Shown here one piece after another: positions 1 to 57,905 of a stretch of 57,905 nt of DNA (its first letter is position 1; the number at the start of each line of letters is the position of its first letter). Under the pieces are notes generated by a model that worked only from the letters and a program-made list of their open reading frames with translations, was not told the DNA's origin and searched no databases. A program made the position numbers and the translations under genes. The DNA is from Cercozoa sp. M6MM (lineage: Eukaryota > Protista > Endomyxa: Ascetosporea). Location of the stretch: NCBI GenBank assembly GCA_040357565.1, contig JBDODJ010000071.1. The stretch is one strand, 5' to 3'.

Positions 1-68
1 TGCAAGGGGGGTAAATAGGGGGGTAAAGAGGGGGGTAAAGAGGGGGGTAAAACCACCGCTATGCGCAG

Positions 69-1841
69 ACGAGGACAACCCGATTCTCGCCAGTCTGACG
101 CGCATCGTTCGCGACTGCAGGTACCCTGCATACGAGACACCCCCTTAACCAAACGCACCCGCTTAACCAACACGCACCTTTAACCATACACTGCCTTATT
201 CATAGACCCTTAATAAACACAACGCACCCTTAATGAAACACAGACGCGAGTGCACGCGACTGGAGCGCGACCTGTGTCGCCGACTGCGCGCACTCGCGAA
301 CGACGTGTGGAGCGGTAGTTTTACCCCTCCCCCCTCTTTGCCCCTCCCCCATTTACCCCTCCTTACCCCTCCCTCTTTACTTCCCTCTTTACTTCCCTCT
401 TGACTCCCCTCTTTACCCCCCTCTTTACCCCCCTCCGCCCGGCAGGAAGGAGAGACGGGTGGCAAAGACAGGCGCGGCGACTGCGCGAGTCGCTGCGGAT
501 GCTGCTGCGTGCCAAGCAGATTGTAGCCGGCTGTTTACCCCCCCCCCCTTACCTCCCTCTTTGCATCCCTTTTTACCCCCTTCTTTATCCCATCTTTACC
601 CCCCCCCCGTTGACTACAACAGGCAGAGCACGGCTGGGACGATGCGGAATACGTATGTTTGCTTTGACCGCCCCCCCCCCTGCCCCCCCCCCCCCCCCCC
701 CGTTTTCCCCTCTTTGCCACCCTCTTTGCCTCCCTGTTTACCCCTTGCTTACCTCTCACCCCTGTTTATCCCCCCACCCAGGCCAGGATGGTGAGCGTCG
801 AGAAACGCGACCGAAGCGACGAGTCGGTGTCGGCGAGCGTCGATCCTAATGTACCCGATCGCCTGGATTGTTCGTCCCTGCATCCGCGCGGACGTGTGTG
901 TGTGTAGATCACGACGAAGGACACCGAGTGGCTGCAGTGGATGCGACTGGACGCGCAGAAGTGCTCCTGCTTAACTCTTCCCCCCTACCCCCTTTACCCC
1001 TCTTTACTTTCTCCCCCTTTACCCCTCTTTACCCCCCTTTGCCCCCCTCTTTACCCCTCCCCCCCCATTAGTGCAACCGACGTGGTGCACGTGGTCAAGC
1101 TGCTCCAAGTGTCTTGGGCACTCGACACGGGTGCTTTTACCCCCCTGCCCCTTATCCCCTACCCTTTACCCTCCCCCTGCCCCTTATCCCCTACCCTTTA
1201 CCCCCCCCCCCAGGAGCGGCAGCGGCGTACCTGACCGACACTGATGCTGCAGCCGCCAACGACGAATTTAAGGGTGCGGTTTCGTCCATGTGGACCCTGC
1301 CTGTGTGTCCATGTGTACCGCCTGTGTGTCCATGTGTACCGCCTGTGTGTACGGTGTAGCCACCGTCGAAGCGCTGACGCAGCAGGGCATGGAAGAGGCT
1401 TCCGCGCGGACACTGGCGGCGGCACTCTCCGTGCCTGTCGACGGTACCACCTGAGTGAGCACGTGACCACCTGAGCGAGCACGTGACCACCTGAGTGAGC
1501 ACATGACCCACTTGAGTGAGCACGTGACCACCTGAGTGACCACCTGAGTGACCACCTCACTGCGCATGTTGCAGATCTAGCCGTCTACGTGTCTGCACAA
1601 CAGTTGCACGAGCTGCGCAGTCTGCAGGTGCTACCCCATCTACCCCTTACCCTTTTACCCCCCACCCCCCTTTTACCCCCTTACCCCTCTTACATCCTAT
1701 TTGCCTGCCTTACTTTGCACCCTTATACCCCTTTTACCCCCCCCCCCCCAAACACACAGCGTCGGCAGCAGCGCTGGGAGTGCGAAGTCGACCGGAAAAT
1801 CAAACTGCTCAACTTTGCTCCCTACGCGCGCGGTGGGCTCT

Positions 1842-1885
<44 letters not shown>

Positions 1886-2390
1886 NNNNNNNNNNNNNNN
1901 NNNNNNNNNNNNNNNNNNNNNNNNNNNNNNNNNNNNNNNNNNNNNNNNNNNNNNNNNNNNNNNNNNNNNNNNNNNNNNNNNNNNNTACCCCTCTTGCCTC
2001 CCTCCCCCTTCAGCGTTCGGTTTCCGCAACACGGTGCAGAATGAGGTCGTGCTGTTGCAGGAGGAACTGCAGTTTGGTACGACTCCGATTCGAACGCAGC
2101 CTTAACCAGAGACTAAACGCAGCCTTAACTAAAACTCTTAATTGTTTGACAGGTGTGTTCAAGACGGTCGAGGAGTTCGGCGGCACGCTGTGCGAACTGC
2201 TGCGACCGCGTCCTGTCGACACTGACGATGCTCCCACTCAGGATGATCCCAGTGGGGATGATCTCACTCAGGATGATCCCACTCAGGATGGTCCCAGTGG
2301 TCAAAGTGGCGATCAGCGTTTCCTGTACGACGACGAGGACGACCGACTTGACGTGGCGACGCCTGGCTTCGTCGTCGGTGCCCTTTACCC

Positions 2391-2423
<33 letters not shown>

Positions 2424-2950
2424 CGGCCCCTGTTAGCCTCTCTCTTTCTTCGCTGTTTACCCCCCTACCCCGCGTGCAGAGGATCGGAACGACGTGTACA
2501 AGGACCTGCCGAATTTCGGTCCGCGCGCCGTCCGCGCGTGCGCGCTGATCGACGCGTTTCTGCGTCGGCATGGCAGTCGCATTCGCGTCTGGTCCATGCA
2601 GTACGCCTGTCCTGTCCATCTGCACATGCATGTGTCCATTTCTCCATATGTGTGTGTCCATCTGTCCAGACGCGCGAGCATAGCGAACCAGGTGCAGCAG
2701 TACGCGACGCGGTGTCAGGAGCAGCGCCGTCTGCGTTCGCTGCTGCTGCGACTGAGCGACGTGCACCGGCGGCACCGTCACCGGTACCGTGCCGACGGTT
2801 TTGTCGCCACTGATAGTGCCTCTAATGGTGCCTCTGATGGTGCCTCTGATGATACCACCGTCACTGATGATGCCACCATCTCTGATGATCTCGCCGCACT
2901 CCTGCGCGAGATCAGTTGCGCTCTTGTCGAGATTCGCGGGTACACACACA

Positions 2951-3034
<84 letters not shown>

Positions 3035-4415
3035 GTGACTGACTGACTGACTGACTGATTAACTGACTGACTGACTGCTCTCAGCGGTGACGACAAAACA
3101 AAACACGCACTGAAACTTCAAAACGCATCGACTCTGTCGCAAATGTTAGTTTATTCCGTTTTTTGGTTTTGGTGTTTGTCCATGTCCTCGAGGATGAAGC
3201 CACGCAGAGAGGAGGCACAGAAACGGCTGGATCGCGAACTGCGCTCTTTGCGCGAGCAAGTGGCCTTCTCTCATCGTGCACTCTCGCGTCTGTGGAAGAC
3301 CTATGTTGAGTATAGAGATTTTTAGTTTTTGAGGATTTTGATTGTATTCATGTTGGCAGCAAGTTCGGTGCGATCGAGGCCGAGATGTGCAACACGGGTT
3401 TGATTGACTTCAGTTTTTCCTGCTTTAACTGGCTATTGCCTGACAGGAAGCTCGCTTGACTGGTTGACTTTACCCGTGATCGATGTGGTGTGTGAGCAGA
3501 GCCGGGCAAGCAAAAGCTGAGCGAGGTGATGCGACCCTTCGTGTCGCCGGACAATCTGACCGAACTCGAGTTCAATCGTTTCGACATCAACGCCGTGCTG
3601 GAGCGGTCGCAGTCTCTGTATCTCCATTTGCTTTCTTTGTCTATTTCTTTAAATCTCTCTGCACAATTCCTCTTTGCACGAATCTTCTTGCAGAACGAAA
3701 GAGCAGGAGGAGAAGAAAGTCAAAGAACTGGCAGATACCCTCGTAAAACCGACTCACATGTGTTTGTCTTCTTTTCGACTTTGCAGTGTCTGCTTGTTTG
3801 CAGGATGATGTGTTTGGAACTGTGCATCTGGTGGCTGCCGACACTGCGCGCTACGTATTGGTTAGTCCTGCCATCCAGTCTGTCTTGTAGGTTGATCTCT
3901 GTACGTGCTCGCAAGTGCGCAGATCTTCAAGGAGATACGTCTCATGTGCGATCGCTTCTTGCTGGCCAAGCGAGAAGCCGATGAGACTGGTACCAAAGGT
4001 GTGCCTTGTGTTGAGACAAGGAAGTGTTGTGTTCCCCTGTAGTTGAGTTGGAGGCTGCACGCATGACACGCAAGACACATAGCATGCAGTCACCGTGGCT
4101 GCAACTGGTCGCTGCTGACGATGACAGCTCCGACGAGGAGGTCGGTCCCTTCGAACGCGACGTGGAGGTACAGACTCTGTCTGTACGACTACAATACTGT
4201 GCATGGTGAACTCACGCTCTCCGTAGATACGCCGCATCCAGCTTCTTCTGCGTCAGAATGCACGCAAGCTGTACCATACTTCCTGTACCATTGTGCTTGT
4301 ATCCATGCGCACCCATCCAATGAGTAGCAAGAACTACTCTCGGCACTTGCGTCCCTACCAGTTGCTAGAGCAGCAGCAACAACAGCAACAACAGCAACAA
4401 CCATTGCAACAGCAA

Positions 4416-4447
<32 letters not shown>

Positions 4448-6008
4448 ACAACAACAACAAAAGCAGGATGAAACAGAGGAACGTCCCTTTGTCGAGACCG
4501 ACGATTGTCCCGTGTGTCAGGAGCCTCTGCAGTCTGCACGTCGCATCACCATGCTACCGTGTGCACACGGTCTGTGTTCGCCGTGCTTCTCGCGACTCAT
4601 GTATACTCCCTTCTTTGCACCTTGCCTATTCGTCTCTTCTTGACTATCCTTCTCCTCTTGACAGACGTAGTGCTTTCCTGCGGCACCAGTGTCCCGTGTG
4701 TCGGCAGCACTTTCATATGCAGCACATCGAACACATCTCCAACGACCCCAGGAACAAGAGTGACAACAGCAACACCGACGAGTCTTCTGGTTCCCCCAAA
4801 AGCGCCGACGGACGCAGACATTACCCGGTGCAGCCTTTGTACGCCATGCCGCCTGTCGTTGGCCGGCACGATGCAGTCGATGTGCACACCGAACCTCCTC
4901 GTGTATGCTGCTTTGTTCCGACTCTCCTCTGTCTCAATGTGGATGTATGTTTGTATATCTTGCATAGGGCATTGAAGTGCACGGAAGCGAGCAACTCGGC
5001 GTGAAAATCGCGACGCTGGTGCAGCTGCTGCGTTCGCACGACGATACCTCGCTCGTCTTCTCGCGCTTCAACGACGCTTTGCTGCTACTGCGCCGCACGC
5101 TCAGAGCCAAGTATGCCTTGTCTACGTAGCTTCCCTGGGGGTTGTCTTCGTTGCCCCTGAGTTTATCTCCTGGTTTGGTGTTTGTTGATGCAGTGGCATA
5201 CCGAGCAACCTGGTGGCCGGCAGTCTCAGGCAGCGACAGCAGGCACTTGCTGCCTTCCGAGCCGGTCCCGACGACGTCGATGTTGTATTCCTTACCGCCG
5301 TTCCGCTACCACCAGGTAGCACTGTAGTATTTGCACAGGGGCAGAAACGAGCACGAGCGCCGCCGCGACGAGTGCTGCTGCTGCGACTGCACGTCGACAA
5401 CGCCGGTCTGACCGTACCTTGTGCCACTTTGCAGGTTCAATCTTTTAACGATAGAAATCGTCCGTCCTTGTGCAGCTGAACGAAGCATCGCATGTGTACT
5501 TTATGGAGCCAACGCCATCGCTGTCGGTGACACAGCAGGCCATCCACCGCTGTAACACGAGTTGACCGCTTCCATCCCTCTTGTATCCTATCTCGCTTGC
5601 TATCCCAGGTTGGCGTCTGGGTCAGACCAAAGAGGTCACAGTGACAACACTCTGCCTGCGTGACACTGTTGAGCACGTATTCGCTTCCTTTTTAGCCATA
5701 GGTCCCTACCCACCTATACCTCTGCTTGACGCTGTTGTGGCAGGCTCTTTTGTTGCGTCGTGCGGAAATCTTGCGCGCGCATGCAGATCATCACCACGGT
5801 GCAATAGAGTCAGGCAGGGGCGCAATTCGCGTGCGCGCTCGCGGATATCTTGACGAACAGCACCGCAACGACAGCGACGACGACGATGACGACGAGAACG
5901 AGCAGGCCGAAACTGGCATGGGTGCTCGCGAGACCATCACCAATGCGCAGTTGCTCAAGTACTTTACGCTTTTCTTTCCGTTCTCTTTAATGCACCAGTT
6001 TGTGTCGT

Positions 6009-6057
<49 letters not shown>

Positions 6058-6067
6058 NNNNNNNNNN

Positions 6068-6115
<48 letters not shown>

Positions 6116-6180
6116 CATGCAGACTCCTGGGAGGACCGCTTACCGAAGCTGAACTGTCGCTGATTAACGATGGGCTCTAG
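69..6180 (+). CDS. Rad5/SHPRH-like SNF2-family helicase with RING finger (multi-exon, 5' end outside window)
   Basis: Spliced exons give a C3HC4 RING (CPVCQEPLQSARRITMLPCAHGLCSPCFSRL..HQCPVCR, ~4506-4705). A SNF2 helicase C-terminal domain follows: GVKIATLVQLLRSHDDTSLVFSRFNDALLLLRRTL, QRQQALAAFR, RVLLLRLHVDNAGLTLNEASHVYFMEP, QQAIHRCWRLGQTKEVTVTTLCLRDTVE. The last exon ends INDGL*TAG at 6178-6180. Confidence 0.85.
1299..1350. repeat. Intronic 21-bp tandem repeat CCTGTGTGTCCATGTGTACCG (~2.5 copies)
   Basis: Directly visible. Confidence 0.85.
1446..1558. repeat. Intronic minisatellite, 20-bp unit ACCACCTGAGTGAGCACGTG (~4 copies plus shorter 12-bp units)
   Basis: Directly visible head-to-tail repeats with no spacers, filling one intron. 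Confidence 0.9.
1886..1985. other. Assembly gap (100 N) after a poly-G run
   Basis: N run. Short 10-N gaps also lie inside dinucleotide tracts at 6058-6067, 20274-20283 and 26978-26987. Confidence 1.
2941..3078. repeat. Compound intronic microsatellite (CA)n(CT)n(GACT)n
   Basis: Directly visible. Confidence 0.95.
4371..4465 (+). repeat. Coding CAG/CAA repeat (polyQ) just upstream of the RING finger
   Basis: In frame with DETEERPFVETDDCPVC. Confidence 0.9.
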
Positions 6181-6956
6181 TCGCTGCGGAGGACTTGAAT
6201 TGCCGCGCACTGGTGCACGCGTCGTGTGTAGTTCATTCATAATTAGTTTCGTTTACCGTCAGCCGTGCCGATCTGAACTCCAAGTCTGAATCTCACCCGA
6301 CTCAGCGCAGGCCGTCGTGTTGCTTCGTAATTTGTCCGGTAGGGCAGCCAGTATTACTATGACGTGAAGCGAAAACGATAGAATTAAGTTACTCCGCTCT
6401 AGATAGCTATCGTATATGAGGCAGTAAGTAAATTAGTAAGTTTTAAAGCTTTCATACCTCAAATTCGATCAACGCCGAACTCTGCAGCTGAGGCCACCAC
6501 CCGACAAACTGAACTCTAAAATTTACTCCATAAGTGCACCAACTGCCCGTTTGAAGAGCCGTCATCCAGTATGGATATTCGCGAGTCACGTAACGGGCAC
6601 GCCACTCAAGTTCGTCGGCCTGTGAGATTGCCGCGACTTTGTTGCACAGTGCCTCGGTTCAAAAGCCGCCCACTCGCCTTTGTTCTTTGTAAGCTGTGTC
6701 TGCGCACCGTCCACTCGCCTTTGCTCTTTGTAGATTTACTTGGGAACTGAGCGATTATACTAGACGCTTGAGTTTACTGAAATAGTGCGGAACGTGCCCT
6801 GGGTGCGTGACGTGACTCATTCTGCGTTCTTAGCAATCAGCACTTTCCCTTGACGCCAGTGACGGTAAACCTCCTTGAAGCACCGGGATACCTCGAGTGC
6901 TCTGTATCGGTCGTGTGCAACATTTCACTTCTACTGTATCGATAGACTTTTAATCG

Positions 6957-8153
6957 ATGCGTTTGCTGTATGCGGCGCTGCTGGCGCTAACTGGCGCCGC
7001 AGTAGCGGCATCCTCGTCTTCGCACACGATGAAACGTCGCATTTACGCCAACGGATTGCAAGTCGAGTCGTTAGAGGATGTAACACTGCTTCTGCCTTTA
7101 CCTTTCTCGACTGTCGGCACCTGGGCGGCCTTTGTTTAGGCCAAACGAAATGCTCTGTCCACGCGCTATGGCAAGTATCCGGCTCTTCGTTTGCGCAAGG
7201 TGAGTTTAGCTCTAAATAATTTTGGTTCCAAGGTACAGCAATTACACTTAGACCGCATCTGCAAGTCGTGTAGCTGAAATGGTACCCACTCACCTCTGCT
7301 AAAGACGACAACAGAGTGTGTCTGTGCAGTCGGGCAGTTCTCCAGTGCAGCCAACGTCCGCGCGGACGTCGATGCTGGCTCCACCGGCTTTCCGTCGCCA
7401 TGTAAAAAAACTCCGCGTTGCTCTAGATATAGAATATATATATGTGAAACCCAATTCTCGAGCAGAGTCATCAAGCCGTGCCTGTCCGCTCGGACCGTCG
7501 GTCGCACCGCCCGCTACAGTCGCGTCTCATGGTACACACTGATACAGCTTACTGGGATCAGTTGTTAGGACGGTAGCACTGTATTGTAGGATGATTTGAT
7601 TGACACCGACGTCCAGAGTGCGCAGTTCATGCCTTCCTTCGCAGAGCCTCCCTTCGCAGAGCCTCCCTTCCTGGACGGCGGTGGTTTGGGAGCCATGCCC
7701 CATCCTCCTCCATCCATGCTCCCTGTTCCGCGAGAGCAGCGCATGCACGAACCAGGATTGGATGTATCCTTTATGCCTCCCGAGTCGCGCGTGCCACCTC
7801 TGCCGATTGACATGCTGCCTGTGTGTCCCCTGGACGAGTCGGCCGACTGCTACTGGCCTTGTATGCGCACACGACACCGCGCCTCCCTGGGCAGCTGCAG
7901 TCACCCGACTCGGCAGCGGCAGCAGCAACATTGGCCTCAGCATCAGCCGAACCCGCAAGAGGAGGAGACGCGTCTCGTACGTCAGGTGAGCATACGCCTG
8001 TTTTGCCTACATCTACGCCCTTTATCCTTCTGACCCCCCCAGCGCATGAACGAACTGGAGATTGAGCAACATCTGCGTCTGCTCTATCTGGCGGTATCTC
8101 CCCTCCAACTCTTTATTGTTTCCCTCCCTTCCTGCATGTAGACACTGCAGCAT

Positions 8154-8227
<74 letters not shown>

Positions 8228-10770
8228 GCTGCAGCAACAACAACAGCTGCAGCAGGAAATGGCACACGTGCCTGTCGGCAGTGACAGCACCGTTACTCCC
8301 TTCGATCAGACCGGTGACGCTGTCGTCACAAATAGAGTGCCGGTGCCGCGCGCTCCGTCACGTGCCTACGGCTACATGCCCAGTGACAGCACCGACATTG
8401 ATCTCACTGACAGCTGTGCTGATTTCAATGACGGTGACCTCTACGACTGGTGCAGCAGCGACGGCAGCAGCGAGCGCGCGCAGGTTCCGCGCGGACTCTT
8501 CTCTTCGCTCTTTGGCAAGAAAAAGAAGAAGAAGAAGAAACAACAACAACAGCAACAGCAACAGCAACAGAAACTAGAAACACCGTCATACACGCCAGTG
8601 GCGCCGGTGCCTGTTTATGTGTCAGAGGTTTAACTTACCTCTCTACCCCTACCCTCCCCATTTACTCCCCTCTCATTACCCCTCCCCCAGCAGCAACCGC
8701 AGATCTACGTGACACCTCCCACAACGCAGCAGCAGCAGCATCAGCACCAGCCGAACCAACATCCTCCTTACCAACAGCAGCAGCAGCAGCAGCAGCCGTA
8801 CCAGCAGCAGCAGCTGCAGCGAGAACGCCTGCAGATGCCAGTGCCGCAGTACATGCGTCCACCGTCGCCGAGTCGACCAAGCCACGTGGTGACCCAGTCG
8901 CGTCCACCGACTCCGTCACCGTCACCGTCAGTGATGTCTCCGTCACCGTCGCCATCAGTGAAACCCGTCACCCTCAGCGAGGACACGCGGTGGTTCTGAC
9001 CCCAGGCGCCTCCGCAGCGACCGCCGCCGACGGTGGGACTGACACCGTCACCCCTCATGCCAAGTGGCCCCAAACCGTCCCCTGCCGCCGAGGTCAGCAT
9101 CCACGTGGACACCGTGCCACACGCCGTGTTCGGCGCAGTGGCCACGGTGTCTCTCACTGGGCAGCGACACTCCTCATCCGAGGACTTTATTGCGGTATCG
9201 TGGGGTTGTACCCGCCCCCCACCCCTTACACCCCTTTTACCCCTTACACCCCCTTTACCCCTTACACCCCCCCGTACTGTAGATAGAAACGACGGAGGAT
9301 CGCACCGTGTTCGCCGTGTTCGACGGTCACGGTGGCGGCGGTGTCTCGGGCATGGCCAGGACGCTTCTGCCACCACTTGCGCTGGAGAAACTCCGGGCCA
9401 GTGGCGACACGGCCAAGGATGCACTCGGTACAGTAGAGGGGCACGCTGCATACTAGCTATACATATAGTACTGGTGTCCTGTACTGATTGGCAGGAGAGA
9501 GCTTCCTCGAGACAGACGCAGCGATACATCGTATTAGTCTTCCTTGCTCCCCCTGCGCCCTGCCACCATACCTACCCCCCCCCCCCATCCAACAGGCACA
9601 CAACAGTTCAGCGAAGGCGGCGTCGGTTCCACGGCGACACTCGTCTTTGTGTATCCAGCATACACCTGTGATGCCTCCCAGGCCCTACACTTCCGGATAT
9701 GCAGACCGCACCAGGGCGACCAGCTCCTCGTGGGCAGTCTGGGCGACTCGCCGGCGCTGCTGGTGTCGCTGCTGCCGCACGGCGGCCTGCGCCACGAGCG
9801 TCTCTCGGTGTCGCACAACCCGTCGTCCGATAAAGAGCAGCGCCGCATCAACGCAGCCATCGACGAGGCCATTGTCCCCCCGCCCATCTACCCTTCCCTT
9901 TAGTTCCCCTACTTTGTTCCCACCATAGAGCGCAAGCAACGACTTCTCGGAGAAGCAGCGGCTCAACAGCATGTGCATTGCCGACTAGTTCTATCCCTCC
10001 CCCATCCCCCGTGCTGTACTGTGTGCATGTGTCTGTGTGGCTGTGATAAGGCGACCGCGCCCGGTGGGTGGCATCGTGCGCGTCGGCGGCACACTCGCCG
10101 TGTCGCGTGCACTCGGCGACTTTGCGGTTTACCTCCCTCCCCCACGCTCAGTAACCCTTCAAGCTACAGTACCCTTCTGTGTGTGGTCGTAGTACAAGTG
10201 GGACGTCACGTCTACTCGCAACGCAGTGACGGCCAAGCCGAGTAAGCACGGTCTGTGTGACTGGGTGACTGACTGATGGTAGGCATGTGCACGTGTACAT
10301 GTGTGAGTGTCCAGCGGTGAAGACGGTGCCCATGCCGACCTCAAGTCACGAGCGCGCCGCCTTCCTTGTGCTCTGCAGTGACGGTGTCACCGACGAACTC
10401 GACGACGCTCTCGTTGCCGATGGTATATCCCCTGTTCGCTTACTCCTTCGCCCCATTACCCCCCCCCCATGTGCGAAGCTGTTATCTCGGAGACGCAAGG
10501 CGTGCGCAGCGGCCAAATTTCGCTCGAGCAGGTGCGCCTTGCCCCTTTCGATTAAATTGAATCCGGCAAGCGCTCTCACAAGTTGTCACCATACAGGGCC
10601 TGCGCGCGGCGGCGCATCGCATCGTTCGCGACGCTGTCGACACTGCTGCGCGAAAGCCGGTATAGCACATTCGGGGAACATTCAACATTATATCAAAATG
10701 TGATTCCCCTTGCCAGAATCGCGAGCGTGACGACATCACTCTCATCATTGTGCCTCTGCTGTACGGATAG
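6957..10770 (+). CDS. PP2C (PPM-family) protein phosphatase with long Q/P-rich N-terminal extension and predicted signal peptide
   Basis: GT-AG splicing of 9057-10770 yields the PP2C motifs GQRHSSSEDFIA, VFAVFDGHGG, GSTATLVFV, LLVGSLGDSPALL, SVSHNPSSDKEQRRI, RVGGTLAVSRALGDFAYK, FLVLCSDGVTDEL and DDITLIIVPLLYG*. The phosphatase part is near-certain. Linkage to the upstream exons (start MRLLYAALLALTGAAVAASS at 6957) requires removal or readthrough of an in-frame TGA at 8997-8999. Confidence 0.75.
8147..8255 (+). repeat. Coding CAG/CAA repeat (polyQ) in the N-terminal extension of the PP2C gene
   Basis: In frame with the downstream MAHVPVGSD; further polyQ tracts lie at 8541-8570 and 8727-8820. 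Confidence 0.85.
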
Positions 10771-11289
10771 ACGTTCGACCGCTACTAACATAGGCAGCTG
10801 CAGCTTGCCTTTCGGCATTTTGCTTTCTTGACCACTTGTACGTAAACTTTACTGTAAGGATTGAGCGATAAGCGATAAGTTCCGCGTCGGCCCTTCTGGT
10901 TTCCAGCGCGGTATTTAGTAACAATTTACCGCAGAAGACTGCCTGAGGAATGGCACATACAGTAAGGCATTGCCGAATGCGGCATTGCAGTCTTAAACCT
11001 CGACGTTTGACATCAACAAGGATGGTCGATGCCTACTGTCAGTGTTTGACAGCTGACCTGCGATCGGCCCTTGCAGAAATTTCATTGTAGCCATCCCTGA
11101 AATTCCTCTTGATCGCCGCTGACCTTGTCGCGGCTGTACCATACAAATCACCTGTTCAAGGCGTATCGTACTGCTCTCCTGGCACGTTAGCACCGTTTCA
11201 GACACCCAATTCCCAGTATGCTGAGCAAACAACTTTCTTGTTTTTTCTTGTTTTCTTGCTTTGGATTTTAAAATCGTTGTGCATCAGAG

Positions 11290-13355
11290 ATGCTGAGTGA
11301 GCGCATTTGCGAGCTGATCGCCTCGCAGGACGAGCAGTCCTACGACGTGCAGGTAAGCCCAAAAAAGCCAAATTCCATCTTCGACCGGCCATCCATGAAT
11401 GTTGCGTCGTCAGGTGGCCAAGGCCGCTCAGCTCGCACGTGACGCCGCCAACGGGGTGTTTTACCCTTTTTATGACCTTAGCCGTGCGAGCAAGGCAAAC
11501 CTTCCATTTTTGTACACAGGAATCGGAGGAGTCGGTGCGTGAGTCAGTGCAGTCGCTGCTGGAGCACGGCGCTGCCCCGCTCGTCGCCCTGGACGAACAG
11601 GAGGTGCATACAGTCTGAGATTTGTTAGTGTGCTCGACTTTCATGTGTTTGTTTCTGTCTTCAGAACGACGAGGAGTTCACCAAGCTGCTGCCGCCGCAG
11701 AAGACGAATGTCGGTACAGTCTCCTCATGACAGAACAGAACTGTTGTCAGGATCGATGTGATTTCGTGGGTCTTCAGGCCCCAACCTGCGTGAGCACCGT
11801 CTGGGTCTGGTACCGTCCGCTGCCTCATCCTTGCTGTGCTTTCCGGAGTGTGCATGCGCGTGATAGGCTGCCGCCGAGGCACTCAAGATGAGCGACGTGT
11901 TCGTCCAGGAGCTCACTTCGCCCACTGTACTCATGCTAACTCTATGACTTCCTTTGTTCCAACGTTCCCTTGCTTACATCCAAAAACGCGTGTGCAGGTT
12001 TTTTTCAAGCAGCTCGCTGTCACTCAAGTATGCTGAGTGTCTAGTCAGAAGATGACTGGTTCCATGTGCGTATGTCCATGTGCTCAGGTGGCCAAGCAAG
12101 TGAAAGACACGGACGTGCTGGTGCGCCTCATCAAGGAGGCCCCGGCTCGTGTCGCGCGCCGTCTGTTGCACGCGCTGGTACCCTGTCTGGGACCTCTGAC
12201 ATACCGTAAAGCATACCGGTGGTGGTGTCTGTGTGTCAGGTCAAGCACCAGCCGTCGCAGATCGAGAAGATCTTTCCGCAAGTTCGCAGCGATGTTGGTA
12301 GCACTAACCTACCACTACTTGCTTATAGCGTTTGAGTTGAGTGAGTGTATGTGTAGGCACCGAGGTGGTGGCCAGTGTGCTGCACCGCCTGCCACAGGAA
12401 GCGTTCACGGCTCTAATGATGTCGGATAAGGACCTCCGCGCGTCGGACGGTACCCCTCGTGGTTGGCCGTGTGTCACTTCTCTTTTACCCCCCTCCCGTG
12501 TGACTGACTATCAGGCCTGCGTTGGAAGATGATCGTGCGCTTCCAGTGGAGCTACGTGCTGCAGCTGCTGCACAAGCGACTGCTGGAGACGGTGCTGCAC
12601 CGCCACGTGGCCTACAATACCTGGGAGCAGACCATCACCGATCTCACTGGTCTGTCACCGGTACAACAAACACGCTGCCTCTTCCCTGCCCTTCCCTTCC
12701 CTTGCCTTCCTGCATCCATCTCAGTCTCTGTGTCTTATTATGTGCGCACTTTGTCGTGTTAGAACAAGTGGCAGTGCATGCTGATGGCCAACCGGCCGGC
12801 GCGTCTCGAACTGATGCGACTCGTCGAGGCCTTCCCGCCGCTGAGCCCACGCGCAGTATTTATCTGTTGGCTGAGGTATGGGGGTACCCGAGGGGCTGAA
12901 TTACTGTGTAACGCGACAGGGCTACCCGGCGGGCGTTGACTTCGCCAAGAAAGACGAGCTGCTGACACGCGTCTACACGGCGCAGGAGGTGCGTTGTTCC
13001 CTCCGACCCCTGACAATCAAACATTTGGTGTATGTGTGTATATGTATGAGCAGGTGACAGAGCGCACGTCTGTCTTTATCGGTGATGCCGTGTACGACAC
13101 GCCGCGACTCGCCTACAACGTACAGAGAGCCTTTGTCCGTGTCTGTGTGTGTGTCTGTCTGTCTTGTGGTCTGTGCATATGCACATTGTATGTGCAGTAC
13201 CGTGACATGGTTGGTGCCGAGTTGGAGAATTGGGTCGTCTTGGTATGTCCTCCTGGACTCGTGCCTTGTCTTGTAATGCATAAAGTACGGCGAGCGTAGG
13301 ATCTGCCCGTGTTTGTCCGAACGCACATGCATCGCTTCGCCACTCTGCACCGTAG

Positions 13356-13416
<61 letters not shown>

Positions 13417-13544
13417 ATCTCTATCTCTATCTCTATCTCTATCTCTATCTCTATCTCTATCTCTATCTCTATCTCTATCTCTATCTCTATCTCTATCTCT
13501 CTCCTCTCTCTCTATCTCTCTCTCTATCTCTGTATCTATATATA

Positions 13545-13599
<55 letters not shown>

Positions 13600-16500
13600 G
13601 CACCTCTGCACCTCTGCACCTCTGTACCTCTGTGCGCAGCGGACTGGCTGTCGAAGCTTATGATCGGCACGCTCGGCTACACGCAGCGCTGCTCGTTGCA
13701 CGCGACTCCGATTTTCTACTCTGTCTTGTACCCTCGACCCTCTCCTCTCTTTTTATATTTGTCTTTGCTCACCCTTCCCACATTGACTCAGGTCGCATGA
13801 AAAGCTGCCGGTTGAAAACAAGATCGAGATGCTGCTTGCCTGGGTAGCTTCTGTCGCGTGCACCGCCTGTTGTTTACCCCCTGTTCCCCGGCTCACCGCA
13901 GATCGAGCACCTGACGTCGCTGGACCTGCTGAAGGAGTCGGGACACGGTCTGTACCTGCAAGCGTATGACCCGCAGGTGGCAGCCAAGGCGCAGCTGTTG
14001 CAGTTCGACCTGCGGCACACGAGCGTCACAGAGGGCCAGATCAAAAAGGAGCTGCGCAAGCTGCACGACGGCATTGAAATTTTGGACGCAAAGTCGAGTT
14101 TCTCTTCGTACCGCTCCAGGGTGTGCGTCAAGTGGGTGCCCGACGTGCCAGTGCAGCCCATGGTGCAGGCACTGCTCGAGCACGGTCTTGTTCTGCGCAT
14201 TGGTATTACCTCTCCTCCCTCTCCTCTGTGGCTATATGGCTACGGGGGTTTGCTCTTGGGGAGGTCTGTTTTGTAGCCAACAAGGACGTCACTGTGACAC
14301 CCGTCGTGAACGACTCGACGCTGCACTCGACCCAGGGCCTCACTTACCTCAACCGACTGCTCACCTTGCATGAGGTAAACCTGAGATTTCCCGAGAGCAG
14401 TAGGGAGAGGCCTCGGGTGTTATGTGTGTGTGTGTGTGTTTGCGTACAGAAAAACTCGCAGTTCAAGGCGCCGCTGCTGTCGACGGCGCAGTGTGCCACC
14501 GTTCTCAAGGCGCTGCTGCACAAGTAACACGGACCTTTGCTGTCGATATCTATATCTGTATCTATCTTTCCATCTATCTAATACATGTGTGCGTATGTGA
14601 GCACAGGTACCTGGAGTGTGCTCACAACCTGTCCGACGTCTCGTTCCTGCGCGAGCGTCTGCAGATGCATTGCAGATCTACTGTGCTCTACTGCATCTAC
14701 CACGTACCAGACTCTTCCTGTGCGTGTGTCGATCAGTGTATCTGTGTGTGTGTGTATCTGTGTGTGTGTGTGTGTACCTTGCCCGGGCGACACAGGTACT
14801 GATGCGCGCGCACACGCGTGGTGGCTACACTGACCGGCGTCCGCGGCTCACGCAGCAGCTAGTCGGCCTCCTGGTACTCAGAGTTGTGTCTGTGTGTGTG
14901 TGTGTGCCAATGGCGTCGTATTATATTATGTGTGTCCTGCATGTGTGCGTAGGAGGAACTGGTGGCGCAGCAGGTCGAGCTGTGCGCCGCGTTCCGTGGC
15001 GAGTCCATCGGCCAGGAGTTTGGTAGAACTGCCCCTATCTGTCTCCATGTGCGTGTACCTACGTGTGACTGTGCAAACACAGAGGCATGGCGCACGCTGC
15101 TGTCGCAGGTGTACGAGCAGCAGATGCAGTGCGAGGACCTGCAGCAGCACACCTCGGCCTCCGCGTCGGTTCATTAGCATGCCACTGCCTTGTCCCCACA
15201 ATGCCTTTACCCTCTCCTCCGTATGTTACAGCTGGAAAGCCGTGCTTTCGACATTATCACTCGCAAGATCAACGGCCAGTTCGGACGGTATGCGTGCACT
15301 TAATATGTATATCGGTGTATATATGTATGTCTGGGGCAGGTTTGCCTCGCTGGCCGAGGCGACGGCGGAGGTGCAGCGCGTGCTGAAGAAGTACCCGGTG
15401 CACGCGAGCAAGACGGTGACCCCGGTGCACACGGCCATGCGACAGCGACTGCACGCGGCGCTCGTGCAGCGCATCAGCGTGCTGGGCAACCTCGTGGCGC
15501 CGCTGTACAACGACTTCGCCCTGTGGATCCTGCCTGATGTACCGTTGCCCTTGTGTGCTCGCCGTATATATATATATATATATATGTGTAGCCATATACT
15601 ATATACATATATATATATATATATGTATATGTATATATATGTGTGTGTGTGTGTGTGTGTCAGGCCATTTGCGTGACGCAGTCGGTCGAGCCGAAGTTGG
15701 CCGCGTTGCATGCCCTTCTGCTGGTGCCTCCACTTATTTGTATAGATGTATGTGTATATAATGTATCCTCTGTGTTGCTGGTATAGCGTACCGTGTCGAG
15801 CTTTGAGCTGCAGCGACAGGATCTCCCGGCGGCACTCAAGGGTAAGTTGACAAGCAACACGTCCCCCTCTGATCTAAATGTGTTTGTGTATGTTTGCTTG
15901 TATCTCGTATGCAGCACAAGTCGAAAGCCCTGTCAGAAGACACACTCTTGTTCCGACAGATGAGGTGTCGACCCTGCTGGCGTCGCACAAGTCGGCCGAG
16001 ACGGCACAAACCGTGGTCGACTTTCTGCGAGAGTGGGCGGCGCACCTGGCGCAGTCGGAGCACTTCGCCGTCGACACGGTCGAATCTGTGGTGCCCCCTT
16101 CTGCACTCTATCCTCCGAGTGTAGTGTAGGGTAGTGTTTATATATGCGTGTGGACTGTAGCGTCTGGAGAAGGAGACGCAGCACCTGCAGGAGGTCGTGA
16201 CTTTGCTGCGGTACCAGCCTGCCCAGTACGTATGCGTGTGTGTGTATGTGTGTGTGTGTACATGCAGTGAGGCACGCGATACGGTGCTGCAGGCGGCCGA
16301 CCACGCCTACTCGGTATCCAGCGACCCCGGTAAGGAGGGCCGCCTGCGCGAGTCGCAGCAGGGCGCCAGTCCGGTGCTGCTGTGCCAGGCACTGCCGCCG
16401 ACCGAGAACCTGCCGCACGTGCGCGATCATGTACCTGCTTCCTCTGGCCTACTCTCTGTCTAGTATATGGAGTATATTTTTATACACACTCAGCCAGTAG

Positions 16501-19500
16501 AAATATGCTTACCTCACCGTGTATGTAGCTGGTGACACTCGTCCAAAAGGCCAGCAGTCGTCTCGACGTTGTGCGTCAGTGCCGCGTGGAGGTCAGTCTG
16601 CCCCATTTGCCTTTCCTTCCGACCTGATACCCTCCGACCCGACCCTATCTTATCACACTACCTTATCTGTATGTGTCTGTATGTGCGTGTATGCTTATAT
16701 GTGTGTATGTACGTTTGGAGGCTTGTGTGTGCAGAGCGTGAGTTTGCCGGCGTCGCCGCGCGTTGTGCTGCGCCACTTTGTGCAGACTGCTTGGGTATCT
16801 ATCGACCTAGCCTCACCCCTCACCTCACCCCTTCCCTCGCCTCACCCTCACCCCTGTATTCCCTGTTGGCTCTGCTTGCGCCTGTAGTCCCTGGTTGAGT
16901 ACGTCAAGAACAAGGCGGCCGACTTTGTGCGTGGACGCAAACTGGACGACTTTGTACACTGTTCTGTCCTCCTGTCCTATGCGCATGTGTGCGATGTACC
17001 GTGGGTCTGGACAGGTTCTGAACCAGCTGCGCGGACTGGAGCACCGTGTGCGGCACTGCATGGACCGCGTGCCGACCGACTGCGGCCAGATACACCGCGC
17101 GCAGTGCCAGGCACTCGTCGACGTGTGTCTGCGACAGGACTTGCTGGACACGGTGCCTGCCCTCCTCACTCCACTCCCTCTCCTCTTACCTAACCCTCCG
17201 ACCCCGACAGGAACACAAGGATGTGCTGGAGGAACTGGCGCTGCAGACGCTGCAGACGCACATGGACTCCTCGGCGTACGCTACTTTGTGTGCATGTGCA
17301 TGTATATGTGTATGTGTTTGTGTGTAGTAAGATGCACGAGCTGCGAATGCGCCAACTGACTGCTGCTCGCATGTACACTTGCCTCCATTCAGTCTATACC
17401 CTTGTCTATCCTCTGTGTCTGTATGTCGGTGTGCCTGCAGGACGGAGACGGCGCAGGTGTGGCAGACGGCGCTGCAGGCCCTGCCGCGCGTCACCCCGGT
17501 GGTGCTGGCCCGCCTGTCGTCGCCTGCCGCCGAGCAGCTGCTGCTGCGCGCACACGCGGACCGACTGGCCGCGGCGCAGGCCTGGCCCGGCGCCTACAAG
17601 TGGCTGGAGGTAACCCCCACTCCCTTGCAATGTGCACTTGCTTTACTTCCCCCGTCTGGACAGCGCGTCTGCAAGGCAGCGACTATGGTGCAAGAGATGC
17701 TGGAGACGCAGACGCCCATCGTGGCTGTACAATTTCTTCCCCAGATATATTTGATATGTATGCATGGAACAGGAGGCACGTAAGCAAAGCGACAAGCAGC
17801 GCAAGAGCGACCGCCTCACTGCGCTGTACCTACCTATACACATATGCACATATGTGTGTACATATATATTGTAACATATATATATATTGTAACATATATA
17901 TTGTAATGTGTGCTTGTGAGTAGCGATCAGGAACTGACGCGCACGCTGCAGCATCTGTCCAACGTGTCTTTTCCTACCTTCCCTCCTCTGCCCCTACCCT
18001 ACTGTGCATGTGTGCATCTGTGTGTAGAACCTCGGTCCGGGCAGTCTGTCGTCGCTCGTGCTGCGTGACGCGCTGTTTGAGACGGCGCCGCTGCTGCAGC
18101 ACCTGCACGGCCTGCTGACCTCTGGTAGGCCAGGCTTCCCCGTGACTCCTATATAGGTCTTACCCACCTGCTCCCCGGTGCAACAGAGAGCGGCCCGGCG
18201 GTGCACGAGTCGGTGCTGAAGCTGCTGGAGCGACTGCAGGAGCGACTGAGTTGGCACGCGGCGCAGGTGGCCGGTGCCGTGGCTCAGGCGACCCTGGTGC
18301 TGCTGGAGGAGACGCGCGCCACCTGCGTTGTCGAGAAGGAGACTGTGCTGCGCGCGCAGCATGCACTACTGGTACCACATGCACTGACACCCTGTTCATA
18401 TACCTGCATGTATATATTTACATTGTATATATATATATATATATATATGTATACTACTGGACAGATCGAGCCTGCCGCCGAGTTCGTGGTAGCCGCGGTG
18501 GAGCGAGTACGTCTCCGCCTTGACCCCTACCCCTACCCCCTAGCCTTACCCTTCCCTAGCCTTACCCTTCCGTGTGTTTGTTCCAGGTGTTGACGATGTT
18601 GTCGCCGCACAAGAAGGCACTCGAGAAACTGCAGAGCACGCTGGACAGTGTGCTGGTATGTCACACGTCTTGTTCTTCCTGCGGGTCACTTGGATTGGAG
18701 TGTGTGTGTAGACTCGTTTCACGAGCATGATGTCGACACTGGTACAGATTTTCTCTGTGTCTTGTCTGGTTGGTTTACCCCTTCCCCCGCGCCCTGCATT
18801 GGACAGGCCGACTACGGGCATGAGGCGCATCTGCTGCTGCAGTGGCAGCAGGCACCTGGAGCACGTGCGGTGAGTCCCGCTGTTCCCTGCCTGTTGTATG
18901 TGTGTGTATGGGTGTGTGTATGTGTGTGTGTGTGGGCAGGAGATGACGCGTGCTGTACGTGTGCCGTGGCAGCACTCGACTGTCGCTTCGGACGCGCGTC
19001 GTCTCCGTCTGGTATCTTCTCCTGACTCATGCATCGCCCTGACCACTATATCCCTGTATCCTTTCCCTGTGTATCTGTGTATTCTGGTTCCCTGCAGGTC
19101 ATGATGGACCCGACACTGTCCGCAGCCGAGGTGAAGGCACTCATTGTCGACACGGACCTCAGTGTTCCTGATGAGGTACACAGACAACAGCCCCCCCTGA
19201 ACTGTGTGTGTATGTGTGTTTGTGTATGTGTGTCAGGACGCCGACCGACACGCGGACCGCCGCATCTCGCCGCTGCTGCGTGTGCAGGTGGATTCTGACT
19301 CCCTCATATCTCTAGTGATATGCGTCTGGACAGGTCGGTTGATGCGTGTGTTTGCAGGGTGAGGTGCGCGTGGATGCCAACGCTGTTCGCATCGACGCGT
19401 TCGGCGACTCTGTACTGGCTGTACCCCATCTCTCCATCTATCCATCTATATACATCTATCCATCTATCTGTCTGTCTCTCTGTATACATATATATCTATA

Positions 19501-20222
19501 TGAGGATATCTCTATATATATATATCTGTCAATTTACACATTCATACGTTGATACAAACATAGGTGACACTGGACGAGCGATACGCGGAGGAAACGCTCA
19601 GCACGGCCGTGGCGGCGCTGCTGGCTCCGCACGCTGCGCGCGTCGACCTTGTGCGGGTACCTGTCCCCCACCGTTCCGCTCTCGCCTGTGTTTGTCTGTT
19701 AATGTCCTACCCTCGCCTTCCTTTTTCGCAGGACATCGAGGTGCGTCAGGAGTGCGTGCCGTCGGCGCTGCACACGTCGGCGACGTCGCTGCTGTCGACA
19801 ATGCGTCAGGCCGTCAACGGACTGAGTCGTAAGCCTTACCCCCTCCCGCCTTATCCCTCCTTGTACCGTGGGAGTATGTAGGCAAGAGCGACATTGACCA
19901 GCGCACGCTGAACGTATTCTTGCGCGACGAGGCTGCAGTGTAGGCTTCCCAACCTATCTACGCTTGTATGTGTGTGTGTGTGTATGTGTGTGCACATCTA
20001 TGTGTGTGCACATCTATGTGTGTGTGTGTGGCAGTGAGTGGCCGGCCTGGCCAGAGACAGGCGACGACACGGCCAGCAAGGTGCTCGGCGTCGGCAGTGC
20101 CGCACTCGCCGCTGCCTCGCCGGCGCGGCTGCTGCAGCGCTGCATGCGCGTCTACGCGCTCTGCAAGGACGCCGACCACGTCGGTAGTGACTTATTTCCC
20201 CCTTACCTTCTGATGCTAGAGA

Positions 20223-20273
<51 letters not shown>

Positions 20274-20283
20274 NNNNNNNNNN

Positions 20284-20333
<50 letters not shown>

Positions 20334-21515
20334 ACAGAGGTGACACCCGAGACGGCGGTGCAGAAGCGTGAGTTCTTGCTGGGCCTGCTGCAGTCACTGC
20401 GCGTCAACACACCTCCTGAGGTGGGCAAAACTAGCTGCCTAGGTGGTACGTGCATGTGTGTATGCGTGCATGTGTGTGTGTATGTAGATGGAGAAGGTGC
20501 TGTCGCAAGTGGAGTTGCCGGCGACGTTGGACACGTCGTTGCTGAGCACGGCCAAGTCGCTGCTCAGTTCGCGGTGTGTTGCCCCCCACACTCATATCGC
20601 CCTTTCCCTCCTTACCCCCTCCCCCGTGGTGCAGACACCTGTGCAAGCACGAGGCTACCGCCACCGAGGCTTGGATTGTCGTGTGCAACACTCTGCTGGG
20701 TGGGTCTGTCTTTATGTGTTTGTCTGTATATATGTACATGTGTCTGTATGTATGCACATAGGCCACTGTCTCAAGACGGACGCGTTGGATACGCTGGACT
20801 CGGTCGTGGTGCCGCTCGTCAAGTCAGGTAGACACCCTACCCCCCCCCGCTCAACCCTGCCTCTACCCCCTATCACAGGCAAGCTGTGCGGCAAGCGACG
20901 TGCCACCATCCTTGAGCTGCTGGGCGATGTACCTACCCTCTTACTCCCCCTCCCGACTGATATGTTTGTGTGTGCGAGCGCAGAAGCTGCTGGATGCGTT
21001 GCTGCAGTCTAGTGAGGTATCTAGCACATGTATATGATAAATTTATCTGCACATATTAACATATCTACACATAGACATATGCACATAGAAATATACATGT
21101 ATGTATGTATACATGTGTGTGTTGTGCGTGACAGCGCACCTTTGTGGACTTCATGAAGCACTTGCACCTACCGGCCTTCTCACTGCCGCAGTGGTACCCC
21201 TACTTCCTGCACCCCTATACCCCTGCATCCTGTACCCCTGTACCCTCTCCAGTCTGCGCGACCGCGTGAGCGGCTACCTGCTGCCGCGCGTGCTGCCCGA
21301 GGCACTCGGTTCGACGAGTGGCGACGCCTCCTCCGACTCAGCCGACGCCGTGCCTGCCGTGGTATCTTTGACCTCCCCCCTGTCTGTAGGGATGTATAGA
21401 TGCACAGAGGTAGGCCATGTCTATGTGCGTGCATGCATGTTTGCTGTCTGTGCAGAGTGAGTCGGCCAAGGACTCGCTGATGCACCTGCTCGATGTGGTA
21501 GTCTGCACCATATAC

Positions 21516-21552
<37 letters not shown>

Positions 21553-22612
21553 TGTCTGTGTATTGGACAGGCCAACCCGCGCGTGCGCAACCGTCTGCAG
21601 AAACTCTCCGACAGCAACTCGGTTTGATGGACTGTCTGCTCGTATATATAGATATACATATATATATACATGTGTGTGTGTGTGTGTGTGTGTCGAACAC
21701 ACAGGTCACGCAGCGCATCGCTGGCTTCTCGACACTGTTGCGCAGTAATGCGTGCTTTACCCCCCCCCGGGGGGGCGGGGGCGCCCCCCCCCCGAGCAGG
21801 CACGTTGCTGGTGTCGCCGGGGCGACGCGCCGACTTGTCCGAGAAGACGCTGACGCACTTTGCCACCAAGCTGCGCAACGAGCAGGTACTGTAGCCAGCC
21901 CCTCCCATGTGCTCACTAACTGATTGGACTGACTGGACTGGACTGAACTGCTGACTGTCTGGCTGGTGTATCAATGACGGTGTTTCTGTGCACAGATCAC
22001 GAACCGTCGTCTGTTCACGAGTCTGCTGCTGGGACAGCAACACACCTTCGCCGATCGGTATGAGTGGCTAACTCTTGCGGGTAGGGGAAGGGTATAGATA
22101 AACTGATGTGTGTGTGTGTGTTGCTGCAGCGATGCGGAGGAGGACCCGTCGTTCGAGGCAGTGATGAACACGCACCACTTCTGGCTGCTGCCTGGTAAGT
22201 CGATGTTTACCTCCCCCCTACCCCCTCCCCGCCGATACCCCTGCTGCCTCTATGTAGAGAACGAGGCCTGCCTGCCGTTGCTGCAGTCGATGCTGGACGA
22301 CGCTCTCGAGATCGCCGATCTTGACGAGGGCGCCTCTGAGATGGTGCTTTACCTCCCTCCCCTGTTTACCCCCCCCCCCGGATGCATGTGCATACTACGC
22401 AGGCACTGGGTGCAACGGGCGAGTGGCACTGCGTGCTGCGACATTACTTGTACTACCTTACCCCCTACCCCACCCCTTACCCCCTATACTCGGGTGTGTG
22501 TGTGTGTGTGTGTGACAGCACGTTGTCGCAGTCGGCGCTGGCGTTGGCGCTGAACGAGCAGCGACAGGCGCTGTTCGACTTTGCCTTTGACCTGCAGTAA
22601 TGCTTTACCCCT

Positions 22613-22669
<57 letters not shown>

Positions 22670-22941
22670 CCCTCCTCTTACCTCCTACCCCTCACCTCCT
22701 ACCCCTCACCTCCTACCCCTCCAGGTACCGCATCGCACTGCACCGTCTGGGTCGCAAGGACTCGGCGCTCTCGTTCAAACTGTCGGTTGGTACGTCGTCG
22801 TGCTTACCTCCCTTTAACTCCCCTACTCCCTGTACCCCTTATGACCCCCTGACCCCAGGCGACCTGGTTCTGTGTCGACGCGTGCTGAAGCAAACGCCGC
22901 CGGCCTTCTCGGATGCTGTATAGTCCCCCTCCCATATACAT

Positions 22942-22983
<42 letters not shown>

Positions 22984-23232
22984 GTACATTTATGTATGTG
23001 GGTAGGAACCGGCATTCAAGCTGTATGCCGACACACCGGAGCAGGCGCGGCGCGTGTGCCGCTGGGCGTGCCAAAAGTACGATGCGCTGCTGCAGGAGCG
23101 GTGCGCCGAGTGGCGTGCCACGCCGTGCCATGCGCGCCGCGTGCTGCACTCGCTGTGCCTGCTGGGCGGTCCTTCCGTGGTAGCTATATACACATAGATG
23201 TAGATATGTATATATGTATTATATATACAAAA

Positions 23233-23271
<39 letters not shown>

Positions 23272-26200
23272 TGACGGAAGTGGAGGAGGCCACGGAACTG
23301 TGCGACACGGTGCTGAGCAGCATGCAGAAGCACCTCGACCTCACTGCGGTATCAGGGGGCATGCGCGGTATACAGAAATGGGTATGGCTACATGTTTGTG
23401 TGTGTGTGCAGTCTCTCGTGGGCATGGCCAATGGCGACAAGGAGGCCGAAGCTGTGGTACCCGTCCGTCTGGACGGTGTGGACGGTACAGTACTGTGTGT
23501 CTGTTTGTACAGGTCCAGGACTTTGACTCGGACGCTGAGGGAGCGCCGTCCATGTCGCCGCAGCTGCTGCACGAGATCTTGGACATGCGGCCGCTGGACT
23601 GGACCAATGTAGCCCCCTCCCTTTTACCCCCTAGCCCCCTTACCCCCTGTGCAGGTGCCAATCCTGGTGGAGGGCGTGGTGCGTCTCTTCGAGCGACTGG
23701 CGACCTGGACCGCCGCTCTGCCTGCGTACGTTGCTGTGTGTGTCCAGATGGACCTGCGTGTGTACACCTGTCCCTGGTTGTACTACCACACCACATGGGT
23801 TGTCTGGACAGCGATCTGAACACGTCGGCGGCGCTGCTGGACAACGATCGGCTGCAGCTGGTATAGTTTACCCCCTCCCCCTGTAGCTACATAGCCTCCC
23901 CTTTACCCCCCTCCTTTACCCCCCCCCCAGCACCTGCGCGAGATCGAGACGGCGCGTGCGACGCTGATGGGCTTCGCTGCCACGCTACTGGGGTCGCCCA
24001 AGGTGACTACTCACTGTGTACATATGAACCGACATGTGGACTAGTTAAGGTGTTGTGCACACACATACAGGTGCTGGACATTGCCGAGTCGCGCAAGCGC
24101 GGTGTGCCGATCTTTGTGCACGCCTTCCAGACGACCTTGTTCAAGTAGGACCCGTACATTGGGAGAGGGTATAACTGTCGGTACTGATGTTGATAAAGGA
24201 CACTGCACGTGGTGCTGTACCGCGTCGTGCTGGAGACCTTCCCCAACGATGAGGGTACTGACCCCTCATTGCCTCCCCTTTACCCCCCCCCCCGTACTGA
24301 TGTGTATGTGCAGCGGCCTCGCGCACGCTGGCGCTGCAGAAGACGCGTCTCGCCGTGGCCACCGAGGTAGTCTTACCCCCTTCCCCCCGTTACCTCCTCC
24401 CTTACCCCCCCTACCCCCCCCCCCCCGTGGCAGTGTGCCAAGCTGGCGTTCGAGAGTATGAGCCGCGTGCTGAAACTGCAGTGTGCGTAGTCCTTTATGC
24501 CCCCCCCAGCCGCTGTATACCCCATTTACCCCCTGTGTGCAGCACTACCGGTGTGGACAATAAGGTACACGCTGTGGCAGCACAATGCGTGCGTCGCTGC
24601 CTACGTCGACTTCCTCACCAAGGTGCCTTTGCTTTCTTACCCCCTACCCTCCCCCTTTACCCCTCTACCAATGGACTGACGGCAGCTGGCGCCTGGTGTG
24701 CGACTGGTGGCGCCGGGCGACGACGCGTGGCGACCGTGCGACACCTACCTGCTGAAGGTAGACGGCCCACTTTACCCCCCTGTCTATATAGTGTCGGTAT
24801 CGATGTATGTCGATGTATGTCTATTAGGGAGTCATGGTGCTGCTGAAGAAGCCGGCGTTGTCGCCGCGAATGGTATCGGTTGTCCCCCCCCCCCCACCCT
24901 ACCCTCCTTTACCCCCCTTGGTGACAGCGCTGGTTCGACTGGGCGCCGTTGGCAGCGCTGTTCCGAGCGCTCTTCGTGACGCCGCTGCGTCGGTACTGGG
25001 TTTTGCCCCCTTCCACGTTGCCCCTTTATCCCCTTGATACCACAGTGCCGTTGATGCGTTCGAAGCCGAGGACGACGTCGATGTAGCCCACCCCTATATA
25101 TATATATACCTATATATATATGTGTGTGTATGTAGACGGTACTGGTGAGTACTCGCTGCGCGGTGACTCAGCTGGCGCTGCACTTGCTGCCCGGCAAGCG
25201 CATCGACGACTGGTACAGTCTTACCCGCTCCCTCCCCTTTACCCTTCCTCATATGTGCCTCTGCACAGGGAGAGATTCGAGGCTTTCCGCGAGTGCTCGA
25301 ACCTGCTGATGCGCACCTCGCTGGTAGCTCTAGCCACCTCTGTAGTCCCTGCATGTACCCCATCATGTGTCCCCCTCCCATGCGGACAGGCCAAGTACCA
25401 CCTGGCACGTTGGTGGCACCAGCGCACCGAGGTGCACGCGTCGTGGCGGCCGGCGGCATCGCGACGGCAGCGACAGGAGCGACGTGCCGCCGCCGTGGAC
25501 TTTCTGCTGCAGGTGTCGCCCTCGGCCCTGCACCTGCGGTAGGGCCTTGTGTGTGTCTGTGTGTCTGTGTGTCTGTGTGTCTGTGTGTGTCTGTGTGTGT
25601 ATATGTATGTATGTATATATATATATATATGTATGTATGTGTGTGCACAGTGTGGTGCAGCGTCACCTGATGCGTTTCGATCAGCCGCGACTGCTGCGTG
25701 TGCTGGCGTAGGCCATGTTCTACTCTGCCCCTTGTTCCCTCCTGGCCCCCTTACCCCCACCCCCCCCCCCCGCACAGTGAGGAGTCGCCGCGCTTCGGCG
25801 TGTTCTACCCGTCGACGGAGGAGGAGCTACCGGTGCCGTTGGAGACGGAGCTGGAGGTGCGTCCCTGTCTGCTACCAGTCCATCTTAACACATGCGTCTA
25901 CATGTCTGTGTGTGTGTGTGTGTGTGTCCATATGTACAAGAATGTGTTTAGATGGACGAAACGCATTTCCAGGCCGGGACGATTGACGAGAGCGTCACGG
26001 GCGATCAGGAACTGCAGCAGCTGCGCGAGGTGTTCCGTCTGCGTCGCCGTCGCTGTAGCCACCTCCATATATATATCTATATACATGTATAATGTTATCA
26101 GGTGTAAGATGTTATATATATATATATATATGTTTCTGTGTATGTATGTGTATGGATGAACAGACGAGGAGGAGAAGGAGCTGCAGAGCAAGGGTACCCT

Positions 26201-26926
26201 GCAGTAATAAGGAATATGGGGTATGTGGTGGTACAACACTCACTCACGTGCAACATGTGGCTACAGTCTCGGCGCCCAGCGAGGAGGAGGAGGCCGTCCT
26301 GGTGGACATGGCTGACTTGTCCGTCTCCCTTAACCAGCAGGCAGGCGGCAGTGTCGATCTCGACAAGATCGTGACTGAGCTGCCCTTTGATGACAAGTAG
26401 CTTGCCCTGCCCCCCTTGACCTGACCTGACCTACCACCCCCCCTCTTAGGCACCTGTTCACGTTCCTGCTGTGCTACGGCATGCACCGCGTGCCCAAGTC
26501 GTACCGCATGGCTATATGGATATATATATATAGTATATATATATATATTTCTTGTGGCCTTACAGGGTGCAGGACCGTCTGTCGCACCGTCTGCTGTCGC
26601 TGGCGCTCAACGCCGACCGCAGCATGCCCGACCGCGTCACGGCCATCCGACGGTGCGTTGTTGCCCCCTTCTCAAATACCCCTTGTGTACCCCCCTTACC
26701 CACTGTGCAGATGGACGCTGCTGCCGCAGACGGGATTCGCCGAGGTGCTGACGCTGTGGCAGGCACTCGAGCAGGAGGCGCTGCGTGCCAAGCAGGAGGG
26801 CCGGTATCTCACCTTCCCTTACCCGCNNNNNNNNNNNNNNNNNNNNNNNNNNNNNNNNNNNNNNNNNNNNNNNNNNNNNNNNNNNNNNNNNNNNNNNNNN
26901 NNNNNNNNNNNNNNNNNNNNNNNNNN

Positions 26927-26977
<51 letters not shown>

Positions 26978-26987
26978 NNNNNNNNNN

Positions 26988-27071
<84 letters not shown>

Positions 27072-27217
27072 GTATATAAAGGTATGAGTATACATTTACA
27101 TGGACATGTCGCAGGTGTGCTCAAGTGCTGCCTGCGAGGCAAGCGTCGCCTGGCCCTCAAGGTCACGGTGCACAAGGCCATCCTGCGCGCCCTCATTCGC
27201 GATGTACTCTCTCTCAC

Positions 27218-27275
<58 letters not shown>

Positions 27276-30200
27276 TCGGTCCTATCACCCAGTCATATGG
27301 ATGCAAGTGCAGCCCACGGAGGAACACCTGCGCATGGTGCGCAACGAGTGGCGCAAGGAGCAGGTACTGCTGCTGTCGGGGGAGCGGTGTAGGGGAACAA
27401 CTAAACCTGTGTCTGCGTGTGCGCGTGCAGATGCACCGCGACGCGCGCATCGTGGTGCTCCGCGCGGCCATTGACCTGCTCCGCACGGCTGCGGACGAAC
27501 AGGCGGCCAACGACGACTACCGCGTCACCACGGCGTGGTACATTCTCGAGCAGGCCACGCGACTCGACCACATTGCTGCGCAGGTACGCCCTCTTTACCC
27601 CTTTCCACCCCCTTTACCCCCCCCCCCCTGCAGACCGAGGTGATGACGGCGCTGGCAGCCGTGTCGCCTGCCGAGAATGCTGTATTTGCCTCCTATCTAT
27701 TATACTGTTTTTTGTATACACAGATCATATTCGGTATCTTGGTATGTATGTATTTGTAGGTGGGATCACTGTCGGAGAATGTGATGCGTCGTGTGCTGCG
27801 ACACGAGCTCGAGTGCAGCCGTGTGGTAGCTGCCTACTTACTTCCTCTCCCTCGCGCACACTACCTGTACTGATGGCGAGGCACAGGACACGAGCGCGGC
27901 GCTGCGAGAGGTGCTGCGGCGGTACAGCACTCTGCCGAGGCAGCTGGAGAATGGCAACGTGCCTGTGTAGCTTTTGGCTTTACCCTACCTCCTTCCCCCC
28001 TACCCTCCTGGTGGCAGGGACACCATCGCGAGTGTGACGACGACGCCGCGTATCGCCGAGCATGTGGCCGAGTTCAGTACCCTGCCACACCACCCCTACC
28101 TTTACCCTTCCTTACCCCCCCCTACCCCCAGCGTCGCTGTGTGTGCCGCCGCGCTTCGTTACCAAGTATTGCGAGCGTGTGGTGCGTTGTTCTACCCTCT
28201 CCCCCGGCCTTCCTCTTTACTCCTTAACCCCTCCCCCCCCCCGCGCGCGGTAGGTGGCGCCGTTGCTGCGTCGTGTGCAATCGGAGGCAGTGCGTGTCGC
28301 CAAGGAGACTGCCTCGGAGGAGTCCAAGGTAGGCTTACTCCCTACCCCTGCCCCCCTACCTCTTTACCCCTATCCCACCCCCTACCCTTATCCCCCTGCC
28401 CCTTATCCCCCTACCCCATCTCGGCAGGAGCAGACGGAGCTGCCGACGCTGCTGCACGACGACGTGGCCTACATCACGGCCGTGTTCTTGCCGGTCAGTG
28501 TGACTACCTCGGGACCCACCTGTGTCCGCGCTGATGTGGGTGTATTGTGTGTTGTTGTGTGACTGCAGAAGTGGTACGCTCTGTGCACGGAGGAGACGCG
28601 CGACGAGTTCGTGCGACTGCTGACGCTGCTGGCCGGTGCCTCTGCTTGTCTGTAGGGGGGGGGGGGTAAAGAGGGGGTATTGTATGATGCCGCTGCACAG
28701 GCGACCTGCGTCGCACGACACTGTGTCCGGGCAGTGTGCCCAACGACGAGGGCGACATCGTGGTCGACCAGGAGGCGAGGTACCTCCTACTCTACCCATA
28801 CCTGTTATCCCCTCTTATCCCCTCTTATCCCCTCTTCCCCTCTTCCCCTCTTACCCCCTCTTCCCCTCTTATCCCCCTTCCCGTTGTGACAGGGAGAAGT
28901 CGCAACAGCGTTTCGGACTGACGTGGCAGCTGTTGCTGCGTTTCTGCGGCGTCGCTTTGGACAAGTACGGTCCGTCCGTCACGGTACACACACACCCATC
29001 CATGTGTCCCGTACACCTGTTCCGTCCATCTGTGTGTCCAATGTGTTCCCCTGCCCCAGGTGGAGGGCACGTCGGTGCCGACTTTCTTTGCCGGCAGCGA
29101 CCGCCTGCGCGTGGCCGGCAACGACGAGCGCCGCGAAAACGTGCTCGTCGTCATGCAGCGTCTGGTGGGCTGCTTCTGTTCCTTGCTCCCCTCCCGTACC
29201 CCTTACGCCCCCCCCCCCCCCGCGCAGGTGGATGCGCTGACGGAGAGTGTGCTGCCGGCCGATGCTGTCGCAGTTCTGACCCAGGGCGAGACGACGGCAG
29301 TCGAATCGCGCTTCGGACAGACACTGTACTCCCTCGCCTTGTTTGTCCATATACTGTCTGATGTATGTGTATGTGTGAGTGTGTGTGAGTGTGGCAGGTG
29401 TCCAGTGCGTGATGCCGCCATCTACCGCGAGTTGCTGTGGCGACTCAAGGTATTTATATGTATATATATATATATATATAATATGTGTGTGTATATGTAT
29501 ATATATATATGTGAGTGTGTATATATATATATATATGTATATGTGTGTGTGTGAATATACACAGCTGGTGGAGAAGCTGCTGCCGGAGGTGTTCTACACG
29601 ACGACAACGCTTCCCAAGCTGTCGGTACCACTTGTGCATGTACATATGTACGTGTGTGTGTGTGTGTATGTGGGCATGTGTACCGCAGGTGTTGGCCGAA
29701 CATGCGGGCGAGTGGCGACGTCAGTTGCTGCTGTCGCCAGTGCAGTTTGAGCGCATCCTTGCGCAGGTGTCCCCTCCCCTTTCCTTCCCACACCCCCTTT
29801 ATCCACTCCCTGTGTTCAGCTTGAACGGCTGGACGGAGTGTTTGCGCTGCCGGTGTTGTCGCGTCGCGTCAAGATGATTGCGTGCCGGTAGGGAGCTACC
29901 CCCTCCCCCTACCCCCTCCCGATGTTGTGTGTTGAGTGCAGCTGCCGCACGAGCGACGAGTTCGCGGAGCACGCCGTGCCGCTGCTGGAGCGGTGAGTCT
30001 CGTGTTTACCCCCCCCCCCGCGCACCCTTTATCCCCTTCGATTGTACAGTATGGTGGCCGAGGCGCTGGTGCACATGGACGTTGCTGCTGCCCTCGACAG
30101 TGAGGTAGTTCCCTCCCCGATCTATCTCTATGTATATGGGTATATATTTATATTATATATATATATGAGTATGTGTATAGGTCAAGTCGCTGCTGAGTCG

Positions 30201-30897
30201 CGGCTGGTGGACCTGTCGCACCGACGGTGCCACAACGACGGCGAAGCTGTACGACATGACGCACGTCGTGGAGGCTGTACCCACACCTGCCTGACCCCTA
30301 CACCTTACCCTTACCCCCCCCCCCCCCCCCCCCCGCGCAGACACTGGCGCAAGTGCTGGCGTCGTCGAGTGCGGAGGAACTCGTCATGTGGACCATTGTG
30401 CTGAGCGAGGTGCTCGACCTGCGTGTAGCGAGTCTTAGCCCCCTCCTACTCGCTACCCCTACCCCTACCCCTACCCCTACGGTGAGACAGAACTCGCGTG
30501 CGATTGTCAAGTCGGTGCTCAAGTCGGAGAGAATGGTGCAGCTGGTGCAGCACCTCGTGCAGGCTCTCTCGCAGGCGCAGCTGCAGGTGCTTCTGTCTAT
30601 GATACATATATATATATATGCCTATATATTGTGTGTGTGTGTTTATGGAACAGGGCAAGGACGGCATCGTGGCGGCTCTGGCGCCGCGGGTCAAGTCGCT
30701 GGTGCATCACCTTGTCGGCAGAGAGCACATCTACTCCATCCGCGTACTGCAGACCCTATGTGGATATATATACATGTATGTATAGATATGTGTCTGTCTA
30801 TCTATTATTATTGTATCTTTGTGTGTGTACAGTTCGGAACGGTCAAGACCAACGAGGACGTGCGTGTCGCGGTGCATGCACATACCTGTGTGCGTGC

Positions 30898-30931
<34 letters not shown>

Positions 30932-33083
30932 ACGTGTGTGTGTGTGTGAGTGAGGGGTAAAGAGGTCTAACTGTGGCTTGGGACAGGTGATGGAGCTGCT
31001 GGTGCGTCTGAGTCAGCAGCGCAGTCCGCCGGCCTGCACGCTTATCTGGTGACCTCTCGCTTATCTTCAGGGTGTGTATGGAGAGGCAAAGTGACACTGG
31101 TGCAGGGGTGTGCTGAGCGAGGTGCCTCTCATGCGCGAGTCGAACAAGATGATGCGCGTGCTGCCGGTTGAGATTCTGGTACCACACTGAGCGACCATAC
31201 TGACTGACTGACTGACTGACTGGCTGACTGACTGAGTGACCACGTGATAGGTGACTCTCCCGATGCCAAGTGTCGTTGGTGACAAGTACGACACGCTGGC
31301 CAATGTGCTCAAGGTACCTTCTGACCTTTATCCTCCCCCTACCTGTCCCCTTTACCCCCTCCCACCCACCCATGTAGGCCTGGTGGGCCCAGCGTGTCAG
31401 CACCTACCGCATCGTTGACTACATCGTGTGCAAGCCCATGACGACCCTTCTGAGTACACACTGCTCTATGTGTGTATTTTGTATATGTACACCCATGAAT
31501 GTGTAGCATCAATCGCGCTGCCGTCGGTCGGTTCGGCGAGTGTGAAACGTCGCATCGCGCGTCTGCGCATGCGTCTGGTGCTGGCGTAGGCCTGTCTTTA
31601 CCCTCTTGCTACCCCTGTACCTTGACCCCCCTCCCCACCCGGCAGTGGCACGACGGAGATGTTCTCGTACGCACTGAGTACCAAGCAGCACCTGCGCATG
31701 CTGCAGCAGGTGTCGGCGGACGCCGAGCAGACCCTCGGCCCGGTCAGTGGCACGGTGTGTCTACCCCTTTACCCCCCTGCTTACCCCCTTTACCCCTGTT
31801 TACCCCCCCCCCCCCCATACGAGAAGACGCGCGGTCTGGCTGCCATCGAGCTGCTCAAGGTGCCTTCATATCCCATATATATATATATATATATACATAA
31901 TATGTGGATACTAATATAGGTATATACCTTTGTGTATGTGTATGTGTATGTGCGCGAGCAGGGCCTGCGCGAGTCGACGCAGGTGTCGTCCTTCGTGTGG
32001 CTCTGCAGCGACCAGTCGGAGCAGTGCTTCCCGGATCGGTACCCCCTCCCCCCTTATTCCCTTACCCCCCATATGCTGGTTTGATATTGACCGCAGTGAC
32101 TTGCTGCTGTCGAACGTGTTCGTGCACCTCATGCCGTCCAAGTGCACGGTGCCACCTGTGTCCCTACCCACCTCCCCGCTTACCTATCTACCTACCTATA
32201 CCTATGTGGTGAGACAGTCGCTGTACCGACTGCTGACGATCGATGCCGAAATCAACGGTTGGCAGGAGGCTTTCCTGGCCGTCTTTGTGGCGTATACACA
32301 CCTATATATATGTGTAGATACATCTATATATATATATATTTATATGTACATGTCTTGACAGGCACCTGCGGCAGCAACGACATCTGGTGGAGGCACCGGC
32401 GCTGCACGAGGCGCGCGACCTCACGGCCTTCACGGTATGGCCTGTCTTACCCCCCTAACCCGCTGTATGGATGTGTGTGTATGTGTTCATGTGCGCAGAC
32501 GGCCCAGAGCTGGTTGCGTGGAGTGCTGTCGGTGCGTGTGCGGGTACGCAGCTGGCCCTCCCCTCACCCCTTGTTGCTTTGCCCCCCCCCCCCCCCGTAC
32601 CACCATAGAACCTGTCGTCGGATGCAACGGTTGACGACATCCTGGGCAATGGTATCCCTGCAGTATATATACCCCTCCCTTCCTCCTACTGGAGTACACC
32701 TCGAGCAGAAGCCGTGTCGGGTGGTGGTGCGCTCTTTGGAGGATTCTTCGGAGGCGAGCCGGTACCTCCTGTTTGTCTATGTGTCTGTATCTGTTTGTAT
32801 ACGGCTATACATGCGTACATACACTAACACACAAACATGCAGACGTCGTCGGTGTCGCTGGAGCGACGCGTGCTGCTGGACTACCTGCATGTGGTGGCAC
32901 AGGCCTGCACGCACAGCAGTCTGCCGACGCAGATGCGCGACACGCTTGCGTAGCTTTACTCCTATCTTACTCCAGCTTTACTCCCCCCCTTAACTTTTTG
33001 GGATTGCACAGTACGGCCTACCTGACGCTGCGTCCGGCGCAGCTGGTGTCGCTGGGCGAGCACTTCAGCATTGTACCACCAAC

Positions 33084-33116
<33 letters not shown>

Positions 33117-33246
33117 CTCTCTCTTTCTCTCTCTCTCTCTCTCCTCTCTCGTACCCCTTGGGCATCTTGTATGTGTGTGTTTGTGCAGGAGGCACTGGAC
33201 GAGGAGTGGCAGCAACGCGTGCTGCGCGAGCTCTTCGCCAATGCTG

Positions 33247-33299
<53 letters not shown>

Positions 33300-33318
33300 G
33301 TGGTCTGTGGGAGGTGTC

Positions 33319-33350
<32 letters not shown>

Positions 33351-33800
33351 ATGGTGTGTCTGGGGATATTGTGTATGGGTGTGCCTGAGGACAGGCGTGT
33401 ACTATTCGTCGGTGAGGGAGCTGGTGCGCTTCGTGGACACGCTGCGCGAGAAGGCTGGCGTCCGCGCGGACCTACTGCTGCTGGTGCAGGGCCTGCTGGA
33501 GGGTACCCCTTGTGTCTGTGTGTGTATCGGTGTCTGTGTGTCTGTGTCTGTGTGTCTGTGTCTGTGTGTATTCATATGGGTATGGCTACACAGAGGAGAC
33601 GCTGTCGGCACTGCACCTGACCCTGCTGCAGGAGCTGCCGCTGCACTGCACGCTGGTAGCAACACCCTTCTATAGCAACACCCCCTGTAGACACGTGGGT
33701 TTGTACGCATGTGGGTGTGACAGAACGAAACGGAGGAACACCAGGCCCTTGCCACGCGTGTCATTGATCGGCTGCTCAATGTAAGCTAAGTGTCACACGG

Positions 33801-33855
<55 letters not shown>

Positions 33856-33986
33856 CTGTCTGTATGTTTGTGTGTGTGCATGCGTGTCACAGGAAGCTGA
33901 GCACACCAAGACGCAGCGCTCGCCGAGTGTCACGGCCTCGACGATCGTGTTCTTTATCACCTCGGCCGAGTCGCAGCGGTTCCCTT

Positions 33987-34083
<97 letters not shown>

Positions 34084-35241
34084 GTCTCTGTCTCTGTCTC
34101 TGTCTGTCTGCCTGTCTGTCTGTCTGTCTGTCTGTCTGACTGTCTGACTGTCTGTCTGTCTATATACGGATATATATTAATATTCTTATCTATATATAAA
34201 TATCTTTTCATGTGTGTTGTGTGATAAAACAGTCGCAAGCAGTTGGGCCGCGTGTCGGCGGGCGTGTCGGCGCAGACGGACGCTCTGACGGGCGCGCTGG
34301 TGCGACGCGTGCTGCAGCGCGCCAACGCCGCCGCTGTCGTTCTGTGCGAGGTGTGTTTATATAGATATATTTATTTATACTGATATTTATATAGATATAC
34401 ATATATATTTATATATGGTATAATATATAATTATATATGTTTGTGTAGAAGTGGAAGGGCGAGGTGTCGGACGAGCCGGAGGACGTGGCTCTCTCCGTGC
34501 TGCGCCGTGCGCTTGCCTTTCTGCCCCTCTGTGTGTGTGTGCGTGTGTGTGTGTGTGTGTGTGTCATCAGGGGCACTGTATGTGTATGGGTGTGTGTGCT
34601 TGTGTGTCTGCAGGCATCAACGTCAACACACTGGGTGGTGCGCTGTCGGACGAGCAGTGCCTGCAGGTGCGTCCATCCACCTCTTTCCCTTGCGTTGTAT
34701 GTATGTGTGTATGCACGGTGGTTCTGATAGGTCGCGTGCATGTACCTGTCGCTGGCGCGCGAGGCCTCAGACGCATCGCTGCCGTCGGCCAAGGTATGTC
34801 CTTGTAAATTCATAACTTTATATGATATATGTGCATGTGTGTGTGTGTGCTGTAACAGCTCTACGTGGGCAACGCGCTGGCGGTGTGTCAGTCGCTGCGA
34901 CCGCTGCTGCAACGCCGCCTGGACGACGAGCTGCGTCGTGTCGTTGCCTGCCTGCGTATTGCCCCTCCCTGCCTAGCTGTACGAGTGTACGTGTGTGTTT
35001 GCAGTGGAGACAGAGCAGGGCTCGCACGACACTGTTTTCTTTGACGACTGCGATGATGTTGCCGACCGACGCATGTACGCTGTGTCTCCAGGGGTGGTAT
35101 ATGTTGTATCTATTATGTCGATGTATGTATCTGACAGCGATGGCAACGACGACAATGCGGCGCTGGAGATGCGCTTCGCTCGCAGTGTACTCTTACCTTT
35201 CTGCACCCTCTGTCTAGTATATATATATATATATGTATGTC

Positions 35242-35284
<43 letters not shown>

Positions 35285-37003
35285 GTGCTGTCGTTGATGC
35301 TGCGCGTGCCGACTCTGCAAAACATGCTGCAGAAGATCCTGCTGGCTGGTACCCCGTGCACACCTCTTATTGGATTGCAGATAGATTTGGTAGCTGTGTG
35401 TGTGTGTGTGTGTGTGTGTTGTTGTATTGTGTCGCTGTGTGTGTGTGTGTGTTAGGCGACAATGCCAAGGCACTCGTGCTGGCCGATAATGTCTTTGCAT
35501 TGCTCTCTGTACTGCCTTCCCTCTGTGTGTGTGCATGTGCTTGATATATATATATATAAATGTATGCGCACTGTGTGGACAGGCCGTGCGCGAGGGTGCC
35601 CTGGATGAGAGTGACAAGGCGCGCGTGCTGTCGCTCGTGACGTCGCTCGCACGTGTCGACCCGGCCCTTGTCTTCCGCAAGTCGAAGCGTGCCGTGCAGT
35701 CGGTCCTGGCGACCTACATGTACCCCTGCGCCCGTCCCGTTCTCCACATCTATCTACCTACCCGTGGTATGGGTGGTACAGGCCGATGCCGGAAGGAGTG
35801 CTGGCACTCGTGTCGCGTCTCATCCAGGACGGCAGCGTCTTCATGCTGGAGGTATGCCTGTGCACTGTGTGACATGTGCTTGTGTGTGTACGTGTACGTG
35901 TACGTGTACGTGTACGTGTGCGTGTGTGTGTGACTGTGCAGTGCGCCCAGTCCCTGCTGGAGTCGTTGCCGGAGGCGGTGACGCTGCAGCTTCTGGAGAC
36001 CCCGCTGTGGAAGAGCTTCCTGCAGCTGCGCGCGCTGCAGGTATCGCGCTGCACCGCCGGTACCTGTCGCTGTCCCCCCGCTCTTGGCCACGTGGACTGC
36101 ACCATGCATGTGTGTCTGTGTGTTGTGTTAGGTGTGTCTACCCAGCGCGCCCAGGCAACGCGTGCACTCGTGTCGCTGTGTGCTCGCGCGGTGCTGCGTC
36201 TGCGTGCGCGTGCGCAGCGCCTGGTGCAGTGGACGGCGCCGTGGGACGAGGCCTTTAAGGTGCCGTCGAACCAGGACCTGTCGGGACGCAGCGACAAGGC
36301 CAAGAACTTCCTGCCCGACGAGGGTGCCTCTATCCGATATCTATCTGTCTATTTATCTGTCTATCTATACATCTTTCTATCTGTCTATGTACTAATCCCA
36401 TTCAATTGTTGTTGCGCAGAGTTTGGCGAACCGGCCTTGCAGATGATTTCCGCCATGTCGCGCACTCTGCTAGGTAGCCTTCTTGTCTGGCAAGATACAG
36501 ATGTACTTGTGTCTGTGCATACATGCATGTGCACTCAGAGAGCAAGTGCATCGTTGGCGAGCAGGCCGCGCTCGACCTGCTTCGCGAGTTCTGGTGTGTT
36601 TCTGCCCCCCCCCGGCCTGTGTGCATGTATGTGCGTGTGTGCTCATTCGCAGCGAGGAGACGGCGGCGCCGGTGGCCGAGGATGCCACCGACCTGCGTCC
36701 GCGCTGGAACGCCGTGCTGCGCGAGGCCTTGGCGCGCGTGGCCACGCAGGCGACCACCTCGGTGCGCCATGAGGCCGTCTCGGTACACTCCCTGCTGCAG
36801 ACTGTCTGACTGATTGACTGACTGACGGATGAATGTGTGGATGTGTACAGGTGAGTGCCGTGCTTCCTGCGGGCACCAAGCGCAAGAGCCGTGACGCGAG
36901 CGCTGCTTCCAGCGAGCACACGGTGAAGACCGCACCGGTGGTCGAACCCGAGACCGAGTCCGAGTCCGAGTCAGATGATGGCGCTTTCTCGCTCTTTGAC
37001 TAA
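11290..37003 (+). CDS. Giant uncharacterised alpha-helical (HEAT/ARM-like) protein, roughly 4000 aa in ~160-170 exons, ending in a ribosomal P-stalk-like motif
   Basis: A continuous series of CpG-rich, Leu/Ala/Val/Arg-rich short exons; every junction I spot-checked joins in frame by GT-AG. I noticed no internal stop/start or intergenic-like stretch. The final exon 36851-37003 reads VSAVLPAGTKRKSRDASAASSEHTVKTAPVVEPETESESESDDGAFSLFD*. The start ATG is uncertain and a 100-N gap lies at 26827-26926. Confidence 0.7.
13364..13600. repeat. Intronic (CT)n/(ATCTCT)n microsatellite
   Basis: Directly visible. Confidence 0.95.
26827..26926. other. Assembly gap (100 N) inside the giant gene
   Basis: N run; it may hide exons. 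Confidence 1.
33988..34160. repeat. Intronic compound microsatellite (CT)n(GTCTCT)n(GTCT)n
   Basis: Directly visible. Confidence 0.95.
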
Positions 37004-37204
37004 GGTGACATACACGTCAGATGCGAAGAGTTAGTGAGTTGAGTTTGTGTGAAACCAACTAAGTAGTTCCCCTGCACCAGTCCGGGGTGGGTCGAGTGCC
37101 ACTAGTGACACAAACACTTCTTAGCTCGGGTGGTTATTTTGAGATTTGCGTCTGTCAGACGCCGGCAGATGTACATCGTGCGGTGTGTGAATCTAAACTT
37201 GAAG

Positions 37205-40200
37205 TCAACTAGCGGGTTCGGAGTCTTCGCCACCATCGCCATCCCAACTGTACTCAGCTTCCTGCAGCATGCGCGCCTGAGCACCAAAAGCACAGATACT
37301 AACGACACCAAGGTATACACAATTGTGCGTGTAGACGCGGTGAGACCAGAGCGACGTCGGCGTCTTCTGCGCTTTGGGGTGAGGTGTGCCGTTCGGATGA
37401 CTTTGCCACCTGCACACGTTGAGACTGATATCACAAGCACACAGAGCCTCTGTGTCAAGGCGTCTGTACAGGCTTCACGTCCTCAAAGGTCCAGTGCACG
37501 ACATTGTCCAAGAAGCCACTCAACGCGCGTGTCAACGAGAGAACTTTGCGTCGGAACGACGTCAGATCATCGCGAATCACCTCGATTGCCGTCTTTTCGA
37601 CCTGAGGAGTGTCAATGGGGAGTAGGAAGGGCTAGGAGACAGGACAGAAATAGCAAACTACAAGCTGGTTCAGTCGCTCAGTTTGCTCTTCAAGCTGCGA
37701 TTGCGCCATTTCAAACACCTGATTTATAACAACAACAACAACGTGAAGGCAGTACTCTGTTTGTTAATCAGTGGGGTGAATCATCGAAAGAAGCAAAAAC
37801 ACACCTCTCGCTGCACGTCGCGTTTCTCAAAGAAAGCGCGCACGTAAGTCCACCGGAGCACCCTGTTTTCACACTCCAGTATCGAGAATAACAGGGCCAC
37901 AGAGCAAGCGTACATTCGAGCCTCAATAACAATTCGAACCGCCTCCATCACTGCCCATTAATCTCAATACAAATAGAACAACAGTCGCCCACAACAGGGT
38001 CACAAAGCGGTACGGAAAGCAGCGTAGCGAAAAGGCTCGCCAGCAGCCGTGAGCTCACGAATACGCTCGGCGGTTTCTTTCAACTGCACCAAAGGTAAAT
38101 TAAAGGTACAGCGATACAAGGAAGGGGCACAGGAGCGAGAGGAACCTGGTCTTCGGAGAACTTGAGTGACTGCGCATGATTGTAGCTGCGCTCGTAGTAG
38201 AACAGGTAGCGCGCCTCGTTGTCCTCCGTGTCCATCTCTCCGTATACAGGGCGATTACACTCCCACACTGTGGATACACAATGAGAGTAGAGGGTCTAAA
38301 TAAACCGAGGAGAGGCGTGTACCGTGGTGGTCGCCCTTGCCGCACTGCCAGCACCAACTCTTGCTGCAGTTCGTGCACGACATGTACCTAGCGAAAGGAG
38401 ATAAGGCATCAAGAGAAAGAGACCGTGGAAAGCCCGAAATAAACAAGGTACATGCAGCCGCCGTTCTTGTGCGTACGCGTGCCACAGTGAGGACACGGCT
38501 TGGTGTCCTTTAGGATAAAGTTGCGGTCGATGTTTTCCATTCCCTGCAGGTGAACAGGTGAATCAAGGAAGGGTATCAATTTGGCACCAAGAAATGCAAG
38601 TGGGGTGGGACACCTTGTCTCGCGCACGCCATGCTTCGTACTCCTGGCACGAGGCGGGCCAGTGCGCAGTCTCTCCGCATCGGAAACAGAAGCGCTGCTC
38701 GCACCTGCGAAGGGGAGGGGCTAGGGGTAAAAACCAGCGCATGATCAGCAACCATCAACTTACTTTGAGCAGTGCACCGTGCGTCTTCTCCTGTGCGCAT
38801 GCACAAGAGTGAAAAGGAACAGCACGGACTGAGGCAAAGAGAGGTACTTTGAGAAGGCGACAAAGTAGGTGCCACTACACTCGGGCGATGGACACCACTT
38901 GGCGCCGTCTGTACAATCACAGATGAAAACAAATGCAAGAAAAAGGGGGCGGGGGCGGGAGTAAGAATACCATTGTCGTTGACGAACGACTCCCGGAGTC
39001 GGCGATCGAACTCCTTCGCGTCCTCTGGCAGCAAGAGTTTCCTGAAAACTGAAGGCGGCACTCGCGTTGTGCAACCTTTGCCCGTCTGAGCGTCTGCATT
39101 CCAGGTACAGTGAACAGTGCAGAATCCGACCAATAGAGAGCACAAACGCAAGCTACCGTAGCCGGGACACTTGGTCTTGACGACGCTCTCGCCGGCGCAA
39201 GTTCCCGCACGGAGAGCGCTCTGCAGGTGCTCGCGGTAGCTACGGCAGCAAAAAGAGAAGGGTAAGGCGTCCAGAGAGGGACAAGATCAATCATACCACG
39301 AGATGCATTGCCTGTGGCCGCACTGCAGTGCGAACGATTGTTCGAAAGGCACGTCGTCGAAGCAAATCTGACAAGACACGGTTTGCTCAGCACCAGGCGC
39401 TTCACATTTCTCTTCCTCGCTCTGCAAGCCGCCTCTGTGCGTGGGCGCATGAACAATATGAAAAGAGAGCGAGCGAGAGAGACAGAGGAGTGCTTTTAAA
39501 AACTGATACGATTGCTCAGCGATCTCGCGAATCGCAGATTTGCTTGAATTCCTGAGTTTCTCGATCAGTGCTACGGTGTCCCAGCGTTCTTTCTGTACAT
39601 ACACATGCAGTTATCATATTACTGTTCCTTTAAGGACACGTAAAAATTAGGCTCACCAGCAGCATGAAGAAAGCCACACCGGGCGAACAATCAGCGATGC
39701 TCGCAATCTGTGATCGAGTTGCATAATTTTCAAGTTGACAGAGCCCTGTCACACCCGATACAAGGTACTACAACGCACCTTGTGGACACTCTCTTGTTGC
39801 AGTTTAGAAGCCTGGAACACAGAGAATATTTGTTTGGCACAGACGACGAACCGGATCTCTGCGTAGCTTTACCTGATCCAATGACAGCGTGCTGAAAGAC
39901 TGCGCACGTGTTCGCAGCTTTTGCACCTCTTCTACAGACACATACACAGATACACCTGTACACACATATCCATACATGTAGGTGAACATCGACTGTACCC
40001 ATAAAGCCCTGCTCGCCACCGTCGCTGTCGGCGCCATCGTTGTTGTCCTCCCAGGCATCGTGGCCCTTGAGCGTGCTGACTGTCGATGCCACCGTACGCA
40101 GAATCTGCCCACCCGAGAGGAGGATACACGCACGAAGGACGGGAGACACACTGTGTAAATCCACCTGCAGTAACATCGCATCGCGATCGAGTTTGGTGTC

Positions 40201-40953
40201 GCCAAAGACTACTTGCATTGAACTGCTTTCGACAGCGGCTGCCAGCTCGCCTGAGCCTGCACACAAGAACAAGTTACTTTTGGTGACTGGTGTCCTGCTG
40301 CAGGACACACACATACACATGCACACATGCACACACGCATGGTACCATCAACTTCGATACTCCAGTCAGCACCATCGAACGACAGTTTCAGCACAAAGTT
40401 ATCGTCTGTTTCTTCTTCCTAGAGCAGCAAAAAAGGGTCAGAACTTCAGTTTGATGAGAAGTACAACCGATATACCTCATCCAGTTCAGCATCATCCCAG
40501 CCGTCGTTCGACCAAGAAGATGACGTCTTTTGGCGCTTCATCTTGGGTTGTTCCCATGTATCCGTGCAGTCTGGCGCTTCCAGGGAAAACTCCAGTGACT
40601 CAACGCTGAGCCACCAATGAATGAATCAGCAAAATCCGAAGCCAGTCGTATTTGGTATACCTTCCATCCACGCAATCACCAATCATCAACAAAGAGCACG
40701 TGTTCGCATCGGACTCAAGCCAACCCTGTGCGACCGAGCACAGCGATGTTCCCGCCATCGGAATGTGGCCAGCCCGAGTCGTCTCGATTCTCGATTCCCA
40801 AGCGTTCTGGGTAACTTCTGGGTCTCGTAGATCGGGGCCACAGGCACACGCCCAGCCGATACCGTAAATAGAAATATGGGACTGTCCAGTGTCCAGAAAA
40901 ATTCTGGAAGTTGACACAAGCAAAATTCTTTGGTTGCTCTTGGCATCAAACAA
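37205..40953 (-). CDS. Ariadne-type RBR (RING1-IBR-RING2) E3 ubiquitin ligase
   Basis: RING1 is SCQICFDDVPFEQSFALQCGHRQCISCYREHL..TKCPGYGKGCTTRVP. IBR is AKWCPSPECSG..CEQRFCFRCGETAHWPASC. RING2 is TKPCPHCGTRTHKNGGCMYMSCTNCSKSWCWQC. The Ariadne domain starts EARYLFYYERSYNHAQSLKF. A UBA-like ERWDTVALIEK and an acidic segment lie upstream. Both termini are approximate. Confidence 0.85.
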
Positions 40954-41326
40954 ATTCGCACTGCAGTGCCGAAGTTACTCAATTTAATCTACTTCCTCTC
41001 TAAGACGTGTATTTGCATCGATACTCCTTGTGTACACAGCCGTCGTCTCAAGTCGTTCCCCAGTGACGACACCACTGCCCGATACTAGCAGCTGTGACTT
41101 TCAAGTTGCCGTACCCGACGGTCATTAGAGGGCAACTGGAGTGTACGGAAGCCACGTCGAAACAGAAGTCTCAACTGACATATTTCAGTCTCTAAATTTA
41201 CGTGGCTCATATCCAAGTGCCGGCGCTGCAGTAGGAGTGCTTGTGGTCTCAAGGTGCTGTCGAAACAGCGACGACGGGTTCACGTTTGCAATCACTTTCT
41301 GTATGCAGCAGACGTCCATTTAGCTG

Positions 41327-43962
41327 CTAAATTGGTACTGAATATAAATTTTCTGGTACCTTTGCCTGAAGTAGGCGGATTTGCCGTTCTAGCTGGCGGC
41401 AAGCACGCCAAGCGCGGCGTTTCTCTTGGAAATGGCACTCTTTTTGCCTAAACACCCAGTGGCGTGACCAGCGCAGCTCAAAGGAAAAGGCACGCAAAAC
41501 GTTCGAGAAGAACGAGGTTACAGTGCAGTCAGCGATCGTCGCTTGAGGCGAGTGACACCGCGAGAGATACAAAACTGAACGATTTGCAGACGACACACGT
41601 TGTTTGTGAGCTGGCGTTGTGTGTGCTCATGCCAAGAATTAAACGCTCGTCGAAGCAGCTTTTGCCTTCTTTCTCTCGCTTTGTCTTGTGCTGCCAGTTG
41701 GCAGTACAACCACAGTCTACATTTACAGCACAGTTTAACACAGGTACCCGTACACAAATAGGTGTTGCAATCTTGCAAGTCAGTTTACTTTGAACGCAAA
41801 ATCTGCGACTGCGACACTGACGACGACTGCAGCAGTTCGCAGCGTGTCTTTGCAATGGCTTCCGTCACAGTCGTGCTACTGAGGAGCGTCGAGTGGTCAC
41901 CAAGTTGTTGACAAAGGTGCTGGAAGCATGGCAACATAATTTCGACACTTCACCGTACGAACGATGGCAGTCAGGTGCTTGTACCAAATGCTTTTCTTCG
42001 AGCTGCTCTTGCAATCTTCTCTGCACTTGCGTCTGTTTTTGCAAAGCACTGCGCTGACGATCGAGAGAGACGTTGAATATGCTTTGCTGTTGCCGAATAA
42101 TCCGCGCAAGCCCATCTGCGACTGCTCTGTTCTGCTTCGTAAATTTATGCGCAACGCTGTCGTTCACGGGAATCGACGTGCCCCAGTCTGCCCCTGCTGC
42201 AGAGTTGGTGCCGGCGGTTGTTTCGCCCTTTGAATTCACATTGTATTTAGTAAGAATATTGTATCACGAATAATGTACAACAAAGGAACCTACAACAATG
42301 TGTTCGAGCTGCTTGGCAATAAAGTTAACGTTTCCTTCGATCTGTTGCTGGATACACTTCAGCAGTCGGACAGTTTGACTGTGTGTGGCGTTGCGTTGCC
42401 ACTTTTTCTATCCGAATAGACAAGTGTCAACCTGGAGTTTCGTAAATTGTAGGGTTGGGCAGCCATCTTCTACCAAGCTTCGACGCAACCTGAATTCTGC
42501 GACGGCTTTGACTCGCGTGCGCTGCTTCAGCTTTCGCTTGAGTAGCTGCTTTTTGTGGCAGACGACGCAACGATACCAGTGTCGAAACGGTCCCCGCAAT
42601 CTCTGCAGAAGAGTGAAAACATGTCAAGATTAAGATACGCGGAAGTAAAATTACGTATAGGCGTGCACGTTGGCGTAGTTGCGCATGCGACAACCAAAGC
42701 GCAAATACTGTTTGGAGCCGTCGTAGTCTGTGCTGTCGAGACATCACGTTTGCGACCACTGCAAGCGCTTTCCTTCGTCTGGAATCGAACAGAATTCAAT
42801 CACAGCTCCACTCACCGAGTAGTTGCAGGGTACAATACCGGTAATCACGAAGCCACAAAAAAAAGCACGTCCTCGTAAAATCGTAGTCACAGTTGCAACC
42901 AATCCTGAAGTTGGTGTTGAAGGCACGCAATCGCCACGGTGCTCGCAGCAAGAAGCGCAACTGTCTCTCCACTTTCGCTCGAAGCTGTGCGTCCAAAGTT
43001 AAAGAGTTCTTGTAGACAGTGTCTAATCACAAATCGCCTGATTTTAGATTAAATTACCGCGGCTCTTCGCTCGAAGAGAAGACGGAACATGCGGAGAGCA
43101 AAACTCGGTGTCATGCGACGCCGGCGTCGCGGAGACACTGGCCGAACCGTGTCCACGTTCGGAGTTGTTTCTTCTGTCGCCTCCAGCGAACCCGCACAGA
43201 AAGCGAGTGTATCTTGATACTCGAACAGCTGCAACTCGTGCCATACACAAAAACTCAGAAAATAAAATTCGACAACAGCAGTTTTACCTGTCGTTCGATT
43301 GACGCGAGTCGTCGGTTCGCCGATTGCGTCTCTTCTCTTGCACTTCGCAGTAAATCTGGAATTGAAACAGAAGGTTCGGTTCGTAAATTAAATTTACAGT
43401 ACGCATGGAGCACGAGACAGTACCGTTCGATTCCTCGCAAGCCTCTGTCAGGTGCGACAACTGGAGTTCCAACATGTTGCTCTTCATGCCGGAATACTGA
43501 ATGAAAGACACTCTTAGGTTAGTACCCAGTCCGCGCGAGTACCGCAGATTGTGGCTCTACTGTACAGTACCTCATGTGGAAGCGGAACGAACGAGTCAGA
43601 CTTCGCTTCTTCAGCCGTCCATGGCCAGTGACAGTGCTGCGGAAGCCGCGAGGGAACAGCATTCACACTGCAGTAGCTGTCTAAATTTGAAGAAGACGCG
43701 ATCGTGCCGCAGCCTGAATATGTTGTTGGGTGCATCGACTGCGATGAACCAAAGGACCCACCTGAAACATTTCTCAGTCATCCTTACATTTCACACCTGG
43801 TGCTAAAAAGTTGATGTTATACTTACCCTCGCCGATCTGCACCGAGGCAGCTTTGACGATACCGTCCGCTATTTCACGAAGTTCACTCGGAAGTGGCACA
43901 AGGAATTTTGGCCCTTTCTCTGCCGCGCCGATATCTGCGTCTTCAGGTTTTGACAACGACAT
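41327..43962 (-). CDS. Basic coiled-coil protein with Sfi1-type (centrin-binding-like) repeats
   Basis: The first exon is MSLSKPEDADIGAAEKGPKFLVPLPSELREIADGIVKAASVQIGE followed by a GTAAGT donor. A coiled-coil QRRLQEQLEEKHL is present, with recurring L-x3-F-x2-W units (QKLLRRAFNSWH, RRLQTVFALWL, LRGPFRHWY). The exon structure is only partly resolved. Confidence 0.45.
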
Positions 43963-44327
43963 TCGTTCGAGTTGCCGCTTTGCTGGGTCTTACGTGTGGC
44001 GTGCGAGTAAATCTCTGGTCAAGGTCACCAATGCATTTCTAGGCAGTGTCTTGGGTCTGGTTTTGCACTTTCACAGATGCCTGTAGTTGGCCTTGCTGGG
44101 AAAATATCAAATTCATACGCCGGAATGTGTCTAAAAGAATGCAGCAGTACTTTTGGTTCCAGACATATCATTTTCGCAGACTTCGCTAGGCCCAGACGTG
44201 TGCTTGTTGTAAAGTAAGGTCAGATACAGTGTCGCAAGCGCTGATCTGGCCTTAAGCAGAGAGTTGGTAAAATCTCTTGTTGGCTGTGCATACGATTCAC
44301 CATGATGTGTTGGTTTGCTGCAGTAAC

Positions 44328-49897
<5,570 letters not shown>

Positions 49898-50342
49898 TTA
49901 GTTATTTTAGTCCTGGGGTGGCTCATACCTACAGTTCGTACAGCGATATAATAAACTTACACTAACAAGCTTAAAAGTGATCACAAACAAGGCGCATTGT
50001 ATGGCATTGCACAGAAACTGACCTAGCCTGTACGATGCGTTATGGTAAGTGGGCAAGCGCCAAAGACGACTACGTTCACTGATATTGGGTCGAAAAAACG
50101 CCGCGGATCACTGCCATCGATCGCGCCTCTTGCTCGACACTGGAGTCGTTATTGGTGTTTTAAAACGGAACCATCAAGTCCAGGAAGACCCCAGACAGCG
50201 TAGAAAGCCGACCTTCCTCACCCGTTTGCACCGCCATTTCTCCGACCTGCCGAAGATACAAAAAAAGTACCAATCACCCAATGCTGGTCTACCTGTCTCT
50301 TTTGCTGAGCTTTATTTTTCTTTCGTAGTGTCAACACAGAAC

Positions 50343-51773
50343 ATGACCCACACACAAGATGGGAATGGTGCAAATATCTCGAGCTAGGCTATCGAGAGGT
50401 TCTTTTTCCCAAAGATTGAGTTTAAATTTAGGCACCAAAAACCACGTCGGACTCTTTGAAGTGTCGGATACGAGCGCTCTTGTCCTTGCGGTTGTAAGTG
50501 CTGTCGATATCTATCCTCCCAACCAAATACTCGCATGGTGCTGCAAGTAGTGTGAGCCGGAGAAGGCCTACCCAACGGCCGCGGCGGCGGCGTACCTTGG
50601 CTGTCTGGACCTCAGCGCAGGAGCAGCTTTAGTAGCTGGAATGACCCGACTCATGGGCTTGAAGTCAGTGCAAGTGCTGTACGATTTCGTCATCCTGCGC
50701 AAGTACCGTATCCGGTCGCTCCTTGTCGACGCGATGGAGACCAACATGACGCAACTGGTGTCGCTCGGCGCTGGCCTCGCACCTGCTGAGATCAACTTCG
50801 TTGCACGAAACCCGACTCTGGTGCATCTCCTTGTTACATTCTATTTCTATACCCATGCAATCATAAGTTGCTGTCGATACAAAGAACTGCACGGCAATCG
50901 CCGTCGACTACAGCAAAAACTTACTCGCATCGAAGCGCCAGATCATTGAATCGGCTTGTCCGGATGTGTTGCCCAAGCTCGACTTTGTGCAGGTCGATTT
51001 CGCTCTATCGGAACCCACTGTACTATAAATTTACTGAATACGATGGTATTTCTTGAACAGGCGGATGCCCGTGCGCCCAAGGAACTCTTGCAGAAGGTGC
51101 GTCAGAGCCCACTGTGGCAGGAGGGGAAGCGCGCCGTGTGGTATCCTCCTTGTTTTGTCGAGTGCCTGAGTGAGTCTAAACTGAGAGGTTGATTCAGGCT
51201 TCTCGAAGGCCTGGTGTACTATCTTTCCGAGGGAGAGACCGTGTCGCTGTTCGAGACTATTCTTCAACGAGGCGATCAAATCATCTTGGACTTTGTACGT
51301 ATCTCTTGCATTCTACACCAACAAGCGTCTTGCATCTCTTGCGTTCTACACTCGCAGTCGCGCCCGGAGGATGCAGTCGCAGAGAGTGATCGTGAAGTCG
51401 CGCGCGTCGCCTGCGCAGCGGTATCGTTTGTTTAATTGAAACGACGCACCGTTTAATACCCCCCCCCCCCCCCCGCACCGGGCAGCTCGCACGCAGCATC
51501 GGGCGCGAGGACATTCTGCGCATGAACTTGCCCAAGGTGGCCGCACTCAGCGGCGCTCACATTCGTACCAACGAGACCGTGCATGACATTGAACAGCTTC
51601 GCATCCTCAATGGGTACCGTAGCTAGTAAATTTGTCAACCAATACAATCAGTTTGGCTTTTTCCTTGGTGCAACAGAGATGCGACTGGAGAGGCGATCTA
51701 CACCGAACCACTGAGCGGTTCACTCAGTGTCGCGGTTCTGGACTTGCCGACCCTTTGTTCTACCCAAGATTGA
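50343..51773 (+). CDS. Class I SAM-dependent methyltransferase, LCM (leucine carboxyl methyltransferase-like) family
   Basis: Motifs EVSDTSALVLAV, FVILRKYRIRSLL, QLVSLGAGLAP (SAM motif I), AIAVDYSKNLLASKRQII, DFVQADAR, VWLLEGLVYYLSE and QIILDF are joined in frame by GT-AG introns. The stop is TGA at 51771-51773. Confidence 0.8.
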
Positions 51774-52641
51774 GCAACGTCGATAGCAACCCAGACGACC
51801 GATTCTTCCAAGTCCAGAACCTGCCCTTCCCGCCACCCATCCACAAGGAACTTCCAACTGCAAGCAGCACAAGCCGCACGCTCCCGTCTCAGCACGCCAC
51901 AGGTTAAACGAACTCATGGGTTATTGTTGCCTGCTGGGTATGTCCAACTCCAGTCACACTAGTCCAGGTGCCCACTCAAGCTTCCAGAGTCCCAGCAATC
52001 GAATTATGAAATGTCCGTCAAATACCCTGAACTGAATGTAAAATTTACCGCAGTACTGTACGGAATACTAGACTAAACTAACTCTGACCTTAAAGCGAGT
52101 ACTATTTTACGGATGAGTGAACTATTTTGTTACGTCAACATCAAACAACCTACTCGGCTGACTACTCGCTCCGCGTGGAAGCAACTATCAGTCATGCCAA
52201 ATAAGAATTGAAGTGTTTTGCTAAGGTTGAGAGCTGGTAACCTAACAATTGAGTGCTGCCTAGCTTGGCATACCCTGTGTTTGGTAGAGTGGCGAGCAGC
52301 TTGAAACTGCTGCAAGAATTGAATAAAGGCCCTCTTTCCAATACCGGGTACCTCAAGGGATACTGTGCTTGTTGACACCAAAGCAACTGACTTGCTCTAG
52401 CTTGAGCAGGCAAGAGGTTTTTCTTTTGTTCATCATCGAACAAGCCCCTCAACACTCTCAACTGTAACGACGGCCCTACCTTGGGATAACCTTCTCTCTT
52501 CTGATATCTTTCGGTTTATTGAGACGTCGAACGAACACTAAATTAAACGACCTTACATTCTTACTTTTCTTTAGTCGTTGTCTTCACTAAAATTGACAAT
52601 CTCACAATCAACAATTTAAAAGCCGCATCACAACCGCTAAC

Positions 52642-53204
52642 TCATCCACCGTTCAGACAACCGCTCATACATGCGATAAACGGCACAACAAAGGCAAAGG
52701 CCGGAATAGCGCCAAATATCAACATTGAGATGCCCAAGAGAGCTAGCCCGCTGGCAGCTACGAGAACAGTGAAATAACAGTCAGCGCGGGGGGGGGGGGT
52801 GGTAAAGGATCTCATAAGACGCAACAAAAATAAAGTTACCCACGATCACGGCCAAGCCGCCACCCATGAGAGCAAAGCCCAAGATCGACGCAACCACAAG
52901 AGCGAACGTCTTGCCTGGTCGTGCGCTGCCGCAGCCGACCGTGTTGACGCCGCACGGACCATGCCAATCCGAATGACTGCCTTCGTAGTAGTACGCGCCT
53001 CGGTTGCTGCGGTCCAGCGCGGCGAGGTCGGCGACAGGAGCACTCCAGCTCACGACCCCTGCGGTCTGTAAAACGAACATTTGGTGCAGTAAATTTATAG
53101 TAAATTTACCTGTAAATTACCCAAACAGGACTGGAATCGGTATTTACCACGCCGCCGCCGGTGTACGCTGGCGATGGGGGAGGTGCTCGCGAAAGATGTT
53201 GCAT
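52642..53204 (-). CDS. Small membrane protein of unknown function, tandem paralog 1 (3 exons)
   Basis: MQHLSRAPPPSPAYTGGGV|TAGVVSWSAPVADLAALDRSNRGAYYYEG..KTFALVVASILGFALMGGGLAVIV|AASGLALLGISMLIFGAIPAFAFVVPFIACMSGCLNGG*. Both intron positions and phases are shared with paralog 2. Confidence 0.75.
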
Positions 53205-53646
53205 CCAAATACAGTACGCATGAACCGAAAATACAACTAAACGTGAACCGAAAAGCCGTTGTTGACCACTTCGATTGGTTTATGCGGCACTGACAGGCCA
53301 GGCATGTCTGAACCGAACGAAAATCCGAACGACAAAAATCCGCCTGGGGACTGCTACCAAACTTTTTAACCAATGAAACCTTGCTTCCCTTCCCTGCTCT
53401 CCCCTCCCCTTCCCTTCCCTCCCTTTCCCTTCCCTTCCCTTCCGTCCCTTCCATTCCTTCTGCCTTCCCTCCTAAAGCTTCCAGACTCTCCAGCAAGTGC
53501 CCTGAACTGAATTGTTTATTTCCGCAGTACTGCTTGGCAGACTGAACTCACTAACTGAACTACAGGGTAAGTAAATTTCGTTGCAGGAACTAAAAATCAC
53601 CGAACAAATCGAGCGCGACCGTTTTCCAGTGACTTCCGTGGGTGCA

Positions 53647-54167
53647 TCAACTGAAGCCCGGGCAGCCACCGCTCAAACATGCGATGAAAGGCAGAACAAA
53701 GCCCGGAATGGCCCCAGTTATCGCCATCACGATGCCCAAGGCGGTGAGTCCAGCTACGAGTACAGCGAATTTATTTACAGTCAGCACCTGCAAGGTGTAA
53801 TAAATTTACTTGTACCCGCGATAACGGCAATGCCACCGCCCATGAGAGCAAAGCCAAGGATTGATGCAATCACGAGAGCGAGCTCCTTGCTCACTCGTGC
53901 ACTGCCGCAGCCAACCGTGCTGCCGCCGTAGGAGCCCCGCCAATCGGAACAACTGCCTTCGTAGTAGTACGCACCTCGGCCGATGCTGCGATCCAGCGCA
54001 GCGAGGTCGGCGACAGGACGGCTCCAGTTCACTACCCCTGCGGTCTGTAGAACGACATTTTGATGCAGTGTTGTACTGACAGCACCGGAATCAATTGATT
54101 TCTTTACAGGGCCGCCGCCGTACGCTGCTGCTGGCGAAGGGGGAGGTGATCGCGAAAGATACTGCAT
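53647..54167 (-). CDS. Small membrane protein of unknown function, tandem paralog 2 (3 exons)
   Basis: MQYLSRSPPPSPAAAYGGGP|TAGVVNWSRPVADLAALDRSIGRGAYYYEG..KELALVIASILGFALMGGGIAVIA|AGLTALGIVMAITGAIPGFVLPFIACLSGGCPGFS*. Divergence from paralog 1 preserves the reading frame. Confidence 0.75.
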
Positions 54168-54790
54168 CAGCGGCCAAAACTACCACTACGCTTGAACCGA
54201 AAAGCCGTTGACCGACTTGGCTCGGTTTATGCGGCAGGCCAGGAGGCATGTCGAGACAAAAAGTCCGGGCCAACGAAGCCGCAGAAAAAGGCAAAATGTG
54301 CGAGACAGTTCCAACGGGACTGCTACCAGATTTTCCAAGGCAGCACCGGGAGATATTAGTCTCGCCTCATGGTCTCGCCTGCGTCGTAGCCACAACTGCC
54401 ACCAGTCAGTGCAGCGATGGGGGTAAGCAGGTTTCCTATTCATCTCGATACCGGAGTATCGAATGAAGCATGATGTGATCTGATATCGGCCACGCAGCCG
54501 TGATTTTTTTGCCTCCTGAAATCGTCGAATTACACAAGTCATGGGCTGACAACATTTGAATAGAATACAGAAGGCGGCAGGCTCACAGAGTTCATTGGCT
54601 TCTCTTGGAACAAACGAGCTTGGGCGCGGCGACCCTGGAAACGCAGATCATGGCTGGTATTAGATCACATCATGGCGGGCCAGGGTTAGCCAGGACGTTG
54701 ATGCGATGATAGGATTGATTGATTTGGGTTCAGTTGTTGTTCTACCCACGCTAGCAGCTAGAGTATAGACTTGGAAACACGACACGCCAG

Positions 54791-57700
54791 CTATTGAATG
54801 ACATCGAGCACGTCGCAGCAGTAGTCGACAAAGTAGCTTTGTTCCAGCAAGCGATCGCAGCGTCGCAAGTGCCTGTCGTTGTAGGCCTCGAACGCCTCCA
54901 GCAGGTCTTCGACGTCGGCGACGCGTCGCAGCGTCGTCAGCGGCACGCGCTGCAACACCACGCGCATCACGATCTGCGCCGCTGTGGATACAGACACACA
55001 TGCATGATCTAGTCGGGTGCATAGTCATATGCATGTATAGTATATACACAGAGTTAGATATACACATAGATATAATCTACTATATATATATATAGTACGC
55101 AGGTAGGTGCGTGCCGACGTGTTCCACTCGCGTGCAAAGTGCAGCAAACGCGACAGCTGCGGCAGTGTCAGTGTCGTTAGCGCCTCGGCCACTGCCGTGT
55201 CTCGAGCTTCCTGGGGGAGGGGGTAGTGTAGGGGAGGTACGGTAGGTGGGGGGGCAGTCTACCACACAGCCGGCCGTGTGCGCAATGAGAGCACGCAGCA
55301 CAGCCAGCAAATCGCGCGGTCGCTCCAGGTCCAGTGCCAGACGCATCGCGGCTGACCACTGGGGTGCAGAGGGGGGGGGGGGGTAAAGGTAAAGCAAGGG
55401 GGCAAAGGTCCTACCTTCTTGCCACGCAGTGCGTTCTGCAGTCTCTGCGCATCCTCGACCTGCGCCTGCTGCGCCTGCGTCTCCTCCAGCAGTCGTGCCT
55501 GCGTCGCGTCCTTCCAGGCGCACAGTCGACCGGCGGCGCCGCCTGTCAGCACGCGCACCTCGCCCTGCCACACCAGGCGTAGGGGTAAACAGGGGGGGGG
55601 GCAGGGGTAGGGGGTAAGACACCTCCTCTCGCATCGCGAGCGCCCAGATACGCTCGTCGTGAGCACCGCCAAAGGTGGCGTCGCACTCCTACGGTGGAAA
55701 GGTAGAGGGAGGAGGTAGGGGGGGGGGGGTAAAGGGCGCGAGGAACGCACCTCAGTCCGCAGCGTCCACAGCTTGAGCAGCGAGTCGGCACCGGCCGTCA
55801 ACAGCTGCGTTCCTTGCGACAGAAAAACACAGCGCAGCACTGCGCCTGTGTGGCCTTGCAGCACCTGCGGGGAGAGGGGGTAAAGAGAGGAGGGTAAGAG
55901 GGGGGTAACGACGCTCACACCTTGCGGCACGTGCCGTCGCTGAGCGACCAAATTCGCACAGTTTTGTCACCGGCTACAAGTGTAGCCACACACACATACA
56001 TACATACATACATACATACGCACAGACATACACACAGACATACACACATATATATACACACAGACATCTATACAACATGCACATACAGAGGTACCTGCAG
56101 AGGCAAGGATGCGGTCCCTCGGCGAGAAGGTCAGGTCCCAGATTCCTCTGTCCAAGGGGGGGGGGGGGGGAAAGAGGGGGTAGGCACAGACACAGACACA
56201 GACACAGACACAAACACACAGACACACACAGACACACACAGACACACACACACACACACACAAACATACACACACAGACACAGACACAGACACACACACA
56301 CACAGACGCACCTCTTGTGGCCGCTCATGTCCCGCAGCAGCGCGAGCGAGCGATCGCGCGGCGACACGTGCCACAGTTTGACGCGCTTGTCGCCGCCGCC
56401 CGTGGCCACCACGCCGTCGTCCTGTACGGGGGGGGGGGCAAGGGAGTAAGGGGGTAAGAGAGGTAAGGGGGTAAGAGGGTAAGAGGGAGGTAGGGAGGTA
56501 AAGGGAGACGACGCACAGGTGACACAGCGAGACAGTTGACGTCCTTGTCATGTGCCACGACGGTACTCTTTGTGGCCAGACTGATCGGAGTGTGATCCCT
56601 GTCACCGTCACTTTCACCGTCACTGATACGATCGATCAAACCGTCAATGTCCCAGAGTTTCACGGTGCGATCGGCGGCGCCACTCACCAAGAAGGCACCC
56701 TCCTTCCTGCCAGGGGGTAAAGGGGGTCAGGGGCAAGGGGTAAAGGGGGGGGGGGGTAAATGTACCGATGCGAGAAGGCGAGCGCATTGACGGCGGCGAC
56801 GTGACCACGTGCCACGGCGACACACCGTGCCCGCACCGTGCCCTCACCGTCACCGTCACCCTCAGTGGTGACACGTGTCACGTGCCACACACGCACCGTG
56901 TTGTCCTTGCCGGCTGTGGCCACCAAGTCGCCTGCGGGGGGGGGGGGGGAAAAGGGAAAAGGGCCGGGGTGGGGGGGGGGGGTAAACCGAAGGCAGCGGC
57001 GGCCACGCACATGACGGTGTGTTCGTGACCCTCCAACAGAACCGTCTCGCCCGTGCCCGTGTGCACCACACGTGCCTACTCAAGGGAAGGGGGTGAGGGA
57101 ATAAGAGGGGGGTAGGGGGTANNNNNNNNNNNNNNNNNNNNNNNNNNNNNNNNNNNNNNNNNNNNNNNNNNNNNNNNNNNNNNNNNNNNNNNNNNNNNNN
57201 NNNNNNNNNNNNNNNNNNNNNAAGGGGGTAAAAGGGTGAAGGGTGGTAAAATACAGGAATTTACCGCATCCACGCAACATCGTAGATTTCGTCTGTCTCG
57301 GCGGGAATCTGGGGGAGGGGGGTAAAGAGGGGGGTAAGGGGTAAAGAGGGGTAAAGAGGGGGCAAAGAGGGAGGCAAAACCATCTTGTCGCAGTGCAAGT
57401 GCGGCCACCGCAGCACTCGCAAATGCTGCTGCTCGTTGATGCACACGGCACTGCACAGCGCTCTCGACCTGCGACAGGGGGGGGGGGAGGGGGGGGGGGG
57501 GGGGGGGGGGTAAGGGGTAAGATGTACCACAAAAGGTGCGTGATCGTGCCGCCTCTGATTTCGTGTTCCGTGTGTGGCTGCAAGGAGAGTAAAGGGAGGT
57601 AAGGGGGTGGGGGGAGGGGTAACGTGGGGCCAACCTTGATGTGCTTGGAGGGCGTGTCGCCCAGCAGGTCGGCCAGCGCGTACTTGCGCAGAGTGCCCAT

Positions 57701-57905
57701 CTCGCCCACCACACACACATCCAGCTGCGCCACCGGCACCTACTCAATGGGGGAGTAGGGTAAAGTGGGGTAGGTAGGGGGTAGGTGGGGTAAATACCTG
57801 CGTCAGCGCCGTGTCGATCTCTTCGTCGACGCCAATGTCGATTTTGGCCGCCAACTGCGCCAACTTGAGCGCATCTGGGGGGAGGGGGTAAACGGGGGAG
57901 AAGGG
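54791..57905 (-). CDS. UTP13: U3 snoRNA-associated protein 13 / TBL3 (WD40 repeats + Utp13 C-terminal domain), 5' end outside window
   Basis: WD repeats: LEGHEHTVMCV, LVATAGKDNTVRVW, FLVSGAADRTVKLW, VAHDKDVNCLAVSP, SGHKRGIWDLTFSPRDRILASAAGDKTVRIWSLSDGTC and LQGHTGAVLRCVFLSQGTQLLTAGADSLLKLW. Utp13 domain: LALDLERPRDLL, REWNTSART and AYNDRHLRRCDRLLEQSYFVDY. Confidence 0.95.
57122..57221. other. Assembly gap (100 N) inside UTP13
   Basis: N run flanked by GGGGTAA-type repeats. Confidence 1.

Follow-up and report, generated by a model that had tools for sequence, protein, structure and literature searches.

A ribosomal stalk-like tail at the end of a giant non-ribosomal protein in the amoeba Lemnamoeba sinaloensis

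Why should a giant, non-ribosomal protein end in a peptide that reads like the ribosomal stalk's C-terminal domain (CTD)? Eukaryotic ribosomes universally use this CTD to bring in elongation factors and to activate GCN2, and toxins of the ricin type locate the ribosome through it. The question is raised by Cercozoa sp. M6MM, that is Lemnamoeba sinaloensis (Apofilosa, Rhizaria), a marine amoeba from fish gills that feeds on bacteria and whose genome, with 9,694 genes, is unusually rich in simple repeats. The window analysed here is a whole stretch of 57,905 nucleotides (contig JBDODJ010000071.1; C71), and positions given without a contig name refer to it. To judge from its sequence, one gene in this window appears to end in a docking tail of the stalk type, here in a new setting, on a non-ribosomal giant; we take the tail itself to be real and treat its function as a proposal.

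The terminal exon and its place in the gene

Gene MHM6MM_002872, as defined by an ab initio model and by the deposited proteins P0001 and P0003, runs from 11290 to 37003 on the forward strand; its 25.7 kb are divided into about 166 exons, with a median exon of ~65 nt and a median intron of ~65 nt. The ab initio model comes from an exon-chaining program that scores codon log-odds together with splice-site matrices and whose training was repeated in rounds on the giant's locus. The deposited annotation was obtained with funannotate (train, predict and update) and transcriptome reads. The ab initio translation agrees with the deposited protein P0001 (MES1910242.1, 'hypothetical protein MHM6MM_002872', 4,284 aa, 100% identical over the longest exon) at 4,230 of 4,284 residues, including the junction 36782|36851, and MES1910242.1 finishes in the same residues as the translation of 36851-37003. 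A second deposited isoform, of 4,300 aa, differs at its N-terminus only and shares the C-terminal end. Intron density is extreme throughout 11290-37003, and simple repeats (CA/TG, CT/GA or TCTA-type) make up many of the introns. Assembly gaps, seen as runs of N, interrupt the gene at 20274-20283, 26827-26926 and 26978-26987, and across the gap near 26.8 kb the deposited protein has a short bridging stretch absent from the ab initio model; a small part of the giant may therefore be missing or wrong.

The last intron (36783-36850, forward strand; 68 nt, GT..AG, phase 0) joins the penultimate exon (36653-36782, forward strand) to the terminal exon (36851-37003, forward strand), which, by its translation and coding score, encodes a 50-residue disordered tail followed by a TAA stop. 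A preliminary description of this DNA had attached the exon to those upstream and had read from it a TKRKSR patch, an Ala/Ser/Pro linker, an acidic run and SDDGAFSLFD immediately before the TAA. Each of these elements was recovered by translation of 36851-37003, the frame was the right one, being the only one open to the TAA (the remaining two are interrupted by stops), and the junction is in phase 0 in both the ab initio model and the deposited protein. The exon opens towards a basic patch, TKRKSR (36875-36892, forward strand), whose sequence might be read as weakly resembling a nuclear localisation signal (NLS), and continues through a linker of Ala, Ser, Pro and Thr into the acidic run EPETESESESDD (36944-36979, forward strand). 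This run contains CK2-type Ser/Thr sites, and its coding DNA is an imperfect GAGTCC hexanucleotide repeat. It is followed by the hydrophobic end GAFSLFD-COOH (36980-37000, forward strand), supported by translation, a match to the tail of PF00428, a pattern unique in the genome and an alignment with the amoeba's own stalk tails; ETESESESDD precedes GAFSLFD-stop.

The stop directly follows SLFD, so that the motif lies at the free C-terminus, behind a flexible hinge. When modelled with AF2, the terminal exon gave no secondary structure (coil, pTM 0.15), and among all 40-residue segments of the protein just two are strongly disorder-prone, the last 40 residues being one of them. A single-sequence AF2 model of the penultimate exon, in contrast, contains a confident helix over residues 11-42 (32 residues, mean pLDDT 86), the last folded element of the body. 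The modelled helix on one side and the coil on the other suggest that the folded body ends at the exon boundary and that the last exon is a floppy tail.

An annotation artefact or a minor isoform would be one way to explain the stalk-like end away: with the last intron retained, the protein would end in VHSLLQTV-stop at 36809, nine codons on, or the transcript might use another 3' end, and the cell would then produce the tail seldom or not at all. This reading gains something from the donor-like GTGAGT with which the terminal exon opens and from the closeness of the read-through stop. As a competing donor at 36850, however, GTGAGT scores only -0.17, whereas the last intron has a donor of 2.66 and an acceptor of 5.5 (rank 159 of 165, among the strongest of the gene), both above average, and its length of 68 nt is typical for the giant gene. 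The junction was also picked by two independent models, and in the transcriptome-aided annotation both isoforms have the same end. Held out of training, the terminal exon scored 0.67 per codon, as compared to 0.89 +/- 0.24 for the remaining exons. We consider an artefact improbable, and 36851-37003 very probably a genuine C-terminal module of the giant. When its 3' end was left free, the gene finder ran on into junk mini-exons, since its model lacks a termination term, and that run was discarded as uninformative.

Likeness to the ribosomal stalk

Searches for relatives of the carrier were made with individual exons, mostly ~20-60 aa long, and with the deposited record P0001 as the full-length query. 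Pfam assigned no family to the whole giant at E<=1, a PDB sequence search with the deposited protein found no relative, and NCBIfam gave nothing beyond a single meaningless 13.5-bit match. With the longest exon (100 aa), phmmer retrieved from 1.84 billion representatives only the protein itself and one unrelated 39-bit match, and a protein-atlas search with the same exon found no match. Word-seeded searches with the deposited giant, over its whole length and over residues 3100-4284 and 1900-3100, returned the query alone, and a metagenome scan for homologues found none. Given that the giant has no detectable relatives, its tail may be young. At 4,284 aa and without any Pfam family, the protein fits the earlier picture of a non-ribosomal giant of about 4000 aa; that no P1/P2 N-terminal domain precedes the tail was likewise borne out, since Pfam was blank on the whole protein and a uL10 domain is equally absent. 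The accompanying view of the giant as helical fared less evenly. Leu (14.5%) and Ala (10.8%) are frequent and Gly, Pro and Asn scarce, a composition that favours helices; on this composition and the folded penultimate exon, the body is probably alpha-helical. It could not, however, be assigned to a HEAT, ARM or TPR solenoid, as no Pfam repeat family was recognised at E<=1, and self-BLAST of the giant revealed no internal sequence repeats.

The terminal exon resembles the CTD of the stalk proteins uL10(P0), P1 and P2 (consensus SD[D/E]DMGFGLFD-COOH) in its position at the extreme C-terminus, its Ala/Ser/Pro hinge and its CK2-type acidic run, and its FSLFD is identical to the terminal F[GS]LFD of canonical eukaryotic P proteins. 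Measured against an acidic CK2-Ser cluster followed by [ML]GF[GS]LFD, the giant has E-S-E and FSLFD but carries Gly-Ala in place of Met-Gly. It differs further in that its carrier is a non-ribosomal protein of 4,284 aa with neither a P1/P2 dimerisation domain nor a uL10 domain. The terminal exon alone matched PF00428 (Ribosomal_60s) with 16.1 bits (E 0.016), over profile positions 56-88 only, which correspond to the tail, and below the gathering cut-off of 28.1 bits. With this score and no N-terminal helical dimerisation domain, the giant does not belong to ribosomal P1/P2, nor does it belong to uL10/P0, as the Pfam search of P0001 found no uL10 domain. The claim that the protein ends in a stalk motif stands for the order of hinge, acidic run and G-x-F-x-L-F-D and for the weak PF00428 tail match; Met-Gly is replaced, and the amoeba's own stalks differ.

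The genome's true stalk genes, identified by Pfam profile with 80.2, 43.2 and 31.5 bits, all lie away from the giant's locus: two are of the P1/P2 type (contig C182, 6221-6478, reverse strand; contig C64, 4013-4069, forward strand) and one encodes P0 (contig C324, 9010-9240, reverse strand). The three share one and the same end, EESEEEMGFGGLF-stop. Their final MGFGGLF has Gly-Gly between Phe and Leu, where the usual MGFGLFD has one Gly, and no terminal Asp; read as sequence, the giant's GAFSLFD is closer to the canonical eukaryotic consensus than to the stalk tails of its own cell. If the tail were a mimic adapted to the clients of this cell, one would expect it to resemble EESEEEMGFGGLF, and the ending of the own stalks in MGFGGLF rather than LFD weakens the case for strict mimicry. 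From hinge to end, the giant's tail aligns with the own P1/P2-type tail with a score of 48 (z 4.6), a value reached by 0.1% of shuffles.

Chance, repeats and a second candidate tail

To what extent such an end arises by chance was judged from DNA patterns across the 23.6-Mb draft assembly. The genome contains the pattern [DE][DE]xxFxLFD-stop a single time, at the giant's end, and the control does not contain it, whereas FxLFD-stop, with the acidic residues dropped from the pattern, is as frequent as expected by chance (38 occurrences, against 38 in the control). From the giant's own amino-acid frequencies and 9,694 genes, ~0.006 protein ends of the type F[GS]LFD are expected by chance per proteome. 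The F[GS]LFD end exceeds chance within this genome; in a scan that covers a very large number of genomes, one may arise by chance. G-F-x-x-L-F-stop showed no excess over chance in the genome. Three further matches were set aside, namely FGLFD-stop on contig C17 and GFTGLF-stop on contig C137, both in non-coding-looking and non-acidic surroundings, and a weak tail-like match on contig C250, which we regard as noise. Hexanucleotide-coded ESESES(D)/ETETET runs, nearly always internal, are found in many open frames of the genome (contigs C1, C6, C26, C32, C33, C38, C101, C102, C134, C25, C91 and C297). As the giant's acidic run is repeat-coded and ESESES runs are common, the acidic half of the stalk match comes cheaply.

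A second candidate tail was found on DPH5 (diphthine synthase), whose last exon lies at 1355-1420 on the reverse strand of contig C258, the gene body reaching up to ~3203 on that contig. In a four-exon, in-phase model, three more small exons beyond the conserved body encode a predicted extension of ~70 residues; its donor is good (3.84), its acceptor modest (0.18), and phase is kept. The C-terminal string predicted by this model is ESESESDGEAVPMTGLF-stop, with the tail itself ending in QAQAAESESESDGEAVPMTGLF-stop, and the extension comprises a basic stretch, ESESESD-G and then PMTGLF-stop. Like the giant's tail, it would sit on a non-ribosomal carrier, in a separate small last exon, with a basic stretch, ESESESD-G and a hydrophobic end in which LF forms the C-terminus or adjoins it. 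Unlike the giant's, the predicted DPH5 tail ends not in LFD but in GLF-COOH, in common with the own stalk proteins. Serine is encoded by AGC in the DPH5 tail and by TCC in that of the giant, and with these different codons neither tail is a DNA copy of the other. When the five tails (giant, DPH5 and the three own stalk proteins) were aligned, the invariant columns were E-x-E-S-E and L-F; a 19-position profile of the five, run genome-wide, retrieved those five and no further member. To our knowledge, eEF2 is the only substrate of DPH5, and eEF2 is the classic stalk client. A stalk-like tail on an eEF2-modifying enzyme would lend weight to the notion that an eEF2-docking tail is portable, and as circumstantial evidence it raises the odds that stalk-type tails act as docking modules in this amoeba.

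The tail may also be real and its likeness to the stalk a coincidence, the product of a young exon, an acidic run born of a microsatellite and a fortuitous hydrophobic end, with no partner or one outside translation. Much in the genome would allow for this: the GAGTCC-type coding, the abundance of ESESES elsewhere and the wealth of simple repeats, together with a terminal exon whose GC3 is 0.74 against a gene mean of 0.83 and whose coding score is likewise the lower one (0.67 against 0.89). The own stalk tails differ from the giant's end, a very large scan should yield a few F[GS]LFD ends by chance, and acidic-hydrophobic ends are generic, as WTSLFD in Gcn4 illustrates. A coincidental tail could act as a relaxed Atg8-interacting motif (D-GA-F-S-L-F), fold back on the giant's own solenoid, or serve as an activator-like acidic/hydrophobic motif after nuclear import via the KRK patch. 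Of these, the Atg8 (LIR/AIM) candidate lacks the canonical core [WFY]xx[LIV], because F-S-L-F puts Phe at +3, and fits only the relaxed pattern with F/Y at +3. Against coincidence as a whole stand the very small number of F[GS]LFD ends expected in any one proteome, the agreement of the full order of hinge, E-S-E acidic run and G-x-F-x-LF, which goes beyond five residues, and the second stalk-like tail on DPH5, an enzyme that modifies eEF2. We hold coincidence to be possible, if on the unlikely side; if the tail binds nothing, it would show that a repeat-rich genome can yield convincing chance look-alikes of famous motifs. That the tail is a decoy, drawing off those ribosome-inactivating toxins from bacterial prey which dock on the stalk CTD, is far less probable than this, to the point of being barely credible. 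Such toxins recognise the canonical LFD-COOH form and the amoeba eats bacteria, but nothing points to a high abundance of the giant, and with one tail per 4,284 residues a toxin decoy would be very costly and unattractive on grounds of economy.

Proposed function of the tail

The reading we prefer is that the tail functions as a docking peptide in the manner of the stalk CTD, and on the combined analyses the probability of this reading falls only a little short of even. The last exon would then act as a flexible 'fishing line', made up of the basic patch, the hinge, the phosphorylatable acidic run and an amphipathic GAFSLFD-COOH. Its acidic run would steer the tail electrostatically to the basic-rimmed hydrophobic groove of a partner, where the Phe, Leu and Phe side chains and the free carboxylate could dock, and the docked partner would be kept near the giant scaffold. 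The likeliest client would be one of the stalk's own, with eEF2 or another translational GTPase as the first choice and GCN2 as the second; that the partner is indeed a stalk client we regard, from the same analyses, as doubtful. We infer the expression of the tail, its docking on any partner and the identity of that partner.

Should the tail bind stalk clients, translation factors would be recruited to, or sequestered at, a site off the ribosome through motif mimicry. A more far-reaching possibility, and a distinctly doubtful one, is that the stalk docking peptide is a portable module that was added to DPH5 and to the giant via small terminal exons to capture eEF2 or other clients off the ribosome. 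The giant could on this same reading, and with the same degree of doubt, be a platform away from the ribosome that serves translation factors or the control of GCN2. For DPH5, a true tail would provide a simple logic by which an eEF2-modifying enzyme finds its substrate.

Two known systems can be compared with the giant's tail. The C-terminal tail of archaeal aP1 binds aEF1A, aEF2 and aIF5B; like the giant's tail it is flexible and has an end of the L..LF type, and it docks as a short helix in the hydrophobic grooves of several GTPases. It differs from the giant's tail in having another sequence and a ribosomal carrier. The activation domain of Gcn4 contains W-T-S-L-F-D and binds Mediator subunits. 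It shares with the giant's tail an acidic context followed by aromatic-x-S-L-F-D, but its motif is internal and binds Mediator, whereas the evidence does not place the giant in transcription.

The preliminary description knew of no account of such a protein, and the literature agreed: a full-text search returned P proteins, GCN2 and ribosome-inactivating toxins, and turned up no report of a stalk motif at the end of a non-ribosomal protein. The exception to be named is NSPA/ZZEF1 (p331, 331 kDa), the neuronal surface P antigen recognised by anti-P antibodies (PMC2150977). Like the giant, NSPA/ZZEF1 is very large and non-ribosomal and shares elements of the P epitope; unlike the giant, it has internal DDLG and GLFE/D stretches that make up a conformational epitope and not a C-terminal tail (PMC2150977). 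Its case is one of immunological cross-reaction, and a link to translation factors is not claimed (PMC2150977).

The 50-residue tail was also modelled in complex with two exons for the G domain of this amoeba's eEF2 (L023:1179-1730 and 1798-2451); the ipSAE was 0.00 in a run without controls, and this value counts neither for nor against binding. The genome also holds two copies of eEF1A, at 27651-28310 on the reverse strand of contig C47 and at 3666-4418 on the forward strand of contig C793, which encode an identical protein over the exons read and have a single intron each, as compared to the intron-dense gene of the giant.
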